In this document: piece by piece, positions 1-64,000 of the stretch | Layout of the letters: each line of letters starts with the position of its first letter | Numbering within the stretch: position 1 is the first letter of the stretch | DNA from: Clostridia bacterium | GTDB lineage: Bacteria > Bacillota > Clostridia > RUG12999 | Assembly (NCBI GenBank): GCA_045633565.1 | Contig: JAZQYO010000007.1 | Coordinates: forward strand, 8,724-72,723 | DNA length: 64,000 nt | Direction of reading: 5' to 3' | Notes under the pieces: generated by a model | What the model was told of the DNA's origin: nothing | Databases searched by the model: none | The model's input: the letters and a program-made list of their open reading frames with translations, nothing else | Made by a program: the position numbers and the translations under genes

Positions 1-165
1 ATTTTTCATGACAGGCTGAGCATCAAACTCCACCTGCTCTCCGTCAATTAAAACGGTAATCGGCTTTTCCTCAGCAAAGACTGCTCCTGCCGTCAGAAAA
101 GTAAAAGTGAGTATAATACAAAGTATTTTTAAAAGAACCTTCGCCGATTTTTTATTTTTCAGCAA
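1..165 (-). CDS. partial N-terminus (55 codons; continues past window start) of a secreted protein with signal peptide and a copper-amine-oxidase N-terminal-like domain
   Basis: Not in the ORF track because it is truncated. The minus frame is open from position 1 to a TTG at 163-165 with an AAGGA RBS about 9 nt upstream. Translation LKNKKSAKVLLKILCIILTFTFLTAGAVFA-EEKPITVLIDGEQVEFDAQPVMKN has a signal-peptide-like N-terminus followed by an ITVLIDG..FD..P motif. A TAGACA-17-TATAAT promoter lies around 190-220 on the minus strand. Confidence 0.35.
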   Translation of the reverse strand, partial: MLKNKKSAKVLLKILCIILTFTFLTAGAVFAEEKPITVLIDGEQVEFDAQPVMKN

Positions 166-285
166 AATATATCATTCCTTCCTTTAATAGCAGATACAAT
201 TATACATCTTTATTATATCAGTAAACCTTGCATTTGTCTATATTTTTTTTAATTTTTATAAGATTTATTCCAAATTTAAAACTGA

Positions 286-311
286 TGCCAAAAACCCCCG
301 CTTTAAGGGGG
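286..311 (-). terminator. rho-independent terminator (CCCCCGCTTTAAGGGGG hairpin followed by a T-run on the minus strand)
   Basis: GC-rich hairpin at 295-311 followed by TTTT(T) on the minus strand (A-run 291-294 on plus). Confidence 0.6.
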
Positions 312-438
312 TCGGCGAGTTTAGATGCAGAATGGCCGGTTCGAACCTCGCCGTAAGAATAATTCTTACTGCGAGGCGTGCCCAAAGGCATATGTGTATA
401 CGCCGAGTGGTGAGAACGGACCGTAGTTTGAATGCTTA

Positions 439-471
439 TAAAAAAAGAAATTCGCATAAAATGCGAATTTC
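439..471 (-). terminator. terminator of the pheST operon (palindromic GAAATTCGCAT-AAA-ATGCGAATTTC hairpin plus T7 on minus; possibly bidirectional)
   Basis: Perfect hairpin at 447-471 followed on the minus strand by TTTTTTT. Lies 90 nt downstream of the pheT stop. Confidence 0.7.
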
Positions 472-560
472 TACGAAATTTTATTAGGTTATTAACTGCA
501 CGTCGCTTGTGACAAGCCCATTTCTGCCTTCAAACGATCTGCGCTAAAGACGACAGCCCC

Positions 561-2936
561 TTATCTGAGTTCTGCACCGAGTTTTTCAGCGAGATTCTTT
601 AAAACCTTGTCCATTACGGCGGAAACTTCATCTTCGCCGAGTGTTTTTTCCGCACTTCTTAAGGTGAGAGCATAAGCTACGCTCTTTTTGTCAGCAGCAA
701 TCTGACTGCCTTTATAAACGTCAAAGAGTTTAACTTCTTCAAGCAGCTTTCCTGCCGCAGATTTTATTACATCTTCAATGTCCGCTACGGGCACATCGTC
801 TGAGACGAGCATTGCAATATCACGGGATACTGCGGGGAATTTAGGTGTTTCTGTGTAAGTTTTCACCGTATCGGCATGTTCTATTATCGCATCAAGATCA
901 ATTTCTGCAACATAAGCTTTCACGGGAATTCCGTAGTTTTTCAGCACATCGGGGTGGATTTCACCCATAATTCCCGCATCCTTTCCGCCGATAATAACTT
1001 TTGCGGTTCTGCCCGGATGGAATGTGGGATTTTCTGTCTCAGCAGTAACCTTCATGGTTTTTACGCCCATAGCATCCATAAGTACTTCAACCATACCTTT
1101 AAGGTCATAGTAATCCACATTGCCGTACATACCGATTGTCAGCTTTTCAGGCTCGTCGGCAAGGTTTTCGCCCGGGACAGGGTTAAAGATTTTGCCTATT
1201 TCGAAAAGTTTAACCTGTTCGTTTCTGCTGTTATAGTTGTTTGCCAGAATTTCAAGCATTGAACCCACTGTAGTTCTTCTCATAACAGAGTTTTCCTCAC
1301 CCAGCGGATTTGTTATTCTTATAACATCACGAAGCTCGGAATCTGCAGGAATTTTCAGCATGTCAAAGCTTTTGGGAGATGTGAAAGAATAGGTTAAAAT
1401 TTCAAGGCTGCCTGCGCCAACCAAAACATTTTTAATCTTATATGATAATGCCTGACGAAGGGTTCTGCCACCTGCCGTTGTGTCGCCACGGAGGAGTGTC
1501 ATGGGCATTTTGTCATAGCCATGGAAACGGAGAACTTCTTCGGCAATGTCTGCAAAACCTTCAAGGTCTGCACGGAAAGTAGGCGGTGTAACCATTCCAT
1601 TTTCAACTTTGCACTCAAGCTCGGTTAAAATTCTTACCATTTCCGCTTCGGGAATGTCTGTTCCAAGGAAGTTATTAATTTTTTCCGCATCAAACGGAAT
1701 GGGGTTCATTACCCTTACATTTTCATAAACATCCTGCATAACGTCGGTAACTTCACCGGCACCAAGCATTTCGATAAGCTCGCACGCACGGTCAAGCGCA
1801 TCGGGAACCATGTTGGGGTCAAGCCCTTTTTCATATCTGCCCGAAGCTTCGGTTCTCATGCCAAGCTTTTTAGCAGTAATTCTCACAGACGGACCGTCAA
1901 AGTTTGCAGATTCAAAAAGAAGTGTTTTTGTGTTTTCTGTAATTTCAGAATTTTCGCCACCCATAACACCTGCAACCGCAACAGCTCTCTCAGCGTCCGA
2001 AATTACAAGCATTGACGGGTCAAGCTTATGTTCAGCTCCGTCAAGTGTGGTGATGATTTCACCCTCTGCCGCAGTTCTTACAATAATTTCATTTCCTTTA
2101 ATAAAGCTCAGGTCAAAAGCGTGCATGGGCTGACCATATTCGAGCATAACAAAGTTTGTTATGTCAACTATATTGTTGATGGGTCGTACACCCGCACTTT
2201 TAAGTCTTTCTTTCATCCAGGAAGGAGACTCTTCAATTTTTATGTTTTTAACCACACGGCAGGCATAACGGGGACAAAGGTCGTGATTTTTAACAGTAAC
2301 CTTAACATCAAGTCCGTCAGCAGCGGCGCCGCCTTTAACGACAGGTTTTTTGTGGTTAAATGGTTTACCGAAGGTAACTGCAGCTTCTCTTGCAAGGCCT
2401 AAAACGCCAAAACAATCCGCACGGTTTGAGGTAATTTCAAACTCAACAATTTTTTCGTTGAGTGATAAAACCTCTTTAATGTCTGTACCTGTGGGAACAT
2501 CCTCCAAAATCACAAGTATTCCGTCCTCACACGCACCCGCATAGTCGGAAAGCTCTATGCCGAGCTCCTCGTGAGAACACATCATTCCGTTTGACACCTG
2601 TCCACGAAGTTTACCTTTTGTGATTTTAACGCCGCCGGGAAGTGTGGATTTATGAAGTGCAACCGGAACAAGCATGCCTTCTTCAATATTCTGCGCACCC
2701 GTTACAATCTGAGTTGTTTCTTCACCCACGTCAACCTGACAAACCCAAAGCTTGTCAGCATCGGGATGATGTTCTTTCTTTAAAATTCTGCCTGCAACAA
2801 CCTTGTTTATTTCTGCGCCCTGCTCGGAAATTTCTTCAACTTTAGAGCCGGACATTGTCATTGCTTCGGCAAGTGTGCGGAGCTCTACATCCGCTATATC
2901 AACATAGTCACATAACCATTTTACTGATGCTTTCAT
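561..2936 (-). CDS. pheT: phenylalanine--tRNA ligase beta subunit
   Basis: 791 aa. N-terminal MKASVKWLCDYVD.. tRNA-binding domain, then B3/4, B5 and anticodon-binding-like C-terminus. Immediately downstream of pheS. Confidence 0.95.
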   Translation of the reverse strand: MKASVKWLCDYVDIADVELRTLAEAMTMSGSKVEEISEQGAEINKVVAGRILKKEHHPDADKLWVCQVDVGEETTQIVTGAQNIEEGMLVPVALHKSTLPGGVKITKGKLRGQVSNGMMCSHEELGIELSDYAGACEDGILVILEDVPTGTDIKEVLSLNEKIVEFEITSNRADCFGVLGLAREAAVTFGKPFNHKKPVVKGGAAADGLDVKVTVKNHDLCPRYACRVVKNIKIEESPSWMKERLKSAGVRPINNIVDITNFVMLEYGQPMHAFDLSFIKGNEIIVRTAAEGEIITTLDGAEHKLDPSMLVISDAERAVAVAGVMGGENSEITENTKTLLFESANFDGPSVRITAKKLGMRTEASGRYEKGLDPNMVPDALDRACELIEMLGAGEVTDVMQDVYENVRVMNPIPFDAEKINNFLGTDIPEAEMVRILTELECKVENGMVTPPTFRADLEGFADIAEEVLRFHGYDKMPMTLLRGDTTAGGRTLRQALSYKIKNVLVGAGSLEILTYSFTSPKSFDMLKIPADSELRDVIRITNPLGEENSVMRRTTVGSMLEILANNYNSRNEQVKLFEIGKIFNPVPGENLADEPEKLTIGMYGNVDYYDLKGMVEVLMDAMGVKTMKVTAETENPTFHPGRTAKVIIGGKDAGIMGEIHPDVLKNYGIPVKAYVAEIDLDAIIEHADTVKTYTETPKFPAVSRDIAMLVSDDVPVADIEDVIKSAAGKLLEEVKLFDVYKGSQIAADKKSVAYALTLRSAEKTLGEDEVSAVMDKVLKNLAEKLGAELR

Positions 2937-2949
2937 TTTCTTCCCCTCC

Positions 2950-3984
2950 TTAGAACTGTTTTAAAAATCTTACGTCATTTTCAAAGAACAGACGCAAATC
3001 TCTGATGTCAAATCTTCTCATAACAATTCTTTCAAGACCGATACCAAATGCAAAACCGCTGTAAATTTCAGGGTCAATGTTACAGTTTTTCAGAACTTTG
3101 GGGTGAACCATGCCTGCACCTAAAATTTCTATCCAGCCTTCGTTTTTACAAAGTCTGCAGCCTTTTCCGCCACAAGAGAAGCAACGGATGTCCATTTCAG
3201 CCGACGGCTCTGTGAACGGGAAATGATGAGGGCGGAAACGTGTTACTGTTTCTTCGCCATAAAGTTTTTTAGCAAAAAGGTCAAGTGTGCCTTTAAGGTC
3301 CGCCATTGTTACACCTTTATCAACAACAAGTCCCTCAATCTGATGGAAAACGGGGCTGTGTGTTGCGTCAACCGCATCGCTGCGGTAAACACGTCCGGGA
3401 GCAAGAATTCTTATGGGTGGCTGCTGTTTTTCCATTACACGCACCTGCATAGGCGATGTTTGTGTTCTAAGGACGGTGTTTTCGTTTATGTAGAAGGTGT
3501 CCTGAGTATCTCTTGCAGGGTGGTTTTTGGGGATGTTGAGCGCTTCAAAGTTATAGTAATCAAGCTCAATATCCGGACCTTCGGCGATTGAAAAGCCAAG
3601 GCCAATAAAGATGTCCTTGATTTCTTCAAGCACCTGAGCTGTCGGATGAAGTCTGCCTGCAGCATTTTTGTTGCCCGGCATTGTAACGTCAATTTTCTCC
3701 TCTTTAAGCTTCTGTGCGGACATGGCAGATTCCACTTTTTCTTTTGCTGCTTCAAGCTTTGCCTCAATAGATTCCCTTACCTCGTTGGCAATTTTACCAA
3801 CAAGCGGTCTTTCCTCTGCAGAAAGTCCGCCCATACCTCTTAAAACTGCGGTAAGTTCGCCTTTTTTTCCGAGATATTTAATTCTCAAATTTTCAAGTTC
3901 TTCCTTTGCCTTGTCAGGCTGCGTGCTTATGCCGAGGATTTCAGTTTCCGCTGCAACTCTTATTTTTTCCAGCATTTCTTTCAT
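2950..3984 (-). CDS. pheS: phenylalanine--tRNA ligase alpha subunit
   Basis: 344 aa with class II aaRS core motifs (..[17 protein letters not shown].. [16 protein letters not shown]..). pheT follows 14 nt downstream. Confidence 0.95.
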
Positions 3985-4014
3985 AATTCTCTCTCCTTAA
4001 AGTAAAAATTACTT

Positions 4015-4263
4015 ATACAAAAAAATTCCTTCCGCCCACATTGGGACGGAAGGACAATTCCTTACGCGGTACCACCCAAATTCCGGATAAAAATCCGGCA
4101 CTTTTTAAAGATATAACGGTCTTTCCCGGCAAACCCTACTGGCCTTTCAGGTTTGCAGCTCCTGAGCGAACTTCATCTGTCGCTTTTCGCAGAACAGCTT
4201 TCAGCCTGTGGCATGTTCCTCTCTTGGCGTGCTGACGCAGATTACTTTTCTCAATCACAGCTT
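4015..4263 (-). promoter_or_regulatory. T-box riboswitch leader (Phe-specific) with promoter and intrinsic terminator, upstream of pheS
   Basis: Minus-strand sequence AATTTGGGTGGTACCGCG (plus 4065-4082) matches the conserved T-box motif. A terminator hairpin TCCTTCCG..CGGAAGGA (4027-4054) is followed by T-run on the minus strand. A UUC triplet sits in the candidate specifier region (..GAAGUUCGCU..). Promoter TTGCAA(4294-4299)-17-TAAAAT(4271-4276) lies on the minus strand. Confidence 0.8.
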
Positions 4264-4302
4264 TTAAAACATTTTATCACATATTTTTGTCATTTGCAAG
4301 TG

Positions 4303-5427
4303 CTAATTTGCTTTTCTCTTGACGTATGCCGAGAAAAGTGAGTAAATGAGCGCAAAAACCGGCACTCCTATAAGCATTCCGGCAATGCCGAAAAAGCCAC
4401 CGCCCACGATAATCGCAAACATTGTCCAAAATGGCGATATTCCTGTTGAATCGCCAAGTATTTTTGGTGAAATGATGCTGTTGTCAACCTGCTGAAGCAC
4501 CAGCACTAAAACCACAAACCAAATTGCCTGCAGCGGGCTTACCACCATTATCATAAGAGTAGCAATTATTCCACCAATCCACGAGCCGAAATAAGGAATA
4601 AGATTGGAAATACCTATGATAAATCCTATCAGCTCCGCAAAGGGCAGACGGAGAATCCACATTCCTATTGTGCAGATTACACCGACAATTATGGAATCAA
4701 TAATTTTTGCACCGATAAAACCGGAGAAAATCTGGTGTGCGTCACCTGCCACATCAATAATTTTCTGCGCATGGCCCGGTTTTGTGAATGCTTTTACAAG
4801 CATTTTTCCCTGACGAATGAATTTTTCTTTATCATATAGCATGTAAAGGGATATGATAAATCCTAAAATAATATTTATTACACCTCTTGCAAAGGATGTC
4901 ACGCCCGAAAATACTGCGGCAATAGAATCTCCAGAGTATGTAAGCGCAAGGCTTGTTGCACCTTTTACAAGCTTCTGAATATTTTCCGCTACAATAGCTT
5001 CGTATTCTGTATTCTTTATGAATCCCTCAACGGCAGCATAGGCTTTGGGTGCCCATTCCTGAACCTGCAGAGCAAACTGCGCAATGCTTTTGCCAATCTG
5101 AGGAACAATCAGTATGCAGAAACCTGTTATTGCACCCAATACCATCACGTACGCCGATATAATTGATAAAACTCTGCGAAGTCTTGATTTGGGATTGCTT
5201 TTTTTCACCCGCGAAAACCATTTTTCGCATACTTTTACAACAGGGTTTATGAGGTAGGCAATTATAAATCCGTTTACAAACGGAACAATCACCTTTGCTA
5301 TTTTACCTACAGCTCCCCACGCCACGCCAATATGGTTTAAAACTGCCCAAAAGCATAGCGCCGCTGCAATAACCAAAAATGCGTACACCGCAATGGTGGT
5401 ATATTTTTTGTTGAATTCCGGCTTCAA
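4303..5427 (-). CDS. AI-2E family transporter (PerM/UPF0118 permease)
   Basis: 374 aa polytopic membrane protein with N-terminal TM, multiple hydrophobic segments and typical AI-2E length and organisation. Confidence 0.75.
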   Translation of the reverse strand: MKPEFNKKYTTIAVYAFLVIAAALCFWAVLNHIGVAWGAVGKIAKVIVPFVNGFIIAYLINPVVKVCEKWFSRVKKSNPKSRLRRVLSIISAYVMVLGAITGFCILIVPQIGKSIAQFALQVQEWAPKAYAAVEGFIKNTEYEAIVAENIQKLVKGATSLALTYSGDSIAAVFSGVTSFARGVINIILGFIISLYMLYDKEKFIRQGKMLVKAFTKPGHAQKIIDVAGDAHQIFSGFIGAKIIDSIIVGVICTIGMWILRLPFAELIGFIIGISNLIPYFGSWIGGIIATLMIMVVSPLQAIWFVVLVLVLQQVDNSIISPKILGDSTGISPFWTMFAIIVGGGFFGIAGMLIGVPVFALIYSLFSAYVKRKAN

Positions 5428-5465
5428 TGTCCCTTCCTCCTTATAGTGGTGGATTTTCTTTCAGC

Positions 5466-6068
5466 TTAACAGCAAGGAATTAAATCTCCACCCATACATT
5501 CACACAAACAGTCTGCACAGATAAGGTTTGAACAACAGTTGCAGCAATCATCCTGCGACATATTTCCGGTGTTCATATTGCGATAACCGCCTGCGTTTTG
5601 CTGCATGGCCATAAAAGCATTTTTATATTCTGTGTTCATTGGGTCTTTGTTTGTAGCGGTTTTAAAGCTCTGATATGCCGCATTGTAATTTCCCCGTCTT
5701 AAAGCAACGCATCCTGTCAGATAATGCCACTCGGCATCGTGATTTTTCATTTCCGAAAGCAGCCTTTGTGCCTCGGTAAGATTTCCAATGTTGATATACT
5801 GACGAATTTGTTTATACTCGGGCGAAGAAGCTCCCGTAAAAGTATTTGAGCCCGGCGTGGACTGCTCGCTCTGCGCCTGTTTTGCTCTGTCTTTTATTAC
5901 CTCGTCATAAGCCTGGGAAAGCTCCTGGCGTTTTTTCTCGGCAAGGTCTGAGAGGGGGCCGCCGGTATATTTTTCTTCACCATATTTTTCCATCAGCGCT
6001 TTATAGGCTGCGTCAATTTCCGCCTTGCTTGCGTTTTTATTTACTCCGAGTATTGAATAAGCGTCCAT
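5466..6068 (-). CDS. J-domain-like / TPR-like protein with a C-terminal cysteine-string tail
   Basis: N-terminus DAYSILGVNKNASKAEIDAAYKALMEKY resembles a DnaJ J-domain but lacks the HPD tripeptide. A helical repeat region sits in the middle. The C-terminus DDCCNCCSNLICADCLCECMGGDLIPCC carries 11 Cys in 28 residues. Confidence 0.5.
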   Translation of the reverse strand: MDAYSILGVNKNASKAEIDAAYKALMEKYGEEKYTGGPLSDLAEKKRQELSQAYDEVIKDRAKQAQSEQSTPGSNTFTGASSPEYKQIRQYINIGNLTEAQRLLSEMKNHDAEWHYLTGCVALRRGNYNAAYQSFKTATNKDPMNTEYKNAFMAMQQNAGGYRNMNTGNMSQDDCCNCCSNLICADCLCECMGGDLIPCC

Positions 6069-6069
6069 T

Positions 6070-6873
6070 TTACCTCTCTTTCAGGACTTTTTCCGTAGCA
6101 TTTTTAAGTCCGATATATACTATGTTGTCAAGTATCTGTTTGTTACGTTTTACATCCAGCAGCTCGTATGCCGCTGCTGCTGCGGACAGATTGTACCACA
6201 AAGCCTCCGTCTGAGAGTCAATCTCCTCCGCTGACGAAAAGGGGTTATATCTGCCTTTTATTTTATCCTTTTCAAAATCGTCTATTGCGTCAGTTACATA
6301 TATCCATCTGCCGATGTTGTAACCAAACTCGTAAAGCGCACGGTTTTCTGTATCTGCCATGCAGAAAAGCTCCGCCATCAGTCTGCCAAATGCTCCTGCC
6401 GGAATATCTATATTTTTTTCGGCAAGTTTTTCAGCTTCTGTTATTTCACAAAGATATTTTTCTATATTTTTAAGTTTGTCCGGATATTTCTTTTTTATTT
6501 TATTTACCTCAGGTTTTAAAGCCAGCGCCGCATTTTTTATGCTAACGCCTTCATCCCGGAAATCATCAAGCGCCTTGTAATATGTGAGAGCAACGCTCAT
6601 TTGTGCGCAGTAGTCCATACTGCTGCTTTTTGTAACAACCGGACGTTTTTTAAATGGATGAAGCATGCATCTGCCCGCCGAAACTGTTGGCCTGTCATCT
6701 TCCATTGAATCAAGAAGCAGTGCTAAAACAGTAAAGTCATAGCTTAAAATAAGTCTGCTTGCCGGTCCGCAAAGTTTCCCCTGCCTTTTACATAGTCCGC
6801 AGTAATACGCATTAAAAAGCCGCAGCTCTTTTACTTTAAGCTCATCACGACATACATTTACATATCCAAACAT
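6070..6873 (-). CDS. hypothetical protein with N-terminal Cys cluster (YCGLCK..C), co-operonic with the J-like gene
   Basis: 267 aa. Only a 1-nt gap to the downstream J-like gene. Contains N-terminal CxxC...C and no other recognisable catalytic motif. Confidence 0.4.
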   Translation of the reverse strand: MFGYVNVCRDELKVKELRLFNAYYCGLCKRQGKLCGPASRLILSYDFTVLALLLDSMEDDRPTVSAGRCMLHPFKKRPVVTKSSSMDYCAQMSVALTYYKALDDFRDEGVSIKNAALALKPEVNKIKKKYPDKLKNIEKYLCEITEAEKLAEKNIDIPAGAFGRLMAELFCMADTENRALYEFGYNIGRWIYVTDAIDDFEKDKIKGRYNPFSSAEEIDSQTEALWYNLSAAAAAYELLDVKRNKQILDNIVYIGLKNATEKVLKER

Positions 6874-6951
6874 ATTGATTACCTCTTAAATTATAATTTT
6901 ACCATATAATAGTATCGTTTGCAAGTTTTGTAACAAAAATTTCATAAACGG

Positions 6952-6980
6952 AAATCTCCCGCCGGTTTGCGGGAGATTTT
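6952..6980 (-). terminator. terminator hairpin (TCTCCCGC-cggtt-GCGGGAGA)
   Basis: Perfect 8-bp GC-rich stem directly after the stop of the 6982-7464 gene. T-run on the plus side and a weaker one on the minus side. Confidence 0.5.
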
Positions 6981-6981
6981 A

Positions 6982-7464
6982 TCAGTCTTCAATTACATAA
7001 TTTATGTCGGTAAATGTTATCAGCATATATGTTTGCTGCTGTGAAATGCGTATTTCAGTTCTGTCGTTTTTCCAGTAATATTCATAGGCAGTCATGGTTT
7101 CTTCATACTCGTCCGCCTCACCGTATTTTTTCTCAAACGCTTTTATAATTTTATCGGCAAGTTTGTCCTCGTATCCTTCCATATCATATCCCATACTAAC
7201 CTGCCACAGCCCGTTTGCGCCGTCAAAATTGTAAAACACATTTGTTTCAACCGGAACGCCCTCAAGATTATCCACTTTATATGACAAACGATATGACGAG
7301 TCTACTATAATCTTACCGTCTTCACGGGCTTTTATCTTCTCGGGGCTCATTCCCCATTTTGCTCTGCGGAAATCCCCACCGAGGGACACGAGCGCAAGTG
7401 TTGCAATTGCAACAACTAAAACTGCCGCAATGATAATAATTACAGTTTTTTTACTTATTTTCAT
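6982..7464 (-). CDS. membrane-anchored hypothetical protein
   Basis: 160 aa with N-terminal TM helix (VIIIIAAVLVVAIATLALV) and an acidic soluble domain. Confidence 0.45.
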   Translation of the reverse strand: MKISKKTVIIIIAAVLVVAIATLALVSLGGDFRRAKWGMSPEKIKAREDGKIIVDSSYRLSYKVDNLEGVPVETNVFYNFDGANGLWQVSMGYDMEGYEDKLADKIIKAFEKKYGEADEYEETMTAYEYYWKNDRTEIRISQQQTYMLITFTDINYVIED

Positions 7465-7476
7465 ATTTCCAACTCC

Positions 7477-10400
7477 TTAAAAGAATGATACCTGGTCTGT
7501 TTCAGGCAGACCGTCTAAAATGTGATAATCCTTCATTAACTGTATCAGCGTTTTTGAAACGTGAGCTCTGTCGGCAAACTCCTTGACACTGTAAAACTCG
7601 CCCTCATTTCTCGCTTCCACAATGCCTGCCGCAGCGGCTCCCCCAAGTCCGGGAAGAGCAGAAAATGGCGGAATTATTTTGCCATCTGCAGGCAGGAATT
7701 TATGTGAATCCGATTTATAAAGGTCCAGCCCGGAAAATTCAATTCCCCTGGCGTACATTTCACGGCACATTTCAAGAATTGTGATGAGGTTTTTTTCCTT
7801 CTGCGAGGGTTTTTCAATCTCACCAAGTTCCTTCAGATTTTTCTCAATGTTTTCTCTGCCAATCATAAGCCCTGCGTCAAACTCATCCGCACGGACAGTA
7901 AAATATGTGCAGTAATATTCCACCGGATAGTAAACCTTATAGTAGGCAATGCGGAACGCCATCATTACATACGCCACCGCATGGGCTTTAGGGAACATAT
8001 ATTTAATTTTCTTACAGGAATCAATATACCACTCGGGAACATTGTTGTCAACCATAAGCTGTTCCTGCTCGGGAGTAAGTCCCTTACCTTTACGGACACT
8101 TTCCATGATTTTAAAAGCGTCCTTTTTTGGCAGACCTGCGTAAATCAGATATGTCATAATATCGTCACGGGTACATATAACCTCTTTAAGTGTTGCCGTC
8201 CCTGATTTTACAAGTTCCTCGGCATTGTTTGTCCATACGTCTGTTCCGTGAGAAAGTCCGGAAATTCGCACAAGCTCGGCAAATGTTGTGGGTTTTGTGT
8301 CCACAAGCATTTTCCGTACAAATTTTGTACCAAACTCGGGAACGCCGTAGCTTCCCACTGTTGAGCCAATCTGCTCGGGTGTTACGCCAAGTGCCTCTGT
8401 TGACGTGAAAAGACTCATTGTCTTTTCCTCGCCGATTTTTATATCGGTGGCTTTTGTGTTTGTAAAATCCTCAAGCATTCTGATAACCGTCGGGTCATCG
8501 TGACCGAGAATATCAAGCTTTAACAATCGGCCCGAAATTGAATGGTAGTCAAAATGCGTTGTGATAATATCTGTATCATTGTCGTCCGCCGGATGCTGAA
8601 CAGGGCAATACCAGTGAATATCCTCTTTTCTCGGCACAACCATAATTCCGCCCGGGTGCTGACCGGTAGTACGTTTAACGCCTGTGCAACCTTTAACAAG
8701 CCTGTTTATTTCGGCCTCAGCAGGTGTCATTCCCCGCTTTTCAAAATATTTTTTTACAAAACCGTATGCAGTTTTTTCCGCAACGGTACCTATCGTTCCG
8801 GCACGGAACACAAACCCTTCGCCGAACAGCTCTTCGGTGTATTTATGGGCAACAGGCTGATAGTCGCCCGAGAAGTTAAGGTCAATATCCGGCTCTTTGT
8901 CCCCGTCAAAACCAAGGAAAGTTTCAAACGGAATATCGTGACCGTTTTTGTCCAGCATCACACCGCAAACAGGACATTTTTTGTCCGGCATATCAACCCC
9001 CGAGGGAGCTGAGCCATCGGTTATAAATTCGCTGTGCTTACAGCCCGGGCAGACATAATGGGGCTGAAGTGCGTTAACCTCTGTGATTCCCAATAAAAAT
9101 GCAATAAAGGACGAACCAACCGAACCTCTCGAGCCTACAAGATACCCGTCTGAAAGAGACTTCCAAACAAGCTTTTGTGCAATAATATAAAGCACCGAGA
9201 ATCCGTGTTTTATAATTGAGCCAAGTTCCCTGTCCATTCTTGACTTAACCTGCTCGGGCAGTGGGTCACCATAAATTTCTATGGCTCTTTTTGTGGAAAT
9301 GTTTACAATATCCTCCTCAGCACCGTCCATTTCGGGCGTATGCGGTTCGTCAGGAAGAAGCTGAATATTCTCAACCATATCGGCAATTTTATTGGTGTTT
9401 TGCACAACCACCTTATATGCAAGTTCTTCTCCAAGATAGGAAAATTCCTCAAGCATTTGCTCGGTTGTCCTGAAATAAAGCGGCGCCTGCCTGTCCGCAT
9501 CCTCAAAACCAAGCGAGTCCATGAGTATGCGACGAAATGCCTCATCAGACGGGTTTAAAAAATGAACGTCGCCTGTTGCTACAACCGGTTTGCCCAGCCG
9601 GTCTGCTGTTTCAATAATAGTTTTATTTATCTTGTGAAGTGCCCCTTTTCCCGAAACTCTGCCCGACCGAATCATAAACTCATTGTTCCCGTCCGGCTGA
9701 ATTTCAAGATAATCGTAAAAGGACGCTAATTTATCAATTTCCTTTTGTTTTTTGCCGTTAAGCACCGCTTTGTAAACCTCGCCTGCTTCACAGGCGCTGC
9801 CCAGAAGAATTCCCTCCCGGTAAGTTTCTATCAGACTTTTTGGAACAAGCGGTTTGCGATAAAAGTGCTTGAGATGAGCCTCGGAAACAATCCTGTACAT
9901 ATTCTCAAGACCCTTTTTGTTCTGTGCAATCATCACAAAGTGATGATATTTTGCCTTTCGGCTGTCCTCGCACAAATCGGTGTTAAAAAGCTCAATATCT
10001 GTAATACCTTTGTCTTTTAGTATTGTGAAACAGCGTTTTAAAATTTCCGCTGTTGCTTCCGCATCGTCAACCGCACGGTGATGGTTGTCAAGCGTTATAT
10101 TAAGATATTTAACCATTGCCGCAAGTCCGTGTCTTTTCTGGTCGGTGAAAAGCGCACGGCAAAGCTCAAGCGTGTCAAGATAGCAATAGTCAAATTCCAT
10201 TCCGAGGTTTTCATAAACAACACGCATAAATCCAACGTCAAAGTTGGCGTTGTGCGCCACAAGCACCGAGCCTTTTGAGAAATCCTCAAACTCTTTTGCG
10301 GCAACTGAAATGTCGGGCGCATCGCTTACCATCTGGTCGGTAATGGATGTTATTTCGGTTATATTATCGGGAATATGTCTGTGCGGATTAACAAAAGTTG

Positions 10401-11766
10401 AATATCTTTCGGTAATTTCACCATTTACAATTTTCACCGCACCAATTTCAATTATAGAATCGTCCACCGGCGAAAATCCGGTGGTTTCAAGGTCGAAAAC
10501 CACGAAAGAAGAATCGAGCGTGTAGTCCTGTTTTACGTTATAGGTAATAGCGAGTTCGTTGCTGCAGAGGTAGCCCTCAACACCATAAAGCACCTTTATG
10601 CCACGTTTTCTCGCCACATCAAAAGCGTCCGGAAAAGCCTGCGCCACACCATGGTCGGTAATGGCAATGGCGGGATGTCCCCAGTCTGCAGCACGGTTTA
10701 CAAGGTCTTTTACTCCGGAAACGCCGTCCATTGCGGACATTTTTGTGTGAAGATGAAGCTCCACACGTTTAACCTCTGCGTTGTCGGTAACAACCTCTTT
10801 TTCAAGCAGGTTTATATTTGACGCCATAAGTACAAGCTCTTTGTCATATTCATCAAAAGTTACTCTGCCACTTACCGCAACATACGCACCCGCTTTAAGT
10901 CCGCAAAGAATTTTATCAAGCTTTTTTGCGGCTTTTTCCTTTTTATCCTCATCAGCGTCCGCTTTTGCTCCCTCAAAGGATTTTACTTTGATTGAACTTG
11001 TATAATCTGTCAGGGCAAAAGAAAGAATGGTTCTGCCATTTTTTGTTTCCTTTGTTTCGACAAATAAAACATCTCCGCGGATAACAACATCGCTCTGCTC
11101 TCTTGTAACAGAAATAATCTGCACCGGCTCTGTATCAAAAATCTTTCTGCCCTTTAAAATAGCACTGTACTCCGCTTTTGGCGGCTCGGGAAGGTCTATC
11201 TCGGGCGGGGCGATGACCGGCTCGGGTCTGGCTTCGGGCTCCTCCTGCGTGGGCATTTTAATAACGTCCTCTATTTTGGGAAGCTCGGGCATGGGACCGC
11301 CTGATGTGCGAATTACAACCTCATATTTTTTCCCTGTTTCTTCAAGCAAAAGGGATTTTAAAATCCCTGCGCATCCGCCTGAATTTAAAATGTCAACCCC
11401 TTCGTTTTTTGTTATAATCTCAAGCACGTTTTCGTTTATGTGCTTTTCTGCATCCGAAAGCAGACAGTGTGCAATTGAAAATTTTTCTGAAAGCCTTGCA
11501 AGTATGTGCGGATAATATATTTCAAGCTCTTTATCCGTCAGGTCAAGATGCGAATAATCATATTGACAGAAAACCGCTATCCCCGGGTACTCCTTTTTCA
11601 CAGCAGAGCAAATACTCGTCGTTTCCTTTTCGCTCAAAAAACGGTGGGGCTTTATAAAAAGCTCCAGCTTTTTGCCGGCAGAATAAAGTTTCGCCCGTGT
11701 AATTTCTATATTCTCAATATCACTTATTTTGCCTGTGTCGGCAATTAAATCGGTAATAGGTGGCAT
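7477..11766 (-). CDS. polC: DNA polymerase III PolC-type (Gram-positive replicative polymerase with intrinsic 3'-5' exonuclease)
   Basis: 1429 aa. Contains DEDDh exonuclease motifs (VVFDLETTGFSP.., H..NANFDVGF..), a PHP domain (HLHTKMSAMDG) and a zinc finger (CPGCKHSEF..CPVCG). Confidence 0.95.
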   Translation of the reverse strand: MPPITDLIADTGKISDIENIEITRAKLYSAGKKLELFIKPHRFLSEKETTSICSAVKKEYPGIAVFCQYDYSHLDLTDKELEIYYPHILARLSEKFSIAHCLLSDAEKHINENVLEIITKNEGVDILNSGGCAGILKSLLLEETGKKYEVVIRTSGGPMPELPKIEDVIKMPTQEEPEARPEPVIAPPEIDLPEPPKAEYSAILKGRKIFDTEPVQIISVTREQSDVVIRGDVLFVETKETKNGRTILSFALTDYTSSIKVKSFEGAKADADEDKKEKAAKKLDKILCGLKAGAYVAVSGRVTFDEYDKELVLMASNINLLEKEVVTDNAEVKRVELHLHTKMSAMDGVSGVKDLVNRAADWGHPAIAITDHGVAQAFPDAFDVARKRGIKVLYGVEGYLCSNELAITYNVKQDYTLDSSFVVFDLETTGFSPVDDSIIEIGAVKIVNGEITERYSTFVNPHRHIPDNITEITSITDQMVSDAPDISVAAKEFEDFSKGSVLVAHNANFDVGFMRVVYENLGMEFDYCYLDTLELCRALFTDQKRHGLAAMVKYLNITLDNHHRAVDDAEATAEILKRCFTILKDKGITDIELFNTDLCEDSRKAKYHHFVMIAQNKKGLENMYRIVSEAHLKHFYRKPLVPKSLIETYREGILLGSACEAGEVYKAVLNGKKQKEIDKLASFYDYLEIQPDGNNEFMIRSGRVSGKGALHKINKTIIETADRLGKPVVATGDVHFLNPSDEAFRRILMDSLGFEDADRQAPLYFRTTEQMLEEFSYLGEELAYKVVVQNTNKIADMVENIQLLPDEPHTPEMDGAEEDIVNISTKRAIEIYGDPLPEQVKSRMDRELGSIIKHGFSVLYIIAQKLVWKSLSDGYLVGSRGSVGSSFIAFLLGITEVNALQPHYVCPGCKHSEFITDGSAPSGVDMPDKKCPVCGVMLDKNGHDIPFETFLGFDGDKEPDIDLNFSGDYQPVAHKYTEELFGEGFVFRAGTIGTVAEKTAYGFVKKYFEKRGMTPAEAEINRLVKGCTGVKRTTGQHPGGIMVVPRKEDIHWYCPVQHPADDNDTDIITTHFDYHSISGRLLKLDILGHDDPTVIRMLEDFTNTKATDIKIGEEKTMSLFTSTEALGVTPEQIGSTVGSYGVPEFGTKFVRKMLVDTKPTTFAELVRISGLSHGTDVWTNNAEELVKSGTATLKEVICTRDDIMTYLIYAGLPKKDAFKIMESVRKGKGLTPEQEQLMVDNNVPEWYIDSCKKIKYMFPKAHAVAYVMMAFRIAYYKVYYPVEYYCTYFTVRADEFDAGLMIGRENIEKNLKELGEIEKPSQKEKNLITILEMCREMYARGIEFSGLDLYKSDSHKFLPADGKIIPPFSALPGLGGAAAAGIVEARNEGEFYSVKEFADRAHVSKTLIQLMKDYHILDGLPETDQVSFF

Positions 11767-11910
11767 GATATTTTCCTCTTAAAAAAGTATTACTATAATC
11801 ATATCACAGTTTAACTTTTTTTACAATAGCATCCGGCAAAAAATTGACACAAACTTCCCCTTGTGATAAAATATTTTAAAACACAAAAATGAATACGAAG
11901 TGATGAAACA

Positions 11911-12633
11911 ATGAAAAAAACAGAAATTTTAAAATATCTTAAATCCCTGCCCGGCGAAGAGTTTGTATCGGAAGTGGCAAGGCTTTTTGGCGAGGGCGAA
12001 GAAATCCCGGCGTCTATGATTAAAAGGCTGGAGGAATATAACAGGGTGCTTGGCATGAGAGAGTTTGACCTGTCAAAAGGAACACTTGTTGCCGGCGTTG
12101 ACGAGGCAGGCAGAGGTCCGCTTGCGGGGCACGTTTATACCGCAGCGGTGATACTTCCCCAAAACGTAGTGATTGAGGGACTTAACGATTCAAAAAAACT
12201 GAGCGAGAAAAAGCGTGATGAACTTTACGATATAATTATTGAAAAAGCGCTTTATTTTAACATTGTCTATTCCGACTGCGAAACTATTGACAAAATAAAT
12301 ATCCGCAATGCCACATTAAACGCCATGAAAGAGGCTGCCGAGGGACTTCCCGTCAGACCGGACAAACTGCTTATAGACGGAAATGCGCTCCCCAAAACCG
12401 ACATTCCCTGCGAGTTTGTGATAAAAGGAGATTCAAAAAGCATGGCAATTGCGGCGGCGTCCATTCTCGCAAAGGTGACAAGGGACAGATACATAAAGGA
12501 AATGGACGAAATTTACCCCGAGTACGGGTTTTCTAAAAACAAAGGCTATGGCACTGCAGACCATATAGAAGCAATCAAAAAATATGGCCCCTGCCCTATC
12601 CACAGAAGAACTTTCATTAAGAATTTCATATAA
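11911..12633 (+). CDS. rnhB: ribonuclease HII
   Basis: 240 aa with GVDEAGRGPLAGHV catalytic motif and DSK..S motifs. Has an N-terminal extension as in Bacillus RnhB. Confidence 0.9.
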   Translation: MKKTEILKYLKSLPGEEFVSEVARLFGEGEEIPASMIKRLEEYNRVLGMREFDLSKGTLVAGVDEAGRGPLAGHVYTAAVILPQNVVIEGLNDSKKLSEKKRDELYDIIIEKALYFNIVYSDCETIDKINIRNATLNAMKEAAEGLPVRPDKLLIDGNALPKTDIPCEFVIKGDSKSMAIAAASILAKVTRDRYIKEMDEIYPEYGFSKNKGYGTADHIEAIKKYGPCPIHRRTFIKNFI

Positions 12634-12636
12634 TTA

Positions 12637-12662
12637 AAAGCCACCCGATGGGTGGCTTTTTT
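12637..12662 (+). terminator. rnhB terminator (AAAGCCACCC-gat-GGGTGGCTTTTTT)
   Basis: Hairpin plus T-run 4 nt after the rnhB stop. Confidence 0.75.
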
Positions 12663-12710
12663 ATTACTTAATACTCGCATCAAGCGAGGACATTTCTTTT
12701 AAATATTTTC

Positions 12711-13262
12711 TCAGTATTTCCTTATAATGTGATAGCCAACCGCATGAAATTTTATTGTATTAAGTCTTTCGGTAACGTCCGGTCGGAAATTGAACTCGTT
12801 TATAACATTCCAAAAATCAACATAAGGCGCTATCTGCGGGATTATAAATTCAAGATAGTTTTCCCACGCTTTTAAATTTTCAATCTTTTTAAACGCACCT
12901 ATTTTCTCAAACCAACTCGGGTGAGTTGCATGAACAACTGTGCAGAAAACCTTAATCCCCTTTTCTTTAAGGCCCGAAAAAAATTCAACATAATGGTCGG
13001 CAGCCTCCTGGCTGAAAGCGCCCTGCTCAGGCTCAACTCTGCACCATTCAACAGATGTGCGGAAGGCCTGATGTCCAAGTCCTGCGCATAAATTTATATC
13101 CTCACGAAACATTTCATAGCTGTTGCAGGCAAGTCCCGCCATTTCCTCGTTCCAGAACCAGTTGTTTTTATTGTTGCCCTCCACCTGGTGTCCGGCATAG
13201 CCGCTATCCCATAAAAACCCTTCCGGGAAAGAGTAATCTTTTAAAGAAAAAACATCATACAT
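12711..13262 (-). pseudogene. glycoside hydrolase family 1 (beta-glucosidase-like) N-terminal fragment, likely a gene remnant
   Basis: 183 aa with hallmark GH1 N-terminal motifs (FPEGFLWDSGYAGHQVEG, RTSVEWCRVEP, acid/base-region VINEF). The nucleophile half (..ENG..) is absent. Only about 50 nt separate its stop from the rnhB terminator, so no continuation is possible. Confidence 0.6.
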
Positions 13263-13337
13263 AGCGGGGACCTCCTGTGTATTATTTGATTTAATTATAT
13301 CTCACGGCAGTCCACCTTGTCAGCGAAAAAAACAATT

Positions 13338-14456
13338 TTATTTATACCTTTCAATTACCTTTTCCACCCCATTTGCAATGTATTTCACCGAGGCAAGTGC
13401 CTCCTCAATTGTGTTGCCTCCGGTACCCACTTCTACAATTACTGCTCCGGGGGCAGTATGCCCGTTAAACCGGGAAGTCCTGAGATTTATAGGCCGGGCA
13501 AAATTTTCTTCCTCCTCCAAAAAGCATTTTTGCAAGTGTGCAGCAAATTTAAGGTTTGTCCGCCACCTGTCATGTTTCAGACCAAGCTCGTCAGTGCCTA
13601 CTACAAGCATTACCTGTGCCACCTTTTCACCGTCTATTGTAGTTGTCAGCTTGGTTTTTACTCCCTCTTTATTAATTATCGAGTCCCTGTGCAAATCAAG
13701 CACAATTTTTATCTGCGGATTTTCAGAAAGTGCGGCTTCTACCGCTTTGCATGAGCGTGCATAGGAATTATTATATTCCGGATAATCAAACAGGTCTGTG
13801 ATGTGCTCACACTTTATATCCCTTTTTTCAAGTTCTTTTTTGAGTTCTTTGCCAATCCGTATCATATTATAATCGGTGTCGGTGGTGCGGTCCTCAGCTG
13901 TATGGGGAAAATTATACTTTGACGTGGGTGCATAGCTTTCGGTGGAATGAGAATGGACAATCAACACCTGAGCCCCCTCTTTTTCAAGGCTGAAAGCGGG
14001 CGAAGATGAAATGTCCCCTGCCGATACTTTGTAGGAGGTTTCGTTGTTTATTGTAACTTTTTCGCCTGCGTCCGTTTTCCCACCCCCGGAACTTACAGTT
14101 TTTTCAAGAACATCTGCCGTCTCCTTTTCCTCCGCCAAGGGCATATCCTCTATGTAAGACGGGTTTTCGCCGTCATAATAAAAGTTCCCCGAAATTGTCC
14201 CGGCAACGGTGTCGGCATTGGTAAAGTCCCCGCCAAAAATCATGTCGCAAAGCTTCCCGGCATAGCTGACAAACCCCTCCGTTTTGTAGATATATTCACC
14301 TTTTTGGGCATCTGCCGCAAGTACATAATTTGATTTAAGCCTAGGGCGGATAAATGTCGCAAGCGTGTCTGCACAAAAACATACCATAAGCGCCAGAAAC
14401 AGCGCTCCCACCCCTTTTATACAAAACTTTCTAAGGCTCTGCCTTGCTTTTGACAC
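13338..14456 (-). CDS. spoIIP: stage II sporulation protein P (SpoIIP-family peptidoglycan hydrolase)
   Basis: Core motifs VLIVHSHSTESYAP.., ..YARSCKAVEAAL.., IVLDLHRDS match the SpoIIP family, with an N-terminal signal-anchor. Start placed at GTG 14454-14456 (VSKARQ..), preceded by RBS GGGGGTGAG. The ORF-track ATG at 14531 has no RBS. Confidence 0.75.
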   Translation of the reverse strand: MSKARQSLRKFCIKGVGALFLALMVCFCADTLATFIRPRLKSNYVLAADAQKGEYIYKTEGFVSYAGKLCDMIFGGDFTNADTVAGTISGNFYYDGENPSYIEDMPLAEEKETADVLEKTVSSGGGKTDAGEKVTINNETSYKVSAGDISSSPAFSLEKEGAQVLIVHSHSTESYAPTSKYNFPHTAEDRTTDTDYNMIRIGKELKKELEKRDIKCEHITDLFDYPEYNNSYARSCKAVEAALSENPQIKIVLDLHRDSIINKEGVKTKLTTTIDGEKVAQVMLVVGTDELGLKHDRWRTNLKFAAHLQKCFLEEEENFARPINLRTSRFNGHTAPGAVIVEVGTGGNTIEEALASVKYIANGVEKVIERYK

Positions 14457-14516
14457 TTTCTCACCCCCTTTTCTTATAATATATATGCGGGAAGCGGACA
14501 AAATATCAAAAAAAGC

Positions 14517-14545
14517 TTGACTTTGCGCCAAAACTGTTATATAAT
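14517..14545 (+). promoter_or_regulatory. sigma-A type promoter of rpsF-ssb-rpsR (TTGACT-17-TATAAT)
   Basis: Near-consensus -35 and -10 boxes with 17-nt spacer, about 65 nt upstream of the rpsF start. Confidence 0.65.
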
Positions 14546-14612
14546 TGTAAAGCTATTATTCCTTACCGCAGGGAATTTTCTGCGGTCAAAAGTCCATGAG
14601 GAGGTGAAAGAA

Positions 14613-14906
14613 ATGACTGAAATTAAAAGAGCTTATGAGACAATCTTTGTTCTCGATGCAACACTCGGCGATGAAGCTATTGAAGCTCTCACAGCCAAAT
14701 TCAAGTCATTAATCGAAAGCAACGCTACCATCGACAGCATTGATGTTTGGGGTAAAAGAAGACTTGCTTACGAAATTAATGACAGAACTGAAGGTCACTA
14801 TGTGCTCGTAAACTTTACTTCAAACCCTGAGTTCCCCAAAGAACTTGAGCGTGTTTACGGTATCACAGACGGCGTTCTCCGTTCAATCGTTATTGTAAAA
14901 GAATAA
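14613..14906 (+). CDS. rpsF: 30S ribosomal protein S6
   Basis: MTEIKRAYETIFVL.. matches the S6 family. Start at ATG 14613 is preceded by GAGGAGGTGA. The ORF-track start at 14517 would lie inside the promoter. Confidence 0.95.
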   Translation: MTEIKRAYETIFVLDATLGDEAIEALTAKFKSLIESNATIDSIDVWGKRRLAYEINDRTEGHYVLVNFTSNPEFPKELERVYGITDGVLRSIVIVKE

Positions 14907-14924
14907 TCAGGAGGAGAGCTATTT

Positions 14925-15365
14925 ATGCTTAACAAAGTAATTCTTATGGGTCGCTTAACCCGTGACCCCGACTTTAAAGCGACTCCATCCGGCACAAGTG
15001 TCTGCAGTTTTTCTCTCGCAGTTGACAGGGATTTTGTCCGTCAGGGCGAAGAAAGACAGACAGACTTTATCAACATTGTAACTTTTGGCTCAAGAGCGGA
15101 ATTTGTGTCCCGCTATTTCCATAAAGGTCAGCTTGTTGCTGTTTGCGGACGCATTCAGACAAGAAGCTGGGACGATGCGCAGACAGGTCAGAAAAGATAT
15201 GCTACTGACGTTGTTGCAGATGAGGTTCACTTTGCTGAGCCCAAGCGTGACGGCGCTTCTGCTGCTCCCGCTGCCGACCCGTATGTGCAGCAGGCTCCGC
15301 AGGGTTTTGATGCAGCCCCCCAGGGCTTCTCAGCTGCGGTTGATGATGACCAGCTGCCCTTTTAA
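14925..15365 (+). CDS. ssb: single-stranded DNA-binding protein
   Basis: OB-fold N-terminus (MLNKVILMGRLTRDPD..) and an acidic C-terminal tail ..DDDQLPF. Confidence 0.95.
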   Translation: MLNKVILMGRLTRDPDFKATPSGTSVCSFSLAVDRDFVRQGEERQTDFINIVTFGSRAEFVSRYFHKGQLVAVCGRIQTRSWDDAQTGQKRYATDVVADEVHFAEPKRDGASAAPAADPYVQQAPQGFDAAPQGFSAAVDDDQLPF

Positions 15366-15404
15366 TGTTGATTTTACCTAAAATTCTATAAGGAGGAAAT
15401 GAAA

Positions 15405-15653
15405 ATGGCTGACAGAGAAAGAATGGACAGACCTCACGCAAGACGTACAAAGAAAAAAGTTTGTGCTTTCTGCGCTGACAAGGTTGAATCTATCGATTAT
15501 AAAGATGTTGCAAAGCTCCGCAAATATGTTTCTGAAAGAGGCAAGATTCTTCCCAGAAGAATCACAGGCTGCTGCGCAAAACATCAGCGTCAGGTAACTA
15601 CCGCAATTAAAAGAGCAAGAATGATTGCACTCCTGCCCTTCTCGGTAGACTAA
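15405..15653 (+). CDS. rpsR: 30S ribosomal protein S18
   Basis: [37 protein letters not shown] matches the S18 family. ATG 15405 has better AGGAGG spacing than the ATG at 15399. Confidence 0.95.
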
Positions 15654-15666
15654 TTAAAAATTTAAA

Positions 15667-15963
15667 GCCACCCTTCGGCGGTTAGTCTTAGGGAGGAATC
15701 GGTTTCCGAACCACATTTTTAGTTTATACTACATCAAAAAGCACCATAATACGTCAGTATTATGGTGCTTTTAATCTTTATATAATTCTAAAAATCTGCT
15801 TTCGGAAACTGCCGGTGCATCACAAAAAACATTATTTTTTGTGCAGAGCAAGGAAAAACTGTGCGGAAATCCTGTCGGATTCTAAACGGTTTTGACGCCG
15901 CTATGTGCTAAAATAATGTTTTTTGGACGAATAATCCCTAAAACTAACCGCCGCTTGGGTGGC
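15667..15963 (+). repeat. inverted-repeat-bounded ~300-bp non-coding element (MITE-like or long structured RNA) directly after rpsR
   Basis: GCCACCCTTCGGCGGTTAG (15667-15685) is the near-perfect reverse complement (15 of 19 bp) of CTAACCGCCGCTTGGGTGGC (15944-15963), which is followed by T6. Nested inner inverted repeats: CGGTTTCCGAA at ~15701 pairs with TTCGGAAACTGCCG at ~15802, and a perfect hairpin GCACCATAATA-cgtcag-TATTATGGTGC sits at 15741-15768. Confidence 0.45.
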
Positions 15964-15972
15964 TTTTTTGTT

Positions 15973-16260
15973 TTAATTGATATTAATAATTATTTTATCT
16001 TCTGCTGTCGCTAAGAATTTTTCTTCTTCATAATCACAGAAATTGCAAATAACCGCATTATATTCTTCCATTTTAGGTTCTGTAATATAAAACACTTTGG
16101 CGCCTTGCTTTTCTACCGCCTTTTCACACATTTTTTCAAAACTGCTTGTTCCCCTGCTGTGAAATTCTTTAACTCCCCAATTTATCAATAGCCTTACTTT
16201 GTTAAAAATAATTTCCTCCGCATCAAACCCTATCTCATCCCCAACAATATAACATTTCAT
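15973..16260 (-). pseudogene. truncated DUF1273 / YpsA-like SLOG-family fragment
   Basis: 96-105 aa. CYIVGDEIG..GVKEFHSRGTSSFEKMCEKAV..KQGAKVFYI parallels VCFTGRR..GAVHFISGMALGVDMWAAEAI..EKGLDITLE of the full-length DUF1273 gene at 49176-49664. It covers only the N-terminal two-thirds of that gene. Confidence 0.4.
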
Positions 16261-16351
16261 AAAAAACACCTCACTTTCTATATTACACATATACCATATA
16301 ACACTTTTGTTGAATTGTCAATATGTAATATAGCAAATATACTATATACGG

Positions 16352-16573
16352 GTGATGATTTTGAATTACAATATTAAAGTTGTTTTGGATGAGATGTTGC
16401 TTTCGCGCGGAAAAAGTAGATATTGGTTATCAAAAGAAACCGGCATACATTATAAAACCATAGACAGCTATTATAAAAACAAAATTAAACGATACGAAGC
16501 CGATTCCATTTTAAAAATCTGTCTCGCTTTAGATTGCGAAGTTGGCGACATTATTAAAATTGTAAAATGCTAA
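16352..16573 (+). CDS. small XRE-family (Cro/C1-type) HTH DNA-binding protein
   Basis: 73 aa with HTH segment (WLSKETGIHYKTIDSYYKN). Overlaps the next HTH gene by 7 nt. Confidence 0.55.
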   Translation: MMILNYNIKVVLDEMLLSRGKSRYWLSKETGIHYKTIDSYYKNKIKRYEADSILKICLALDCEVGDIIKIVKC

Positions 16574-16821
16574 ATAAAAAAATCTTAATTTCAGAGACCT
16601 TTAGTCAGAATTTAAAAAGAATAAGAAAAAATTCCGGTCTTACGCAGGAGCAAACAGTTGCCAGACTTCAGCTTATGGGGTCTCCCATCAGCAGAAGCAC
16701 CTATTCTCTTATTGAAATGGGTAGAGGTAATATATTTGTAAGCGATTTAGTAGGACTTCAACAAATATTTAATGTTGATTTCAAAGAGTTCTTTGAAGAC
16801 ATTTCTGTAATGAGAGATTAA
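16567..16821 (+). CDS. small XRE-family HTH DNA-binding protein
   Basis: 84 aa with LKRIRKNSGLTQEQTVARLQLMG.. helix-turn-helix. Confidence 0.55.
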   Translation: MLNKKILISETFSQNLKRIRKNSGLTQEQTVARLQLMGSPISRSTYSLIEMGRGNIFVSDLVGLQQIFNVDFKEFFEDISVMRD

Positions 16822-16855
16822 ATTTAGAAAGTTATCTTGAACAGGAAATAAAATA

Positions 16856-17362
16856 ATGGATTTACCGAAACGAAAACGGACGAGATTAAAAGAATATGAT
16901 TATTCAACGCCCGGCGCATATTTTATTACGATATGCGTAAAAGACAAAAAACATTTGTTAGGCAAAATTGTAGGGTGCGGCGATTTCGACGCACCGAAGA
17001 TTATGTTGTCCGGATACGGTCAAATCATTAACAAACACATCAACCTGATGAATGAAAAATATTCACACATTAGTGTAGATAAATATGTAATTATGCCAAA
17101 TCATATTCATTTAATTATTAATGTAAAGGATTATAAAAACGGTGCGTCGGAAACCGCCGCACCCTACAATAACGAAATCTCCAAATTTGTATCACTGTTC
17201 AAAAGATTTTGTAACAAGGAATTTGGTGAAAATATATTCCAGCGGTCATATCACGACCATATTATACGTGGTGAAAAGGATTACAAAAAAATCTGGGAAT
17301 ATGTTGATACGAATGTGCAGAGATGGGAAATGGATTGCTTTTATAATAATGAAAGGTCGTAG
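16856..17362 (+). CDS. IS200/IS605-family Y1 (HUH) transposase-like protein, RAYT / TnpA_REP-like
   Basis: 168 aa with HUH motif (MPNHIHLII), catalytic Tyr motif (QRSYHDHIIR) and N-terminal YDYS..GAYFIT. Typical Y1_Tnp size. No typical IS200 terminal hairpins or tnpB are present. Instead it follows two HTH genes. Confidence 0.8.
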   Translation: MDLPKRKRTRLKEYDYSTPGAYFITICVKDKKHLLGKIVGCGDFDAPKIMLSGYGQIINKHINLMNEKYSHISVDKYVIMPNHIHLIINVKDYKNGASETAAPYNNEISKFVSLFKRFCNKEFGENIFQRSYHDHIIRGEKDYKKIWEYVDTNVQRWEMDCFYNNERS

Positions 17363-17382
17363 CCTTTGCTACGACCTTTTTT
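17355..17382 (+). terminator. terminator (GGTCGTAGC-cttt-GCTACGACC plus T6)
   Basis: Hairpin overlapping the transposase stop, followed by TTTTTT. Confidence 0.7.
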
Positions 17383-17383
17383 G

Positions 17384-18157
17384 TTAATCTAATATATTTC
17401 CTACGCCTTTTAAAATGTGACGTGGTCTGTATGGGAACTGGCCTATCATTTCCTCGGTTGTTACACCGCTTAAAACAAGCACCGTTTCAACTGCGGTTTC
17501 AACGCCTGCGATAATGTCGGTATCCATACGGTCACCAATCATAACCGTTTCGTGGCTGTGGCAATCGAGCAGTTTCATTGCATGGCGGAGCATAAGGGGG
17601 TTAGGTTTACCCACAAAATATGCCTTTTTGCCTGTGGCAATTTCAATTGGTGCAACAAGTGCGCCCGTTGCAGGCATAATGCCCATTTCGGTTGGACCTG
17701 TTGTGTCAGGGTTTGTGCCGATAAGTTTTGCGCCTTTATTTACAAGCGCCACCGCTTTTTCAATTTTTTCAAAGCTGTATGTTCTTGTTTCACCCACAAC
17801 AACATAATCGGGGTTGACATCGTTCATATAAATTCCTTTGTCATAGAGTGCGTTCATAAGACCGGGCTCGCCGATTACATAAGCGCTGCAACCGGGATTC
17901 TGATGGTCAAGAAAGCTGGCTGTTGCCTGAGCGCTTGTATAAAAATGCTTTTCCGGAACATCAAGACCAAGTCGTTTTAATTTTTCCGAAAGCTCTTTAG
18001 GTGTTCTTTCCGAGCTGTTTGTTAAAAACAGAAAGTTTTTGTTTTCTTTGAGCAGCCAGTCAACAAAAGGAATTACGCCGTCAAGAAGGTTGTTACCGTG
18101 ATAGATAACACCGTCCATATCGCATATAAAACCTTTTTTCTCACGAAGTTCTTTCAT
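17384..18157 (-). CDS. HAD-IIA family hydrolase (NagD/YutF-like sugar phosphatase)
   Basis: DMDGVIY motif I, ..FLTNSS.. motif II and C-terminal GDRMDTDI motif IV. Confidence 0.8.
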   Translation of the reverse strand: MKELREKKGFICDMDGVIYHGNNLLDGVIPFVDWLLKENKNFLFLTNSSERTPKELSEKLKRLGLDVPEKHFYTSAQATASFLDHQNPGCSAYVIGEPGLMNALYDKGIYMNDVNPDYVVVGETRTYSFEKIEKAVALVNKGAKLIGTNPDTTGPTEMGIMPATGALVAPIEIATGKKAYFVGKPNPLMLRHAMKLLDCHSHETVMIGDRMDTDIIAGVETAVETVLVLSGVTTEEMIGQFPYRPRHILKGVGNILD

Positions 18158-18158
18158 A

Positions 18159-19352
18159 TTATTTCTCCTTTTTAAGAGGTTTTGTGCTTCTTTCTAAAAT
18201 TCCGTTAAGATACGCAATGAGCGTGCCGTAATTTGTAACGGGAACGCCTGCGTCCTGAGCCGCAGAAATCCGGCTTTTCACTTCCGTTTCGGGCAGAGTG
18301 CATCCTCCGCAATGCACGACAAGTTTGTATTTATCAAAGTTTTTCGGGAAATCTCCGCCTGAGGCAAAGTCAAACTCAATTTTCTTGCCCGTTTTTTCCA
18401 TAATCCAGCGAGGAATTTTAACCGTTCCGATGTCCTCACATTGGCGGTGATGCGTGCAGCCTTCGGCAATTAAAATTTTATCTCCGTCTAAGAGATTCTC
18501 CACCGCCTTTGCTGCGTCCGCCATTTTCCAAAGCTGCCCTTTATACCTTGAAAAGAGTATGGAAAATGAGGTCAAAGGCACATCTTCGGGAACTATTTTT
18601 GCGACTTTTTTAAAGACTTGAGAATCTGTTATAACAAGGTCGGGTTTGCCGACTTTTTCTAAGGTTTCAGCAAGCTCGGTATCCTGCACGCAAAGGGCAT
18701 TTGCACCGCTTTCTAAAATGTCACGGATGGTCTGCTGCTGAGGCAGGATAAGTCTGCCTTTGGGTGCGGACTCATCTATCGGGATTACTAAAACTACCAA
18801 ATCGCCCTCTTTTATGAGGTCGCCAACAAGGCGTTTGTCCGGCTCTTTTTTTGCAAAAGTGCCGAGGAGATTTTTTAAGTCTTCTATATTCTCCCCCGTT
18901 TTTGCACTGACGCAAATATCATGCGGATATTCTGCCTTTACCGGCTCAGCCTCATCAAGCTTGTTTCTTACTACCACAAAGGGGAGTTTTTTCTTTTCTA
19001 TTTCTTTTATAATCTCTTTTTCCGGCTCGCCTACACCATTTTTTATATCGGTGCAAACTATGGCAATGTCCGTTTTGTTTAAAGCTCCGTAGGTTTTTTC
19101 AACCCTCATTTTTCCAAGCTCGCCCTCATCATCAAGCCCGGCGGTGTCAATAAGCGTCACCGGACCTAAGGGAAGCAGCTCCATATTTTTATAAACTGGG
19201 TCTGTCGTTGTACCGGCAAAGTCTGACACAATAGCAAGGTTTTGACCGGTAATCGCATTAATAAGACTTGATTTCCCCGAATTTCGTCTGCCGAAAATGC
19301 CAATGTGAATTCTCTCGGCAGCCGGTGTAGTGTTAAGACTCATAATTATCAC
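18159..19352 (-). CDS. hydF: [FeFe]-hydrogenase H-cluster maturation GTPase HydF
   Basis: N-terminal GTPase (GRRNSGKSSLINA, DTAG, NKLD) plus a C-terminal domain with the CxH...HC..C cluster-binding region (CTHHRQC..HCGGC). Adjacent to hydG and hydE. Confidence 0.85.
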   Translation of the reverse strand: MIIMSLNTTPAAERIHIGIFGRRNSGKSSLINAITGQNLAIVSDFAGTTTDPVYKNMELLPLGPVTLIDTAGLDDEGELGKMRVEKTYGALNKTDIAIVCTDIKNGVGEPEKEIIKEIEKKKLPFVVVRNKLDEAEPVKAEYPHDICVSAKTGENIEDLKNLLGTFAKKEPDKRLVGDLIKEGDLVVLVIPIDESAPKGRLILPQQQTIRDILESGANALCVQDTELAETLEKVGKPDLVITDSQVFKKVAKIVPEDVPLTSFSILFSRYKGQLWKMADAAKAVENLLDGDKILIAEGCTHHRQCEDIGTVKIPRWIMEKTGKKIEFDFASGGDFPKNFDKYKLVVHCGGCTLPETEVKSRISAAQDAGVPVTNYGTLIAYLNGILERSTKPLKKEK

Positions 19353-20771
19353 CTAAAATCTGAAATCACGGACATTTTCTTCAATGAGTTTCAGCCTTTC
19401 GGTTGCAATTTCCCTCACTTTTTCGTTGGGTATATTGGAAAGCTCTTTCATTATAAGCTCATTACCGATTTTCTTGGTGTCCTCAGACGCATAATCCATC
19501 AGAAATTCTTTTAGCGTCATAAGTGCATTGGGGTGACAGCAGTTTTGAATCTGTCCTGTTTTGCAAAGCTGCATAAACCTGTCCCCCGTTCTGCCTTCAC
19601 GGTAACATGCCGTGCAGAAGGACGGGATATATCCCAGCCTCATCAGCCAGTTTACAACCTCGTCAAGCGTTCTTTTGTCGCTGACGTCAAACTGCTCGGA
19701 GTTTTCCTCTTCCGGCTCGGGCTCACAGTAACCGCCCACGCTTGTGCGTGACGCACCGCTTATCTGGGAAACTCCAAGGCGGATAACCTTTTCACGCACT
19801 TCCTTGCTTTCTCTTGTGGAAATAATCATGCCTGTATAGGGCACCGCAAGACGGATAAGTGCGCAAAGTTTTGCAAAAATCTCATCTGAAATTCCGTTAT
19901 CAAAAGTGGTCGGGTCAATATCGTCCGCCCTTTTGATTCTCGGAACGCTGATTGTGTGCGGACCTACACCATGAACCGCCTCAAGATGTTCGGCGTGCAT
20001 AAGTAGTCCCGCAAATTCGTATTTATAAAGCTCAAGTCCAAACAGAACACCAAGACCTACATCATCAATGCCGCCCTCCATGGCTCTGTCCATGGCTTCG
20101 GTATGATAGGCATAGTTGTGTTTTGGGCCTGTCGGATGAAGTTTTTCGTAGCTTTCTTTGTGATAGGTTTCCTGGAACAGGATATATGTGCCTATTTCCG
20201 CCTCTTTAAGCTTTCGGTAGTTTTCCACCGTAGTGGCTGCTATATTCACATTTACCCTGCGGATAGCACCGTTTTTGTGTTTTACATTGTAAATGGTTTT
20301 GATGCAGTCAAGGATATATTCTATCGGATTGTTGACCGGGTCCTCCCCTGCTTCGATTGCAAGGCGTTTGTGACCCATATCCTGCAGAGCAATTACTTCT
20401 TTTTCCACTTCCTCGAGCGAAAGTTTTTTTCTGCAGATGTGCTTGTTCTGATGGTGATATGGGCAGTAAACACAACCGTTTACGCAGTAGTTGGAAAGAT
20501 AAAGCGGCGCAAACATAACAATTCTGTTGCCGTAAAAGTCTTTTTTGAGCTGCTCGGCAAGTGTGTAAATCCGATTTATTCTTTCCTCATCCTCGCAGGC
20601 TAAAAGCACCGATGCTTCCCTGTGACTGAGCCCTTTTCTCTCAGCCGCTTTGTCAATTATTTTATCTATAAGTTCAAAATTATTTTTATTTTTTTCTGCA
20701 TAATCAAGCGTATCAAGAATTTCCTCGTGGTTTATAAATTCTTCCGCTTTAAGTGATTTTGGGTTATACAT
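19353..20771 (-). CDS. hydG: [FeFe]-hydrogenase maturase HydG (radical SAM, ThiH-like)
   Basis: CVNGCVYC radical-SAM CX3CX2C motif and a C-terminal auxiliary cluster motif (CTACYREGRTGDRFMQLC). 472 aa. Confidence 0.85.
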   Translation of the reverse strand: MYNPKSLKAEEFINHEEILDTLDYAEKNKNNFELIDKIIDKAAERKGLSHREASVLLACEDEERINRIYTLAEQLKKDFYGNRIVMFAPLYLSNYCVNGCVYCPYHHQNKHICRKKLSLEEVEKEVIALQDMGHKRLAIEAGEDPVNNPIEYILDCIKTIYNVKHKNGAIRRVNVNIAATTVENYRKLKEAEIGTYILFQETYHKESYEKLHPTGPKHNYAYHTEAMDRAMEGGIDDVGLGVLFGLELYKYEFAGLLMHAEHLEAVHGVGPHTISVPRIKRADDIDPTTFDNGISDEIFAKLCALIRLAVPYTGMIISTRESKEVREKVIRLGVSQISGASRTSVGGYCEPEPEEENSEQFDVSDKRTLDEVVNWLMRLGYIPSFCTACYREGRTGDRFMQLCKTGQIQNCCHPNALMTLKEFLMDYASEDTKKIGNELIMKELSNIPNEKVREIATERLKLIEENVRDFRF

Positions 20772-20825
20772 ATTTTTCTCCTTTCTTTCGGGTCAGAGCC
20801 TCTTCCCCGTCAGATAAAAACTTTA

Positions 20826-21859
20826 TTACTTTTCGTTATAGTCCCCTCTGTCGCACACTATTTCGTAACCGATTTTTAAAATTTGCTCTTTTAATCTTTC
20901 AAGCTGAAATGCATTTTCAGTTCCTGTGTGCAGCTTGTTGTTATAGAGGGTATATTTTTCTCTCGCCTCTTTGGGTGAAAGGTTTGGCATAATAACATTT
21001 GCCCCGGCAAGGATGCCTTTTTCCCTGCCATTTTCCGATGCAGTTCCAAGCGCGGTTGTTGCAGGCAGCAGCACCGACGGCAGCATCAGGCGGATTATTG
21101 CCAGAAGATAAACTGTCAGCTCGGCTGAGCCTTTTTTTTCTTCCCCAAAAGGCGTGTCTTTATGCGGCAAAAACGGGCCAATCCCCACCATCTGGGGTTC
21201 AAATTCCTTAATAAACCGCAGGTCGGAAACTATATTTTCCACCGTCTGTCCCGGCGAACCCACCATAAATCCGCAACCTGTCTGAAAACCTATTTTTTTT
21301 AAGGTTTTCAGACATCTCATGCGGTTCTGGTATGACATTCCGGTCGGGTGAAGGCTTCTGTAATGAGCCTCGCACGCCGTTTCGTGTCTGAGCAGATATC
21401 TGTCCGCACCGGCGGCCCTGAGCTTTTTATAGCTTTCGTCACTTTTCTCCCCCAGCGACAGGGTAACCGCACAATCGGGGTGTTTTGACTTAATGGTTTT
21501 TATCAGATTAACCAGCCGGTCATCTGAAAACTTTACGTCCTCTCCCCCCTGCATTACAAAGGTGCGAAAACCAAGATGGTATCCGTTTTCGCAGGCAGAC
21601 AGAATTTCCTCGTCTGTCAGCCGGTATCGCTCTGCTGCCTTGTTGCTTTTTCTGATTCCACAGTAATAGCAATCATTTTTGCAGTAGTTGGACACCTCGA
21701 TAAGTCCGCGGATAAACACCTTGTTGCCGTAATTCTCCTTTGCACGAATCCGCGCTTTCTCATAGAGATATTCCGGCTCTGGCATTTGAGAAATTAGAGT
21801 TTTCAGCTCATCATCCGATAAATTTCTTTCGTTAAACAGTTTATCAATCAGTTTTTTCA

Positions 21860-21860
<1 letters not shown>
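20826..21860 (-). CDS. hydE: [FeFe]-hydrogenase maturase HydE (radical SAM, BioB-like)
   Basis: CKNDCYYCGIR CX3CX2C motif. 344 aa. Sits in the hydE-hydG-hydF arrangement. Confidence 0.85.
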
Positions 21861-23143
<1,283 letters not shown>

Positions 23144-23158
23144 TTATAATATGTTATG

Positions 23159-24028
23159 TCAACCTCTTTTAAGTCTTGAAACAATTCTATCAAGACTTTC
23201 TTTATCATAGAACTCTATTTCTATTTTACCCTTTTTCTTGCCACTTATAATTTTTACTTTTGTTCCAAGTGCACCCTCAAGAAGCTTTTCAATGTCGTCC
23301 TTTACAACGCTGAACGCTTCCCTTACCTTAGGTAGCCTGTCCGGCTTTTTAAGCAAGTTTACATAATTTTCTAATTGTCTTACTGACATATCTTTTTCAA
23401 TTACAAGATACGCAGTTTTTTCCTGCAAATCCTTATCCTCAATTGCAAGTAAAGTTCTTGCGTGTCCGGCAGAAATTTCAAGCTGTTCAACAAGTTTTCT
23501 GACAGGTGCCGAAAGGTTTAAAAGACGCATGCAATTTGTGATTGCACTACGGCTTTTTCCTACCGATTTACTTATTTCTTCCTGAGTCATTTCAAATTCC
23601 TCAGCAAGACGTGCATAACCCGCAGCTTCTTCAATGGGGTTTAAATCTTCTCTCTGCAGGTTTTCAATCAATGAAAGTTCTGCAACGGCTTTGTCGTCAA
23701 ATTCATATACAACTGCCGGAATTTCTTTAAGCCCAGCCATTTTTGCTGCACGCCAACGACGTTCACCGGCAATTATAGTATAAAATCCATTTTCATTCTT
23801 TTTAACTGCTATCGGCTGAAGAAGTCCATGTTCGGCTATTGAATCAGAGAGCGCCTGAAGTTTTTCAGGGTCAAATGTTTTTCTCGGCTGATTCGGATTT
23901 GGTTCAACCTGCGTAAGCTTAAGAGAATTTACCGGTTTAAGCTCATTTTCTTCTTTTTTTATAAGTATATCCGCATCAGGAATGAGCGCAGATATGCCTT
24001 TACCGAGGCCTCCGGTCTTTTTTGCCAT
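23159..24028 (-). CDS. parB: chromosome partitioning protein ParB/Spo0J
   Basis: GLGKGISALIP.. and ParB box (GERRWRAA) plus HTH. Sits immediately downstream of parA. Confidence 0.9.
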   Translation of the reverse strand: MAKKTGGLGKGISALIPDADILIKKEENELKPVNSLKLTQVEPNPNQPRKTFDPEKLQALSDSIAEHGLLQPIAVKKNENGFYTIIAGERRWRAAKMAGLKEIPAVVYEFDDKAVAELSLIENLQREDLNPIEEAAGYARLAEEFEMTQEEISKSVGKSRSAITNCMRLLNLSAPVRKLVEQLEISAGHARTLLAIEDKDLQEKTAYLVIEKDMSVRQLENYVNLLKKPDRLPKVREAFSVVKDDIEKLLEGALGTKVKIISGKKKGKIEIEFYDKESLDRIVSRLKRG

Positions 24029-24807
24029 TATTTTCTGCCTCCTTTAACCTTATTTTGTTTTAAGAACTCTTTTGCAAGAAGTTCGTAGCATTCAGCACCT
24101 TTGGAGCTTGGGTCATAAACATTTATTGGCTGACCATAGCTGGGCGCTTCGCCCAAACGCACATTTCTGGGTATAAGTGTTGAATAAACCTTACCCGGGA
24201 AGTGATTTTTAACCTCTTCAACCACCTGAATTCCAAGGTTTGTCCTTGCATTAAGCATTGTCAGGAGTATTCCTTCAAGCTCAATATCGGCGTTAAGTGA
24301 TTTCTTTATACGATTAATGTTTCCCATTAAAAGTCCAAGCCCTTCAAGCGCATAGTATTCGCATTGAATTGGAATAAGAACGGTATCAGTCGCCGTCAGA
24401 CAGTTTAATGTAACAAGGCCAAGAGATGGGGGACAGTCAATAAAAATAAAATCAAAGTCATTTTTTATCTGCTGCACCGCATTTTTCAGGCGAAATTCTC
24501 TGTTATCCATATTTACAAGCTCAATTTCAGCACCTGCAAGCTCTTCACACGAATTAATAATGAATAAATTTTTAAAGTCTGTCTTTTTAACGGCATCTTT
24601 TATAGATGAATCTTCAATTAATACACTATAAATACTGTTTTCAGCCGTTTTTTCCATTCCAAGCCCACTTGTAGCGTTTGCCTGGGGGTCAACATCAATC
24701 AAAAGTACTTTTTTTCCTCTTTCAGCAAGCATTGCAGAAAGGTTTATTGCGGTTGTTGTTTTACCGACACCGCCTTTTTGGTTAGCTATTGCAATTATTT
24801 TACTCAT
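24028..24807 (-). CDS. parA: chromosome partitioning ATPase ParA/Soj
   Basis: Deviant Walker A KGGVGKTT. 259 aa. Confidence 0.9.
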
Positions 24808-24909
24808 TTCATTCTCCTAAAACAGGGGAGAACACCCCTTTTTACTACATATATAATTATATCACCCTTTTTCCATCTTTTCAAGGGTTTTACTACATTT
24901 ATTATAAAA

Positions 24910-24925
24910 TGTTTCACGTGAAACA
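24910..24925. promoter_or_regulatory. parS centromere site (TGTTTCACGTGAAACA)
   Basis: Perfect 16-bp palindrome matching the Firmicutes parS consensus tGTTtCACGTGAAACa, about 100 nt upstream of parA. Confidence 0.8.
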
Positions 24926-24948
24926 TTGTTAAACACAAAAAAGAGGAA

Positions 24949-24964
24949 TGTTTCACGTGAAACA
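24949..24964. promoter_or_regulatory. second parS site embedded in a 32-bp perfect palindrome (24941-24972) that also forms the gyrA terminator
   Basis: AAGAGGAATGTTTCACGTGAAACATTCCTCTT. On the minus strand it is followed by TTTTGTGTTT, 14 nt after the gyrA stop. Confidence 0.8.
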
Positions 24965-24985
24965 TTCCTCTTTTAATAAGGTCAT

Positions 24986-27502
24986 TTATTCAGTAGTTTC
25001 TGTGGCTTCCACAGTCTGAGCTTCTTCAGCAACTTCTTCAGCCTCTTCTTTGTCAACAACTGCAATTGATGCAACCTTGGTTTCATCGGTAACTTTTATA
25101 AGTTTAACACCCTGAGAAACTCTGCCGCATGTCCTTATTTCTTCTGAGCTGATTCTGATTACAACTCCACCGGTTGTTATAAGAATCAGGTCTTCTTCGC
25201 CGGTCACAGCTTTAATGCCAACTATCTCACCGGTCTTTTCGGTAATTGCATAGTTCTTAACGCCCATACCTCCTCTGGCCTGAACTTTGTATTCGTCAGT
25301 CGGAGTACATTTACCAAAGCCATTTTCGCTTACTGTTAGCAGAAGCTTTCCTTCCTCTTCAATTTCCATACCTATAATATAGTCGTTGCCTTTGAGCTTC
25401 ATTGCACGAACGCCACGGGCATTTCTGCCGACAGTTCGAACATCTGATTCCTCAAATTTTATTGCCATACCACCGTGTGTTGCAATCATAATGTTCTTGC
25501 TGCCATCGGTCATTTTAACGTCAATCAACTCATCATTTTCATCAAGGTTTATTGCAATAAGACCGCCCTTAATTCTGCTGTTATAATGCGATAAAACGGT
25601 CTTTTTGATAACCCCAAATTTGGTTAACATAATTAAATATTTATCCTCTTCAAACTCCTTAACAGGAATCATGGCAGTTATCTTTTCACCCTCATCAAGC
25701 TGGAGAAGATTAACAAGCGCCATACCTTTGGATGTTCTTGAGGTTTCGGGAACTCTGTAAGCTTTAATCTTAAACATTCTGCCCTTGTTACTGAAGAACA
25801 TTATAAAGTCATGTGACATGCAGGGGAGAATGGTGTCGGCAACGTCTTCCTCACGGGCTTTAAGTCCGGTAATGCCTCTGCCTCCACGATGCTGAGTTTT
25901 ATAAGTATCAATTGACTGACGTTTGATGTAACCAAACTTTGTAAGAGTGAGAATATTTTCTTCCATAGGAATTAAATCTTCGTCCTCAATAAAGTCAATT
26001 GCAGGCTCAATTGTGGTCATTCTGCCGTCGCCATATTTGTCACGGATTTCAAGAAGCTCTGTTTTAATCTGTTCCATAAGAGCGCTTCTGTCATTAAGCA
26101 GTCTGTTATATTCATTAATTTTGACGCCAAGCATGTCATATTCTTCGTCAATTTTCTCGCCGTTTAATCTTTGCAGCTGACCCAGCTTCATTTCAAGAAC
26201 GCTCTGCGCCTGGATTGCAGACATTCCAAAGCGCTCCATCAGACGCTCTTTTGCGTCATCATAGGATTCTCTGATAACTTTAATAACTTCATCAATATTG
26301 GAAAGTGCAATTCTAAGACCTTCAAGGATATGTCTTCTTGCCTCTGCTTTTTCAAGGTCAAATTTAGTTCTGCGGGTAACAATTTCCTCCTGGAAACTGA
26401 TAAAACTTGCCAGAATTTCTTTAAGACCCATCGTTTTGGGTTTACCGTCTGAGATTGCAAGCATATTTATTGAAAAGCTATCCTGAAGTCTGGTATATTT
26501 ATAAAGCTGATTTAAAACAACCTGCGGATTAGCATCTCTCTTTAAGAATATTTCAAGTCTGATGCCTACACGGTCGGAAGAATGGTCGTCAATATCAGAA
26601 AGACCTTCAATTTTCTTGTCTTTAACCAGTTCAGCAATGGATTCAACAAGCATTTTCTTGTTAACCTGGTAGGGGAGCTCGGTAACAATAATTGAAGATG
26701 TACCGTCTTTGTGCTCCTCAATTTCAGCTTTTGCACGGATAATTACCTTTCCTCGACCTGTTTCATAAGCACTTCTGATACCGCTGATGCCCATGATAGA
26801 CGCTTTTGTGGGGAAATCCGGACCTTTTATGTAGTCCATCAGCTCGTCCACAGTAATTTCCGGGTTGTCAATCTGCGCAACTACCCCGTCTAAAACCTCT
26901 TCTAAGTTGTGCGGCGGAATATTTGTCGCCATACCAACCGCAATACCCGAGCTGCCGTTGATTAAGAGAGTGGGAACTCTGGTAGGGAGTACAACCGGCT
27001 CTTTCCTTTTTTCGTCAAAGTTGGGTGCAAAATCAACGGTGTTTTTATCAATATTTTCAAGAAGTACATTGGCAATCTTGCTCATTCTTGCTTCGGTATA
27101 ACGGTAAGCAGCCGGAGGGTCTCCGTCCACCGAGCCGAAGTTACCGTGACCGTCAATAAGCGGATATCTCATAGAGAAATCCTGCGCAAGACGAACCATC
27201 GCATCATAAACAGAAGCATCACCGTGGGGGTGATATCTACCGATAACGTTACCAACAGTGGTAGCCGATTTAAAAAAGGGCTTGTCAACCGTCAGATGCT
27301 CTTCAAACATAGAATATAAAATACGTCTGTGAACAGGTTTTAAACCGTCACGAACATCAGGAAGGGCACGGGAAACTATAACGCTCATTGCATAGTCAAT
27401 AAACGCTTCCTTCATTCTTTTTTCTATATCAACATTAACAATGGTTTGTGTATCAAAATATTCCTCAAAATGGGAATCTTCATATTTTTTATTTTTAGCC
27501 AT
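24986..27502 (-). CDS. gyrA: DNA gyrase subunit A
   Basis: 838 aa with active-site region ..AAMRYTEARM.., and a C-terminal beta-pinwheel with acidic tail. Confidence 0.97.
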
Positions 27503-27515
27503 AACTTAATACTCC

Positions 27516-29462
27516 TTATACATCGAGGTTTGTAACATACTGAGCATTTTCCTCGATGAAAATTCTTCTGGGTTCAACCTCATCACCCATTAAGATACTG
27601 AAGATTTCGTCTGCTCTTTCGGCGTCTTCGAGTGTGACCTTAAGAAGAATTCTGTTTTTGGGGTCCATGGTTGTTTCCCAAAGCTCTTCGGGGTTCATTT
27701 CACCAAGACCTTTATAGCGGCTGATGTCAACCTTGGCATTTTCGTCGCCGTCTTTAAGTTCTGCACTTATGCGGTCTCTTTCTTCGTCACTGAAAGCAAC
27801 CTGGGATTTTTTACCTCTTGAAACCTTATAAAGAGGCGGTTTTGCAAGGTAAATATGCCCTGTTTCAATAAGATCTCTCATAAATCTGAAGAAAAATGTG
27901 AGAAGAAGCGTCTGAATATGAGCGCCGTCAACGTCGGCATCGGCCATAATAATTATTTTGTCATAACGGAGTTTTTCAAGATTAAATTCTTCACCGATTC
28001 CTGTACCAAGCGCCTGAATAACAGGTGTCAGCTTATCATTGCCGTAAACCTTGTCAGCTCTTGCTTTTTCAACATTGAGCATTTTACCCCAGAGGGGGAG
28101 AATAGCCTGATATTTACTGTCTCTGCCATTTTTAGCAGAGCCGCCTGCCGAGTCACCTTCGACAATGTAAATTTCCGTTTTGGTCGGGTCTTTTACAATA
28201 CAGTCGGTAAGTTTGCCGGGAAGCGAGCTTGAACCGAGCGGAGTTTTTCTTGTTGCTTCTCTTGCTTTTCTTGCTGCAAGTCTTGCACGGGAGGCAAGAA
28301 GAGCTTTTTCTATAATAGCACGACCAACCTGCGGGTTTTCTTCAAGGAAGTCCGCAAGCTTTTCTTTTACCATGTTTTCAACAATGGAGCGCATTTCCGA
28401 GTTTCCAAGCTTGGTTTTTGTCTGCCCTTCAAACTGTGGCTCGGTAAGTTTTACGGAAATTACCGCAATAATGCCTTCACGGGCATCGTCACCGGTAAGC
28501 TCTTCGTTATCTTTTATAAGCTTATATTTTCTGCCATAATCGAGCAGCACCTTTGTAAGTGCGGATTTAAAGCCTGTTTCATGTGTTCCGCCCTCAGTTG
28601 TGGAAATGTTGTTGGCAAATGATTCAATTACCTCGTCATAACCATTATTCCACTGAATTGCAACCTCTGCCATGCTTCCGTTTTTCTCACCGCTGACATA
28701 GATTACTTTTTCATGAATATATTCAAGACTGTCACGTCTTGATTTTTTATCGTCAAAAAGGTAGGAAACAAAGTTTCTGATACCGCCGTCATACTGGAGT
28801 ACTTCTTCAACCTTTTCATTTTCACGAAGGTCTGTAAATACTATTCTGATACCACCGTTTAAAAATGCCTGTTCTCTAAGTCTTTTAAGAAGAACATCAT
28901 AGTCATAAACGGTTGTTTCAAAGATTTCATCATCTGCCCAGAAGGTAATTTCAGTACCTGTTCTGTCAGTTTTGCCTGAAATGTGAACTTCGCCGTCCGG
29001 AATGCCCCGTTTATAGCTTTGGCTCCATATATTTTCACCGTCATGAACTTCAACGGTGAGCTTTTTAGACAAAGCATTAACAACCGACGCACCAACACCG
29101 TGCAGACCGCCGGATACTTTATATCCGCCACCGCCGAATTTACCGCCGGCATGAAGCACTGTAAATACAACGTCAATTGTTGAAATTCCCATTTTAGGAT
29201 GAATTCCGTGGGGAATACCACGGCCATTGTCCTTTACAGTAACAGAATTGTCCTTGTTTATAATAACATCAATCTGACTGCAAAATCCTGCCAACGCTTC
29301 GTCAATAGAGTTGTCCACAATTTCATAAACCAGGTGATGCAGACCTCTTTCGGAGGTTGAACCAATATACATACCCGGTCTTTTTCTGACAGCCTCAAGA
29401 CCTTCTAAGACCTGAATTTGGTTTTCATCATAATTATTATTCATCATTTTTTCGGTTTCCAT
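27516..29462 (-). CDS. gyrB: DNA gyrase subunit B
   Basis: 648 aa with GHKL ATPase (..[16 protein letters not shown]..), Toprim (EGDSAGG) and ..PLKGKILNVEKA.. motifs. Confidence 0.97.
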
Positions 29463-29731
29463 ATATTACCCTCCATATTCATGGAACTTAATCTCTTAAT
29501 TAGTGTTGCAGAGGAGATAGGGGAGATATAAACTATTTGCTTATCATTATATTGTGTTACAATAAAGGATTTTGGCAAATCCTCCTCGGAAACATTTACA
29601 ATAAAATCTTCTTCCTGAGAAATTGACAAAAATTCTCTTGTTATCTTTGATGTAGTGGTATTTTCAAAATCAAATATCGCTACAATATCGTCCGAATGAA
29701 CCATACAGTCGCTTCCAATATGCAAATACAT
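29444..29731 (-). CDS. DUF370 domain protein (RemB/YaaB-like)
   Basis: 95 aa. Position between recF and gyrB matches the conserved Firmicutes remB/yaaB locus. Confidence 0.65.
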
Positions 29732-29734
29732 AAC

Positions 29735-30829
29735 CTAACCCTCTTTTACAATTCCTTTTTCAACTTTAAAAAGTTTAGGCCGGAGCTCCTCCGGAACAAT
29801 TGTTTTTTCAGTTCCGGTAATTATCACCTGTTTATCACACAGTTGTTGCATTAAATATTTTCTTCTTTTTATATCAAATTCGCTTGTTATATCGTCAAGC
29901 AGCAAAACCGGATACTCTCCTGTCTGCTGATAAAACAGCTCTGCCTGCACCATTTTAAGTGCAAGAACTATACTTTTCTGTTGTCCCTGTGAACCGTAGA
30001 TTTTTGCATTTTTTCCGTTGATATAAAAGAGCAAATCATCCCGGTGAGGACCTACAAGACAAGTCTTTTCCCTGATTTCTTTTTCTTTATTTATTGTTAA
30101 AGCCCTTAAAAACTCTTGCCTTATATATTCTTTGTCGCCCGATTCATCAAACTGAACCGTTTTTATATATTTAAGCTTAATTTCTTCTTTTCCTTCGCTT
30201 ATTTCTTCAAAAACCGGCTTTATAATTTCCTTGATTTTATTAACAAGCGAAATTCTAAACCACATTATAGTGCTTCCGTATTCAGCAAGTTTTTCATTCC
30301 ACACATCAAGGGTTTTTTCTGCCCCTTCCTCTTTTAAAAGCTTATTTTTTTGAAGGAGCGTTCTGTTATAATCTGTAAGTGCAGACAGGTATTTTTTTCT
30401 TAGTTGACCTGCACAAAGGTCCATATATCTTCTGCGGTAAAAAGGACTGTCTTTTACAGTGTCCATATCCTGAGGGGAAAATAAAACAACATTTAAATTA
30501 CCTATAAAATCAATTCTTCTTTTAAAGGCAACACCGCTTACTTCAATTTTTTTTCCTTTTTCTTTTTCAAAAGTAATTTTATTTTCTTTTTTTCTTCCGC
30601 CTGATTCATATTTCACCGAAATTTCTGCTCTTTGTTTGCCGAAATTTATAAACCCCATGTCCGGAGAAAATTTAAAACTTTTTGCCATACTGCAAAAATA
30701 TATTCCTTCAATAAGGTTAGTTTTTCCCTGGGCATTATCTCCGTAAATCAAATTAATTTCGGGAGAAAGACTTAACTTTAAATTTTCATAATTTCTGAAA
30801 TTTTTAAACTCTATTTCGGTTATAAACAT
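29735..30829 (-). CDS. recF: DNA replication and repair protein RecF
   Basis: Walker A GDNAQGKTNLIEG and ABC signature-like region. Conserved dnaN-yaaA-recF-gyrB order. Confidence 0.95.
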   Translation of the reverse strand: MFITEIEFKNFRNYENLKLSLSPEINLIYGDNAQGKTNLIEGIYFCSMAKSFKFSPDMGFINFGKQRAEISVKYESGGRKKENKITFEKEKGKKIEVSGVAFKRRIDFIGNLNVVLFSPQDMDTVKDSPFYRRRYMDLCAGQLRKKYLSALTDYNRTLLQKNKLLKEEGAEKTLDVWNEKLAEYGSTIMWFRISLVNKIKEIIKPVFEEISEGKEEIKLKYIKTVQFDESGDKEYIRQEFLRALTINKEKEIREKTCLVGPHRDDLLFYINGKNAKIYGSQGQQKSIVLALKMVQAELFYQQTGEYPVLLLDDITSEFDIKRRKYLMQQLCDKQVIITGTEKTIVPEELRPKLFKVEKGIVKEG

Positions 30830-30831
30830 GT

Positions 30832-31035
30832 TTAAATTACCTTACAGATTTCATTTTCAAAAGATACTTCATCGCCGGGATAAATCTTTTTACCTCTCAT
30901 TAAAACTGTTTCACCATTAACTTTTACAAGTCCATCTAAAATTACTTCTTTTGCCTCACCACCGGTTGAGCAAAGACCTGAAAATTTTAAAAGTTGGTCA
31001 AGTTTTATAAAAGGTGTTGTAATTTTTATTTCCAT
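30832..31035 (-). CDS. yaaA: S4-domain RNA-binding protein YaaA
   Basis: 67 aa S4-like protein (..GEAKEVILDGLVKVNGE..) in the conserved position between dnaN and recF. Confidence 0.8.
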   Translation of the reverse strand: MEIKITTPFIKLDQLLKFSGLCSTGGEAKEVILDGLVKVNGETVLMRGKKIYPGDEVSFENEICKVI

Positions 31036-31036
31036 T

Positions 31037-32137
31037 TTATCTTATCCTTACAGGTAAAACTATGTAGAGATATTCTTCACCTTCTACCGGACGAAGAACT
31101 GTCGGAGTGATATTTCCGTTAAGTTCTATCATTACATATTCATCATCAATTGCTTTTAAGGCATCAAGCATAAATTTGCAGTTATAACCAACCTCAAAAG
31201 TTTCATTTCCGTTGCCGCTGACAGCAATAACTTCTTTAAGATGTCCTTTTGCAGTATCACAGGTTATGGTTATGCTATTTAAATCATAAGCAATTTTAAC
31301 AGGGTTTATAATTCCGCCTGCTTCAGCAAGAAGTGAAGCTCTGTCTATACTTTTTACAAGTTCTTTAACCTCAACCCTTGCACTGTAAAGCTTTTCCTTG
31401 GGAATTACATTGTTATAATTTATAAACTCTCCTTCTAAAAGTCTTGAGAAAAATCTGCAGCTGCCAAACTGGAACAAAACATTTTTCTCTGCCAGACTTA
31501 TCGAAACTTTTTCATCTTCAGTGCTCATTATTTTAGAAAGCTCATTTAAAGCTCTACCCTGAACAGTAAAGCTTAAATCATGGAAAACTTCAATAGGAGT
31601 GTTCTTTATTGCAAGACGATATCCGTCAACAGCAATGCCCTTCATATTATTTGAATTTATTTCCAGTTTAATTCCTGTTAAAATAGGATTAATGTCAGAT
31701 TGTGCAACCGCAAAAGATGTTTTTCTGATTACAGAAAGTAAACTTTCTGCAGTTGTAATTATTTCCTGGTTATATGACATATCTGGAATTTTCGGGAACT
31801 CATCACCATTTATACCCATAATATTAAAATCAAGCTCTCCGCATTTGATATTAACATTTTTGTCGCTCATAACCTCAAAGTCAATCATTCCTTCAGGCAT
31901 ACGACGTATAATTTCCGAAAGCATTCTTGCATCAACTGCAATACTTCCTTCAGAATAAACATTGGCATCAAACACATATTCAATTGTAATTTCATTATTA
32001 CTGCCTGTTATTTTTATATCTTTACCTGCTTCAATCAAAAGTGTTTCAAGAATAGGAAAAGATGAATTTGAAGCTGCAGCTTTGCCTGCCGCATTAATTG
32101 CAGTCATCATATCAAAATTAGAACAGGAAAATTTCAT
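31037..32137 (-). CDS. dnaN: DNA polymerase III beta subunit (sliding clamp)
   Basis: 366 aa with three-domain clamp architecture, immediately downstream of dnaA. Confidence 0.95.
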   Translation of the reverse strand: MKFSCSNFDMMTAINAAGKAAASNSSFPILETLLIEAGKDIKITGSNNEITIEYVFDANVYSEGSIAVDARMLSEIIRRMPEGMIDFEVMSDKNVNIKCGELDFNIMGINGDEFPKIPDMSYNQEIITTAESLLSVIRKTSFAVAQSDINPILTGIKLEINSNNMKGIAVDGYRLAIKNTPIEVFHDLSFTVQGRALNELSKIMSTEDEKVSISLAEKNVLFQFGSCRFFSRLLEGEFINYNNVIPKEKLYSARVEVKELVKSIDRASLLAEAGGIINPVKIAYDLNSITITCDTAKGHLKEVIAVSGNGNETFEVGYNCKFMLDALKAIDDEYVMIELNGNITPTVLRPVEGEEYLYIVLPVRIR

Positions 32138-32362
32138 GGGGGTTCCTCCTTATTTATTTTAATAAATAGTAATAGTAGTAGGTGGTGTTAAAGTTGTTGA
32201 AAAACCAAAAAGTCAACGGAAATAAGCCAAAATTTTTAAACAGAAGACTTTTTATAACTTTCTTTTTTTGTGGATAAAATGTGTATTTATAAAAATTTAC
32301 ACACAGCTTGTATACAGTTTTATTAACATATTAACAAAAAAACTGTGGAAAATGTGGACAAC
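32138..32362. other. oriC-type DnaA-box cluster and AT-rich region in the dnaA-dnaN spacer
   Basis: Perfect DnaA box TGTGGATAA at 32269-32277, with near-consensus boxes TGTGGAAAA (~32344-32352) and TGTGGACAA (~32353-32361). Strongly AT-rich stretches surround them. Confidence 0.6.
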
Positions 32363-33676
32363 TTAACCGTTTTTAATATTAGATACTATATCACTGTAGT
32401 CACTTTCAACTGCTTTGTCTATTTTAATTGATTTACCTATTTTATCAACTGCATGTAAAACCGTTGTATGGTCACGATTAAAAGAAGAACCAACTTTTGG
32501 AGTAGATAAATCAAGGAGATTCCGACAGATATACATTGCAAGCTGACGAGCGTAAGAAATTTCTTTGGTTTTCTTTTTAGACATCAAATCTTCAACTGTA
32601 ATTCCAAAATAGTCGCTGACATAACTTTTAATTTCGTCAACTGTGTAAATTTTCTGAGCCTGGTTTTTATATTCGCCCAAAATATTTTTAGCAGTGTCAA
32701 GGTTGATAGTTGTTTTACTTAAGGATGAAAGTGCAGAAACTCTGTTAAGCGCTCCTTCAAGCTCCCTGATGTTGGTGTCAACACTTGAGGCTATGTAATC
32801 TAAAACATCAGCAGGAATTTCCGCATGGGTTCCCTGAAGTTTTTGCTGTAAAATAGCAAATCTTGTTTCGTAATCGGGGGACTGAATATCACAAACTATA
32901 CCCCATTCAAAACGGGTAATTAGTCTTTCCTCAATATTGTTAAGTTTTTTAGGCGGTTGGTCGGAAGAAATAATAATTTGCTTGTCCGCCTGGTGCAGAT
33001 GATTAAAAGTATGGAAAAATTCCTCCTGAGTTGATGTTTTTCCTGCAATAAACTGAATATCGTCTATTAACAGAACATCAATCTGACGATATTTATTTCT
33101 GAAACTTTCGTTTGTGCCCTTCTGAATTGAATTAATAAGTTCGTTTGTAAAATCAACAGAAGGAATATATAAAACCTTAAGAGAGGGATTCAAAACAGAA
33201 ATATAGTTTCCTATAGCGTGAAGAAGATGAGTTTTTCCAAGGCCGGAAGAGCCGTAAAGGAAAAGTGGGTTATATGCCTTTGCGGGTGTTTCAGCAACAG
33301 CAACCGAGGCAGCATGAGCAAATTTATTTGAAGAACCCACAATAAAGTTATCAAAAGTGTATTTTGGATTAAGTCCGATAGCATTTTTATTAAAAACAGG
33401 AATTTTTATTTCCTTTTCTATGCCCTTTTCGGAAGATAAAATTACATTAACGGAAACTGCTTCTTCAATAACTGTAGAAAGGCATGCCGAAATAACCGAA
33501 GAATATCTTGAAGAAATCATATTCTTAAGAAAATCCGTTTCGGTTGCAAGTGTAAATATGCCGTCATTATAGGAAACAGGCTCAAGAGGTTTTATCCATG
33601 TGTCAAAAGAAACCCCTGTCAGATTTTCCTTTAAAAGCATACGGGCTTTTTCCCAGTAAAAATTAATATTATCCAT
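32363..33676 (-). CDS. dnaA: chromosomal replication initiator protein DnaA
   Basis: AAA+ Walker A (GSSGLGKTHLLHA), sensor motifs and C-terminal DnaA-box-binding HTH (..SYARQLAMYICRNLLDLS..). Confidence 0.97.
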   Translation of the reverse strand: MDNINFYWEKARMLLKENLTGVSFDTWIKPLEPVSYNDGIFTLATETDFLKNMISSRYSSVISACLSTVIEEAVSVNVILSSEKGIEKEIKIPVFNKNAIGLNPKYTFDNFIVGSSNKFAHAASVAVAETPAKAYNPLFLYGSSGLGKTHLLHAIGNYISVLNPSLKVLYIPSVDFTNELINSIQKGTNESFRNKYRQIDVLLIDDIQFIAGKTSTQEEFFHTFNHLHQADKQIIISSDQPPKKLNNIEERLITRFEWGIVCDIQSPDYETRFAILQQKLQGTHAEIPADVLDYIASSVDTNIRELEGALNRVSALSSLSKTTINLDTAKNILGEYKNQAQKIYTVDEIKSYVSDYFGITVEDLMSKKKTKEISYARQLAMYICRNLLDLSTPKVGSSFNRDHTTVLHAVDKIGKSIKIDKAVESDYSDIVSNIKNG

Positions 33677-33799
33677 AATTTTTTCTCCAATTTTAAAGAA
33701 AAATTTTAAAATAAATTTTTAAAAAACATATTAGATTTATACATAAAAAATTATATCATAAATTTTCAAATTTTTCAAGGCTTTTGTTTATCATTTTAA

Positions 33800-33836
33800 A
33801 AAAATTTCTCCCCCTCTTTAGAGGGGGAGAAAAAGT
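33800..33836. terminator. bidirectional terminator (TTCTCCCCCTC-ttta-GAGGGGGAGAA)
   Basis: Perfect palindrome flanked by A and T runs. Ends citrate synthase on the minus strand and insulates the dnaA upstream region. Confidence 0.7.
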
Positions 33837-33841
33837 TAAAA

Positions 33842-35185
33842 TTATCTGTCGTCCATAAGAACGTATTCTTTACGCTCACAAACGCTTTTGAAAGCAGGTC
33901 TAATGATTTTTCCGTTGGTTAAAACCTCTTCAATTCTGTGTGAACACCAACCAACTATTCTTGAAACCGCAAACAGTGGTGTATAAAGCTCGGGCGGAAT
34001 GTCAAGCATCTGATAAACAAAGCCCGAATAAAGGTCTATGTTGGCACAGATTGCTTTTTTTACACCCATTTTTTCGCAAAGAATTTCGGGTGAAACCTCT
34101 TCTAAAAGCGCATAAAGGTTAAATTCGTCCATAAGACCTTTTTTTGCAGCCATTTCCTGTGCTTTTTGTTTTAAAACAGCAGCACGTGGGTCTGACAGGG
34201 TATAAACCGCATGGCCCATACCGTAAATAAGACCGGAACCGTTACCCGCCTGTTTTCTTACGATTTTTCGCAGGTAGTCTGCAAGCTCACCTTCACTTGT
34301 CCAGTCCTTAACATTTGTTTTAATTTCATCCATCATATCTAAAACGGCTTTATTTGCACCGCCGTGACGGGGACCTTTAAGTGAACAAATGGCAGAGCCG
34401 ATAGCTGAATATGTATCTGTTCCCGTAGATGAAACTACACGACACGCAAAAGCAGAGTTGTTACCTCCACCATGTTCTGCGTGCAACGTAAGCATAATGT
34501 CCAAAAGTTCCGCTTCTTCAGCAGAAAATTTGCCGTTAGGTCTTATAAGATGCAGAAAATTTTCCGCAGTGGAATTTTCCGATTTTGGCGGATGGATATG
34601 TAAGCTTTCACCTTCAAAATAGTGACGGCGTGCATGGTAAGAATAAGCAACAATTGTACTCATTCTTGAAATAAGCTCAATTGACTGGCGAAGAAGGTTT
34701 TCAAGTGTAAGTTCCTCGGGAGACTGGTCGTAAGAATAGAGAGAAAGAACACTTCTTGCAAGTTTATTCATAATGTCCGGACAGGGGGTTTTCATGATAA
34801 TATCTTCATTGAACCCCACCGGAAGTGTGCGCATCTTACCCAAAAGGCTGCTGAATTTACTATATTCTTCTTTTGACGGAAGTCTGCCAAAAAGCAGTAA
34901 AAATGCCGCTTCTTCATAGCTGGGACGGTTTTCCTCAACCGAATTTTTAATAATTTTTTTAACGTTTACACCCCGGTACATAAGTTTACCGGCAACGGGC
35001 ACTTTATCACAGTCGTCAATAATATAACCGCGAACTTCACCTACCGAAGTAAGACCTGCCAAAACACCTGTACCGTCAGCATTTCTCAGCCCTCTTTTTA
35101 CTTTATAGTTTTTAAAAAGAGAGGGGTCAATACTGTAACTCTCTTTGGCAAGGTCAAGAAAGTCAGTTACTTCTATGTTTTCCAT
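33842..35185 (-). CDS. citrate synthase
   Basis: 447 aa with LHAEHGGGNNSAF..SAICSLKGPRHGGANKAV motifs of the citrate synthase family. Confidence 0.9.
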   Translation of the reverse strand: MENIEVTDFLDLAKESYSIDPSLFKNYKVKRGLRNADGTGVLAGLTSVGEVRGYIIDDCDKVPVAGKLMYRGVNVKKIIKNSVEENRPSYEEAAFLLLFGRLPSKEEYSKFSSLLGKMRTLPVGFNEDIIMKTPCPDIMNKLARSVLSLYSYDQSPEELTLENLLRQSIELISRMSTIVAYSYHARRHYFEGESLHIHPPKSENSTAENFLHLIRPNGKFSAEEAELLDIMLTLHAEHGGGNNSAFACRVVSSTGTDTYSAIGSAICSLKGPRHGGANKAVLDMMDEIKTNVKDWTSEGELADYLRKIVRKQAGNGSGLIYGMGHAVYTLSDPRAAVLKQKAQEMAAKKGLMDEFNLYALLEEVSPEILCEKMGVKKAICANIDLYSGFVYQMLDIPPELYTPLFAVSRIVGWCSHRIEEVLTNGKIIRPAFKSVCERKEYVLMDDR

Positions 35186-35257
35186 AATATTCCTCCTAAA
35201 GAAAAAAAGATTTTTATCCGAAAAAACGAATAAAAATCCTTTTATGTAACCAAAAAA

Positions 35258-35692
35258 CTATTTTTTAAGCTGACGTCTTGCTTCACGGATTTCGTCAAGA
35301 ACAACAGAGGTTGTTTTATCAATTTTTTCCATAATACTGTCAGCATATAAAACAGCATTGCGCTGCATTTCTGACTCCTGACGTCTTGCTTCTGCAAGGA
35401 TTGCTTCAGATTTTTCTTTTGCAGATTTTGTTATTTCGTGTTCGTCAATTAATGCAATAACTCTGTCCTGAGCGTCTTTAACAATTTTTTCAGCCTCAGC
35501 CTGAGCCTCGCTGATAATTCTCTGGCGCTCTTCTTTCACCCAACGTGCTTGTTTAAGCTCTTCGGGCAGTTTAAGACGAATTTCATCCGCCATTGCAAGA
35601 AGCTCCTCTTTATTTACAATTGTATGACCGAAAATATTAAAGCTTTTTTCTACAAGATCGTCCAATTCGTCAATTATCTGTAAAACTTCCAT
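35258..35692 (-). CDS. coiled-coil hypothetical protein (ATP-synthase b/E-subunit-like helical protein)
   Basis: 144 aa, highly charged, with predicted long helices (..AQAEAEKIVKDAQDRV..AEARRQESEMQRNA..). No catalytic motif. Confidence 0.35.
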   Translation of the reverse strand: MEVLQIIDELDDLVEKSFNIFGHTIVNKEELLAMADEIRLKLPEELKQARWVKEERQRIISEAQAEAEKIVKDAQDRVIALIDEHEITKSAKEKSEAILAEARRQESEMQRNAVLYADSIMEKIDKTTSVVLDEIREARRQLKK

Positions 35693-35724
35693 TTTTCTAC
35701 CTCCCGTAAAATAATAAACAGGGT

Positions 35725-36201
35725 CTATTTAAATTTATTGTAAATAGTATCTATACATTGCGGCGGAACAAGATTTGTAATATCCGCACCATAGCTTGCA
35801 AGCTCACGAACCAGACTGGAGCTCACATGTGAAAGCTCGGACGAGGTCATCATAAAAAGAGTTTCAATATCAGGATTTTGCTCACGGTTTGCAAGCGCCA
35901 TCTGAAATTCATACTCAAAGTCAGAAATCATGCGCAGACCTTTAATAATAATTTTAATGTCCTGTTCTTTCATGAAATGAACAAGAAGCTTGTCCGAAGA
36001 AGTGATTTCCACATTGTCAAATCCTGCGGTAACTTCACGAAGCATTTCAACACGTTCGGAAACCGAAAAAGCGGAGTTTTTAGCTTTATTGACAAACACC
36101 GCAACAACCACCTTATCAAAGGTTTTAGATGCCCTGCGGATAATGTCAAGATGACCGTTTGTAACCGGGTCAAAGCTTCCGGGATATACCGCTGTTTTCA
36201 T
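35725..36201 (-). CDS. coaD: phosphopantetheine adenylyltransferase
   Basis: MKTAVYPGSFDPVTNGHLDIIRRA.. carries the canonical (H/T)xGH nucleotidyltransferase motif. 158 aa. Confidence 0.93.
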   Translation of the reverse strand: MKTAVYPGSFDPVTNGHLDIIRRASKTFDKVVVAVFVNKAKNSAFSVSERVEMLREVTAGFDNVEITSSDKLLVHFMKEQDIKIIIKGLRMISDFEYEFQMALANREQNPDIETLFMMTSSELSHVSSSLVRELASYGADITNLVPPQCIDTIYNKFK

Positions 36202-36296
36202 AGATTATCATAGCCTTTCCACAGCATTATATATACTTACTATAACATTATATACTACTTTTTTAAAATAATCAAGTCTTTAAGCAAATTTTTTTG

Positions 36297-36830
36297 TTAT
36301 TTGCCATAAAATCTTACGGCAACCCGTCCGTAAAATCGCTCATCTTTGAGAACGAAGGAAGAAATTTCAGCCGGAAAAACCTCTTGTCTGTCGCTTTCGG
36401 CAACAATAATTCCATCGTCTGCTAAAAGATTTTTTTCGGCAATTATTTTCATGCAGTCTGCAATGTGGCCGGAAAAATAGGGAGGGTCCATAAAAATAAT
36501 ATCAAACTTCTCGTTGCAGCCAAGCAAAAACTTGTCTGCCGGCCGGCAGATAACATTTGCCAAAAGCCTTGTAAATTCAAGGTTTTTCTTTATGATTTCT
36601 GCCGATTTTTGAGATGAGTCAACAAGAGTTGCGCTTTTTGCACCACGACTTAACGCCTCAATTCCTATTGCTCCGCTTCCTGAAAAAAGGTCCAACACAT
36701 CAGCATCCGCAACCTTATCATAGAGAATATTAAAAATGCAGCCCTTTACCTTGTCGGTAGTTGGGCGGGTATCAAGTCCTGACAGAGTTTTCAGAGGCAG
36801 ACCGCCTCTTGATCCCGATATGACACGCAT
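36297..36830 (-). CDS. rsmD: 16S rRNA (guanine966-N2)-methyltransferase RsmD
   Basis: RVISGSRGGLPLKT..VLDLFSGSGAIGIEALSRGA..DPPY motifs. Start at ATG 36830 (MRVISG) with an AAAGGGGA RBS. The ORF-track start at 36869 is less likely. Confidence 0.85.
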   Translation of the reverse strand: MRVISGSRGGLPLKTLSGLDTRPTTDKVKGCIFNILYDKVADADVLDLFSGSGAIGIEALSRGAKSATLVDSSQKSAEIIKKNLEFTRLLANVICRPADKFLLGCNEKFDIIFMDPPYFSGHIADCMKIIAEKNLLADDGIIVAESDRQEVFPAEISSFVLKDERFYGRVAVRFYGK

Positions 36831-36885
36831 AAAAGTCCCCTTTCGCACATTAAAGGAAATCCGCAGCAATGCTGCGGATTAAAAG

Positions 36886-37737
36886 TTAATTAATAATTCG
36901 TCTTGCAGTTACATATCTTGAACTGTAGTAAGCTTCATCAAGACTGCTGGTTCTAACAATATCTCCCGGAACTGTAGCATGAACAAAATTATTGCTACCA
37001 ATGTATATTCCTACGTGAGAGATTCCACCATAGGTGTCAAAGAACACCAGGTCGCCCGGAATAAGCTCATCCCTTGAAACAGCATTTCCCACAGTTGCTT
37101 GTCCTGCTGCGGTACGGGGAAGGGAAATCCCAAACTGTTTATATACATAGCCGGTAAATCCGCTACAGTCAAAACCTGAGGGAGAAGCTCCTCCATAAAT
37201 ATAAGGTGTGCCTATAAGGTTTTTGCCATAATCAACCACACGGCTGCCCAATCTTGTAAAACTACTGCCTTCTCTTGATGAAAGAGAAGAAACATCTCTG
37301 ACAGAAACATAGTCGCTATGTACAAATCTAAGCTGACCGAAAAGAAGAATTTCGTACCAGTTACCCGAAACTCCGGTAAGCTGGACCTCATCTCCGCGCA
37401 CAAGCTGTCCCACAACTTCAGAATCGGTTGAGGGCTTGCTTCGGATATTTAAAAGGTCAGTAGTAATTGTGCCAACGGATTTTACATTAACCGCAACATA
37501 ATCGGCAGAAGCATAAGCCTCCATGCCGTTGTAATTAATACGGTAAAAAGCACCTTCGGCGGAAGATATATTAAGGATTTCTCCTTTATAAGCAGATGAA
37601 ATTTTCTTGCTGTCAGTTGAAGGGGCACTGCGGATGTTAAGCGCGTCTGTTGTTACGGTGCCTTCTGCTGCAAAACAGGAAGTAGCTGTCATAAAAATAA
37701 GTGCAGCAACGGAGGCAACCTTTTTAAACGTGTTCAT
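36886..37737 (-). CDS. NlpC/P60 family peptidoglycan endopeptidase with two SH3b domains
   Basis: Signal peptide, two SH3_3-like repeats (..LNIRSAPSTDSK.. and ..LNIRSKPSTDSE..) and a C-terminal NlpC/P60 domain (DCSGFTGYVY..H..IY). Confidence 0.8.
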   Translation of the reverse strand: MNTFKKVASVAALIFMTATSCFAAEGTVTTDALNIRSAPSTDSKKISSAYKGEILNISSAEGAFYRINYNGMEAYASADYVAVNVKSVGTITTDLLNIRSKPSTDSEVVGQLVRGDEVQLTGVSGNWYEILLFGQLRFVHSDYVSVRDVSSLSSREGSSFTRLGSRVVDYGKNLIGTPYIYGGASPSGFDCSGFTGYVYKQFGISLPRTAAGQATVGNAVSRDELIPGDLVFFDTYGGISHVGIYIGSNNFVHATVPGDIVRTSSLDEAYYSSRYVTARRIIN

Positions 37738-37966
37738 TTTACACGCCTCCTTTGTGATGATGCAGAAGCTCTCTGCATTTTTTCAGCATATTTATTTTAC
37801 CATAAAACTAACTGATAGTCAAATAAACAGCGCCAATAAAACCGAAAATATGTAAAATAAATCTTTGGAAAAACGCCCAAAAAGCCCATAATTAGGGAGA
37901 TGAGCGCATACTTTTCCGTAAAACGAAACTTGAGCAGAAAAAGCAGAAAACGTGTTAAAATTTTTG

Positions 37967-37995
37967 TTGACAAGGGGAAATTTATATGGTAAAAT
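37967..37995 (+). promoter_or_regulatory. promoter TTGACA-17-TAAAAT driving the TPP riboswitch and thiT
   Basis: Consensus -35 and a good -10 box about 15 nt upstream of the riboswitch aptamer. Confidence 0.6.
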
Positions 37996-38011
37996 GTGTA
38001 TGAAAATTTAA

Positions 38012-38150
38012 TCGGGGTGCTGATTTTCGGCTGAGAAAGCGATTGCTTAACCCGCGAACCTGATACGGATAATGCCGGCGTAGGAATAATAATCGATTAT
38101 TTTGCTCTACTGGGATTTCCCGGTGGAGCTTTTTTAATCCATCAGGAATT
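38012..38150 (+). promoter_or_regulatory. TPP (thiamine pyrophosphate) riboswitch
   Basis: GGGGTGC..GGCTGAGA..AACCC..GAACCTGATACGGATAATGCCGGCGTAGGAA matches the THI-element consensus (CTGAGA, ACCTGATCTGGATAATGCCAGCGTAGGGAA). The downstream gene is thiT. Coordinates are approximate (+/-2). Confidence 0.85.
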
Positions 38151-38182
38151 TTCACTATTATAATAATGAAAAGGTGGTTTTA

Positions 38183-38746
38183 ATGAAAACAAAAAAACTT
38201 ACTCTTGCAGGAATGCTTATTGCTCTTGCCACCGTTTTGTCCCTTATCAAGATTTTTGATATGCCCTATGGAGGCTCGGTTACGGCAGGAAGCATGGTTC
38301 CTATAATTATTTTTTCCATGCAGTGTGACACAAAATGGGGCATAACCCAGGCAATATGCTATTCCATTATACAGTTGATGCTTGGCTGGTACGCACCTCC
38401 TGCCCAGAACTTTGTTTCCTTTGCAGCAGTAATTTTGCTGGATTATGTAATAGCTTTCGGCGGACTTGGACTTGCAGGCCCGATAGCTCGCAGACTCGGA
38501 GGAGGCCGGTCGGCAACAGCCGTCGGCGTGATTTTGGTTCTTTTTATAAGATTTTTATGCCATTTTTTGTCAGGAATTTTAATCTGGGGAAGCTTTGCTC
38601 CCGAAGGTCAACCGGTATGGCTCTATTCGCTGCTGTATAATGGTGGATATATGCTCGGAGAAACGGTTGTAACATTGGCAGCAACCCTTTTGCTCCTTTC
38701 ACGCAAAGGCCAAAACTGTAAAAATTTACCAAAAAGCGGTGTATAA
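38183..38746 (+). CDS. thiT: thiamine ECF-transporter substrate-binding (S) component ThiT
   Basis: 187 aa with 6 TM helices, preceded by a TPP riboswitch. ATG 38183 has an AAGGTGG RBS. The ORF-track GTG 38174 is also possible. Confidence 0.8.
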   Translation: MKTKKLTLAGMLIALATVLSLIKIFDMPYGGSVTAGSMVPIIIFSMQCDTKWGITQAICYSIIQLMLGWYAPPAQNFVSFAAVILLDYVIAFGGLGLAGPIARRLGGGRSATAVGVILVLFIRFLCHFLSGILIWGSFAPEGQPVWLYSLLYNGGYMLGETVVTLAATLLLLSRKGQNCKNLPKSGV

Positions 38747-38799
38747 ATTTTGCCTGATAGCATGGACAAATGTCATATTAGGCGGAAAAATACACAAAT

Positions 38800-38860
38800 T
38801 TGTTCAATAAATTTGAACAAAACGTAAAAAATTGAAAAAAATGTTCAAAAATATTGAACA
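38800..38860. promoter_or_regulatory. two palindromic operator-like sites TGTTCAA-N5-TTGAACA overlapping the promoter of the spo0A-like gene
   Basis: TTGTTCAATAAATTTGAACAA (38800-38820) and TGTTCAAAAATATTGAACA (38842-38860). The second overlaps the -35 (TTGAAC, 38854-38859) of a TTGAAC-17-TATACT (38877-38882) promoter. Confidence 0.45.
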
Positions 38861-38914
38861 CTCTCCTTTTTTGTGTTATACTAAAGGCATCAAATACAGC
38901 AAGGAGAGACAAAA

Positions 38915-39700
38915 ATGGGAAACACAATACTTATAATTGACGATAACAGAGAGTATGGGGACAAGCTTAAAAAGGAACTGGCTGTTTATCCGGAATTTGG
39001 TGAAATTTTAAATGCAACCGGTGGCAGGGCGGGCCGTGATATGGCTGCAAGATATAATGTCGATGTTATTGTTTGTGAAGCTATCATGAGAGATGGAGAT
39101 GGATTTTCGGTTGTTGAGGATATTTTGAGGACTTCCGTTACAAAGCCTGTTATAATAATGATATCTTCATTTACCAATGAAGCCATGATTGCAAGGGCGG
39201 CGTCAAGCGGTGCGTCTTTTTATCTGCCCAAGCCTTTTGACGCTACAACTCTTTACCAGCACATCTCGTTTTTCACCAAAATGAAGGAAAAACCTGTTAA
39301 TGCCATGATAAGCGAGACGGACGATGACGAGTATGACATTGAAATAATGGTAAGCAATATGATAAAAACCATTGGTGTTCCGGCACACATTAAAGGATAT
39401 CAGTTCCTGCGTGATGCCATAATGTGGGTGGTTGAGGATATGGAGCTTATCAACGCCGTAACAAAAGAGCTTTATCCCGGAATTGCGAAGAAGCATAAAA
39501 CAACCTCATCAAGGGTTGAACGGGCAATTCGCCATGCTATAGAGGTGTCCTGGCAGAGAGGCGACGTGGAAACATTAAACAAGCTTTTCGGTCACACTGT
39601 GAAATTTACCAAGGACAAGCCCACAAACTCAGAGTTTATCGCAATGATAGCTGACAGGATAAGACTTCAGCTTAAACGACAGGGCAAAAAAGCGTCTTAA
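38915..39700 (+). CDS. spo0A: Spo0A-like response regulator (Spo0A_C DNA-binding domain) with Glu at the predicted phospho-acceptor position
   Basis: The C-terminal region [53 protein letters not shown] is diagnostic of Spo0A_C. The receiver domain has DD (res 9-10) and the conserved K (LPKPF). Where Spo0A has LVLDIIMP (D56) this protein reads IVCEAIMR. Confidence 0.85.
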
Positions 39701-39750
39701 CAGTGCCTCCTTTACATTAAAGGTCGGCACTAAAGACCGGCCGAATATTA

Positions 39751-39776
39751 AAAAGCCACCGAAAGGTGGCTTTTTT
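39751..39776 (+). terminator. terminator (AAAAGCCACC-gaaa-GGTGGCTTTTTT)
   Basis: Hairpin plus T6 50 nt after the spo0A-like stop. Confidence 0.75.
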
Positions 39777-39830
39777 CTTGACATAACTTTGCCGGGGTGG
39801 TATATTAAATATTTGAAGGAAGGCAATATT

Positions 39831-40550
39831 ATGACAGAAAATAACAATTTTTTAAAAGGAATAAAGGGCGGACTTCCTATATGCATAGGGTATTTTGCAG
39901 TAGCCTTTGCATTTGGGATAACAGCCGTGCAGTGCGGACTTACCTGGGTGGAAACCCTGCTTATTTCCGTGACAAATTTGACCTCGGCAGGTCAGCTTGC
40001 GGGAGTGCCCATAATAGCAGGTGGTGGCTCGCTTATTGAAATGGCAGTGTCCCAGCTTGTGATAAACTCACGCTACGCACTTATGTCGGTATCTCTTTCG
40101 CAAAAATTTGGGAAATCTGTAAAACTCCCTCATCGGTTTTTGTTTTCCTTTACAAATACCGACGAGGTGTTTGCAGTTGCTATGACAAACAAAAATCCGG
40201 TAGGAAAAAAATTTATGTTTGGCCTGTCGCTGACACCGCCCATCGGCTGGACGCTTGGCACACTTTTTGGTGCAATTGCTGACAATATACTGCCGGCAAT
40301 AGTAATTTCCGCACTTGGAGTAGCAATTTACGGTATGTTTGTAGCAATCGTTGTCCCCGAAATGAAACACAAAAAACCCATCAGACTGTGCGTAATTTTT
40401 GCTGTAGCACTCAGTTGTGCGTTTTATTATATACCGGTTTTAAAAACAATTCCAAGCGGTTTTGTTATAATAATCTGCGCAGTTTTGGCGAGCACTCTGT
40501 TTGCCGTGGCTTACCCCATTCCGGCAGAGGAGGGACAGGCAGATGATTAG
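39831..40550 (+). CDS. azlC: AzlC-family branched-chain amino acid exporter subunit
   Basis: Polytopic membrane protein with the AzlC signature N-terminus (..GLPICIGYFAVAFAFGI..). ATG 39831 has a GAAGGAAGG RBS. An azlD gene overlaps its 3' end. Confidence 0.85.
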   Translation: MTENNNFLKGIKGGLPICIGYFAVAFAFGITAVQCGLTWVETLLISVTNLTSAGQLAGVPIIAGGGSLIEMAVSQLVINSRYALMSVSLSQKFGKSVKLPHRFLFSFTNTDEVFAVAMTNKNPVGKKFMFGLSLTPPIGWTLGTLFGAIADNILPAIVISALGVAIYGMFVAIVVPEMKHKKPIRLCVIFAVALSCAFYYIPVLKTIPSGFVIIICAVLASTLFAVAYPIPAEEGQADD

Positions 40551-40857
40551 AGAAAACTTTTTTGTCTATCTTGCTGTAATGGCGGGAATTACATATCTTT
40601 TAAGAATGGTGCCCATGGTACTGTTCAGAAACAAAATCAAAAACCGGTTTATCCGTTCGTTTCTCTATTATACTCCATACACCGTTTTAAGCGTAATGAC
40701 GGTTCCGGCAATTTTTTATTCAACAGAATTTATTCCTGCCGTGGCTGGATTTTTGGTGGCACTCTTTCTTGGTTTCAGAGAAAAATCCCTCGTCACCGTC
40801 GCAATGCTATCCTGCACAGCAGTTCTTGTTACACAGGTTGTCATGAATATGATATAA
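40543..40857 (+). CDS. azlD: AzlD-family branched-chain amino acid transport protein
   Basis: About 104 aa with three TM helices. Translationally coupled to azlC (8-nt overlap). RBS GAGGAGGGA. Confidence 0.8.
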   Translation: MIRENFFVYLAVMAGITYLLRMVPMVLFRNKIKNRFIRSFLYYTPYTVLSVMTVPAIFYSTEFIPAVAGFLVALFLGFREKSLVTVAMLSCTAVLVTQVVMNMI

Positions 40858-40890
40858 AAAAGCTGCCCACCGGGCAGCTTTTACTTTTTT
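40856..40890. terminator. bidirectional terminator (AGCTGCCC-accg-GGCAGCT flanked by A5 and T-runs)
   Basis: Serves azlD on the plus strand and the XRE gene 40881-41096 on the minus strand. Confidence 0.65.
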
Positions 40891-41096
40891 GGATAAGGCT
40901 TTTTCTCGTCAGTAAGTCCTGCTAAATAGTCCATACTGGTATCAAGGGCAATCGCAAGTTTTCTGCATTGTTCAAATGTAAAATATCTTTTTCCGCTTTC
41001 GAGTTTGGAATAATCACTTTGGTCAATTCCTGTCAGCATCTGCATTTTTACCTGTGTATATCCCTTTTCTTTTCGTAGTTCTTTTAATCTGTTCAT
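40881..41096 (-). CDS. XRE-family HTH transcriptional regulator (tandem paralogue 2)
   Basis: 71 aa with HTH (KGYTQVKMQMLTGIDQSDYSKLESGKR). C-terminus ..EKKPYPKK is identical to the tail of the upstream paralogue. Confidence 0.6.
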   Translation of the reverse strand: MNRLKELRKEKGYTQVKMQMLTGIDQSDYSKLESGKRYFTFEQCRKLAIALDTSMDYLAGLTDEKKPYPKK

Positions 41097-41100
41097 ATTA

Positions 41101-41325
41101 TCATTTTTTTGGATAAGGCTTTTTCTCTGAAGAAACGCCGCAAATATAGTTCATATCTACATCGTAATAGCGGGCTAATAATATAACACTGTCTAAAGGA
41201 ATTCTTGTTTTACCAAGCTCATAGTCGGAGTATGTTTTCTGACCTATATTCAAAAGTCTTGCTATTTCTGTCTGATTTTTGTCTGCATCTTCACGAAGTC
41301 CACGAATTCTCTCAATTGCATCCAT
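41101..41325 (-). CDS. XRE-family HTH transcriptional regulator (tandem paralogue 1)
   Basis: 74 aa with HTH (QTEIARLLNIGQKTYSDYELGKTR). Same ..EKKPYPKK C-terminus. The 3' DNA (TTTTTGGATAAGGCTTTTTCTC) is repeated at the end of both genes. Confidence 0.6.
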   Translation of the reverse strand: MDAIERIRGLREDADKNQTEIARLLNIGQKTYSDYELGKTRIPLDSVILLARYYDVDMNYICGVSSEKKPYPKK

Positions 41326-41421
41326 AAAGACACCTCCTACAATAGCTATTGTACAATAGAGTTATTTTCACTATTGATTTTTAGTGTTATTTACTCTATA
41401 ATATACACAGGGGTGATAAAA

Positions 41422-41676
41422 ATGGCAGAATTCTGTTTTGAATGTTTTAAGAAAATTCATCAAACAAATAAACCGGAAAACGAATACATTTTTTCGAAAG
41501 ATACATACTTGTGTGAGCAGTGCGGAGAGTGGAAAAAGGTTGTTATTATGGAAAAGAAAGGGTATTACTTGTACAAACTAAGATTTATACTGTTGCCACT
41601 TTATATTTTGTGGAAAATAATCATTGTTCCGTACACCATTTATGATTACAATAAAAAAATAAAAAACCGCCGTTAA
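41422..41676 (+). CDS. small zinc-ribbon protein with C-terminal transmembrane helix
   Basis: 84 aa from ATG 41422 (RBS AGGGGTGA). Has CFECFKK..(23 aa)..CEQCGEW, then a hydrophobic segment LRFILLPLYILWKIIIVPY and a basic tail. Divergent from the XRE pair. Confidence 0.45.
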   Translation: MAEFCFECFKKIHQTNKPENEYIFSKDTYLCEQCGEWKKVVIMEKKGYYLYKLRFILLPLYILWKIIIVPYTIYDYNKKIKNRR

Positions 41677-41834
41677 CGGCGGGAAAGAATAAGTTGCAGA
41701 GATGGATTCGCTTTGCTGCGGCAAAGCCGGGTCGTGGCTCTGACATGCCCCCGGCATGTCATTCACTACCACTCCCTTCGAATCCGCCTCTCTCACATAA
41801 AAAAATCCGCACAACAAATGTTGTACGGATTTTT

Positions 41835-41919
41835 TGGTGGAGAGAGATGGATTCGAACCATCGAAGGCGGTGCCAACAGATTTACAGTCTGCCCCCTTTG
41901 GCCACTCGGGAACCTCTCC
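41835..41919 (-). tRNA. tRNA-Tyr (anticodon GTA), 85 nt with long variable arm, CCA encoded
   Basis: Reverse complement GGAGAGGTTCCCGAGTGGCCAAAGGGGGCAGACTGTAAATCTGTTGGCACCGCCTTCGATGGTTCGAATCCATCTCTCTCCACCA gives a cloverleaf with 7-bp acceptor, CUGUAAA anticodon loop, GATGG-TTCGAAT-CCATC T-arm and 13-nt variable arm. Confidence 0.9.
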
Positions 41920-41925
41920 AAAAAA

Positions 41926-42001
41926 TGGAGCTGGTGATGGGACTCGAACCCGCGACCTGCTGATTACAAATCAGCTGCTCTACCAATTGAGCTACACCAG
42001 C
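41926..42001 (-). tRNA. tRNA-Thr (anticodon TGT), 76 nt, CCA encoded
   Basis: Reverse complement GCTGGTGTAGCTCAATTGGTAGAGCAGCTGATTTGTAATCAGCAGGTCGCGGGTTCGAGTCCCATCACCAGCTCCA. Acceptor, D and anticodon stems pair. The T-stem has one C-A mismatch. It lies 6 nt upstream of tRNA-Tyr on the same strand. Confidence 0.85.
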
Positions 42002-42088
42002 GCATTTTTTACTTTGTTGTCATAAGCGACTTACTCATTATACTACAGATTATTTGCTTTGTCAATATATTTTATTAATTTTTTTCAA

Positions 42089-43330
42089 TTATTTTTTCAC
42101 AGTCGCTTGCTTTATTACAATGGGTTCAACCGGAGCTGATGTTTTGCTGCTAACCTCAACATCCTGCAATGCCTCAATGTGCTCCATACCTTTTGTAACC
42201 TTGCCGAATGCAGCATAGGCTCCATCAAGGTCGGTGCAGTCTTCAAAACAAATGAAAAACTGGCTTGATGCGGAATTGTTATGTTCGGCACGTGCCATGG
42301 AAACCACACCTTTTTCGTGTGACAATTCATTTATTATATTGTTTGCAGAAAATTCGCCTGTTATGTTATGCTCAGAACCGCCTGTGCCGTCGCCATTCGG
42401 GTCACCACCCTGGAGAACAAAGCCGGGAATCAATCTGTGAAAGGTAAGTCCGTCATAAAAACCGGCGTTTACAAGCGCAACAAAGTTAGCACAGGTCTGA
42501 GGAGCGTGCTGCGGGTAAAGTGTAATTTCAAATTTATTGCCGTTTTCAAGAGTGAACTCCACTACTGTGTTTTCAGCAGGAATCTGTTCTTCGGTATATG
42601 TAATCTTGTTCTGCTCATATTTTTCAATGGTTTTTTCGTAGTTGTCGTTATATTCTTTAATCAGTCTGTCATACTCATCTCTTATTTTTTCGGCAACACC
42701 GCAAAGACGGTTTATAACAGTAACCGCTTCGGCTCTTGTTCCGGAGTCTGACGCATTGAAATTTCCGTTTTCGTCACCGAAGACAATACCGCAGTATGCA
42801 ACGTTTAATACAGAGTTGCCGACATTATTTGAATAAGTTTCAAAGATTGCGGCTTTGTCGTTAAATTTGGTATTATTTTCGAAAAGATATAAAACTTTTC
42901 CTGCATCAAAATAGTTGACGAGGGCGCAGTTGATGATATAAGCCATTTCCCATCTTTTTATAGGGAGGTCATAATTTTCTGCGGACATAACTGCAGGGCT
43001 TATTTGGTCATATACTTCACCAGTCATTGCATAAAGATATGCCTCTAACGCAAAATTATAGTATTTTTCTGCCCAATGCTCCGCACCTTCAAGCTCGGGA
43101 ATATTTTCAAAAAGAGCACAGGTAACCATTTTCATGAATTCTGCTCTGGAAACGGTGTCATCTGGGCGGAAAGTGCCGTCATCATAACCGTTTGTAACCC
43201 CATTTTCGTACGCTTTGCCAATTTCATCTATTGCCCAATGACCTTCAATATCCGAAAATGGCAGCTCAGCAGCAAACACCGAGCTTAAGGAAAGTGTAAG
43301 TAATATTAAAAAAGAAATAAATTTTTTCAT
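42089..43330 (-). CDS. secreted SLH-domain protein fused to a cyclophilin-type peptidyl-prolyl cis-trans isomerase
   Basis: Signal peptide plus S-layer-homology repeats (FSDIEGHWAIDEI.., ..GYDDGTFRPDDTVSRAEF..) and a C-terminal cyclophilin domain (FHRLIPGFVLQGGDP..GTGG..). Confidence 0.8.
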   Translation of the reverse strand: MKKFISFLILLTLSLSSVFAAELPFSDIEGHWAIDEIGKAYENGVTNGYDDGTFRPDDTVSRAEFMKMVTCALFENIPELEGAEHWAEKYYNFALEAYLYAMTGEVYDQISPAVMSAENYDLPIKRWEMAYIINCALVNYFDAGKVLYLFENNTKFNDKAAIFETYSNNVGNSVLNVAYCGIVFGDENGNFNASDSGTRAEAVTVINRLCGVAEKIRDEYDRLIKEYNDNYEKTIEKYEQNKITYTEEQIPAENTVVEFTLENGNKFEITLYPQHAPQTCANFVALVNAGFYDGLTFHRLIPGFVLQGGDPNGDGTGGSEHNITGEFSANNIINELSHEKGVVSMARAEHNNSASSQFFICFEDCTDLDGAYAAFGKVTKGMEHIEALQDVEVSSKTSAPVEPIVIKQATVKK

Positions 43331-43492
43331 TATAATCGCTCCTTTATCAACTAATTATAAACAACCGGGTCCGATTTGTCAAGATTAATAAAATAATTTT
43401 CAATGACTCTTGCATTTTTTACACAAATATCGTATAATAAAAGTAGGTATATTATTTTTTTGCCGCACACAAGCGGCGGAAGGGAGATTTTT

Positions 43493-43855
43493 ATGGATTT
43501 TATGAATGTTGTAAGAGAAAAAGCGGCAGCACTGGCTCATGGTGCGGTAAAAACTTCAAATGCAGTTGTAGAAACGGTTAAATCCAATCTGGCTATTGCA
43601 GATAAAGAAGCCGAAACCACAAAAATTCTCCGTCAGCTGGGCACACTTATGTATGATGCTTACAAGGATGGCTCAGATGTTGATGCAGATGCAGTTGCAG
43701 AAAAATGTGCAGCTTTAGATGACTATTTCAGCGAAATCGCAGCTTTAAAGGAAAAAGTAGGCGAAATTAAAAACACAAAAACTTGTCCGAAATGCAACGC
43801 AAAGGTTAAGGCGGATTTTAAATTCTGCCCCGTTTGCGGCGAAAAAATGGACTAA
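43493..43855 (+). CDS. zinc-ribbon domain protein
   Basis: 120 aa from ATG 43493 (RBS GGAAGGGAG). C-terminal CPKCNAKVKADFKFCPVCGEK zinc ribbon. Promoter TTGCAT-17-TATAAT lies upstream. Confidence 0.5.
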   Translation: MDFMNVVREKAAALAHGAVKTSNAVVETVKSNLAIADKEAETTKILRQLGTLMYDAYKDGSDVDADAVAEKCAALDDYFSEIAALKEKVGEIKNTKTCPKCNAKVKADFKFCPVCGEKMD

Positions 43856-43885
43856 GTCCCATTACTACAAAAGAGGTGAAAACCC

Positions 43886-44593
43886 GTGCAAAGACTTATT
43901 TTAGTCGTTGAGGACGAAAAACCTATTCTTGATATTTTGCAGTTCAATCTTGAAAAGGAAGGATATAAGGTTGCGACCGCTATGGACGGAGAAACTGCTG
44001 TTTCATCAGCAATTCAGCTTAACCCCGACCTTATTTTGCTTGATGTTATGCTTCCGGGAATGGACGGATTTGAGGTGTGCAAAAATGTCCGCACACGCTC
44101 GGATGTGCCTATAATTATGCTGACAGCAAGAGGCGAAGAGGTAGATAAAATTCTTGGTCTTGAGATAGGTGCCGACGATTATATTACAAAACCGTTCAGC
44201 ATGAGGGAGCTTTCGGCAAGAATAAAGGCCAATATGCGCAGAACTGCGCCTGTTGAAGGGGAACAGCCATCTTCTTCGGGTGGGAAAATTATTCAGTCAG
44301 GTCAGCTTAAGATTGACTGTGACCGTTACGAGGTTTACCGTGACGGCCAGCCGGTTATTCTTACCCTGCGTGAATTTGAACTTATCAAATTCCTCGCAAT
44401 GCAGCCTGAAAAGGTTTTCTCCCGCGAAACACTGCTTGAAAGAGTATGGGGATACGAATTTTTCGGCGATGTCCGCACAGTGGATGTTACCGTTCGCCGT
44501 CTGAGGGAAAAGGTCGAAGAGGATCCCTCTGCGCCCAGGTATATTATGACCAAACGAGGCGTAGGTTACTATTTTAATAATAAAGAGGTTTAA
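43886..44593 (+). CDS. OmpR/PhoB-family response regulator (WalR/YycF-like)
   Basis: Receiver (..LLDVMLPGMDGFEV.., K at ITKPF) plus winged-helix trans_reg_C. GTG start. Immediately upstream of the cognate kinase. Confidence 0.9.
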   Translation: MQRLILVVEDEKPILDILQFNLEKEGYKVATAMDGETAVSSAIQLNPDLILLDVMLPGMDGFEVCKNVRTRSDVPIIMLTARGEEVDKILGLEIGADDYITKPFSMRELSARIKANMRRTAPVEGEQPSSSGGKIIQSGQLKIDCDRYEVYRDGQPVILTLREFELIKFLAMQPEKVFSRETLLERVWGYEFFGDVRTVDVTVRRLREKVEEDPSAPRYIMTKRGVGYYFNNKEV

Positions 44594-44599
44594 TGCCCA

Positions 44600-46381
44600 A
44601 TGTTTAAAAGCGTCAGACTGAAAATTGTATTAATGTTTGTTCTGATGGTGGTGTCCGTCATTGTTATGGTGGGCACCTTTTTCCGTATGAGCATTTCTTC
44701 GTATTATACCAATGAATTTTCTCAGAAAATAACCTCTCAGGCAGCTGCCGAGCTTTCGGACAGGATAACAGACCTTGCAATTTCGGGAGCTCCGCATGAT
44801 GAGATAGCATCTGTAATAGAAACCTATTCGTCACGGCTTGGGGTGGACATGTTCCGAACGGTATATATTCTGGACGGAATTTCCGCACAGACCGTCTATC
44901 ACACAAACACAGCAAGCATTGCGACTCTTGAAAAAACTCCCAACATCATTGCAGCACTCAGCGGAAGTGAAGGAAAAACGCTGACGGACGAGCAGTCCTA
45001 TATGGATTGGGCAAAACCTGTCATGACAGGCGATGAAGTTGCGTATATTCTTTATGTGAAGGACACCAAAGAGGAGCTTGATGAAATTGTTGGCAGCATG
45101 CTGAAAATTATTCTTCAGGCGATGCTTTTCGGTCTTGGAATTTCACTTCTTTTGGGATATTTTATGTCAAAAACCATCACATCGCCCATCATTTCGCTGA
45201 CACGCAGCGCAGAAAGACTTGCTGCCGGTGATTTTTCCCAGAAAATAAACTCTGAGGCGGACGATGAAATAGGTCAGCTTTCGCGGACCTTTAATGAAAT
45301 GGCGACACGCATAAAGGACAATGTCACCACAATTGAAGAAGAAAAAAATAAAATGACTGCCATTTTAATGCACATGACGGACGGTGTTATGGCGTTTGAC
45401 TCGGCAGGCAAGCTTATTCATATAAACCGTGCGGCAATCCGCATAATCGGCAAACATAATGCCGAAAATGTTACATTTGGTGAATTTTTCGAAAAAATTG
45501 GTGCAGATATTTCCCTGTCAGAGATTTCTTTCAGAAAAAATGAAACAATAACCCGTGATATAGATATTGGCGGAAAACACATTCAGCTCTTTTTTGCAAC
45601 AAGTGGCAGCAAAAAGGACTCTATGTCGGCAATTATTGTTATGCTCCGTGATGTTACCGAACAGATGAAGCTTGAAATGTCAAGACGTGAGTTTGTTTCC
45701 AATGTTTCACACGAGCTGAGGACGCCTATTACCACAATAAAAACCTATGCTGAAACGCTGCTTGAATCTGAGGATATTCCTCCCGAAATGGAGAAAAACT
45801 TCCTTGGCGTTATGCATAGTGAAGCGGACCGGATGGCACGACTTGTTTCCGACCTCCTGGACCTTTCAAAGCTTGATTATAACCCCAACGATATGCAAAA
45901 AGAGCATTTTGACTTAAAAGCGCTGCTGGAAGATGTTGTTAAAAAGCTGGGACTTGAGGCGACTGCAAGAAACCAGGATTTATCCCTGTCTTTTGCGAAC
46001 ACAATGAAACCCATTTTCGGCAACCGGGACAGAATTGAACAGGTGATTACCAACATAATTTCCAACGCAATAAAATACACTCCCGACGGTGGTGAAATTA
46101 AGGTTTCGGCAGGAAATATTTACAGTAGTTTTTACATTAAAGTCAAAGACAGTGGTGTAGGAATTCCCAAAGAGGACCTGCAGCACATCTTCGAGAGGTT
46201 TTACCGTGTTGACAAAGCCCGCAGCCGTCGAAGCGGCGGAACGGGGCTTGGGCTGGCCATTGCAAAGGAAATTGTGGAGGCGCATGGTGGCCAGATTAAG
46301 ATTGAAAGTGAATTTGGCGAGGGTACGCTTGTTACCGTTAAGTTTCCCGTTAAACCTACGGGAGCCGAGCATAAGGTCTGA
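44600..46381 (+). CDS. sensor histidine kinase (WalK/VicK-like; TM, HAMP, PAS, HisKA, HATPase_c)
   Basis: Two TM segments flank a ~150-aa extracellular loop. HAMP, PAS (..MTDGVMAFD..), H-box (SHELRTPIT) and N/G boxes (..GGTGLGLAIAKEIVEAHGG..) are present. Confidence 0.9.
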   Translation: MFKSVRLKIVLMFVLMVVSVIVMVGTFFRMSISSYYTNEFSQKITSQAAAELSDRITDLAISGAPHDEIASVIETYSSRLGVDMFRTVYILDGISAQTVYHTNTASIATLEKTPNIIAALSGSEGKTLTDEQSYMDWAKPVMTGDEVAYILYVKDTKEELDEIVGSMLKIILQAMLFGLGISLLLGYFMSKTITSPIISLTRSAERLAAGDFSQKINSEADDEIGQLSRTFNEMATRIKDNVTTIEEEKNKMTAILMHMTDGVMAFDSAGKLIHINRAAIRIIGKHNAENVTFGEFFEKIGADISLSEISFRKNETITRDIDIGGKHIQLFFATSGSKKDSMSAIIVMLRDVTEQMKLEMSRREFVSNVSHELRTPITTIKTYAETLLESEDIPPEMEKNFLGVMHSEADRMARLVSDLLDLSKLDYNPNDMQKEHFDLKALLEDVVKKLGLEATARNQDLSLSFANTMKPIFGNRDRIEQVITNIISNAIKYTPDGGEIKVSAGNIYSSFYIKVKDSGVGIPKEDLQHIFERFYRVDKARSRRSGGTGLGLAIAKEIVEAHGGQIKIESEFGEGTLVTVKFPVKPTGAEHKV

Positions 46382-46474
46382 AATGTTAATCTAACTTAAT
46401 GCTGCTGTAATTGTTTTGTAATAATTATAGTGTATAATAGACTTACTTAAAACTCCCGGAAAGGATGGAAAGTT

Positions 46475-46966
46475 ATGAAACGAGTATCCATAATACTGCT
46501 TCTGGCACTTGTTTTCTCTTTCTGCGCTATAGGTCAGGTTATGGCTGCACCGCAGGAAATGGCAACAGTTCCGGCAAGCGACGGTATGCTTTACATAGAT
46601 ATTTACAACCCCGAAACCGTTGTTTCCACCACTACACAGAAGGACTATGTTCTTTCGGGCGTGGCGAAAAGTGGCGTGATTGTGAGTGTTTATATGTATG
46701 ACAAAGCGACCGCAAAATATAAAATGGTTGAAAATGGCGGTGCTATGGCAGTACAGACAATTGGTGCAAGCGGCTATTTTGCTCAGCGTGTGTCTTTGTC
46801 TGAAGGCAAAAATGATATCCTGGTGCGTGTAGATTCTGCTCAGGATTCTGAAGTTGCGTCTCAGGTAGTACGTCTTGAAATTAATCTCCTTGTTGACAGT
46901 TTCTGGAGCAAAATAAAAAATGCTTCCGCAAACATGATGCAGGAGCTTAAGAACTCTTTTAAATAA
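46475..46966 (+). CDS. secreted hypothetical protein
   Basis: 163 aa with signal peptide (..FCAIGQVMAAP..). Inserted between the kinase and the yycH-like gene. Confidence 0.5.
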   Translation: MKRVSIILLLALVFSFCAIGQVMAAPQEMATVPASDGMLYIDIYNPETVVSTTTQKDYVLSGVAKSGVIVSVYMYDKATAKYKMVENGGAMAVQTIGASGYFAQRVSLSEGKNDILVRVDSAQDSEVASQVVRLEINLLVDSFWSKIKNASANMMQELKNSFK

Positions 46967-46970
46967 TATT

Positions 46971-48371
46971 ATGAAGAAGGAAATAGTAAAAAACAGCATA
47001 CTTACCCTTCTCATATTCATCTGTGTATTTTTATTCTATAAAATATGGTTTAGCGAAAAATTATGGTCCTCGGACTATAATTTTTTTGCTGCTTTATGGG
47101 GTAATCAGCCCATAGCGGTTGACACATCCTCGTCTATAGAGGACATTCTTCAGCCTGAAAAAATCATTTTTTCCGGTGGCGGAAAAAGATTTGTTTCCAC
47201 AAAGGGAGAAAGTGGCTTTGAAGGTTATTATAATGAAGTGAAATCTGTTCTCGGAAAAATAACGGAAAAAACAAAATTTGCAGAATCTACCGAAGAAGAA
47301 ATGATTTCGGCAATCAAAGCATCGTCGGTAACTGTTGATTTCGGCACCGTTTTCAGTGGCGAAACAGGCACATTTTTAGGCACATATTTCCCGTGTGAAA
47401 GTGTCCGTGATGTTGTTATTTCCTTAAATGACACCGCACTGGGCAAGCCGGTTGTATTTGTCCGTGACCATAAAGGAGGCGCCGTTTATAAAGCGGTAGC
47501 TGATATGCCGCTGGATAAACTGTCAGAATCTGTTTCCGGCCATATATTAAAAAATTCCGGCGAAAATATTCCCTTTGCATTTGAACTGGGATTTAACAGG
47601 ACAGACACCACCGAAGGCAGCGAAATTTCCCGCAAAATTCTTTTAAATTCAAACATATTAATCGGTCTTACAGATGTGACGGCACCCGCTATTAAGATAA
47701 CACCACCGGAAGAGACAGAACTTCCGTCCTCCAAGCTTAATATGCTGCTCAGCCAGTTTGGTATTGAAAGGGCAACTGCAAGAAAATATATTGAAACAAA
47801 TGATGATGTTTTGTTTGTTGGCAGTGGAGCAACTCTTAAAATATCCAAATCGGGAACACTTGAATACCAGGCAGAAGCATCCGGACCTGTCATTTATGAC
47901 GCATCTTCGAAAAATGCGCTTCCGTCAGCGGTGGGAAACATTTTCAGCCTGGTCAGAACAGTATTCAGAAGCTTTGATATTTCCTCACCTGCACTGCAGA
48001 TTTCATCGGACCTTGTTAATCTGCCCAACGCTTCGGGTGAAATAACGGTATATATTGACTATTATCTGGACAGTATTCCGGTTATGGCGTGGGATAATGG
48101 TCATGCTATAAGCATTACCGTAAAAAACGGCAGACTCATTTCTTACAAACAACAGATTTGCACCCTGTCAAAAGGTGATGGAAAGCTTACGGCGGGGAAC
48201 ATGCTTCAGGCGGTAGACGGTCTTTATGCCGTACTTCCGCTTAAGGAGGATGAAACGGCAACCGTTTCAGACATATTTGTTGCATACACCGGCGAAGATA
48301 GTATTTCCTGGTGTGCAAAAATAGATGGCAGCGACAGACTTATAGTAATAAATAAGGAGGGAACACCATGA
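46971..48371 (+). CDS. YycH-like two-component-system regulatory protein
   Basis: 466 aa with a single N-terminal TM (MKKEIVKNSILTLLIFICVFLFYKIWF) resembling the B. subtilis YycH N-terminus. Position after walK-like kinase. Confidence 0.55.
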   Translation: MKKEIVKNSILTLLIFICVFLFYKIWFSEKLWSSDYNFFAALWGNQPIAVDTSSSIEDILQPEKIIFSGGGKRFVSTKGESGFEGYYNEVKSVLGKITEKTKFAESTEEEMISAIKASSVTVDFGTVFSGETGTFLGTYFPCESVRDVVISLNDTALGKPVVFVRDHKGGAVYKAVADMPLDKLSESVSGHILKNSGENIPFAFELGFNRTDTTEGSEISRKILLNSNILIGLTDVTAPAIKITPPEETELPSSKLNMLLSQFGIERATARKYIETNDDVLFVGSGATLKISKSGTLEYQAEASGPVIYDASSKNALPSAVGNIFSLVRTVFRSFDISSPALQISSDLVNLPNASGEITVYIDYYLDSIPVMAWDNGHAISITVKNGRLISYKQQICTLSKGDGKLTAGNMLQAVDGLYAVLPLKEDETATVSDIFVAYTGEDSISWCAKIDGSDRLIVINKEGTP

Positions 48372-49186
48372 ACTGGCCAAGAGTAAAAACCATCCTTATT
48401 TTTCTGTTTCTGGCGGTGGATATTATGCTGCTCTGCTCAATTATTATTCCGTCGGTGACCTTAAGCCGTATTCCTCAGGAAACCATAAGGAATACAGCAG
48501 ATGTTTTATCGCAGAGAGGGATAGAAATTTCGCCCGAAATTATTCCTGCCCGCAGGGAAAGTATGGGCATTGTCGAGCTTTATAACATCTGGCCAGACAA
48601 AGAGGCTGTTGCCGAAAAGCTGCTTGGCAAAGCACCAGTTTTAAGCGGAGAGGTTTATAAAAACGGAACAAAAACACTTACCTTTCAGCAAGACGGGTTC
48701 AACTATAAAAACAGTGCAACAGTAAAAACAGTTGCACACGAGCTAATTGAAATGGGAATAGATGTCAGGGACAATTTTTACGAAGAGGGCGAGTCCTCGC
48801 TCAGGTCCTGGCAGACAATTGAAGATAAAAAACTTTTTGAGTCGGAGATTTATGCAGCGCAGACAGGTGCGGAAGTAACAGTTACCGGCTACTGGATTTT
48901 CTCGGACAGGGAAAACGGCATAATAATAAACACGCCCGATACACTTCTTGACGTAACAGGCGTGCTGATAGATTTTATAAATAATCCCTTAAGGGAACCG
49001 GAAGTTAAAATAACCTCGGTTGAAACAGGATATTCGGCAGGCACGGCATACCGTGACATGTCCCACAAGCTGGTATCGGTTTCGCCGGCATATAAAATCA
49101 GTACCGACACGGGTGCATATTATATATACGACGCACTTTCGGGAAACTTCCTTTATGCCTGCAAAAATGGAGAAATTATATACTGA
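48368..49186 (+). CDS. YycI-like two-component-system regulatory protein
   Basis: 272 aa. N-terminus MNWPRVKTILIFLFLAVDIMLL resembles YycI (MDWNKTKTIFIVAFLILNVFL..). 4-nt overlap with the yycH-like gene. Confidence 0.55.
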   Translation: MNWPRVKTILIFLFLAVDIMLLCSIIIPSVTLSRIPQETIRNTADVLSQRGIEISPEIIPARRESMGIVELYNIWPDKEAVAEKLLGKAPVLSGEVYKNGTKTLTFQQDGFNYKNSATVKTVAHELIEMGIDVRDNFYEEGESSLRSWQTIEDKKLFESEIYAAQTGAEVTVTGYWIFSDRENGIIINTPDTLLDVTGVLIDFINNPLREPEVKITSVETGYSAGTAYRDMSHKLVSVSPAYKISTDTGAYYIYDALSGNFLYACKNGEIIY

Positions 49187-49664
49187 TAATCCGGACAGGA
49201 ACATTTTTAGACCGTGCGTAAAGCACGGTCTTTCCGCTTCCACCGGAAAAATCGTCTGTTACGGCAATCACAAGGTCGCTTGAGTCAACCATATACTGAT
49301 TGCGTTTCATCATACAATAGTGAGTATAGTGCTCGCTGACGCAGGTAATTTTGTCGCACTTTTTTAAAATTGCAGTATATCTTGCTTTGTGAGATGCGTT
49401 CCACCCGGCAGACTGCTTTTTATGTGGCAGAGCAGCCTCAAGCGTAATGTCAAGACCCTTTTCTTTCAGCTCAATTATCGCTTCGGCAGCCCACATATCA
49501 ACTCCTAAAGCCATCCCGCTGATAAAATGGACAGCGCCCTGCGAAACTGCGGTTTTTATATTCTCAAGTATTTCATTTTTAAGCTTTATGCATCGCTCGT
49601 CTGATTCGTTATACCCCCAGGGGAGTTTTTGAGGACGGCGACCGGTAAAACATACAGTTTTCAT
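49176..49664 (-). CDS. DUF1273 / YpsA-like SLOG-family protein
   Basis: 162 aa full-length Rossmannoid SLOG fold pattern (CFTGRRP..GAVHFISGMALGVDMWAAEA..DLVIAVTD..GGSGKT). Confidence 0.7.
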   Translation of the reverse strand: MKTVCFTGRRPQKLPWGYNESDERCIKLKNEILENIKTAVSQGAVHFISGMALGVDMWAAEAIIELKEKGLDITLEAALPHKKQSAGWNASHKARYTAILKKCDKITCVSEHYTHYCMMKRNQYMVDSSDLVIAVTDDFSGGSGKTVLYARSKNVPVRIISI

Positions 49665-49849
49665 TTAATCACCAAAAACATTTTACCACATAGTCATTGA
49701 AAAAGCAATCGCAAGATGGTATAATTGATTCATGCAGAATTTTATTTCATAAATTTAAAAGGAGCTGGCGCTCTTTTGTGCTCGTTTGAGCACGCCGTCA
49801 ATTGATTTATTATAAAATGAAATCTTTATAGAACAAGGTGGTTTATATT

Positions 49850-50602
49850 ATGAAAGCGTTGATTACAGGTGCAAGCTCGGGCATTGGCAGGGAAATAGCC
49901 ATTCTTCTCGACAGTATGGGAATTGAAACGGTCCTTGTCGCAAGGCGTGAGGACAAGCTTAAAGAGCTTGCAGACACCCTAAAAACCAAACCGGAAATTA
50001 TCCCGCTTGATTTGTCAAAACCGCAGGCGGCAAAAGAGCTGTATGAAAAAGTACCCGACATTGACATTTTAATTAATAACGCAGGCTTCGGCGTGTTTGG
50101 CGAGTTTGACAAAACACCGCTTGAAAGGGAAGAGGAGCTTATTTCCCTTAATGTGACCGCACTTCATATTCTGACCAAGCTTTATCTTAAAGATTTTAAA
50201 GAGAAAAACAAAGGGTATATATTAAATGTTGCATCAATAGCATCATTTTTGCCCGGTCCGCTTTTTTCTTCATATTATGCCTCAAAAGCGTATGCCATGA
50301 AACTCACCACCGCAATCCATCACGAGCAAAAACGCTGCCGGTCAAAAGTTAAGGTCAGCTGTCTGTGTCCCGGTCCTGTGGTAACGGAATTTAACGATGT
50401 AGCAGGTGTCAGCTTCGGGCCGCTTGGAATGAAAGCTGATAAAGTAGCAAAAATTGCAGTAAAAGGAATGTTTAAAGGCAAACGCCTTATCATTCCGGGT
50501 GGATTATATAAATTTGCACGAATTTTCGTAAGGTTTATTCCTGAACGGCTTTGTGCAAAGGTTATGGCAGAGCTTCAGCTTGCGAAAAATCCAAAAAGAT
50601 AA
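49850..50602 (+). CDS. SDR-family short-chain dehydrogenase/reductase
   Basis: TGASSGIG NAD(P)-binding motif, NNAG, and catalytic S..YxxxK (SYYASKAYAMK). ATG 49850 has an AAGGTGG RBS. Confidence 0.85.
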   Translation: MKALITGASSGIGREIAILLDSMGIETVLVARREDKLKELADTLKTKPEIIPLDLSKPQAAKELYEKVPDIDILINNAGFGVFGEFDKTPLEREEELISLNVTALHILTKLYLKDFKEKNKGYILNVASIASFLPGPLFSSYYASKAYAMKLTTAIHHEQKRCRSKVKVSCLCPGPVVTEFNDVAGVSFGPLGMKADKVAKIAVKGMFKGKRLIIPGGLYKFARIFVRFIPERLCAKVMAELQLAKNPKR

Positions 50603-50605
50603 AAG

Positions 50606-50637
50606 AAACCCAACGGTTTTAAGACCGTTGGGTTTTT
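50606..50637. terminator. bidirectional terminator (AAACCCAACGG-ttttaaga-CCGTTGGGTTTTT)
   Basis: Hairpin between the convergent SDR and FAD-oxidoreductase genes. Confidence 0.7.
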
Positions 50638-52142
50638 ATGTTTTCTATCACCGCAAGAGCGCATTTTATTCCGTCAACTGCCGCAGAGGTTATTCCGCCG
50701 GCATAGCCCGCACCTTCACCTGCAGGGTAAAGCCCTTTTACAGAGCTCATCATATTTTCATCACGGATAATCCGGACAGGGGAGGAGCTGCGGGATTCCA
50801 CACCTGTTAAAACTGCATCCGGACGGTCAAAGCCTTTAATTTTTCTGCCCATTTCGGTCACCGCATCTTTTAAAGATGAGGAAATAAAGTGGGGCAGGAA
50901 GGTTGTTAAATTTGTCAATGTAACCCCCGGCTGATAAGTAGGCTCTATCTCGCCCAAAACAGAAGATTTTTCGCCCCTTATAAAATCACCGAGAAGCTGC
51001 GCCGGAGCTTTGTATCCGCCGCCGCCCGCTTCATAAGCGGCACGCTCCAGCTTACGCTGAAATTCTATACCGGCAAGGGGGTGGTCACTCCCGAAATCTT
51101 CAGGGCCGACATTTACAAGCAGCGCACTGTTGGCATTTTTTCCGTCACGGGCATGGTTGCTCATTCCGTTTGTCACCACACCACCATCTTCAGACGCTGC
51201 CGCAACAACAACTCCGCCCGGGCACATACAGAAAGTGTATGCCTTTCCTGAAATTGCCAGTTTATAATCGGCAGCAGGCAAATCTTTTGCAAAATCACCA
51301 TACTGAGCACGGTTTATCATTTGCTGAGGATGTTCAATTCTTACACCTGCAGAAAATATTTTCTGCCGGATGGGCACGCCCTTTTCAAAAAGCATTTTAA
51401 AGGTATCACGCGCGCTGTGACCTATTGCGAAAATCACATGGTCGGCAGGGTAAAATCTGTCCGCAGTAACCCCTGCAACTTTGCCGTTTTTTATCGAAAC
51501 ATCGGTCACTGTGCTACCGAAAATAAATTCTCCGCCCATGCCAATTATCCGGTTACGCATATTTTCAATTACTATGGTTAATTTGTCTGTACCGATATGT
51601 GGTTTTGAAAGATATTTTATCTCCTCGGGAGCACCACATTCAAAGAAAATTTCCATTACTTCCCTGCAAAGGGGACTGGATATACCGCTGTTTAATTTAC
51701 CGTCCGAAAATGTTCCGGCACCGCCCTCGCCAAACTGCACATTTGAATCGGGATTGAGCCTGCCGGTTTTAAAAAAGTGGTCAACATCTGCTTTGCGTTC
51801 ACTAACTTTTTTGCCGCGCTCTAAAACTATGGGGCAAAGTCCACCCTTTGCAAGAATATATGCCGCAAAAAGCCCTGCAGGCCCGCTGCCAACCACTACG
51901 GGGCGGTTGTCTGATTGAACTTTTGGTACTTTGAGTCTTTCGGGGCACGGCTTCTCGCCAAAGTAAGCCAAAACGCTGTAAACCAGGCGGACATCGCTCT
52001 TTTTTCGTGCATCAACTGATTTTTTTGTTATTATATATCCGTCCGGTTTTCTGCCGCACTTTTTTTCAATTTTATCGGTAAGGTCCTGTAGCGAGTGGTC
52101 GGGAGGTAGTTTTATACCTGTAATCTCAATTATTTTATTCAT
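50619..52142 (-). CDS. FAD-dependent oxidoreductase (uncharacterised flavoprotein family, COG2509-like)
   Basis: 507 aa with a dinucleotide-binding motif VVVGSGPAGLFAA after a ~90-aa N-terminal domain. Confidence 0.65.
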   Translation of the reverse strand: MNKIIEITGIKLPPDHSLQDLTDKIEKKCGRKPDGYIITKKSVDARKKSDVRLVYSVLAYFGEKPCPERLKVPKVQSDNRPVVVGSGPAGLFAAYILAKGGLCPIVLERGKKVSERKADVDHFFKTGRLNPDSNVQFGEGGAGTFSDGKLNSGISSPLCREVMEIFFECGAPEEIKYLSKPHIGTDKLTIVIENMRNRIIGMGGEFIFGSTVTDVSIKNGKVAGVTADRFYPADHVIFAIGHSARDTFKMLFEKGVPIRQKIFSAGVRIEHPQQMINRAQYGDFAKDLPAADYKLAISGKAYTFCMCPGGVVVAAASEDGGVVTNGMSNHARDGKNANSALLVNVGPEDFGSDHPLAGIEFQRKLERAAYEAGGGGYKAPAQLLGDFIRGEKSSVLGEIEPTYQPGVTLTNLTTFLPHFISSSLKDAVTEMGRKIKGFDRPDAVLTGVESRSSSPVRIIRDENMMSSVKGLYPAGEGAGYAGGITSAAVDGIKCALAVIENIKTQRS

Positions 52143-53400
52143 TTTTCAGCCTTTCCGCCGCGGCTTTTCCGGCAACATAGCCGCTGCTCCATGCCCATTG
52201 CAGGTTAAATCCGCCACAGTCACCATAAATATCAAGAACTTCTCCTGCCGCATAAAGACCGGGCAGGATTTTTGATTCCATTGTGGCAGGGAAAAATTCC
52301 GAGGTCAAAATTCCGCCGGCAGTAACCTGAGCATCACGCCAGCCGGTATACCCGGTAATTTCAAACTCCCAGTTTTTTATAATATCCACCAGCCGGGAAA
52401 CATCCTCGTTTGTCAGACTGCCCGACGACCGGCTGAGTTTACCAAAATTTGCTGCTTTAACCAGGATTTTGCCAATCTGTTTATTAAAAATTCCCGAAAA
52501 GAAAAATTCAAGTGGCATGTCGGGGTTTGAATCTATAAGTGATTTTATAATTTTCTTCAGTTCATCTGAGCTTTTTTTGGGCATAAGATCAAGAACAACA
52601 AAGGTTTTTCTGTTGTGGTTCAACGACTTTACCGCATGGCCCGAAAGCTGCAGAATTGGTGGGCCGGAAAGTCCGTAGTCGGTAAATAAAATTTCGCCTT
52701 CTTCGGTTCGCAATGCCTTGCCCGCGGACATAAGTGTAGCTTTTCCGTCAAATTTTATGCCCTGAAGAGATTTGTGCCAGGGGGAAGAGCTTTTGAGCCT
52801 TGTCAGCGCAGGGTAAATGGCGGTTTTTGTGTGACCTAATTTTTCAAACAGCTTAAACGCACTGCCGTCTGTGCCGCATTGCGGACTTGCACTGCCACCG
52901 GTGCAGACTATAATACTGCGTCCATGCATACTGCCGCCCGATTTTGCTTTTACGCCAAAACCGTTTTTGGACGGTTTTATTTCAGCTGCTTCGAAATCTG
53001 TAATTTCGGGAATGTCAAGCTTTTGAAGTTTTAACCGCAAAAGGTCCAAAACCGCCGAAGCCTGACCGCCAAGGGGATAAATTTTCCCGCCATCTTCCTC
53101 TCTTGTCATTATACCAAAAGAGGCAAACAAATCCAGTGTTTTTTCTACGGAAAAATTAGAAAATGCGCTCATTGTAAACTTGGGGTTTTCACCATGATAA
53201 CGGTCAACATTGCACCCTGAGTTTGACAGGTTGCACCTTCCGTTGCCGGTAACAAGAATTTTCTTTCCCACACGGGGAAGCTTTTCCAAAATGGCGATTT
53301 TCAGCCCGGGATTTTCAGTTTTTGCGGCAATTGCAGCAATAATTCCGCTTGCTCCACCGCCGATTATAAGTATATCAAAAGTATTTTTCATATTCTTCAC
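52135..53400 (-). CDS. HI0933/BaiN-like NAD(P)/FAD-dependent flavoprotein (aminoacetone-oxidase family)
   Basis: IIGGGASGIIAA..GNGRCN motif typical of the HI0933 family. GTG start. 8-nt overlap with the downstream flavoprotein gene. Confidence 0.8.
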   Translation of the reverse strand: MKNMKNTFDILIIGGGASGIIAAIAAKTENPGLKIAILEKLPRVGKKILVTGNGRCNLSNSGCNVDRYHGENPKFTMSAFSNFSVEKTLDLFASFGIMTREEDGGKIYPLGGQASAVLDLLRLKLQKLDIPEITDFEAAEIKPSKNGFGVKAKSGGSMHGRSIIVCTGGSASPQCGTDGSAFKLFEKLGHTKTAIYPALTRLKSSSPWHKSLQGIKFDGKATLMSAGKALRTEEGEILFTDYGLSGPPILQLSGHAVKSLNHNRKTFVVLDLMPKKSSDELKKIIKSLIDSNPDMPLEFFFSGIFNKQIGKILVKAANFGKLSRSSGSLTNEDVSRLVDIIKNWEFEITGYTGWRDAQVTAGGILTSEFFPATMESKILPGLYAAGEVLDIYGDCGGFNLQWAWSSGYVAGKAAAERLKNE

Positions 53401-53483
53401 CCTGATAATAGTTTATCATAACTAAAGAGCGATTTCAACTTAAACTTGACAAAAGCCCTGACGCCGTGTAAAATGTTTAATAT

Positions 53484-53507
53484 GCCCCCTTAGTTAAATG
53501 GATATAA
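53484..53507 (+). repeat. 24-nt direct repeat of the 5' end of tRNA-Arg (pseudo-tRNA fragment), 117 nt upstream of the intact gene
   Basis: GCCCCCTTAGTTAAATGGATATAA is identical to tRNA-Arg positions 1-24 (53601-53624). It is followed by a 7-bp/3-nt hairpin (CTGCTCC-TGT-GGAGCAG) but no T-arm. Preceded by TTGACA(53446-53451)-17-TAAAAT(53469-53474). Confidence 0.5.
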
Positions 53508-53600
53508 GAACCTGCTCCTGTGGAGCAGAACCTTGCCGCTCGCTTACGCTCGCGGAACAAGCCCGTTTAACAAAGGCATTTTTCAAAAAACTAAATACTT

Positions 53601-53675
53601 GCCCCCTTAGTTAAATGGATATAACAAGCCCCTCCTAAGGGCTAGTTACAGGTTCGATTCCTGTAGGGGGTGCCA
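53601..53675 (+). tRNA. tRNA-Arg (anticodon CCT), 75 nt, CCA encoded
   Basis: GCCCCCTTAGTTAAATGGATATAACAAGCCCCTCCTAAGGGCTAGTTACAGGTTCGATTCCTGTAGGGGGTGCCA. Acceptor 7 bp (one G-U), D-arm GTTA/TAAC, anticodon stem AGCCC/GGGCT with loop CUCCUAA, T-arm ACAGG-TTCGATT-CCTGT. Terminator hairpin at 53678-53709. Confidence 0.85.
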
Positions 53676-53818
53676 GAAAAGGACTTGCCATAAGGCAAGT
53701 CCTTTTTTATGTCAGACATATCACTTTCTCCATATTTATAGAGTAAAAAACACATTGAGGTTAAAGGAAAGCTGTGTTATTATAATACTAAAGTACATAT
53801 TCTGAAAGGAAGATTAAT

Positions 53819-55132
53819 ATGTCAAGCTATAAAGTTAAAAAAACAGACGGGGATCTCAGCTGGTTTACTCAGGACAGATTCGGAATGTTCATTCATTTCG
53901 GGCTTTATTCCATGCTTTCAAGGCACGAATGGGTAAGGTCAAACGAATCAATTCCCGATGAAGTTTATGACAATCACATAAATTTTTTCAATCCCGATTT
54001 ATTTGATGCGAAAGAGTGGGCAAAAAAGGCGAAAGATGCCGGCATGAAGTATGCGGTTATGACAGCAAAACACCATGAGGGTTTTTGCATGTTTGATTCT
54101 GCATACACCGAATATAAATCAACAAACACACCTGCGAAAAAGGACTTTATAAAAGAATATGTTGAGGCGTTTCGTGAGGCAGGACTTAAGGTGGGCATTT
54201 ACTATTCCCTTTTAGACTGGCATCACCCCGAATATCAGATTGACTTTTTCCATCCGAGAAGAGCAGATAAAAACGCCGAAGAAATGAACAAAAAGCGTGA
54301 TATGGCAAAATACCGTGAATATATGTTTAATCAGGTATGCGAGCTTTTAACAAACTACGGGAAAATTGACATAATCTGGTTTGACTTTACATACCCCGAC
54401 CTTGACAGCATCAGAAATGAATATAACCAGAGATTTATGCCCGATTACAGGGAATGGATGCCCTGGGCAACAAAGGAAACCTGGGATGCGGAAAATCTTA
54501 TTAAAATGATAAGAGAAATAAATCCGGATATTATTATAAACAACAGAACAGGAATTCCGCAGGATATCACAACTCCCGAGCAGACACTCACAACCGAGTG
54601 GCCCAAATACCCCGGCACAGATGAAAATGCGGCGTGGGAATCCTGCCAGACCTTCTCGGGCTCGTGGGGATACTTCCGTGACGAAATGAGCTGGAAAACT
54701 CCCGAGCAGCTTATAAGAATGCTCATCAGCTGCGTACAGGGCGGTGGAAATCTTATAATGAACGTAGGACCTACCTCAAGAGGATATTTTGACAAAAGAG
54801 CGGACAAAGCACTGGGCGTGTTTGCCGACTGGATGAAATATAACCAGCGGTCAATTTACGGCTGCACAAAAGCTGAGCCGGAATTTGAAGCGCCGGTGGG
54901 AACTGCCCTGACGCAGTCTGAAGATGGAAAACGTCTTTACATACACCTTATCGACTATCCGTTTGCCGAAATGAAAATGAAAAATATGGCAGGCAAAATC
55001 GCCTACACCCAGTTTTTGCACGACGGCTCGGAGCTTAAAATCCGCGAAAACAAAGACGGCAGCGTAAACTTTATCATTCCGGGAATAAAACCCGACCAGA
55101 CAATTTCTGTCGTGGAAGTATTTTTAAAATAA
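53819..55132 (+). CDS. alpha-L-fucosidase (GH29)
   Basis: FGMFIHFGLYS.., ..TAKHHEGFCMFDS.., ..YYSLLDWHHPEY motifs of the GH29 family. 437 aa. Confidence 0.9.
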   Translation: MSSYKVKKTDGDLSWFTQDRFGMFIHFGLYSMLSRHEWVRSNESIPDEVYDNHINFFNPDLFDAKEWAKKAKDAGMKYAVMTAKHHEGFCMFDSAYTEYKSTNTPAKKDFIKEYVEAFREAGLKVGIYYSLLDWHHPEYQIDFFHPRRADKNAEEMNKKRDMAKYREYMFNQVCELLTNYGKIDIIWFDFTYPDLDSIRNEYNQRFMPDYREWMPWATKETWDAENLIKMIREINPDIIINNRTGIPQDITTPEQTLTTEWPKYPGTDENAAWESCQTFSGSWGYFRDEMSWKTPEQLIRMLISCVQGGGNLIMNVGPTSRGYFDKRADKALGVFADWMKYNQRSIYGCTKAEPEFEAPVGTALTQSEDGKRLYIHLIDYPFAEMKMKNMAGKIAYTQFLHDGSELKIRENKDGSVNFIIPGIKPDQTISVVEVFLK

Positions 55133-55151
55133 TGCAAAGAGCAGAATTAAT

Positions 55152-55180
55152 AAAAAAACCCGACCATAGGTCGGGTTTTA
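55152..55180. terminator. bidirectional terminator (AACCCGACC-atag-GTCGGGTT)
   Basis: Flanked by A7 and T4ATT. Ends the fucosidase gene on plus and the 40-aa ORF on minus. Confidence 0.7.
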
Positions 55181-55181
55181 T

Positions 55182-55304
55182 TCATTTTTCTGAGTCTGAA
55201 GATATGTAAATTTCCTCAACCTTTTTCTGTGCATCCTGAAGAATTTTTGTTGCATCTGTTATTGCATTAAACAGAATATAATACATTTCCTGATACTTGT
55301 CCAT
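55182..55304 (-). CDS. candidate 40-aa small protein (MDKYQEMYYILFNAITDATKILQDAQKKVEEIYISSDSEK)
   Basis: Not in the ORF track (under 60 aa). ATG has a strong RBS AAGGAGAAAAATT-ATG. It sits downstream of a promoter, leader and terminator structure and ends at the bidirectional terminator. Predicted helical peptide. Confidence 0.3.
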   Translation of the reverse strand: MDKYQEMYYILFNAITDATKILQDAQKKVEEIYISSDSEK

Positions 55305-55335
55305 AATTTTTCTCCTTTGTTTTGATTAGGAGCAT

Positions 55336-55584
55336 AAAAAAGCGCCGGCAGGAGCCGACGCATAAAACACAAGGCTCCCTAATTTACTGCGACATAAATT
55401 GCGAAGATGATTTCTACCGGTATGGGAAACCCAAAACGCCTCAGGAGCCTGCGTTTTTAGCAGACAACAGACGTTTTGGTTTTAAAAATGGACATAAACG
55501 TCCCCCGATACCTCTTGGTAGAAAAAGAAATATCTTCAATTTATGTCGCAAGATTATTATATCATCATATTCTACATTTTGCAA
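55336..55584 (-). promoter_or_regulatory. promoter (TTGCAA-17-TATAAT) plus ~210-nt structured leader with long-range P1 helix and an intrinsic terminator; candidate riboswitch/attenuator or sRNA
   Basis: On the minus strand, -35 sits at 55579-55584 and -10 at 55556-55561. P1 pairs CTTGCGACATAAATTGAAGAT (plus 55532-55552) with ATCTTCGCAATTTATGTCGCAG (plus 55387-55408). Inner stems include TTCTACC..GGTAGAA, GGAC-GTTTAT-GTCC and AAACCAAAACG..CGTTTTGGTTT. Terminator GCGTCGGC-TCCTG-CCGGCGC plus T6 lies at 55336-55361, about 30 nt before the small ORF. Confidence 0.45.
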
Positions 55585-55663
55585 CAATTTTTTGTCGACA
55601 AATTATGACAAAGGAAACGGAAGCTATAATATTCAAAAAACCATATTTTACCTCAGACTTCTC

Positions 55664-56425
55664 TTATTTTTTGGAGCGGTACTGATTTGGCGTAACTCCA
55701 AGTGAAGCAATAAAGTTTCTGTTAAAGCTGCGCAGGGATTTGTACCCGCTTTCAAGAGCGCAGTGAATGATTGGATAATCTGTGTTATTTAAAAGATAGC
55801 AGGCATTGCTTATTCTATACTGATTAATGTAAGAATTAAAGGAAATACCTGTTGATTTTTTGAAACAGCGGGACAGATGAGAATAACTGTACCCGGTATC
55901 GCTTGAAAGTTTGGCAAGAGAGCAATCTTTTGCAAAATTTTGTTCAACAAAATCAAATATTTTATGTAGCAGATTGTCAGAAAGCTTATTTTTGTCTATA
56001 TATTTTACATCTTTTTCAAATTGTGAACACAAAAAGTACAACACACCCTTTTTTTCGGTTACAGAAGAATCGGGCAAAAGATTGTCCAGTGCACCAATTA
56101 AAAATGCATCGGTAGATATTGTGTTTTTTTCGGGAATTTTATTTCTGATTTTGGAATAATAAGCGCTGACCAGCTCGGGTGAAAATATGCAGAGCATGTG
56201 CGTACTGTTGCTACTCTGCAAAGAATGCAGCTGATTGGGAAAAACAAGCACAGATTCGCCCTGTTTCAGCGGATATAGGGCATTATCAATCTCAACCGTC
56301 ATCTCTCCGGAAAGGACGGTTATAATCTCAAATGAATTGTGCAGGTGAACAGGAAAACTGAAGTTTTCACCATATTCCTTGCGGAAATATTCTGCCGTGC
56401 CGAAGTGATTGTACTGATAAAACAT
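55664..56425 (-). CDS. AraC-family transcriptional regulator with N-terminal cupin sensor domain (likely xylose/fucose-utilisation regulator)
   Basis: Cupin-like N-terminus (..FPVHLHNSFEII..) and a C-terminal double HTH_18 (..SLAKLSSDTGYSYSHLSRCFKK.., ..ESGYKSLRSFNRNF..). Divergent from xylB. Confidence 0.85.
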   Translation of the reverse strand: MFYQYNHFGTAEYFRKEYGENFSFPVHLHNSFEIITVLSGEMTVEIDNALYPLKQGESVLVFPNQLHSLQSSNSTHMLCIFSPELVSAYYSKIRNKIPEKNTISTDAFLIGALDNLLPDSSVTEKKGVLYFLCSQFEKDVKYIDKNKLSDNLLHKIFDFVEQNFAKDCSLAKLSSDTGYSYSHLSRCFKKSTGISFNSYINQYRISNACYLLNNTDYPIIHCALESGYKSLRSFNRNFIASLGVTPNQYRSKK

Positions 56426-56523
56426 ATAAAAACCCCTATGACAAATTTTGTCTATATATTATATGATGGATGGCGAGAAATGTCAAGCCTTGTGCATTAT
56501 AATGTTTGTAAGGAGATGAGAGT

Positions 56524-58005
56524 ATGAATTATTACATAGGTGCAGACCTGGGAACGTCGGCACTGAAACTGCTTCTTTCAGACATTGACGGCAAGATTCT
56601 AAAAACAGCCACTCGGGGTTATGATGTTATGTACCCCAAATCAGGCTGGAGCGAGCAGGAGCCGGAAGATTGGTGGGAAGCATTTAGAGATGGAATAAAA
56701 GAACTTGTAGCTGATGTTGATGCAGATAAAATTAAAGGAATTTGCGTTGCGGGGCAGATGCACGGACTTGTAATACTGGATGAAAATGACAAAGTCATAA
56801 GACCGGCTATACTCTGGAATGACGGACGAAGTTCTGCAGAAACGGCATATCTTAATGATGTTATCGGAAAAGAAAAACTTTCTTTGATGACGGCAAATAT
56901 TGCCTATGCCGGATTTACAGCTCCTAAAATTCTGTGGCTTAAAAATAATGAGCCGGATAATTATAATAAAATTTCAAAAATAATGTTGCCTAAGGATTAT
57001 ATAAACTATCGTCTTACGGGCGTGCACGCAACAGATTATTCGGATGCTTCGGGGTTTTTGTTGCTTGACGTTAAAAACAAATGCTGGGCAAAGCAGATGC
57101 TTGACATTTGTGGCATAAGTGAAAAACAAATGCCAAAGTTGTTTGAAAGTTATGAAAGTATCGGCACAATTTCACCTGACATAGCAGAAAAGCTCGGACT
57201 TTCAAAAAATTTAACAGTTGCAGCCGGTGCGGGCGACAATGCCGGTGCGGCTATAGGCACAGCAACGGTAGGAGAGGGTAAATGCAACATTTCCCTCGGG
57301 ACAAGCGGCACAATTTTTATACCATCGGAAAAATTTAAGGTTGACAGGTATAATTCGCTTCACTCCTTCTGTCATGCAGACGGGAACTATCATCTTATGG
57401 GATGTATATTGTCAGCAGCGTCCTGCAACAAATGGTTTTGTGATGAAATACTTAAAACTGAGAACTACGCAGATGAGCAGGCAGAGATTACAGACGATAT
57501 GCTCGGAAATAATGAAGTGTTCTTCCTTCCGTACCTTATGGGGGAAAGAAGCCCCATTAACGATACTGATGCGACAGGGCTGTTTATCGGGCTGAGACCA
57601 AATACCAGTCGCGCAGATATGCTTCTTGCAGTTTTAGAAGGCGTGAGTTTTGCTGTCAGAGATAATCTTGAGGTTGCAAAAAGTCTGGGAATTGACATTA
57701 AAAACAGCACCATTTGCGGCGGTGGAGCAAGGTCTGAGCTTTGGATGAAAATTCTTGCAAACATATTAAATATAGAGCTTTTGGTTCCCGCAACTGAAGA
57801 AGGACCGGGATATGGCGCTGCAAAACTTGCAATGGTTGCAGCAGGAGAATTTAATAGCGTAAAGGATTGCGTTGATGTTAAAATAAAACAAAAAATTGTT
57901 CCGGACCGAAAACTTGCACAAGCTTATGAGAACAGATATCGCAAATTCTGCAAACTTTATCCTCATATAAAAAATGTATATAAAGAAATCAGGGGGGGAA
58001 ATTAA
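56524..58005 (+). CDS. xylB: xylulokinase
   Basis: FGGY kinase N-terminus [18 protein letters not shown], ..[10 protein letters not shown].. and ..[17 protein letters not shown].. motifs. Upstream of xylA. Confidence 0.9.
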
Positions 58006-59318
58006 TGAGTTATTTTGATAATATTCCTGTGATTAAATATGAAGGCAAAGACAGCAAAAATCCGCTTTCATTCAAGTATTATGACGCAGAGAGGGTAATA
58101 CTCGGAAAAACCATGAGAGAACACCTGCCCTTTGCAATGGCCTGGTGGCACACTTTATGTGCAGCGGGCACAGATATGTTCGGCAGAGATACTGCAGACA
58201 AATCTTTCGGAACAGAAAAGGGCACTATGCAGCACGCAAAAGCCAAGGTTGATGCAGGTTTTGAGCTTATGCAAAAGCTTGGAATTGAGTATTTTTGTTT
58301 CCACGATGTTGACCTTGTGCCCGAGGCAGAGGACATAAAAGAAACAAACAAAAGACTGGACGAAATTACAGATTACATCCTTGAAAAAATGAATGAAACG
58401 GGCATAAAATGTCTGTGGGGAACAGCAAATATGTTCTCAAACCCCCGTTTTATGAGTGGTGCAGGCAGCACAAACTCCGCCGAGGTTTTCTGCTTTGCAG
58501 CAGCACAGGTAAAAAAAGCGCTGGAGCTTACAGTTAAGCTTGGCGGTAAAGGTTATGTGTTCTGGGGCGGTAGAGAAGGTTATGAAACCCTTTTAAACAC
58601 AGACGTTAAGTTTGAGCAGGAAAACATTGCCCGCCTTATGAAAATGGCGGTGGAATATGGAAGAAAAATCGGATTTAAAGGTGATTTTTATATTGAACCA
58701 AAACCGAAGGAGCCAATGAAACATCAGTATGATTTTGATGCATCAACAGCAATCGGATTTTTAAGACAGCACGGGCTTGACAAAGATTTTAAGATGAACA
58801 TAGAGGCAAACCACGCAACTCTTGCGGGACATACATTCCAGCACGAACTGCGGATTTCAGCCATCAACGGAATGCTCGGCTCCATTGATGCAAACCAGGG
58901 AGATTTGCTGCTTGGCTGGGATACTGACGAGTTTCCGTCAGATGTATACAGCGCAACACTTTGTATGTATGAGGTGTTAAAAGCGGGCGGTCTTACAGGC
59001 GGATTAAACTTTGATTCAAAAACCAGGCGTTCAAGCTATACGGCAGAAGATATGTTCCACGCATTTATTCTTGCTATGGACACATTTGCTCTTGGCTTAA
59101 TCAAAGCAGCTGAAATTATTGAAGACGGCAGAATGGATGAGTTTGTTAAAACAAGATACGCAAGTTTTGACAGTGAAATAGGCAAAAAAATACTTGGTGG
59201 TAACGCAACACTTGAAGAACTGTCTGCCTATGCAGAAAAGCTGGGGCATGTCAAATTGCCGCACAGCGGAAATCAGGAATATTTAGAGGGCGTGCTAAAC
59301 AACATTTTATTTAAATAA
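58005..59318 (+). CDS. xylA: xylose isomerase
   Basis: 437 aa class-II XylA (..FCFHDVDL.., ..GGREGY.., ..[10 protein letters not shown].., ..[14 protein letters not shown]..). Confidence 0.95.
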
Positions 59319-59320
59319 TA

Positions 59321-59349
59321 AAAAAGGCTGAGCTTTTGCTCAGCCTTTT
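59321..59349. terminator. bidirectional terminator (AAAAAGGCTGAGC-tttt-GCTCAGCCTTTT)
   Basis: Hairpin between convergent xylA and the kinase-fold gene. Confidence 0.7.
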
Positions 59350-59353
59350 CAAT

Positions 59354-60103
59354 TTATTCGTAGTCTACAACATCAATCCAGGATAAAAGCAGTTCTCTTT
59401 CCTGCTCGTTGCCTTTTACTGACTGGGAAGCCGCAACGATGGGCATCCATTTCTGAACATACTGTTTTGCAGTGTCGCTCTTTTTGCAGAAAAGGTCGAG
59501 ATATTTTTTTGCAACATCTTCCTTTCCGCTGAGGCAGTAACGAAGGTATGTTCTTGCAACATCTGCCGATGCGTTGCCCTGAGTAGCGTGTGACCAGTCC
59601 AGGATAAAAGGAGTGCCGTCCGGCCTTATAACAATGTTACCGGGGGTAAAGTCGCCGTGGCAAACCTTTTTGTGCTTGGGCATACCCTCAAGTCTGTGAC
59701 GAAGCTCGTAGCGAACCGTGGGGTCGAGATTTGCTTCAACCATTTTGCGGTCCATTTTGTCCTTAAGTTTTGTTAAAAGCGGGCATCTTTTGGAATGTAT
59801 TTCAAGCTGAAGGTCAACAAACAGCTCGAGATATTCATCAAACTTATCAGGATTTTCCTGGATAAGCTGCTCCAGGGTTTTTCCTTCGATAAAATCGCAC
59901 ACGATTGCCCATTTGCCGTCAACAGAGGTAACCTCATGAAGTTTTGGTGTGTTAATGCCGGTTTCTTCAATTCTTGCAAGATTAAGCGCTTCGTTTAAAA
60001 CATCCGCTTTAGAAAACTCCGAATCAAAAACCTTGATACAAAGGTCGCCGTCACGGTAAATCTTTTTGTGTTTTCTTGTTGCAATTACATTGTCAAGTTT
60101 CAT
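59354..60103 (-). CDS. aminoglycoside-phosphotransferase-fold small-molecule kinase (APH/choline-kinase-like)
   Basis: HGDFTPGNIVI..DWS catalytic-loop and DFG-like motifs of the APH/ChoK fold. 249 aa. Confidence 0.6.
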   Translation of the reverse strand: MKLDNVIATRKHKKIYRDGDLCIKVFDSEFSKADVLNEALNLARIEETGINTPKLHEVTSVDGKWAIVCDFIEGKTLEQLIQENPDKFDEYLELFVDLQLEIHSKRCPLLTKLKDKMDRKMVEANLDPTVRYELRHRLEGMPKHKKVCHGDFTPGNIVIRPDGTPFILDWSHATQGNASADVARTYLRYCLSGKEDVAKKYLDLFCKKSDTAKQYVQKWMPIVAASQSVKGNEQERELLLSWIDVVDYE

Positions 60104-60118
60104 TCTTCATTTCCCTCC

Positions 60119-62752
60119 TTATGCTTTTTTGGGCATTTCTTTTTCTGTAAAATGCTTGCCGTAATAAGCGTTGAGATACATCTGTTTTATTTCGCTCATT
60201 AGCGGATATCTCGGGTTAGCGCCTGTGCACTGGTCGTCAAACGCCTGTTCAACCATTTCATCAAGTCTGTCAAGGAAATCTTTTTCATCAATACCGTAAT
60301 CCTTGATGGTATCTTTAATGCCAACTTTTTTCTTCAGGTCGTTGATAGCTTTTATAAGACCTTCAAATTTTTCACTATCATTTTTGCCTTTAATTCCAAG
60401 ATAGTCTGCAACTTCAGCATATCGAGCGAGTGTATGCGGATGGTCATACTGTGAGAAAGTACCCATTTTTGCGGGAGCTTCTGCTGCATTAAAGCGGAGA
60501 ACCTCTTCAATCATTAAAGCGTTGGCAACGCCGTGTGGCAGATGGTGGAAAGCACCAAGCTTGTGAGCCATTGAGTGGCACACGCCGAGGAATGCGTTTG
60601 CAAACGCCATACCTGCCATTGTAGCTGCATTGGCCATTTTTTCTCTTGCCTCAACGTCGGTCTGTCCGTTTTCGTACGCTCTGGGCAAGTATTCAAATAC
60701 TGTTTTGAGCGCTTTAAGAGCAAGACCGTCTGTATAATCTGTTGCAAGCATTGCCGCATAAGCTTCAATTGCGTGTGTTACTGCGTCAATACCCGATGCT
60801 GCAGTTAAGCCTTTAGGAGCAGACATGTGGAAGTCTGTGTCGATAATAGCCATATCGGGAAGCAGTTCGTAGTCAGCCAAAGGATATTTTACGCCGCTGT
60901 TTTCATCTGTGATAACAGCAAAAGGAGTAACCTCAGAGCCTGTACCTGCAGATGTGGGAACTGCGATAAAGTATGCTTTTTCACCCATTTTGGGGAATGT
61001 GTAAACACGCTTTCTAATATCAATAAATCTCATTGCCATATCCATAAAGTCAGCTTCGGGGTGTTCGTACATTACCCACATAATTTTAGCTGCGTCCATA
61101 GCCGAGCCACCGCCAAGGGCAATGATTGCGTCCGGTTTAAATGCCGCCATCTGAGCTGCACCCTCTTTTGCACAACCGAGTGTCGGGTCGGGAGCAACAT
61201 TGAAGAAGGTTGTATGAACAATACCCATTTCATCAAGTTTATCGGTGATGGGTTTTGTGTAACCGTTCTCGTAAAGGAAGGTATCTGTTACGATAAATGC
61301 TCTTTTCTTACCCAGTACATTTTTAAGCTCATCTAAGGCAACGGGCAGGCAGCCTTTCTTGATATATACCTTTTCAGGTGCACGGAACCAAAGCATATTT
61401 TCCCTTCTTTCTGCAACTGTTTTAATGTTGATAAGATGTTTTACGCCAACGTTTTCGGAAACGGAGTTACCGCCCCATGAGCCGCAACCGAGCGTTAGTG
61501 ACGGAGCAAGCTTGAAGTTGTAAAGGTCGCCGATACCACCGTGCGATGACGGTGTGTTAACAAGAATTCGGCAGGTTTTCATACGAGCCGCAAACTCAGC
61601 AGCCTTTTCAGTTTCTGTGATTTCGTTGAGGTATATGGAAGATGTGTGACCATATCCGCCGTCAGCAACAAGCTGCTCAGCTTTTAAAAGAGCATCTTCA
61701 AAATCTTTTGCTTTGTACATCGCAAGTACAGGGGAGAGCTTTTCGTGTGCAAATTCTTCTGAAAGGTCAACCGATTCAACTTCACCAATAAGAATTTTTG
61801 TGCCTTCGGGAACTTTAACGCCCGAAAGCTCAGCAATTTTGTATGCGGGCTGACCAACAATCTTTGCATTGAGTGCGCCATTTATAATAATTGTTTTTCT
61901 AACCTTTTCAATTTCGTCGCCTTTAAGGAAATAGCAACCTCTGCGGGCAAACTCATCTTTTACTTTATTATATACACCCTTTAAAACGATAACTGACTGC
62001 TCGGAAGCACAAATCATACCATTGTCAAAGGTTTTGGAATGAATGATTGAGTTAACAGCAAGTAAAATGTCTGCGCTGTCATCAATAATTGCCGGAGTGT
62101 TACCTGCACCAACACCAACCGCCGGTTTACCGCTGGAATAAGCAGCTTTAACCATGCCGGGACCGCCTGTTGCAAGGATAATGTCCGCCTCTTTCATAAC
62201 GGTGTTTGTCAGCTCAAGTGACGGAACGTCAATCCAGTCAATAATTCCTTTGGGAGCGCCAGCTGCCACAGCAGCTTCAAGAACAAGTTTTGCAGCCGCA
62301 ATAGTTGAGCCTTTTGCTCTCGGGTGGGGAGAAATGATGATTGCGTTTCTTGTTTTAAGAGCAAGCAGACATTTAAATATAGCGGTTGATGTGGGGTTTG
62401 TTGTGGGAATAACCGCAGCAATAACACCAATCGGCTCTGCAATTTTCTTAATGCCAAACGCCTTGTCCTCTTCGATAACACCACAGGTTTTGGTGTTTTT
62501 GTAAGCGTTGTAAATATACTCGGACGCATAGTTGTTTTTGATAACTTTATCTTCAACAACGCCCATGCCTGTTTCTTCTACAGCCATTTTTGCAAGAGAA
62601 ATTCTTGCTTTGGTTGCAGCTGAAGCAGCAGCTAAAAATATTTTGTCCACCTGCTGTTGGGTAAAGGTGGCAAATTCTGACTGTGCTTTTCTCACACGAC
62701 AGAAAGCTTCTTCAAGCTTTTCAACACTGTCAATGACCTGATAATTCTCCAT
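60119..62752 (-). CDS. adhE: bifunctional acetaldehyde-CoA / alcohol dehydrogenase AdhE
   Basis: About 878 aa with an N-terminal ALDH domain and a C-terminal Fe-ADH domain (GGGSAMDAAK, ..HxxxH metal site). Start at ATG 62752 (MENYQVI.., RBS AGGAGGG). The ORF-track GTG at 62776 has no RBS. Confidence 0.93.
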   Translation of the reverse strand: MENYQVIDSVEKLEEAFCRVRKAQSEFATFTQQQVDKIFLAAASAATKARISLAKMAVEETGMGVVEDKVIKNNYASEYIYNAYKNTKTCGVIEEDKAFGIKKIAEPIGVIAAVIPTTNPTSTAIFKCLLALKTRNAIIISPHPRAKGSTIAAAKLVLEAAVAAGAPKGIIDWIDVPSLELTNTVMKEADIILATGGPGMVKAAYSSGKPAVGVGAGNTPAIIDDSADILLAVNSIIHSKTFDNGMICASEQSVIVLKGVYNKVKDEFARRGCYFLKGDEIEKVRKTIIINGALNAKIVGQPAYKIAELSGVKVPEGTKILIGEVESVDLSEEFAHEKLSPVLAMYKAKDFEDALLKAEQLVADGGYGHTSSIYLNEITETEKAAEFAARMKTCRILVNTPSSHGGIGDLYNFKLAPSLTLGCGSWGGNSVSENVGVKHLINIKTVAERRENMLWFRAPEKVYIKKGCLPVALDELKNVLGKKRAFIVTDTFLYENGYTKPITDKLDEMGIVHTTFFNVAPDPTLGCAKEGAAQMAAFKPDAIIALGGGSAMDAAKIMWVMYEHPEADFMDMAMRFIDIRKRVYTFPKMGEKAYFIAVPTSAGTGSEVTPFAVITDENSGVKYPLADYELLPDMAIIDTDFHMSAPKGLTAASGIDAVTHAIEAYAAMLATDYTDGLALKALKTVFEYLPRAYENGQTDVEAREKMANAATMAGMAFANAFLGVCHSMAHKLGAFHHLPHGVANALMIEEVLRFNAAEAPAKMGTFSQYDHPHTLARYAEVADYLGIKGKNDSEKFEGLIKAINDLKKKVGIKDTIKDYGIDEKDFLDRLDEMVEQAFDDQCTGANPRYPLMSEIKQMYLNAYYGKHFTEKEMPKKA

Positions 62753-63003
62753 AAATAACCCTCCTGTGGCAATCACTGCGGGAATGCCATTTATTCATTT
62801 TAAAAATATCATTTTTTGCGCAAAAAATCAAGCAAAATTGGGTGGGGCGACCATGGAAATTTAAACCGCCCCATTTTCCTTGACTTTTGGACGATACTAT
62901 TATATAATTTTTAACAACAATAATCAACAATGGCGACAAAAACGGCATATTTTACATAAAAATGTTGCAAATGAGCAAAAATGCGCAAGGGGGATGGGCG
63001 AAT

Positions 63004-63759
63004 ATGTACATGAATGAGAGACTTCATGAAATCATGAAAGAACTTAACGAAACCAACTATGCAACGGTGGAGTATCTGGCACAAAAACTACACATTTCAA
63101 GCTCCAGCGTGCGCCGGGATCTTGCGGCGCTTGAGGAAAGAGGACTTGTAATCCGAAGCTACGGCGGTGTTGAGCTTGCCGACTCTGTGGGCAAAAACAT
63201 TCCTTTTACTTTGAGAAAACTTGCTTACTTGAGTGAGAAAAAGAGAATTGCAGCGGCAGCGGCAAAAATGGTAAAAGAAGGAGATGTTGTTTTTGCGGAC
63301 GGGTCAAGTACCTGCTTTGTGCTTTTTGAAGAACTTGCAAAAATAAAGGGTATAACCGTTGTGACAAACAGCATTGACGGGCTATTTTTTCTCTCGTCAT
63401 ATCAGACAAAAACCATTTCAAGCGGCGGCGTGACAAGTGGCGAAAACAGGTCGGTACTCGTTGGCCATGCTGCAGAAAGCACTTTTTCGGCTATGCACGC
63501 CGATGTTGCTTTTATTTCTGCTCAAGGTGTTGACGAGGAAGGAAATATTTTTGACGGATATCTCGCTGAAATACCTATAAGAAATATTATGCTGAAAAAC
63601 TCAAAACACAGAGTTTTTCTTGCAGATAAAAGTAAAATCGGCAGATTGTCTGCATATCGTCAATGTGATTTAAATGATGTGGACACGGTAGTAAGCGAAG
63701 TTGACCTTATGGATATTTATGGCGAAAGATACAAAAATACGGAGTTTGTGCAGGTATAA
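63004..63759 (+). CDS. DeoR/GlpR-family transcriptional regulator
   Basis: N-terminal HTH (..ATVEYLAQKLHISSSSVRRDLAALEERGLV) and a C-terminal DeoR sugar-binding domain. ATG 63004 has RBS AAGGGGGA. Promoter TTGACT-17-TATAAT at ~62881-62910. Confidence 0.8.
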   Translation: MYMNERLHEIMKELNETNYATVEYLAQKLHISSSSVRRDLAALEERGLVIRSYGGVELADSVGKNIPFTLRKLAYLSEKKRIAAAAAKMVKEGDVVFADGSSTCFVLFEELAKIKGITVVTNSIDGLFFLSSYQTKTISSGGVTSGENRSVLVGHAAESTFSAMHADVAFISAQGVDEEGNIFDGYLAEIPIRNIMLKNSKHRVFLADKSKIGRLSAYRQCDLNDVDTVVSEVDLMDIYGERYKNTEFVQV

Positions 63760-63840
63760 TTTTATGTAATTTATAGTTGCTTTTTGTAACCCCGTGTGCT
63801 ATAATACTAAAGTTGAAAAATTTTAGAAAGAAGTGGAACT

Positions 63841-64000
63841 ATGAATACATTATTATCAGTATCAATAGCGCTCCTTGCCGGACTACTTATGACAAGGGCG
63901 TTTAAACCTTTAAAATTACCCGCAGTAACGGCATATCTTATTGCCGGCGTGCTTGTAGGCCCTTACTGCCTTGGTGCACTGGGGATAGAAGGTCTGGGGT
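63841..64000 (+). CDS. partial (N-terminal 53 aa) cation:proton antiporter (CPA2/KefB-like)
   Basis: MNTLLSVSIALLAGLLMTRAFKPLKLPAVTAYLIAGVLVGPYCLGALGIEGLG matches the conserved N-terminus of Na+/H+-K+/H+ antiporters. Promoter TTGCTT-17-TATAAT upstream. Runs off the window end. Confidence 0.6.
   Translation, partial: MNTLLSVSIALLAGLLMTRAFKPLKLPAVTAYLIAGVLVGPYCLGALGIEGLG

What the first reader, a model, noticed from the sequence alone, without database searches (positions are those of the whole stretch)
5466..6873. Bacterial 'cysteine-string' J-like protein in an operon with a Cys-cluster protein of unknown function
The 200-aa protein opens with a J-domain-like helix pair (DAYSILGV..AEIDAAYKALMEKY) that lacks the catalytic HPD. 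It continues with TPR-like helices and ends in an extraordinary tail, DDCCNCCSNLICADCLCECMGGDLIPCC, with 11 Cys in 28 residues. A J domain followed by a cysteine string is the defining architecture of eukaryotic cysteine-string proteins (DnaJC5). A bacterial counterpart is not a described family. The upstream gene is separated by 1 nt and contains its own N-terminal CxxC..C cluster, so the pair may form a metal- or redox-linked chaperone-like module.
Basis: partly seen in the sequence, partly recalled or inferred. Interest (0 to 1): 0.55.

Follow-up and report, generated by a model that had tools for sequence, protein, structure and literature searches.

The report
Cysteine-tailed J-protein paired with prenyltransferase-like enzyme
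A chaperone-helper-like protein with a cysteine-packed tail is always encoded just after an enzyme shaped like a lipid (prenyl)-transferring enzyme in many Clostridia, which suggests, but does not show, that these bacteria lipid-tag one of their own proteins on cysteine.

Summary
On the minus strand, a 267-aa gene (6070..6873) and a 200-aa gene (5466..6068) lie 1 nt apart.

The tail is not low complexity. It is nearly invariant down to 41% identity, and every relative has a Cys-rich, hydrophobic C-terminus. HPD loss is confined to the window's small clade; most relatives keep HPD.

The two genes are adjacent on the same strand in 80/80 genomes found from the J side and in 85/85 loci found from the DUF5685 side.

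Best reading, confidence about 0.38: DUF5685 is a prenyl-diphosphate-using enzyme that S-prenylates the tail and anchors the J/TPR protein to the membrane. It works like cysteine-string or farnesylated J-proteins and is organised like ComQ/ComX, but it belongs to neither family. No chemistry is shown here.

The parts
6896..6924 (-). Sigma-70-type promoter-like site (TTGCAA, 17 nt, TAAAAT, with TG extension) upstream of the DUF5685 gene
   Evidence: Consensus scan and sequence. This is a consensus match only. Promoter-like sites are not enriched over shuffles in the region (10 found against a mean of 7.4).
6945..6977 (-). Terminator-like hairpin (TCTCCCGC..GCGGGAGA followed by a T-rich run) ending the upstream 160-aa gene; marks the 5' boundary of the unit
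   Evidence: Read directly from the sequence. The scan tool did not list it.
6070..6873 (-). DUF5685 protein, 267 aa: trans-isoprenyl diphosphate synthase-like fold, presumed prenyl-diphosphate-using enzyme
6859..6873 (-). Near-invariant N-terminus MFGYV of DUF5685
   Evidence: G3 is 119/119 and 72/72. Y4 is 119/119 and 71/72. M1 and F2 are 117/119. Role unexplained.
6790..6801 (-). C25-G-L-C28, the first half of the putative metal (Zn or Fe-S) site
   Evidence: C25 and C28 are invariant in 119/119. Coordinates verified.
6658..6669 (-). C69-M-L-H72 in a beta-hairpin, the second half of the putative metal site
   Evidence: C69 is 119/119 and 72/72. H72 is 94/119 and 63/72. The hairpin spans residues 63-82 in the model.
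6553..6567 (-). First Asp-rich motif D103-D-F-R-D107 (FARM-like, DDxxD) at the end of helix 84-108
   Evidence: D103 and D107 are invariant in 119/119 and 72/72. hhalign places the motif on the E. coli IspA FARM, weakly (E 0.15).
6265..6291 (-). Second Asp-rich motif D195-A-I-D-D199-F-E-K-D203 (SARM-like)
   Evidence: D195 and D199 are invariant in both sets. D203 is 119/119 and 69/72. HMMER aligns the motif with the DDIIDVTQD motif of IspA 3llw, weakly (E 0.5).
5466..6068 (-). J-like / TPR / Cys-tail protein, 200 aa
   Evidence: ORF. At least 503 full-length homologues. At least 591 GTDB species genomes.
5877..6065 (-). J domain (residues 2-64)
   Evidence: Pfam DnaJ 32.8 bits against a cut-off of 27.8. 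Foldseek matches J domains, TM 0.73-0.79 normalised to the target.
5973..5981 (-). G30-E31-E32 at the position of the catalytic HPD tripeptide
   Evidence: Alignment A2. 35 of the 120 closest homologues lack HPD and 85 have it. Helix II has fewer basic residues in the HPD-less clade, 2.8 against 4.3.
5580..5822 (-). TPR-like helical repeat (residues 83-163)
   Evidence: Pfam TPR_2, TPR_19 and PknG_TPR hits, all below their cut-offs. AlphaFold helices with pLDDT 80-90. Foldseek TPR matches.
5469..5552 (-). C-terminal cysteine string DDCCNCCSNLICADCLCECMGGDLIPCC (residues 173-200)
   Evidence: 10 Cys in 28 residues. Nearly invariant within the subfamily. AlphaFold pLDDT below 50. Family-wide core is C179, C191, G193, G194, C199 and C200.
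4303..5427 (-). AI-2E family permease, 38 nt downstream; possibly co-transcribed and conserved at this position in the HPD-less clade
   Evidence: Pfam PF01594, E 9e-54. Found directly downstream of the J gene in L001-L005, at 40-86% identity. No terminator was predicted between the two genes on the minus strand.

Best explanation
The two genes form an obligate, translationally coupled module found across the class Clostridia.

The upstream protein (DUF5685) is a soluble enzyme with the class I isoprenoid (trans-isoprenyl diphosphate synthase) fold. Its two invariant Asp-rich motifs would bind Mg2+ and the diphosphate of an allylic prenyl donor such as FPP or GPP. It lacks the sequence marks of chain elongation with IPP. 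It also carries three invariant Cys and a mostly conserved His that could hold Zn.

I propose that it transfers the prenyl group to one or more cysteine thiols in the disordered, hydrophobic, Cys-rich C-terminal tail of the protein encoded immediately downstream. The likeliest targets are the family-wide conserved C179, C191, C199 and C200. The Zn site would activate the thiolate, as in eukaryotic protein prenyltransferases.

The lipidated tail would anchor the J/TPR protein to the cytoplasmic face of the membrane. In most lineages its HPD-bearing J domain would recruit DnaK there. In the window's clade HPD and the basic residues of helix II are lost, so the protein would act as a DnaK-independent, membrane-tethered TPR scaffold.

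Shown here: the fold, the motifs, their conservation and the gene pairing. Inferred: donor binding, the acceptor, Zn, prenyl transfer and membrane anchoring.
For: Fold
- The AlphaFold model is confident (pLDDT 92.2, pTM 0.90).
- Foldseek agrees, with probability 1.0 and TM up to 0.62.

Motifs
- D103, D107, D195, D199, E148, Y192 and G188 are invariant in 119/119 and in 72/72 independent sequences. D203 is 119/119 and 69/72.
- The two Asp-rich motifs align with the FARM and SARM of IspA.
- NCBIfam gives a weak hit to HpnD.

Not a chain-elongating synthase
- There is no RRG after the first motif, and no Pfam PF00348 or PF00494 hit at E <= 1.
- The FQ glutamine before the second motif is an invariant Tyr.

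Possible thiol-activating site
- C25, C28 and C69 are 119/119, and H72 is 94/119.
- Eukaryotic protein prenyltransferases use a Zn-thiolate (PMC13290415).

Pairing
- DUF5685 lies directly upstream on the same strand in 80/80 GTDB species loci found through the tail. The commonest arrangement is a 4-nt overlap.
- A J-domain gene lies directly downstream in 80/80 metagenome loci and in 5/5 look-ups found through DUF5685.

Tail
- It is always C-terminal and Cys-rich: 4-11 Cys in the last 30 residues, median 8.
- It is hydrophobic (mean Kyte-Doolittle +0.89), and 55/58 unique tails have a Cys within the last 4 residues.
- It is predicted disordered.
- Most Cys positions swap with I/L/M/F between subfamilies. 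Only 3-4 Cys and a GG turn are universal. This fits a lipidation or membrane segment better than a fixed metal cluster.

Precedent
- ComQ, PalQ and ChrPC are trans-IDS-like enzymes that prenylate a peptide encoded next to them (PMC13290415; PMC5331326).
- A membrane-protein gene follows the pair in most loci of the window's tail subfamily and in about a third of the more divergent loci.
Against: - No chemistry was tested. Donor, acceptor and metal are all inferred.
- All characterised trans-IDS-like peptide prenyltransferases modify Trp, not Cys (PMC13290415). Endogenous protein S-prenylation is not among the bacterial prenyltransferase classes that review covers.
- I could not inspect model coordinates, so it is unknown whether the Cys3(His) site faces the Asp-rich pocket.
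- Within the window's subfamily the 26-residue tail is far more conserved than a simple lipid anchor needs. Eight Cys plus N181, L182, A185, D186, E190, G193, G194 and D195 are conserved. This would also fit a folded metal-binding knuckle or a tight protein-protein interface.
- Four family-wide Cys (C179, C191, C199, C200) could form a Cys4 metal site.
- Translational coupling, which implies about 1:1 synthesis, is more typical of stable complexes than of enzyme-substrate pairs.
- Sequence-level matches to isoprenoid enzymes are individually not significant (E 0.13-0.5).
Confidence: 0.38

Rival explanations
1. DUF5685 is a small-molecule isoprenoid enzyme, for example a non-canonical prenyl transferase, a cyclase, or a diphosphate-removing enzyme acting on FPP or GPP. 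The J/TPR/Cys-tail protein is its stoichiometric partner. It would be a regulatory or membrane-tethering subunit whose hydrophobic Cys-rich tail inserts into, or is acylated at, the membrane, so the lipid product is delivered there. The tail is not the acceptor.
Against: This does not explain why 3-4 Cys and a Cys within the last 4 residues are kept in nearly every subfamily. It does not explain why the enzyme carries its own invariant Cys3 site. No further isoprenoid-pathway gene is consistently linked to the pair.
Confidence: 0.25
2. This is a metal or redox module. The tail is a Zn, Cu or Fe-S binding or thiol-redox-sensing element. The J/TPR protein is a dedicated (HscB-like) co-chaperone or metallochaperone that loads or protects the Cys3(His) centre of DUF5685, or senses oxidation in these anaerobes.
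For: There are four family-wide Cys in the tail (C179, C191, C199, C200). The window's subfamily has eight conserved Cys plus conserved acidic residues. DUF5685 has three invariant Cys and a frequent His. AlphaFold cannot fold the tail without ligands, as expected for a metal-dependent fold. J-proteins dedicated to one Fe-S client (HscB with IscU) are established knowledge.
Against: Cys number and spacing differ widely between subfamilies, and many Cys positions are replaced by I/L/M/F. That is unusual for a defined cluster. The invariant Asp-rich motifs of DUF5685 are left unexplained. The window's clade lost HPD, so an Hsp70-driven transfer cannot be the conserved core function.
Confidence: 0.2
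3. The protein is a bacterial homologue of eukaryotic cysteine-string protein (DnaJC5). It would be membrane-bound through S-acylation of the string, with the upstream gene incidental.
For: A J domain followed by a Cys-rich string gives the same order of parts.
Against: No similarity outside the J domain was found. A TPR domain lies between the J domain and the string, and the string is at the extreme C-terminus. In the held literature, no paper combines 'cysteine string', 'J-domain' and 'Firmicutes'. The upstream gene is not incidental: it is paired in 165/165 loci examined.
Confidence: 0.05
4. The tail is compositional noise and the two genes are neighbours by chance.
For: None found.
Against: The tail is conserved across at least 591 species genomes and 162 representative clusters, and is nearly always at the C-terminus. 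P = 2.7e-12 for the Cys count. Pairing holds in 165/165 loci.
Confidence: 0.01

Closest known systems
ComQ/ComX and related trans-IDS-like peptide prenyltransferases (PalQ, ChrPC P domain, StheQ)
   Same: The enzyme has the trans-isoprenyl diphosphate synthase fold and Asp-rich motifs. It is encoded immediately upstream of, and overlapping, the gene for the presumed acceptor polypeptide. The system occurs in Firmicutes (PMC13290415; PMC5331326).
   Different: Known members prenylate Trp in short secreted peptides; here the candidate acceptor is Cys in a 200-aa cytoplasmic J/TPR protein. The Gln before the SARM that marks Trp recognition is an invariant Tyr here. DUF5685 has an extra invariant Cys3(His) site. 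No sequence-level family match was found.
Eukaryotic cysteine-string protein (DnaJC5/CSP-alpha)
   Same: An N-terminal J domain followed by a dense Cys string that, in CSP, is lipidated to bind membranes (established knowledge). This may be what the bacterial protein works like.
   Different: There is no homology outside the J domain. The CSP string is internal, is palmitoylated by DHHC enzymes, has no TPR domain, and keeps HPD. Here the string is C-terminal, follows a TPR domain, and is paired with a prenyl-enzyme-like protein. The window protein lacks HPD.
Farnesylated type I J-proteins (yeast Ydj1, human DNAJA1/2) and Rab-type CC/CXC geranylgeranylation
   Same: These are J-proteins whose C-terminal Cys is prenylated for membrane association. 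Rab C-termini end in CC or CXC (PMC10853753), like ...IPCC here.
   Different: Those are modified by Zn-dependent alpha/alpha-barrel heterodimeric prenyltransferases, which have a different fold from DUF5685. A CaaX box is absent here.
Canonical trans-isoprenyl diphosphate synthases (IspA, IspB, HexPPS) and MoeN5
   Different: Identity is 8-16% with no Pfam PF00348 match. The RRG and FQ marks are missing. DUF5685 adds a beta-hairpin and a Cys3(His) site, and its N-terminus MFGYV is near-invariant.
J-like proteins without HPD (for example Tim16/Pam16) and membrane-anchored DjlA
   Same: The window protein keeps the J fold but lacks HPD, like J-like regulators. DjlA is a bacterial J-protein held at the membrane (established knowledge; NCBIfam weak hit to DjlA).
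   Different: DjlA is anchored by an N-terminal transmembrane helix and keeps HPD. Tim16 is mitochondrial. Neither has TPR repeats or a Cys tail.

Membership tests
J-domain proteins (Pfam PF00226) | Four-helix J fold detected by the family model | tested here: met
   32.8 bits against a gathering score of 27.8. Foldseek TM 0.73-0.79 to solved J domains, including the DnaK-bound J domain 5nro.
J-domain proteins (functional Hsp70 co-chaperones) | His-Pro-Asp tripeptide between helices II and III | tested here: not met
   The window has G30-E31-E32. 85 of the 120 closest relatives, and nearly all distant relatives, have HPD. Helix II basic residues are reduced in the HPD-less clade.
Cysteine-string proteins (DnaJC5) | J domain with HPD, plus an internal string of about 12-14 Cys, plus a conserved linker and C-terminal domain | tested here: not met
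   HPD is absent. The string is at the extreme C-terminus, after a TPR domain. There is no similarity beyond the J domain.
Cysteine-string proteins (DnaJC5) | S-palmitoylation of the string and membrane binding | not testable with these tools
   Needs biochemistry.
Pfam DUF5685 (PF18937) | Full-length match to the family model | tested here: met
   E 4.3e-84, 282.6 bits, residues 1-261 on profile positions 1-271 of 272.
trans-Isoprenyl diphosphate synthases (Pfam PF00348) | Class I all-helical isoprenoid synthase fold | tested here: met
trans-Isoprenyl diphosphate synthases (Pfam PF00348) | First Asp-rich motif DDx(2-4)D | tested here: met
   D103-D104-F-R-D107. D103 and D107 are invariant. 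The motif aligns with the IspA FARM (weak).
trans-Isoprenyl diphosphate synthases (Pfam PF00348) | Second Asp-rich motif DDxxD preceded by FQ | tested here: inconclusive
   D195-A-x-D-D199-x3-D203 aligns with DDIIDVTQD of IspA 3llw (E 0.5). D195 and D199 are invariant and D203 nearly so. The second residue is Ala and the Gln is replaced by an invariant Tyr192.
trans-Isoprenyl diphosphate synthases (Pfam PF00348) | Sequence-model membership and IPP-binding marks (GKRxR, and RRG after the FARM) | tested here: not met
   No PF00348 hit at E <= 1. The profile search against PDB gives only E 0.5. No RRG follows D107; the sequence there is DEGVSI. A conserved K76-R77 sits in the hairpin, but its equivalence to GKRxR is untested.
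ComQ-type Trp prenyltransferases (IPR033965) | Conserved Gln immediately upstream of the SARM, used for indole recognition (PMC13290415) | tested here: not met
   The equivalent position is an invariant Tyr192.
ComQ-type Trp prenyltransferases (IPR033965) | Acceptor polypeptide encoded next to the enzyme gene | tested here: met
   The candidate acceptor gene starts 1 nt after the enzyme gene in the window. Adjacency holds in 165/165 loci. That it is the acceptor is inferred.
Squalene/phytoene synthases (Pfam PF00494) | Family model match and the two DxxxD motifs with the G..Q..NI.RD...D...GR.Y.P signature | tested here: inconclusive
Zn-dependent protein prenyltransferases (FTase/GGTase) | Alpha/alpha-barrel beta subunit with a TPR-like alpha subunit | tested here: not met
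Zn-dependent protein prenyltransferases (FTase/GGTase) | Catalytic Zn that binds the substrate thiolate | not testable with these tools
   Three invariant Cys and a frequent His are candidates. Metal content and geometry could not be examined.

The most novel reading that the evidence does not exclude
Clostridia have an endogenous protein S-prenylation system. DUF5685 would be a class I fold, Mg2+- and Zn-dependent cysteine prenyltransferase, and the first trans-IDS-like enzyme that targets Cys and a full-size protein. It would lipid-anchor a dedicated J/TPR co-chaperone to the membrane. That would make a convergent bacterial counterpart of cysteine-string and farnesylated J-proteins, present in at least 590 species including many gut Oscillospiraceae.
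Probability: 0.33. Interest if true: 0.9.

Novelty: new variant of a known kind. Interest (0 to 1): 0.7.

Why it matters
Protein prenylation on cysteine is treated as a eukaryotic trait. The 2026 review I read covers only two bacterial peptide-prenylating enzyme families, and says all characterised trans-IDS-like members act on tryptophan (PMC13290415).

A strictly paired enzyme and candidate substrate, present in hundreds of Clostridia species, would open several questions if the chemistry is confirmed:
- It would add a new acceptor residue and a new substrate class to the trans-IDS-like prenyltransferases.
- It would show that bacteria lipid-anchor a cytoplasmic chaperone cofactor.
- It would give a function to DUF5685 and to an unnamed J-protein family common in gut and rumen Clostridia.
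- It might provide a compact tool for C-terminal protein lipidation.

Even if the tail is not the acceptor, two results stand: DUF5685 is assigned to the isoprenoid synthase fold, and the two genes are obligately paired. I found neither in the literature searched. The question can be tested directly with one two-gene co-expression experiment.

Tried and rejected
- Sequence searches of DUF5685 against PDB (profile), NCBIfam and E. coli IspA by hhalign gave only non-significant hits (E 0.13-0.5). They served only to place the motifs, not as evidence of homology. The fold result carries that claim.
- The search for related loci with the 60-sequence DUF5685 alignment failed for lack of a conserved stretch. 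A smaller alignment worked.
- The afdb50 fold library was unavailable.
- The look-up of P0184 (Caldisalinibacter) found no record.
- A tail-only profile against 1.84 billion representative proteins tested whether the Cys tail occurs on other protein types. It gave 162 hits. 60 were full J/TPR/tail proteins. The rest were fragments or ORFs whose unrelated N-termini I take, unverified, to be assembly or gene-calling artefacts. I therefore do not treat the tail as a mobile module.
- Radical SAM/SPASM maturation of the tail, on the RiPP model, was considered because such a gene follows the pair in L081 and L082. CxxxCxxC ORFs lie near the pair in only a few lineages, so I rejected it as a core component.
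- The 176-aa membrane protein downstream in most loci was tested as a possible ICMT- or CPBP-like processing enzyme. Pfam and NCBIfam gave no hit at E <= 5, and it is absent from the window's clade.
- A weak hit of that membrane family to window ORF 38174..38746 may only reflect transmembrane composition.
- No polyprenyl synthase gene was found in the window or the first 80 related loci (L001-L080) by motif search.
- Literature searches for DUF5685, PF18937, bacterial cysteine-string proteins and Cys-targeting trans-IDS-like enzymes found nothing relevant.
Full report
**Observation**

The minus strand carries a 267-aa ORF at 6070..6873 and a 200-aa ORF at 5466..6068. The TAA stop of the first and the ATG of the second are separated by one nucleotide. 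A GAGAGG ribosome-binding site lies inside the end of the first gene. Upstream there is a hairpin that ends the preceding 160-aa gene and a sigma-70-like promoter match at 6924..6896. Downstream, 38 nt away with no predicted terminator, is an AI-2E family permease gene at 4303..5427. PolC and PheS flank the region.

With a background of 1.38% Cys in the window's long ORFs, the chance of this is 2.7e-12.

**The J/TPR/Cys-tail protein**

Residues 2-64 match Pfam DnaJ above the gathering score, 32.8 against 27.8 bits. The AlphaFold model shows the J helices and a helical repeat at 83-163 with pLDDT 80-90. Residues 161-200 fall below pLDDT 50. Foldseek matches solved J domains (TM 0.73-0.79 normalised to the target, including the DnaK-bound J domain 5nro) and TPR domains such as PcrH, YrrB, MamA and the PknG TPR.

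A protein search found 503 full-length relatives. In their alignment the window's G30-E31-E32 sits exactly where relatives have H-P-D. 85 of the 120 best hits have HPD. The 35 closest have SEE, GEE or similar. The HPD-less sequences also have fewer basic residues in helix II, 2.8 against 4.3. The family is therefore a normal J-protein family, and the window belongs to a small clade in which the Hsp70-stimulating surface has decayed. That HPD is required for stimulation is established knowledge.

**The tail**

Within the window's subfamily the tail C-[ND]-C-C-[ST]-N-L-[IL]-C-A-D-C-[CL]-C-E-C-M-G-G-D-L-I-P-C-C is nearly invariant down to 41% overall identity. The non-Cys residues N181, L182, A185, D186, E190, G193, G194 and D195 are conserved too. 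It is not low complexity.

591 of the hits were confirmed, all of the 80 kept being Clostridia: Oscillospiraceae, Acutalibacteraceae, Christensenellales, Butyricicoccaceae and Petroclostridium.

A tail-only profile against 1.84 billion representative proteins gave 162 hits, nearly all with the tail at the C-terminus. 60 were full-length J/TPR/tail proteins. The rest were fragments or ORFs with unrelated N-termini, which I take, unverified, to be assembly or gene-calling artefacts. I found no credible second architecture.

More distant partners, found from the DUF5685 side, have different tails. Examples are ...MPYCVPCFFPCCC...FCADCITCYCLSSLCSPCW...CCRMILCNVALNALCGGCRC...CCDCSDCCNCCTTWLCCNCMC and ...CVKLIIANIALNVFCGGGGAICNGLCAIC. 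In 58 unique complete tails:
- The last 30 residues hold 4-11 Cys, median 8.
- 55 have a Cys within the last four residues.
- Mean hydropathy is +0.89.

When the tails are aligned, only C179 (58/61), C191 (50/57), C199 (59/59), C200 (38/44) and the G193-G194 turn are family-wide. Positions 178, 184, 187, 188 and 189 swap between Cys and I/L/M/F/A. This alignment of short Cys-rich segments is approximate. The 'string' is thus largely a hydrophobic segment with three or four core cysteines.

**The upstream protein**

It is a full-length member of Pfam DUF5685 (E 4e-84). At least 1651 homologue clusters exist. I found no functional literature. The only paper that mentions the name lists it among domains of hypothetical proteins of C. 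difficile R20291.

All top 57 hits have the class I isoprenoid fold. Foldseek agrees, with probability 1.0 and TM up to 0.62.

Conservation was counted in 119 homologues and in 72 independent metagenome sequences:
- Invariant in both sets: G3, Y24, C69, D103, D107, E148, G188, Y192, D195 and D199.
- Y4 is 119/119 and 71/72. D203 is 119/119 and 69/72. N210 is 115/119 and 72/72.
- C25 and C28 are 119/119. In the metagenome set they were fixed by the search pattern.
- H72 is 94/119 and 63/72.

D103-D104-x-x-D107 lies at the end of helix 84-108 and aligns with the FARM of E. coli IspA. D195-A-x-D-D199-x3-D203 aligns with the SARM of IspA 3llw. These sequence matches are individually not significant (E 0.15 and 0.5). 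They only place the motifs within a fold match that is significant.

The protein differs from chain-elongating synthases. It gives no PF00348 or PF00494 hit at E <= 1. There is no RRG after the first motif. An invariant Tyr replaces the FQ glutamine. It adds a beta-hairpin at 63-82 that carries C69-x-x-H72.

**Pairing**

From the J side, all 80 GTDB loci have DUF5685 directly upstream on the same strand, most often overlapping by 4 nt.

From the DUF5685 side, a metagenome scan used a pattern inside DUF5685, so it was blind to the partner. It returned 80 loci at 34-52% identity, and all 80 have a J-domain ORF starting within about -70 to +100 nt of the end of the DUF5685 reading frame (my estimate from stop-to-stop frames). 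Five further look-ups gave the same arrangement. Together that is 165 of 165 loci.

A few partners on contigs of 1-3x coverage appear truncated (L097, L147, L153, L164).

**Accessory genes**

In the GTDB loci, a roughly 176-aa polytopic membrane protein with no Pfam or NCBIfam match follows the J gene in 73 of the 75 HPD-bearing loci. The other two (L006, L015) end about 200 nt past the J gene. It follows the J gene in only 23 of 64 metagenome loci.

The five HPD-less loci (L001-L005) and the window lack it. They carry an AI-2E permease at that position instead, at 40-86% identity. Loss of HPD and the swap of the downstream membrane gene therefore coincide, but this is a single clade and so counts as one event.

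Radical SAM-like ORFs are adjacent in only a few lineages.

**Mechanism**

Shown:
- An obligate two-gene module.
- A class I isoprenoid fold with invariant Asp-rich motifs and three invariant Cys.
- A partner whose only universal features are a J domain, a TPR domain and a disordered, hydrophobic, Cys-rich C-terminus.

Inferred:
- The Asp motifs bind Mg2+ and an allylic prenyl diphosphate, which is the general function of these motifs in this fold (established knowledge).
- The acceptor is not IPP, because the IPP marks are absent.
- The acceptor is the tail of the co-translated partner. The analogy is ComQ/ComX, PalQ and ChrPC, where a trans-IDS-like enzyme prenylates the peptide encoded beside it (PMC13290415; PMC5331326).
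- The Cys3(His) site binds Zn and activates the thiolate, as in eukaryotic protein prenyltransferases (PMC13290415).

The outcome would be a lipid-anchored J/TPR protein at the membrane. It would recruit DnaK in HPD lineages and be DnaK-independent in the window's clade. I put this at about 0.38.

The main rivals are:
- A small-molecule isoprenoid enzyme with the J/TPR protein as a stoichiometric tethering subunit (0.25).
- A metal or redox module (0.20).

The strong conservation of the whole tail within the subfamily, the four family-wide Cys and the translational coupling keep both rivals alive. The Cys-to-aliphatic swaps and the variable Cys spacing argue against a fixed metal cluster. The universal near-terminal Cys and the enzyme's own Cys3 site argue against a purely passive anchor.

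**Comparison with known systems**

The module may work like cysteine-string protein or farnesylated Ydj1/DNAJA, and it is organised like ComQ/ComX. It is a member of none of these:
- The CSP features other than 'J domain plus Cys' are not met.
- The ComQ Trp-recognition Gln is not met.
- Sequence membership in PF00348 or PF00494 is not met.
- The fold of eukaryotic protein prenyltransferases is not met.

It is a member of PF00226 by fold but not by HPD, and of PF18937.

**Novelty**

A 2026 review states that all characterised trans-IDS-like prenyltransferases target Trp, and it lists only peptide-modifying bacterial families. Searches for DUF5685, PF18937, bacterial cysteine-string J-proteins and Cys-targeting trans-IDS-like enzymes found nothing relevant.

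I rate the finding a new variant of a known kind. The fold assignment and the obligate pairing are solid. The chemistry is a testable hypothesis.

**Limits**

- I could not inspect model coordinates, so the distance between the Cys3 site and the Asp pocket is unknown.
- I could not predict the complex.
- I could not sample DUF5685 genes below about 34% identity.
- The afdb50 fold library was unavailable.

Noticed in passing
L007:5722-6243, L040:6838-7371, L059:6643-7173 (and 70 other loci): A roughly 160-180-aa polytopic membrane protein family with conserved Y..FFG.YP..K...E and F..YD motifs follows the J gene in 73 GTDB loci and in 23 of 64 metagenome loci. It has no Pfam or NCBIfam match at E <= 5. 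It is absent next to the pair in the window's clade.
   Followed up: partly
window 4303..5427 (-); L001-L005: An AI-2E family permease (weak YtvI-like score) sits directly downstream of the J gene in the window and in all five HPD-less loci, at 40-86% identity, and in none of the other 75 GTDB loci (L006-L080). Loss of HPD and this gene swap coincide.
   Followed up: partly
L081:6503-7627, L082:6503-7627; CxxxCxxC ORFs also follow the pair in L089 and L127: In L081 and L082 a radical SAM/SPASM gene lies immediately after the J gene. ORFs with a CxxxCxxC motif follow the pair in L089 and L127. This might be a tail-modifying enzyme in a few lineages, or a coincidence.
   Followed up: partly
window 6982..7464 (-): A 160-aa protein with an N-terminal hydrophobic segment and no family match lies between PolC and the pair. 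A homologue was found only in the closest locus, L001.
   Followed up: partly
window 38174..38746 (+): A 190-aa polytopic membrane protein that looks by eye like an ECF-transporter S component. It gave a weak hit (E 5e-5) to the profile of the 176-aa membrane family, which may only reflect transmembrane composition.
   Followed up: no
window 38915..39700 (+): A response-regulator-like protein that looks by eye like Spo0A, which suggests a spore-forming organism. SipL and YunB sporulation genes lie near the pair in L081 and L082.
   Followed up: no
P0245, P0288, P0313, P0316 and others: Many representative proteins carry the Cys tail fused to unrelated N-terminal sequence. I take these, unverified, to be chimeric assemblies or gene-calling artefacts. 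Representative sets at 50% identity seem enriched in such oddities.
   Followed up: partly
L069:5941-6627; L155 and L161 (J gene just downstream of DUF5685): A tail variant in which the usual ...GGDLIPCC end is extended or altered to ...GGNLIPCIGCR or ...GGNLIPCCGCR. The protein therefore need not end exactly at CC.
   Followed up: no
L027:9686-11719 and 16 other loci, about 4.6 kb downstream of the J gene: A roughly 680-aa ORF that looks by eye like the IspH-S1 fusion, an isoprenoid-pathway enzyme, recurs in 17 of 80 loci together with a cmk-like gene. This could simply be ordinary Clostridia synteny.
   Followed up: no

Follow-up and report, generated by a model that had tools for sequence, protein, structure and literature searches.

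The 279-bp element located behind rpsR in the window, that is, the whole 64-kb stretch of DNA that was analysed, is a bacterial MITE inserted in the loop of a terminator; its family is new, the type of selfish DNA is familiar, and what stands out is the precision of the landing site. At a probability of roughly 0.85, this non-coding element was put into the loop of the terminator common to rpsR and a convergent gene for a 95-aa protein, and was probably moved in trans by a DDE transposase. The hosts of the family are uncultured spore-forming Clostridia, and the relatives of the element in other Clostridia of the gut or rumen lie in terminator loops as well.

Bacterial MITEs and small palindromic repeats, such as Correia/NEMIS, ERIC, RUP, BOX, bcr1, Nezha and Chunjie, have been reviewed previously (PMC10969869; PMC3184786). 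The present element has the size (under ~500 bp), the lack of coding capacity, the terminal inverted repeats and the multi-locus copies (in the MAG JAZNIU01) of a MITE, as well as presence/absence polymorphism at the orthologous site. Like known bacterial MITEs, it is shorter than 300 bp and ORF-free, is bounded by terminal inverted repeats and, where it inserted, by a short direct repeat, occurs in multiple intergenic copies with filled and empty sites among relatives, and has predicted transcripts that form very stable stem-loops. Unlike all of the families named above, however, it has no sequence relation to them, and whereas known MITEs form a single long hairpin, it is Y-shaped, with two unrelated arms that show compensatory change. 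Insertion confined to terminator loops is not described for any MITE in the two reviews (PMC10969869; PMC3184786).

A preliminary description had reported an inverted-repeat-bounded element of ~300 bp after rpsR, and all of the features that it described were found in their places. Its main reading, a small non-autonomous element in a pre-existing terminator loop, is supported by empty sites in relatives and by copies at unrelated loci; these findings differ from the single-copy, position-conserved sequence lacking a target-site duplication that was named there as the outcome speaking against this reading.

The terminator behind rpsR and its empty sites

The features of the locus are as follows.

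15405-15653, plus strand: rpsR, encoding ribosomal protein S18 (Pfam Ribosomal_S18, E = 6.5e-29), the last gene of the rpsF-ssb-rpsR operon
15664-15673, plus strand: 5′ half of the host intrinsic terminator (A-tract and stem GCCACCC), pairing with 15957-15963
15674-15675, no strand assigned: left copy of the 2-bp direct repeat TT, a probable target-site duplication judged from flank co-variation
15676-15954, no strand assigned: the element (MITE), 279 bp, with arm A on the rpsR side
15676-15701, no strand assigned: left terminal inverted repeat, 26 nt, CGGCGGTTAGTCTTAGGGAGGAATCG
15928-15953, no strand assigned: right terminal inverted repeat, 26 nt, CGAATAATCCCTAAAACTAACCGCCG
15955-15956, no strand assigned: right copy of the 2-bp direct repeat TT, likewise judged from flank co-variation
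15957-15969, plus strand: 3′ half of the host terminator (stem GGGTGGC and T6), from the terminator scan and the empty sites
15973-16260, minus strand: convergent 95-aa gene, called in L001, L002 and L007-L009

The start of rpsR is placed at 15405 rather than at the ATG at 15399, because the latter lies too near the AGGAGG; the 82-aa RpsR that begins at 15405 is on record in 23 contigs and the 84-aa version in none. Downstream of the gene, GCCACCC occupies 15667-15673, and GGGTGGC at 15957-15963 is followed by T6 at 15964-15969. Because the stop codon of the 95-aa gene lies 3 nt from the T6 run, this gene shares the bidirectional terminator that is split by the element. The 95-aa protein has no match in Pfam or NCBIfam, and an exact-protein look-up showed that all junction-readable contigs encoding it are filled.

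The preliminary description had proposed examination of the rpsR downstream region in close relatives, and an empty site was found there. The 279-bp insert is present in the window and in L001, L002 and L024, and absent from L007/L009, L008 and L010, the RpsR of which is identical to that of the filled contigs. In these empty sites the terminators are uninterrupted (GCCACCC-GAACC/AAAA/GTTTC-GGGTGGCTTTTTT, with loops of 4-5 nt), and L007-L009 carry the same minus-strand gene downstream of rpsR as the window. Judged from the empty sites (GCCACCC-loop-GGGTGGC-T6, 13 nt past the rpsR stop), the host site is a predicted intrinsic (Rho-independent) terminator. Its stem GCCACCC, unbroken in L007-L010, recurs in the RNase HII terminator at 12640, and the two terminators to which the site had been likened, GCCACCCGATGGGTGGCTTTTTT at 12640 and GCCACCGAAAGGTGGCTTTTTT at ~39755, are indeed of the same design. 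Every contig of the window's lineage that was seen carries the element. An assembly artefact was dropped from consideration, since the same insert is present in independent ENA assemblies and in the window.

The element, the termini of which are CGGCGGTTAG ... CTAACCGCCG(C), matches over its entire length (15676-15954) an nhmmer profile made from four lineages (E = 2.6e-88). It has stops in all six frames, and the ORF calls across it are only short and spurious. The 26-bp terminal inverted repeats, the first letters of which are CGGCGGTTAGTCTTAGGGA, are 85% complementary in the window copy (inverted repeat I1), and the terminal repeat is not a palindrome in its own right. The outer pairing had been given as 15 of 19 positions; the pairing itself holds, with 17 of 19 positions matched (GCCACCCTTCGGCGGTTAG against CTAACCGCCGCTTGGGTGGC, with a small bulge), and it runs inward as the 26-nt inverted repeat.

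Copies at other loci and their target sites

Two GTDB Clostridia MAGs and one ENA contig contain related copies at unrelated loci, with 79-92% identity. A search with the terminal-repeat pattern found the element at unrelated loci in nine contigs of MAG JAZNIU01 and in two of MAG JAZSKF01, and further copies lie in the ENA contigs L025 and L026, that of L026 being much diverged. In JAZNIU01, eight of the matches are situated 113-139 nt from a contig end (k141 assembly) and are identical in sequence, from which we infer at least five sites and a recent amplification. The multi-copy state that the preliminary description had proposed to look for is therefore found in these MAGs and contigs, and the element's own genome has one copy in the 64 kb searched: neither blastn-short nor the nhmmer profile revealed a second copy in the window. 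An nhmmer match at 43452-43580 (E = 0.0045) is spurious, as it falls on a promoter and the start of a CDS.

Spurious ORFs on the element served as protein handles for finding more copies. The arm B frame led by way of P0001 to the copy in L025, and an exhaustive phmmer search with P0001 added P0003 alone as an element handle, which led to the copy in L026; the phmmer match P0002 is an unrelated repeat protein. The spurious frame of arm A yielded no further copy. A scan of JGI metagenomes with a 19-mer of the terminal repeat gave no true match, its only hit (L022) being a chance match in a high-GC Mla-type locus. The scan of viral contigs returned nothing, and distant blastn of the element against plasmids and phages nothing significant. 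No autonomous partner is present among the 11 GTDB matches, all of which are short copies, and neither terminal repeats standing alone or far apart nor a transposase linked to the element occurred in the ~170 kb of fetched loci.

The element targets terminator loops. Nearly all of its flanks represent one side of a GC-rich stem, accompanied by a run of A or T, and flanks from different contigs can be rejoined into perfect terminators: the stem halves of L014 (AAAAATCCGCACAC) and L021 (GTGTGCGGATTTTT) are complementary at 14/14 positions, L013 (GGCTTCAC) and L016 (GTGAAGTC followed by a T-run) carry the halves of one terminator, and so do L020 (AAAAAAGCTCAC) and L019 (GTGAGCTTTTT). Flanks that have no partner are still GC-rich half-stems with T-runs (L015, GGGGGGCTTTTTT; L018, CCGGAGAGGGTTTTTT), and the flanks in L025 are AAAAAACCGCCC ... 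GAGCGGGTTTT. The copy in L017 adjoins a complete terminator hairpin, not a split one. For nine of the 12 flanks, a stop codon is 12-30 nt away, and the orientation of the element relative to the flanking T-run is one way in four cases and the other way in four. Part of the target bias could come from survivorship, insertions elsewhere being purged.

The half-stems are complete on both sides of the element (7/7 in the window and 14/14 for L014/L021). The dinucleotides that flank it are TT/TT in the window and in at least three JAZNIU sites that were reconstructed; L025 has AA/AA, and the older copy of L017 has TA/AA. Because TT/TT and AA/AA co-vary on both flanks, the dinucleotide is more readily explained as a duplication than as a fixed end, and this co-variation at ~6 sites, with L017 (TA/AA) deviating, points to a probable 2-bp target-site duplication. 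In the frame of the element itself, the flanking dinucleotide is TT at six sites and AA at one. This 6:1 bias of TT over AA is a mild asymmetry, which is unexpected for a symmetric DDE reaction.

IS1397, ISKpn1, IS621 and ISPpu9/10, which target REPs, insert specifically into extragenic palindromes downstream of genes (PMC1525189). Their target, however, is one repeated palindrome family (REP), whereas unrelated single-copy terminators are used here, and they are autonomous elements of the IS3 and IS110 families, unlike the present MITE. SPRITE of Streptococcus pneumoniae, ~105 bp in length, has an 18-bp duplex and only AAAA/TTTT as ends, and no empty site or duplication is known for it (PMC3049150). 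Like SPRITE, the present element is a small Firmicute repeat with the appearance of a Rho-independent terminator, over-represented just behind genes; unlike SPRITE, it has long terminal repeats and empty sites, and it sits inside host terminators rather than replacing them.

Fold and conservation of the element

Two long hairpin arms, unrelated to each other, lie between the terminal repeats and give the predicted fold its Y shape.

15702-15814, no strand assigned: inner arm A, a long imperfect hairpin, from MFE and consensus structures; its helices 3-5 contain six compensatory pairs
15737-15772, no strand assigned: tip of arm A, a perfect 16-bp hairpin preceded by an A-tract and followed by a T-tract, from the terminator scan
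15821-15927, no strand assigned: inner arm B, a long hairpin, the base of which is the perfect 16-bp pair 15823-15838 / 15910-15925 (I3, 100% complementary) with A6 and T6 runs
15892-15920, plus strand: degenerate outward promoter-like site in arm B, TTGACG-17-AATGTT, identified by consensus match alone

The 313-nt region folds at -136.2 kcal/mol, compared with -68.5 +/- 4.4 for shuffled sequences (z = -15.5; 0 of 100 shuffles as good), and its minus strand at -133.5 (z = -12.3). The second inverted pair of the preliminary description, CGGTTTCCGAA / TTCGGAAACTGCCG, was located at 15700-15710 / 15801-15814. The inner hairpin terminator reported there is present and perfect, but its stem, given as 11 bp, comprises 16 bp (AAAAGCACCATAATAC-GTCA-GTATTATGGTGCTTTT). 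The third perfect pair, that at the base of arm B, was absent from the description and makes the second inner arm.

The hairpin at the tip of arm A has a folding energy of -23.0 kcal/mol on the plus strand and -22.4 on the minus strand, and its counterparts in L020 and L025 fold at -17 to -25 kcal/mol and carry compensatory changes. A hairpin with an A-tract, a stem and a T-tract is found at this tip on both strands in three lineages. The predicted structure suggests that the tip is a terminator-like hairpin readable in both directions, and that it may function as a terminator. The promoter-like site in arm B is closer to the consensus elsewhere (TTGACG-17-TATGAT in L020, 10/12; TTAACA-17-TATGAT in L017; TTGACA-17-TATGAT in L025). 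Judged from the sequence, arm B may contain an outward promoter; matches of equal stringency arise ~1.4-1.7 times per region by chance.

Across lineages, the 102 pairs of the fold are 96.3% paired. Fourteen pairs have changed on both sides, all of them in the inner arms, whereas shuffles gave 5.2 +/- 1.6 such pairs, none of 500 reaching fourteen, and sliding the partners gave 0-2; helices 6-8 of arm B account for eight of these compensatory pairs and also contain two invariant U.G pairs. The inner arms are thus conserved by structure. In the outer helix, 15 of the 20 pairs are invariant among four lineages and none is compensatory, and the terminal repeats are therefore conserved by sequence. 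Even in the absence of selection, intrastrand template switching can produce compensatory changes in quasi-palindromes. A search of Rfam 15 over the whole window gave no match at the gathering thresholds, and the best sub-threshold matches of a permissive search of 15500-16100 (E >= 0.15) were look-alikes of terminator hairpins.

Movement of the element and alternative explanations

In the reading that we favour, the element entered the loop of the terminator common to rpsR and the convergent 95-aa gene at the T-rich dinucleotide in the middle of that loop, and the insertion would have duplicated 2 bp (TT). The likeliest mover would be a DDE transposase acting in trans, which, by analogy with IS30, may cut a palindromic target at its centre with a 2-bp stagger, and for which the terminal repeats are putative binding sites. 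The inverted repeats of IS30 are ~26 bp long. The hot spots of IS30 are near-palindromic, and insertion takes place at their central 2 bp and generates 2-bp direct repeats (PMC9333248). The same geometry is found at the window, JAZNIU and L025 sites, geometry alone being compared and no transposase linked; the likeness to IS30 in central-2-bp insertion into a near-palindromic target, 2-bp repeats and inverted repeats of ~26 bp is a functional analogy only. Unlike IS30, the element is devoid of a transposase, and whereas the hot spots of IS30 share a sequence consensus, the targets here share form alone (GC stem, short T/A-rich loop, GC stem).

Terminator loops may represent a safe landing site for such an element. 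Because the element repeats extend the split host stem, the original stem and its T-run are proposed to be still able to close, and terminator-like hairpins in both directions are predicted to come from the tip of arm A and from arm B with its A6/T6 base. With these hairpins and the reclosed stem, transcription from either side should still stop, so the cost of insertion would be low. Landing almost exclusively in terminator loops, combined with hairpins of the element's own that rebuild termination, should do little harm and would be a natural 'safe harbour' strategy, which bears on the persistence of small selfish elements in compact genomes.

It is also conceivable, though improbable, that the element is a structure-guided transposon. 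The machinery would then read the shape of the terminator, be it a hairpin or cruciform that has extruded or a GC-palindrome centred on T-rich DNA, and not its sequence, and the element would bring bidirectional terminators and an outward promoter; the arms conserved by structure and the G.T pairs that are invariant on one strand would stem from a single-stranded DNA or RNA intermediate, and the enzyme might not be of the DDE type. If this were true, each insertion would turn a simple terminator into a terminator-insulator-promoter cassette. Terminator hairpins are targeted, in both orientations and without a primary-sequence consensus, by IS1272/TnSha1 of staphylococci (IS1182 family), which make a blunt cut in the stem, delete part of the hairpin and do not duplicate the target (PMC4923244). 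Like IS1272/TnSha1, the present element is a Firmicute element that chooses terminator hairpins in both orientations without a sequence consensus; unlike them, it leaves the stems intact, inserts in the loop and is flanked by a 2-bp repeat. The complete half-stems and the 2-bp repeat set it apart from hairpin targeting of the IS1182 type.

Unlikely, too, is REPIN-like, single-strand transposition by a Y1/HUH tyrosine transposase, in which a folded single-stranded DNA would insert into the loop of an extruded terminator hairpin and TT would be a cleavage-site motif rather than a duplication. A candidate mobiliser is encoded close by.

16856-17362: RAYT-like gene, situated 0.9 kb downstream (NCBIfam REP_Tyr_transpos, E = 9.5e-15; Pfam Y1_Tnp, E = 1e-3)

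The choice of a loop as target points to single-stranded DNA, and the structure-type conservation of the inner arms and the TT dinucleotide at six of seven sites in the element's frame are compatible with such a route. So are the two invariant U.G (G.T) pairs on the strand running from arm A to arm B, where seven wobble-type events are counted against three of the A.C type; they hint at one strand being the one that folds, although the seven-to-three asymmetry is statistically non-significant. However, long sequence-conserved terminal inverted repeats fit DDE elements and not IS200/IS605 elements or REPs, and the co-variation of both flanks argues for a duplication. The RAYT-like gene scores 54.8 with NCBIfam, under the family cut-off of 80, and is also present in the empty-site lineages L007/L009. 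Its REP-like motif, TTGTAGGG, occurs neither in the element nor elsewhere in the window, and the similarity between the element and the RAYT gene with its flanks is non-significant, with a score of 24 (null, 22.1 +/- 2.4, maximum 28). The gene was therefore rejected, for now, as the mobiliser. REP/REPIN sequences consist of a palindromic unit of ~20-40 nt after a GTAG-type tetranucleotide, arranged in inverted doublets, with a flanking RAYT gene. The non-palindromic terminal repeat, together with the RAYT findings above, does not conform to this pattern. Small elements derived from IS200/IS605 (PATE type) have no terminal inverted repeats, cause no duplication and insert on the 3′ side of an invariant tetra- or pentanucleotide. 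The present element differs in having long terminal repeats, and its left flanks share a dinucleotide only, which co-varies with the right flank.

It is very unlikely that the element, although mobile in origin, is now a domesticated portable terminator or insulator, kept by selection for bidirectional termination and for promoter-like restart from arm B. Up to three terminator-like hairpins per direction (the arm A tip, the A6/T6 arm B and the reconstituted outer stem), the outward TTGAC(G/A)-17-TATGAT conserved in three lineages, the structure-type conservation of the inner arms and the fixation of the element in all seen contigs of the window's lineage would agree with such a role. Nevertheless, a plain terminator suffices in sister lineages, the window copy has a degenerate promoter-like site (AATGTT), of a kind that chance supplies at the frequency given above, and identical copies at five or more sites in one MAG indicate recent selfish spread.

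The other explanation in the preliminary description, a locus-specific structured ncRNA or 3′-UTR element that is closed by a long stem and belongs to the rpsF-ssb-rpsR operon, can hardly be upheld: the extremely stable fold (z = -15), the compensatory changes of the inner arms and the co-orientation with rpsR in the window are set against absence of the element from the same locus in sister lineages with identical RpsR, copies behind unrelated genes in both orientations relative to the flanking terminator, about equally good folding of the two strands and the lack of a matching Rfam family. An integron attC site (wrong size, no R/L boxes), a remnant of a group II intron or retron (no reverse transcriptase, no Rfam match) and a ribozyme-based retro-element (no ribozyme match) were considered and dropped.

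For a MITE moved in trans into terminator loops, the target rule (GC stem, T-rich loop, GC stem, 2-bp duplication) would, if experimentally upheld, constitute a structure-type target specificity, which could help to find the responsible transposase and might perhaps be exploited. Each insertion lengthens the 3′ UTRs by ~280 nt of very stable structure. The family also fragments the short-read assemblies of the MAGs that carry it, in which contigs stop 139 nt into the element, and it can mislead the prediction of terminators, sRNAs and ORFs, as exemplified by the spurious ORFs P0001 and P0003 that were called on the element.

The insert in the rpsR terminator and its empty sites

All the features that the preliminary description placed just 3′ of the rpsR stop codon are present; its inner hairpin is indeed perfect, and measures 16 bp instead of the 11 bp reported. 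Arm B is additional to that description. The terminators it cited for comparison, GCCACCCGATGGGTGGC-T6 at 12640 and GCCACCGAAAGGTGGC-T6 near 39755, are real. The features of the region, including the 279-bp non-coding element (15676-15954), are as follows.

15405-15653: rpsR coding sequence (the 82-aa product is on record, an 84-aa version is not)
15667-15673 and 15957-15963: host half-stems GCCACCC and GGGTGGC, the latter followed by T6, bracketing the region 3′ of the rpsR stop
15676-15701 and 15928-15953: terminal inverted repeats, 26 nt, 85% complementary, continuing the host-stem pairing inward
15702-15814: arm A, a long hairpin separate from arm B
15737-15772: tip of arm A, a perfect 16-bp hairpin
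15821-15927: arm B, a long hairpin whose base is a perfect 16-bp pair (15823-15838 with 15910-15925)

The predicted RNA fold of the 313-nt region is Y-shaped and reaches -136.2 kcal/mol, compared with -68.5 +/- 4.4 in shuffled sequences (z = -15.5), and the opposite strand folds nearly equally well (-133.5 kcal/mol; z = -12.3). Rfam gave no match in the element region at gathering thresholds, and hairpin look-alikes only (E >= 0.15) at permissive thresholds.

Lookup of the exact RpsR protein yielded comparison contigs from several metagenome assemblies. Two of them (L001 and L002) carry the insert and are 99% identical to the window. In L007 and L009, rpsR and the downstream minus-strand gene are both as in the window; these contigs represent sister species, because their 95-aa proteins are 71-72% and their RAYT-like protein ~53% identical to those of the window. 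Their site is empty and reads ...AAAGCCACCC-GAACC-GGGTGGCTTTTTT; the empty sites of L008 and L010 read GCCACCC-AAAA-GGGTGGC and GCCACCC-GTTTC-GGGTGGC. In three independent lineages the terminator is thus a plain one, its loop 4-5 nt long, at the very point where the half-stems of the window are separated by ~280 more bases; parsimony favours insertion. Every contig that carries the exact 95-aa neighbour of the window and is readable at the junction is filled, including L024, which ends within the element.

Copies at other loci and the split terminators

A pattern matching either end of the element, CGGCGGTTAGTNTTAGGGANNANTCG, was searched in GTDB species representatives and matched 11 contigs, 9 in the metagenome-assembled genome (MAG) JAZNIU01 and 2 in the MAG JAZSKF01, both labelled 'Clostridia bacterium'. 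JAZNIU01 is a relative syntenic with the window organism (RNase HII 69% identical, other proteins 55-82%). Eight of its matches sit 113-139 nt from the ends of k141 contigs; the arm A half is identical at four of these ends and the arm B half at the other four, and a full copy is present in one contig, L020. This pattern is the signature of a recently amplified repeat at no fewer than five loci. The full copy of JAZSKF01 (L017) is 92% identical to L020, and each of the two shows 79-80% identity to the copy in the window, the only one within the 64 kb. Spurious ORF calls within the element led to a fourth lineage (L025) and to a far more diverged relative (L026) with an unrecognisable left end. 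The copies have in common the start CGGCGG and the end CCGCCG, the latter followed by an extra C in three lineages.

The element breaks the k141 short-read assembly of JAZNIU01 at L011, L013, L015, L016, L018, L019 and L021, and contigs stop 138-139 nt into it, halfway along. In L020 the left flank seems to come from one site and the right flank from another: the left one is perfectly paired by the L019 flank but not by the right one. In L026 (1-571), arm B and a right terminal repeat, GGCGAATTATCCCTAAGATGATCCGCC, are recognisable, the left end is different, and the loop of an arm A-like tip hairpin lies in the opposite sense; this layout may reflect modular reshuffling of arms inside the family.

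The flanks of the copies are terminator halves. The end of L014, ...AAAAATCCGCACAC-GAA|element, and the start of L021, element|AAACTC-GTGTGCGGATTTTT, are perfectly complementary over 14 nt, with the element lying between them; AAAAAAAGGCTTCAC-AA| of L013 pairs with |AATT-GTGAAGTC-T-run of L016, and AAAAAAGCTCAC| of the left side of L020 with |TTAT-GTGAGCTTTTT of L019. Unpaired flanks show a GC-rich half-stem and then a T-run (L015, GGGGGGCTTTTTT; L018, CCGGAGAGGGTTTTTT; right side of L020, GCAAGCTCTTTTTTT), and L025 is flanked by AAAAAACCGCCC...GAGCGGGTTTT. A stop codon lies 12-30 nt away in 9 of the 12 flanks, and both orientations of the element relative to the T-run are seen (4 versus 4). 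Only the older L017 copy clearly departs from this: the nearest terminator hairpin is complete and lies 3 nt away, outside the copy's insertion point. Because terminator loops make up, by a rough estimate, well under 1% of a genome, this pattern is not random; purging of harmful insertions may add to the bias.

In JAZNIU01, L014 (3700-3843) and L021 (1-200) join the element-split RNase HII terminator to a tRNA region. About 30 kb separates their window counterparts (11892-12662 and 41838-43400), and the two relatives therefore differ in gene order; the RNase HII terminator is intact in the window (12640).

The dinucleotide just outside the element is TT on both sides in the window and in all JAZNIU01 flanks (five arm A sides and five arm B sides), AA and AA in L025, and TA and AA in L017. 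Because it is equal within a copy and different between copies, it behaves as a 2-bp target duplication, and probably is one, rather than part of the element. Removal of the element and one repeat leaves sensible loops, namely CTTG in the window and AATT, TTAT and GAGTTTC at JAZNIU01 sites.

Conservation and possible activity of the arms

When the four lineages were aligned over 102 base pairs, 96.3% of the alignment cells were paired, and 14 pairs were compensatory, with both sides changed and pairing kept, against 5.2 +/- 1.6 in shuffles (0 of 500 as high) and 0-2 in structures with slid partners. All 14 belong to the inner arms and none to the 20-pair outer helix, in which 15 pairs are invariant. 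The terminal repeats are thus kept as sequence, as expected of a transposase-binding site, and the arms as structure. Selection on arm structure is likely, intrastrand template switching in quasi-palindromes being another source of compensatory change. Two invariant U.G pairs, on the strand reading arm A then arm B, are suggestive of one preferred folding strand; wobble-type departures outnumber A.C-type ones by 7 events to 3 in our own count, which is not significant.

In the window, L020 and L025, the arm A tip has a stem of 12-16 bp between an A-tract and a T-tract; the copies differ there by compensatory changes, and either strand of the tip folds at -17 to -25 kcal/mol. The closing stem of arm B is A6/T6, and the split host stem is lengthened by the terminal repeats, with the host T-run still directly after it. 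Transcripts from rpsR or the convergent 95-aa gene would thus meet up to three predicted terminator-like hairpins. Because such hairpins would face transcripts from either side, a terminator loop may be a harmless landing site. Arm B also has an outward promoter-like site (L020, TTGACG-17-TATGAT; L017, TTAACA-17-TATGAT; L025, TTGACA-17-TATGAT), which is degenerate in the window (TTGACG-17-AATGTT); it is a lead only, because chance alone should give about one match of this quality per region.

Mode of insertion and neighbouring features

The empty sites, the copies at unrelated loci and the split-terminator flanks bear out the initial proposal of a MITE inserted in a terminator loop, and among bacterial MITEs, a known kind of element, it makes up a new family. 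It would best be explained as mobilised in trans by a DDE transposase whose staggered cut, 2 bp wide, falls at the centre of a palindromic target. Of described elements, IS30 behaves most like this: its insertions fall on the central 2 bp of near-palindromic hot spots and are flanked by direct repeats of 2 bp (PMC9333248). IS1272/TnSha1 of staphylococci likewise targets terminator hairpins, but its blunt stem cut, partial stem deletion and lack of duplication (PMC4923244) are not seen here. REP-specific ISs are a precedent for palindrome targeting (PMC1525189), and SPRITE is a Firmicute repeat resembling a terminator (PMC3049150). Two reviews on the MITEs and small repeats of bacteria (PMC10969869; PMC3184786) describe no MITE targeting terminator loops, and no transposase or longer element with the same ends was found among the 11 GTDB matches and the fetched loci. 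Noteworthy are the near-exclusive insertion into terminator loops, the predicted built-in bidirectional terminator-like hairpins, and the clean split between ends conserved by sequence and arms conserved by structure; the significance would be greater should the transposase turn out to recognise the shape of terminators, or should a single-strand mechanism operate.

Such a mechanism could be REPIN-like mobilisation into hairpin loops by a RAYT-like Y1 transposase, a gene for which lies 0.9 kb downstream of the element. However, lineages with an empty site carry that gene too, it is not significantly similar to the element, and its REP-like motif is absent from the rest of the window; the long inverted repeats conserved by sequence and the co-varying flanking dinucleotide are also at odds with this route. 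The element may, with low probability, have been domesticated as a portable terminator or insulator, but nothing requires this. A locus-specific non-coding RNA, the alternative first offered, is contradicted by the empty sites at rpsR and by the copies at unrelated loci in both orientations.

The RAYT-like coding sequence (16856-17362) contains two inverted REP-like units (16967-16996 and 17140-17170) that flank the HUH-motif codons, each consisting of TTGTAGGG followed by a small GC hairpin; their 21-nt core repeat is 95% complementary (an estimated ~0.002 expected by chance per 64 kb). In the L007/L009 orthologue (53% identical), TTGTAGGG/CCCTACAA are arranged in the same way and the hairpin sequences differ (L007, 1700-1726 and 1784-1810). 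A conserved small gene cluster (15973-16821) adjoins rpsR: two small XRE-type HTH genes are divergent from the minus-strand 95-aa gene, whose product had no Pfam or NCBIfam match, and the RAYT-like gene lies downstream of the HTH genes. The promoter region common to the divergent genes holds a 29-nt imperfect palindrome (16275-16336). In more distant relatives (L003-L006) the cluster is absent and SpoIIP follows rpsR. Elsewhere in the window, a perfect 20-nt palindrome, AATGTTTCACGTGAAACATT, occurs in two adjacent copies 19 nt apart (24908-24974), overlapped by an 18-nt perfect palindrome; the pair look like putative operator sites for a regulator. Rfam matches in the window comprise a T-box leader (131 bits), a TPP riboswitch (70 bits) and three tRNA genes, at 4039-4267 (-), 38003-38104 (+), 41838-42001 (-) and 53601-53672 (+).

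Follow-up and report, generated by a model that had tools for sequence, protein, structure and literature searches.

What is a single Y1/HUH transposase-like gene doing at the end of a small operon in the genome of a Clostridia bacterium, and on which DNA would its product act? Genes of this family are routinely annotated as "transposase" or "hypothetical". What is known of RAYT biology comes almost wholly from Proteobacteria, and to our knowledge it is an open question how RAYTs and REP/REPIN populations stay matched over long periods. We analysed the locus in a stretch of 64,000 nucleotides (the window), following up an earlier note which had proposed either a domesticated RAYT-type transposase under dedicated HTH control or the remnant of a small mobile island. 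Here we propose, with a probability of roughly 0.7, that HTH1, HTH2 and Y1 form a regulated operon, that its last gene encodes a RAYT-type enzyme and carries the predicted substrate hairpins of this enzyme in its own reading frame, and that helix αC and the two hairpin sites make up one exchanged block.

Organisation of the locus

The features of the locus are the following:

15973-16290, minus strand: ORF95, small divergent gene, function unassigned (longest ORF 105 aa)
16275-16336: divergent promoter region with an imperfect palindrome (inverted repeat I2, 29-nt arms)
16352-16573, plus strand: HTH1, XRE/Cro-type regulator (PF13443 HTH_26, 8.3e-15)
16567-16821, plus strand: HTH2, XRE-type regulator, 84 aa (HTH_31/HTH_3, about 1e-6)
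16856-17362, plus strand: Y1/HUH single-stranded DNA nuclease or transposase of TnpAREP (RAYT) type, 168 aa, intact
16967-17235, plus strand: central block with REP1, αA, β2, β3 (HUH), REP2 and αC (codons 38 to about 127)
16970-16995, plus strand: intragenic REP site 1, GTAGGGTGCGGCGATTTCGACGCACC, GTAG foot and 9-bp stem with a G.A mismatch
17141-17167, minus (bottom) strand: intragenic REP site 2, GTAGGGTGCGGCGGTTTCCGACGCACC, GTAG-footed hairpin
17351-17380: bidirectional intrinsic terminator, common to the Y1 gene and a convergent HAD hydrolase gene

All four ORFs are present as the earlier note had described them, and the inverted-repeat element that it had placed beside them (15667-15963) is real. 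Rfam scans, run both with the gathering threshold and by E-value, gave no RNA family for the module or for the neighbouring element; over the REP pair they returned plant miRNA-precursor matches only, which are meaningless and caused by the long hairpin. The G+C content is low over the module (0.30-0.36, as compared to 0.43-0.50 in the flanks). Since it is low in 76 of 77 loci of the Y1 family, it is common to the whole family and not a mark specific to this island. By synteny, several lineages have the ORF95-HTH-Y1 module downstream of rpsR. A search for an empty site by way of genomes with the identical S18 protein gave none; gene order differs in those without the module, which makes them uninformative on insertion.

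The divergent gene ORF95 had been taken for a truncated SLOG/DUF1273 gene. This assignment has to be given up: Pfam, NCBIfam, PHROG, PDB-sequence, deep HMM and fold searches returned no match to SLOG, and the gene is not truncated. In Pfam, NCBIfam and PHROG it matches no family at all. Gene callers and homologues use a 95-aa form starting at 16260. Only four close homologues (64-77% identity) exist among 5.8 billion proteins, together with about 10 remote ones; nearly all relatives have 75-140 aa, and two longer ones match through short repeated stretches only. None of the seven homologues scanned has a Pfam domain. The AF2 model is poor (pLDDT 52), and a fold search with it gave nothing below E 0.06. 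ORF95 is found at the same locus in lineages L090, L091 and L092. In 80 loci of the Y1 family it had no tblastn match, so that ORF95 is local to this lineage and a conserved partnership with Y1 is rejected.

The Y1 protein is of TnpAREP type by sequence and fold

The earlier view of the protein as RAYT-type rather than active IS200 is supported by structure match, HMM, class-2 motif and single copy in the window. E. coli TnpAREP bound to REP (4er8) is the best PDB match by sequence (E 0.03) and, as 4er8_A, the top Foldseek match (E 5.4e-7, TM 0.58, 18% identity); IS608 and ISDra2 TnpA are the next-best folds. The best NCBIfam model is REP_Tyr_transpos with 54.8 bits (cut-off 80), and Pfam Y1_Tnp (PF01797) scores 19.7 bits (cut-off 23). 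The family is a divergent branch of RAYT/TnpAREP. It is a very large family of Clostridia, in which clustering at 90% identity leaves over 6,000 groups of proteins, many of them from gut metagenomes, and the members listed lie mostly on one contig per cluster and at non-syntenic chromosomal sites. The 64 kb hold no tnpB, as had been noted before, and no second Y1 copy.

The HUH motif was correctly recognised as H83-I-H85 in NHIHLII (17102-17110). SYHDHIIR, by contrast, had been mistaken for the tyrosine motif. Alignment to 4er8 identifies Y149 in WEYVDTN (codon 17300-17302) as the catalytic tyrosine; Y149 and N153 align with the catalytic Y115 and N119 of E. coli TnpAREP. SYHDHIIR aligns with the GTAG-contact strand and supplies D134, H135 and R138 as equivalents of E100, H101 and R104; the GTAG-contact residues W94 and Q95 correspond to F128 and Q129. 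Residue 128 is W in most homologues as in E. coli. Invariant in 32 aligned homologues are H83, H85, Q129, H135, R138, Y149 and N153. Y149-V-D-T-N153 fits the Y---N part of the class-2 motif Y---NP, whose P follows N153 in roughly a third of these homologues; the window and the family consensus have V154. The protein ends 19 residues after Y149 and has no C-terminal extension. Sister strains of the window species carry a W147 to stop mutation, and the Y1 gene is therefore dispensable in this species.

Two inverted REP hairpins lie inside the reading frame

Flanking hairpins had been reported as absent. It is true that no REP or IS200-like hairpin flanks the gene, but hairpins sit inside the Y1 ORF. 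The ORF contains a strongly non-random inverted repeat with arms at 16967-16987 and 17150-17170 (20 of 21 positions complementary), and the two REP sites bracket the HUH motif. The pattern of a GTAG followed by a hairpin occurs twice in the window at an expectation of 0.01. Folded as single-stranded DNA, site 1 reaches -9.6 kcal/mol and site 2 -11.4 kcal/mol (z -4.3 for either), the GTAG strand being more stable than its complement at both. Likewise as single-stranded DNA, the 219 nt that span the pair form a single long hairpin (-45.6 kcal/mol, z -7.3). In the protein, site 1 encodes V39-P47 (VGCGDFDAP), the beta-hairpin tip between β1 and αA, and site 2 encodes G96-Y104 (GASETAAPY), a loop between β3 and αC that comes directly behind the HUH motif and in which pLDDT falls below 50 (residues 96-102). 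An inversion switch between the sites was considered and rejected, as the reverse complement of the segment has stop codons and no inverted variant was found in sister strains.

Conservation of the hairpin pair in relatives

We compared 80 homologous Y1 genes (40-77% identity), the best tblastn matches in one species-level genome collection consisting mostly of MAGs. In 69 of them the pair is present with position and polarity unchanged. One or both hairpins are missing in the other 11, and lineage L090 is without site 1; the pair is thus not indispensable. The arms match within each gene and differ between genes, site 2 is translated in all three frames (0, 1 and 2), depending on the homologue, and in 113 of 114 homologues the residue pair 41/46 could be encoded by reverse-complement codons. 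The score of the best intragenic inverted repeat has a median of 22 in the homologues and is 18 in the window, whereas codon-shuffled controls never exceed 14 (0 of 400 reach 15). The stems co-vary, with 106 double-sided changes where shuffles give 21.7 (none of 500 reaches this count), in a test whose percentage paired is inflated by the pairing filter of hairpin detection. Compensatory changes in the stem of site 1 are seen in L001, L002 and L005, which belong to the window's own REP-poor clade. The stems retain a conserved internal mismatch, which parallels the bulge needed by E. coli TnpAREP for binding.

Extragenic REPs

The internal pair represents the only REP copies in the 64 kb of the window. 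In relatives, 789 kb contain 73 REPs that are not part of a Y1 homologue; 22 of these are within 2 mismatches of the internal REP of the local gene, and they often flank it. Relatives with dispersed REPs have an internal pair of the same REP class. Among the matches listed from a metagenome scan (at least 120), the loop variants of the window's REPs occur inside Y1 genes only, and the matches belong mostly to a dispersed REP of related type that other gut organisms carry. Neighbouring extragenic REPs are arranged foot-outward in 32, foot-inward in 15 and in tandem in 46 cases; a foot-outward excess of about 2:1 with many tandem arrangements is too weak to claim REPINs.

Hairpin class, helix αC and probable exchange of the central block

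The distance between REP stems correlates with how identical the proteins are in their central segment (Mantel r = -0.585, p < 0.0005) and hardly with identity in the outer segments (r = -0.08). In a sliding window the signal peaks at residues 106-130, i.e. at αC, which is not REP-encoded. In TnpAREP, αC enters the hairpin's minor groove (PMC3479197). Because αC directly follows site 2, part of the correlation could reflect physical linkage, not specificity. Outer and inner identities of the proteins correlate at r = 0.17 only, as compared to a mean of 0.605 and a minimum of 0.40 when these alignment columns are bipartitioned at random. Several gene pairs have a four-fold-site identity of 0.7-0.8 outside, yet an amino acid identity of 0.42-0.48 in the centre. 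At the chromosomal locus of the window itself, nucleotide identity to lineage L090 is about 90% on either side of the central block and about 50% within. The block has been replaced in this sister lineage, and judged from the sequences compared, the REP pair and the αC-containing centre of the protein seem to be inherited as one block and exchanged between family members.

Do the internal hairpins have a role?

One alternative is that the hairpins are neutral REP insertions, without role, in two permissive surface loops. In-frame REPs of RAYT subclass 2.4 have been interpreted as probably neutral (Quentin et al. 2018, PMC6006769), and the literature regards such insertions as tolerated. The low model confidence of the loop at residues 96-102, the freely varying peptide sequence and reading frame, the genes lacking a site (the 11 of 80, and L090) and an in-frame REP duplication in L053 are all consistent with tolerance. 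Against neutrality stands the persistence of positions and polarity in 69 genes down to 40% identity. Repeated independent landing at identical sites is unlikely, and one ancestral insertion followed by drift would leave the arms unmatched, but they stay matched within genes. The compensatory changes that preserve the site-1 stem in the REP-poor clade and the co-variation of hairpin class with αC argue in the same direction. We consider neutral insertion unlikely.

The pair could instead act in the mRNA, as local stems or as a long-range helix of about 30 bp, by throttling translation or offering an RNase III site and thereby limiting the expression of a potentially harmful nuclease. Strong down-regulation and auto-inhibition are known for TnpAREP; the stems are G+C-rich within an A+T-rich gene, and the fold of the whole 219-nt region would suit such a helix. 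However, the two sites conserve their GTAG foot on opposite strands, so that site 2 in the mRNA ends 3' with ...CCCUAC, and at both sites the more stable strand is that of GTAG. Non-Watson-Crick pairs on the GTAG strand are nine G.T versus one A.C. Six of the G.T pairs, those of site 2 (with 0 A.C), lie on the non-mRNA strand and would be A.C mismatches in RNA. Moreover, hairpins identical to these are also found outside genes, in either orientation. A role in mRNA therefore has a small chance of being correct.

The HTH genes and regulation

The two small HTH genes and their 7-nt overlap agree with the earlier description. HTH1 has 73 aa from GTG or 72 aa from an ATG at 16355; at this locus it is present in lineage L091 and missing in L090 and L092. 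HTH2 shares about 90% nucleotide identity with the single HTH gene of L090, has homologues directly upstream of Y1 in L006, L021 and L002, and weakly matches "control protein" models of restriction-modification systems. Sigma-70-like hexamers are found on both strands of the divergent region (plus, 16315-16343; minus, 16321-16293), and the palindrome at 16275-16336 is a candidate operator for the HTH proteins. In about 15 of 79 related loci, mostly those of the closest relatives, Y1 is preceded at a distance of 0-35 nt by a small XRE-HTH or RHH gene of like orientation. This comparison lends support to the putative dedicated HTH control, which is plausible.

Such interchangeable XRE-HTH or CopG-RHH regulators, overlapping or tightly spaced immediately upstream of Y1 (gap -4 to +33 nt), would also be expected of a toxin-antitoxin-like or defence cassette in which the small protein keeps a toxic Y1 nuclease in check, by neutralisation or repression, and the nonsense alleles in sister strains and the foreign-looking composition would fit as well. 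Yet unrelated housekeeping genes lie upstream in about 64 of the 79 loci, PADLOC has no matches except the weak control-protein HTH, no toxin-antitoxin family exceeds the threshold, and toxicity is not needed to account for the conserved REP biology. We give this possibility little weight.

Discussion

The closest characterised relative is TnpAREP of the E. coli REPtron (group 2, subclass 2.2; 4er8; Messing 2012, Ton-Hoang 2012). It resembles the window Y1 in fold, in the tyrosine with N at +4 and in the equivalents of its GTAG contacts. It likewise has a substrate-like hairpin with a 5' GTAG foot and internal mismatch, a single gene copy (for the window Y1, in 64 kb) and αC as presumed hairpin reader. 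In E. coli, however, REPs/BIMEs flank the gene outside the ORF, while here the pair lies inside and none flanks. The window Y1 further differs in lacking a C-terminal extension after the tyrosine helix, in its dedicated upstream HTH operon and in its Clostridia host.

In-frame REPs within RAYT genes have already been reported for subclass 2.4 (RAYT group 4; Quentin 2018, PMC6006769). This subclass shares with the window family frame-keeping REPs in the ORF between HUH and Y, the absence of an extension after the core, GTAG REPs whose stem starts in G-C pairs and a conserved N-terminal motif. Its insertions vary in number, length and sequence, whereas the window family has a fixed inverted pair, one on either side of HUH. 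Matched arms, co-variation with αC and a recombining block also set the window family apart, the two being compared here by published description. The REP table of that study (PMC6006769) includes none of the Clostridia REP sequences of the Y1 family. Our literature search on these sequences and on intragenic REPs in RAYT genes yielded only Quentin 2018 and Di Nocera 2013; neither the fixed inverted pair nor αC co-variation, mosaicism or Clostridia REPs turned up in the publications covered. REPINs (Bertels and Rainey 2011) are similar in that two inverted REPs can fold into one long hairpin, and extragenic inverted doublets of the same hairpins exist in relatives. They differ from the window pair, whose spacer of about 145 nt is coding and includes the HUH motif and of which no dispersed copies as a unit were seen.

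With IS200/IS605 TnpA (IS608, ISDra2) the window Y1 shares the HUH/Y1 fold and imperfect single-stranded DNA hairpins with a 5' guide tetranucleotide; the obligate dimer typical of these elements is among the features unseen here. An ordinary or decayed IS200/IS605 gene left by an insertion sequence, to which the weak PF01797 match, the next-best folds and the low G+C content would point, is highly improbable given a class-2 Y---N motif (N at Y+4) in place of class-1 Y----Q, TnpAREP as closest structure, a single copy without the frequent tnpB and without same-strand left and right end hairpins outside the gene in the window, listed members mostly on one contig per cluster at non-syntenic sites in place of multiple copies, and hairpins with a REP-type GTAG foot.

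We therefore return to the regulated operon with a RAYT-type enzyme. Its last gene would encode a class 2 HUH/Y1 enzyme acting on single-stranded DNA, and the ORF holds its predicted substrate, an imperfect and G+C-rich hairpin on a GTAG foot, in two inverted copies that are translated as passenger peptides at the β1/αA tip and in the β3/αC loop. Recognition of the GTAG foot would fall to strand β4 and that of the stem to helix αC, as in E. coli TnpAREP. The protein may bind its internal hairpins, and possibly cleave beside them, when the DNA becomes single-stranded. The HTH proteins probably repress the divergent promoter. What the sequences show is the anatomy, its conservation across the family, the covariation and the mosaicism; binding, cleavage, regulation and any advantage of carrying the sites in the gene are inferences.

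A further-reaching and tentative idea, which we regard as possible, is that codons 38-127 constitute a portable "lock-and-key cassette". Recognition module and two cognate hairpins would be exchanged as a unit between RAYT genes, perhaps catalysed by the enzyme at its own GTAG sites, and new REP specificities would spread as resident genes have their centre replaced. Block exchange would be a possible mechanism for the origin of new enzyme-REP pairs. Cognate hairpins in the enzyme's own reading frame, beside the predicted reader helix, offer a testable handle on specificity: swapping αC along with the hairpins should switch binding. On the practical side, the G+C-rich internal palindromes of Y1 genes may affect assembly and gene calling.

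Module layout and identity of the 168-aa protein

The HUH/Y1 protein gene (Y1) is the third gene of an operon, opposite a small divergent gene. The four-gene layout described in the earlier note was borne out, with all four ORFs where it had put them and the two HTH genes overlapping by 7 nt. Features of the module and its neighbours are listed here.

Features of the Y1 module (positions within the window)
15973-16290, minus strand: small gene (ORF call)
16275-16336, between the divergent genes: imperfect palindrome with a sigma-70-like promoter pair inside
16352-16573, plus strand: XRE-type HTH gene 1, HTH1 (HTH_26, 8e-15)
16567-16821, plus strand: XRE-type HTH gene 2, HTH2 (HTH_31/HTH_3, about 1e-6)
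16856-17362, plus strand: Y1, 168-aa ORF (ORF call)
16970-16995, top strand: site 1, hairpin within Y1, GTAGGGTGCGGCGATTTCGACGCACC
17141-17167, bottom strand: site 2, hairpin within Y1, GTAGGGTGCGGCGGTTTCCGACGCACC
17351-17380: bidirectional terminator at the end of the operon
Left neighbours: spoIIP (minus), rpsF-ssb-rpsR (plus)
Right neighbours: HAD hydrolase, hydF, hydG (all minus)

The best profile models for Y1, Pfam Y1_Tnp (19.7 bits, curated cut-off 23) and NCBIfam REP_Tyr_transpos (54.8, cut-off 80), both score below their cut-offs. The sole match in a sequence search of solved structures was E. coli TnpAREP (4er8), which was also the best hit of a fold search with the AlphaFold model of Y1 (pLDDT 74; E 5e-7, TM 0.58), followed by the IS608 and ISDra2 transposases. 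In the HMMER alignment (4er8 residue numbering follows PMC6006769) the HUH histidines H59/H61 correspond to H83/H85 of Y1, the catalytic Y115 to Y149, N119 to N153, and the GTAG-contact residues W94, Q95, E100, H101 and R104 to F128, Q129, D134, H135 and R138. These residues are invariant in 32 homologues, bar F128 and D134; most of the homologues have W at position 128. The SYHDHIIR strand, previously taken for the Tyr motif, aligns with the GTAG contacts instead, and the catalytic tyrosine lies 17 residues downstream of the one then chosen. Moreover, the Y---N(P) spacing is the signature of class-2 enzymes (TnpAREP) and not the Y----Q of class-1 (IS200). Y1 is present in one copy in the 64-kb window and no tnpB was found there. 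Together, these results support the RAYT-type option of the earlier note.

Two GTAG hairpins within the Y1 reading frame

A repeat scan revealed in the Y1 ORF a 21-nt inverted repeat (16967-16987 / 17150-17170, 20 of 21 positions complementary), both arms of which are hairpins in themselves. In the 64 kb, GGTGCG-N8-14-CGCACC has two matches where 0.01 would be expected; these are sites 1 and 2. Folded as ssDNA, the GTAG strands reach -9.6 and -11.4 kcal/mol (z -4.3 each) and are more stable than the complementary strands; the 219-nt region spanning both sites folds as a single long hairpin (z -7.3). REPs bound by TnpAREP are marked by a GTAG foot at the 5' end and a G+C-rich stem with an internal mismatch (PMC3479197). 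Site 1 encodes VGCGDFDAP, which the AlphaFold model places at the β-hairpin tip between β1 and αA, and site 2 encodes GASETAAPY, the β3/αC loop right after the HUH motif (pLDDT below 50). The earlier statement that flanking hairpins are missing holds in so far as no extragenic REP copy was found in the 64-kb window, but it passed over the two hairpins inside the gene.

The hairpin pair across the family

Searching for Y1 homologues yielded 6,166 clusters, mostly single-contig among the matches listed. Our family sample comprised 80 loci, the best matches in a species-level genome collection (40-77% identity, mostly MAG contigs), from Oscillospiraceae, Acutalibacteraceae, Ruminococcus, other Clostridia and one Synergistaceae. 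In most genes the top intragenic inverted repeat lies at the same two places, with usually near-identical arms of 25-32 nt, and both GTAG hairpins are present in 69/80. The best inverted-repeat score has a median of 22 and is at least 15 in 65/80 genes, whereas codon-shuffled controls stay at 14 or below (0/400 at 15). Hairpin sequences vary from gene to gene and agree between the two arms within one gene (e.g. GTAGGGGACGGCGTCCTCGACGTCCC, GTAGGGCAGGGGCTTGCTCCTGCC, GTAGGGGAGGGTCTCTGTGCCCTCCC, GTAGGGGCGATTCACGAATCGCCC).

In a set of 59 distinct 26-nt versions, double-sided changes affect six of the nine stem pairs, and at position 11-20 there is usually a G.A mismatch. The set was chosen with a pairing filter, so that the percentage paired is inflated (the hairpin finder likewise selects on pairing). 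Covariation amounts to 106 double-sided cells against 21.7 in shuffles, none of 500 shuffles being as high. Within the window's own clade, compensatory stem changes are found at site 1 in L001, L002 and L005. The residue pair 41/46 (including C/A, G/T, D/V, F/E and Y/V) is compatible with reverse-complement codons in 113 of 114 homologous proteins, against a mean of 72.8 with shuffled partners.

The reading of site 1 as Val-Gly (GTA GGG) never varies. For site 2 all three frames are in use (...APY in 6 genes, ...SPT in 57, ...PPLQ in 12), and its peptide is therefore a passenger of the DNA sequence. Among non-Watson-Crick pairs on the GTAG strand, nine are G.T and one is A.C; six of the G.T pairs belong to site 2 and lie on the non-mRNA strand. 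This bias points to a hairpin in DNA rather than a structure in the mRNA. Judged from these sequence patterns, the paired hairpins are a family trait selected at the DNA level.

Y1 genes lie below their flanks in G+C at 76/77 loci (median -6.8 points), despite two G+C-rich hairpins; the low G+C of the window's "island" (0.30-0.36 across about 15650-17380 versus 0.43-0.50 on both flanks) is therefore a family property. Some homologues (L053 6001-6564; also L024, L037, L039, L041, L071) have a third internal hairpin, which in L053 is a tandem copy of the site-1 REP, duplicated in frame (VGTGVLDCPQTVGTGVLDCPQ).

REPs outside the genes

Outside any Y1 homologue we found 73 GTAGG-hairpins in 30 loci (789 kb of flanks at 79 loci with a callable Y1), 22 of them at most two mismatches from the REP inside the local gene. 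Many are no more than 250 nt away from Y1, on both sides (L025, L040) or beside the gene (L048, L049, L052). Part of the family therefore combines the internal pair with the classical REPtron layout.

A metagenome scan with the window's stem class returned, among the matches listed, mostly a dispersed REP, GTAGGGTGCGGCGACTCGACGCACC, of other gut organisms with about 52% G+C (80/137, plus close variants). In these human-gut contigs (L094-L213, matches listed) it is located outside Y1 genes, often alongside GTAGGG hairpins of other classes, GTAGGGACAGCCCTTGCGGCTGTCC for example. The window's loop variants occur within Y1 genes only, among the matches listed.

Hairpin class follows the central block of the protein

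For comparison with hairpin class the alignment was partitioned into outer (residues 4-37 and 127-160) and inner columns (48-92 and 107-124), excluding the REP-encoded loops. REP-stem distance correlates with inner identity (Mantel r = -0.585, p < 0.0005); for outer identity r is -0.08 (p = 0.14). The stem class is common to 36/37 pairs with inner identity ≥ 0.70 and to 24/80 with outer identity ≥ 0.75. Inner and outer identity correlate at r = 0.17 over gene pairs; random bipartitions of the same columns give a mean of 0.605 and a minimum of 0.40. Taken in 10-residue windows, residues 1-35 and 131-168 and the HUH strand show a correlation of about 0 with REP class, and residues 46-70 one of about -0.3. 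Values of -0.48 to -0.59 come from residues 106-130, a stretch that is not REP-encoded and forms helix αC and the next loop. The REP stem takes up αC of E. coli TnpAREP in its minor groove, K82 being the residue that reads the mismatch (PMC3479197). The correlation at αC may partly be a linkage effect. Several gene pairs have an outer four-fold-site identity of 0.7-0.8, centres only 42-48% identical and differing REP classes. The pattern is compatible with αC-hairpin co-evolution and with exchange of the whole block by recombination.

Such an exchange is seen at the window's own locus in the related lineage L090/L092, which shares the gene order and whose S18 protein is identical. Nucleotide identity to the window is about 90% in HTH2, Y1 codons 1-37, Y1 from about codon 127 and the HAD gene, and about 50% from 16967 to about 17235. 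The block replaced in the lineage's Y1 gene (L090 1420-1911 and L092 1557-1934, versus window 16856-17362) covers codons 38 to about 127. In the L090 block the site-1 REP is absent and the site-2 REP is a different one, GTAGGGAAGGGATTTATCCCTTCC, partly duplicated in this lineage (PEGINPQPEGINPFPT). As the centre was replaced at the same locus, exchange of the central block does happen. The lineage's Y1 has a stop after codon 155, and HTH1 and the insertion element next to rpsR (see below) are lacking.

Sister strains (L081-L083) differ from the window organism by 12 SNPs over 2.1 kb. Those in Y1 are five synonymous and one nonsense, TGG to TAG at W147 (window 17294-17296, 17295 G>A; about 6439-6441 in L081), giving a 146-aa protein that stops just short of the catalytic Y149. 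The 146-aa form is also the one found in public data, as MAG protein P0001 with the annotation "transposase". Y1 has been subject to purifying selection, yet part of the population can do without it.

HTH genes and divergent gene

At about 15/79 loci, mainly in the closest relatives, a small gene directly precedes Y1 in the same orientation, at a gap of -4 to +33 nt, and encodes an XRE-type HTH (HTH_26 or HTH_3) or CopG-type RHH protein; in more distant members unrelated housekeeping genes adjoin Y1. Dedicated HTH control, as previously proposed, is plausible on this comparison, and the putative regulator is a recurrent, non-universal partner. HTH gene number varies even at this very locus, with two in the window and one in L090. 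The divergent 95/105-aa gene, formerly called a truncated SLOG gene, gave no SLOG signal; it is an orphan confined to its lineage and showed no linkage to Y1 at other family loci.

Relation to known systems

There is ample literature on RAYTs, REPtrons and GTAG REPs, and Di Nocera observed REPs inside assorted genes in 2013. Quentin et al. (2018, PMC6006769) had already described REPs lying in frame within RAYT genes of subclass 2.4. The Y1 family shares features of that subclass and may belong within or near it. In the literature searched we found no fixed inverted REP pair bracketing the HUH motif, no matched REP arms with covariation, no three-frame reading of one intragenic REP, no coupling between hairpin class and αC, no mosaic inner/outer history of such genes and no Clostridia REP sequences of this family. 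REP binding and cleavage by Y1 and regulation by the HTH proteins are predicted functions.

Neighbouring elements

In the operon terminator (17351-17380) GTAG stands opposite CTAC (GGTCGTAGC-CTTT-GCTACGACC). It resembles a "double-foot" REP with nothing remaining between the feet, which may be coincidence. In L090 its place is taken by GCCACCC...GGGTGGC, another hairpin, whose stem is that of the rpsR terminator.

The rpsR terminator hairpin is interrupted in its loop (AAAGCCACCC, insert, GGGTGGCTTTTTT) by an element of roughly 282 bp (15674-15955) with 26-nt terminal inverted repeats; relatives with an identical S18 protein have the plain hairpin. The fold of the element reaches -137 kcal/mol (z -13.6), with a perfect, terminator-like stem of 16 bp inside. 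It matched no Rfam family, and no further copy was found in the window, the fetched loci (bar the sister strains' same locus) or viral contigs. The element looks like a MITE-like insertion.

Further to the left, a 183-aa ORF (12711-13262, minus strand) matches Glyco_hydro_1 in the precomputed domain table. Since proteins of this family are usually much longer, it may be a gene remnant.
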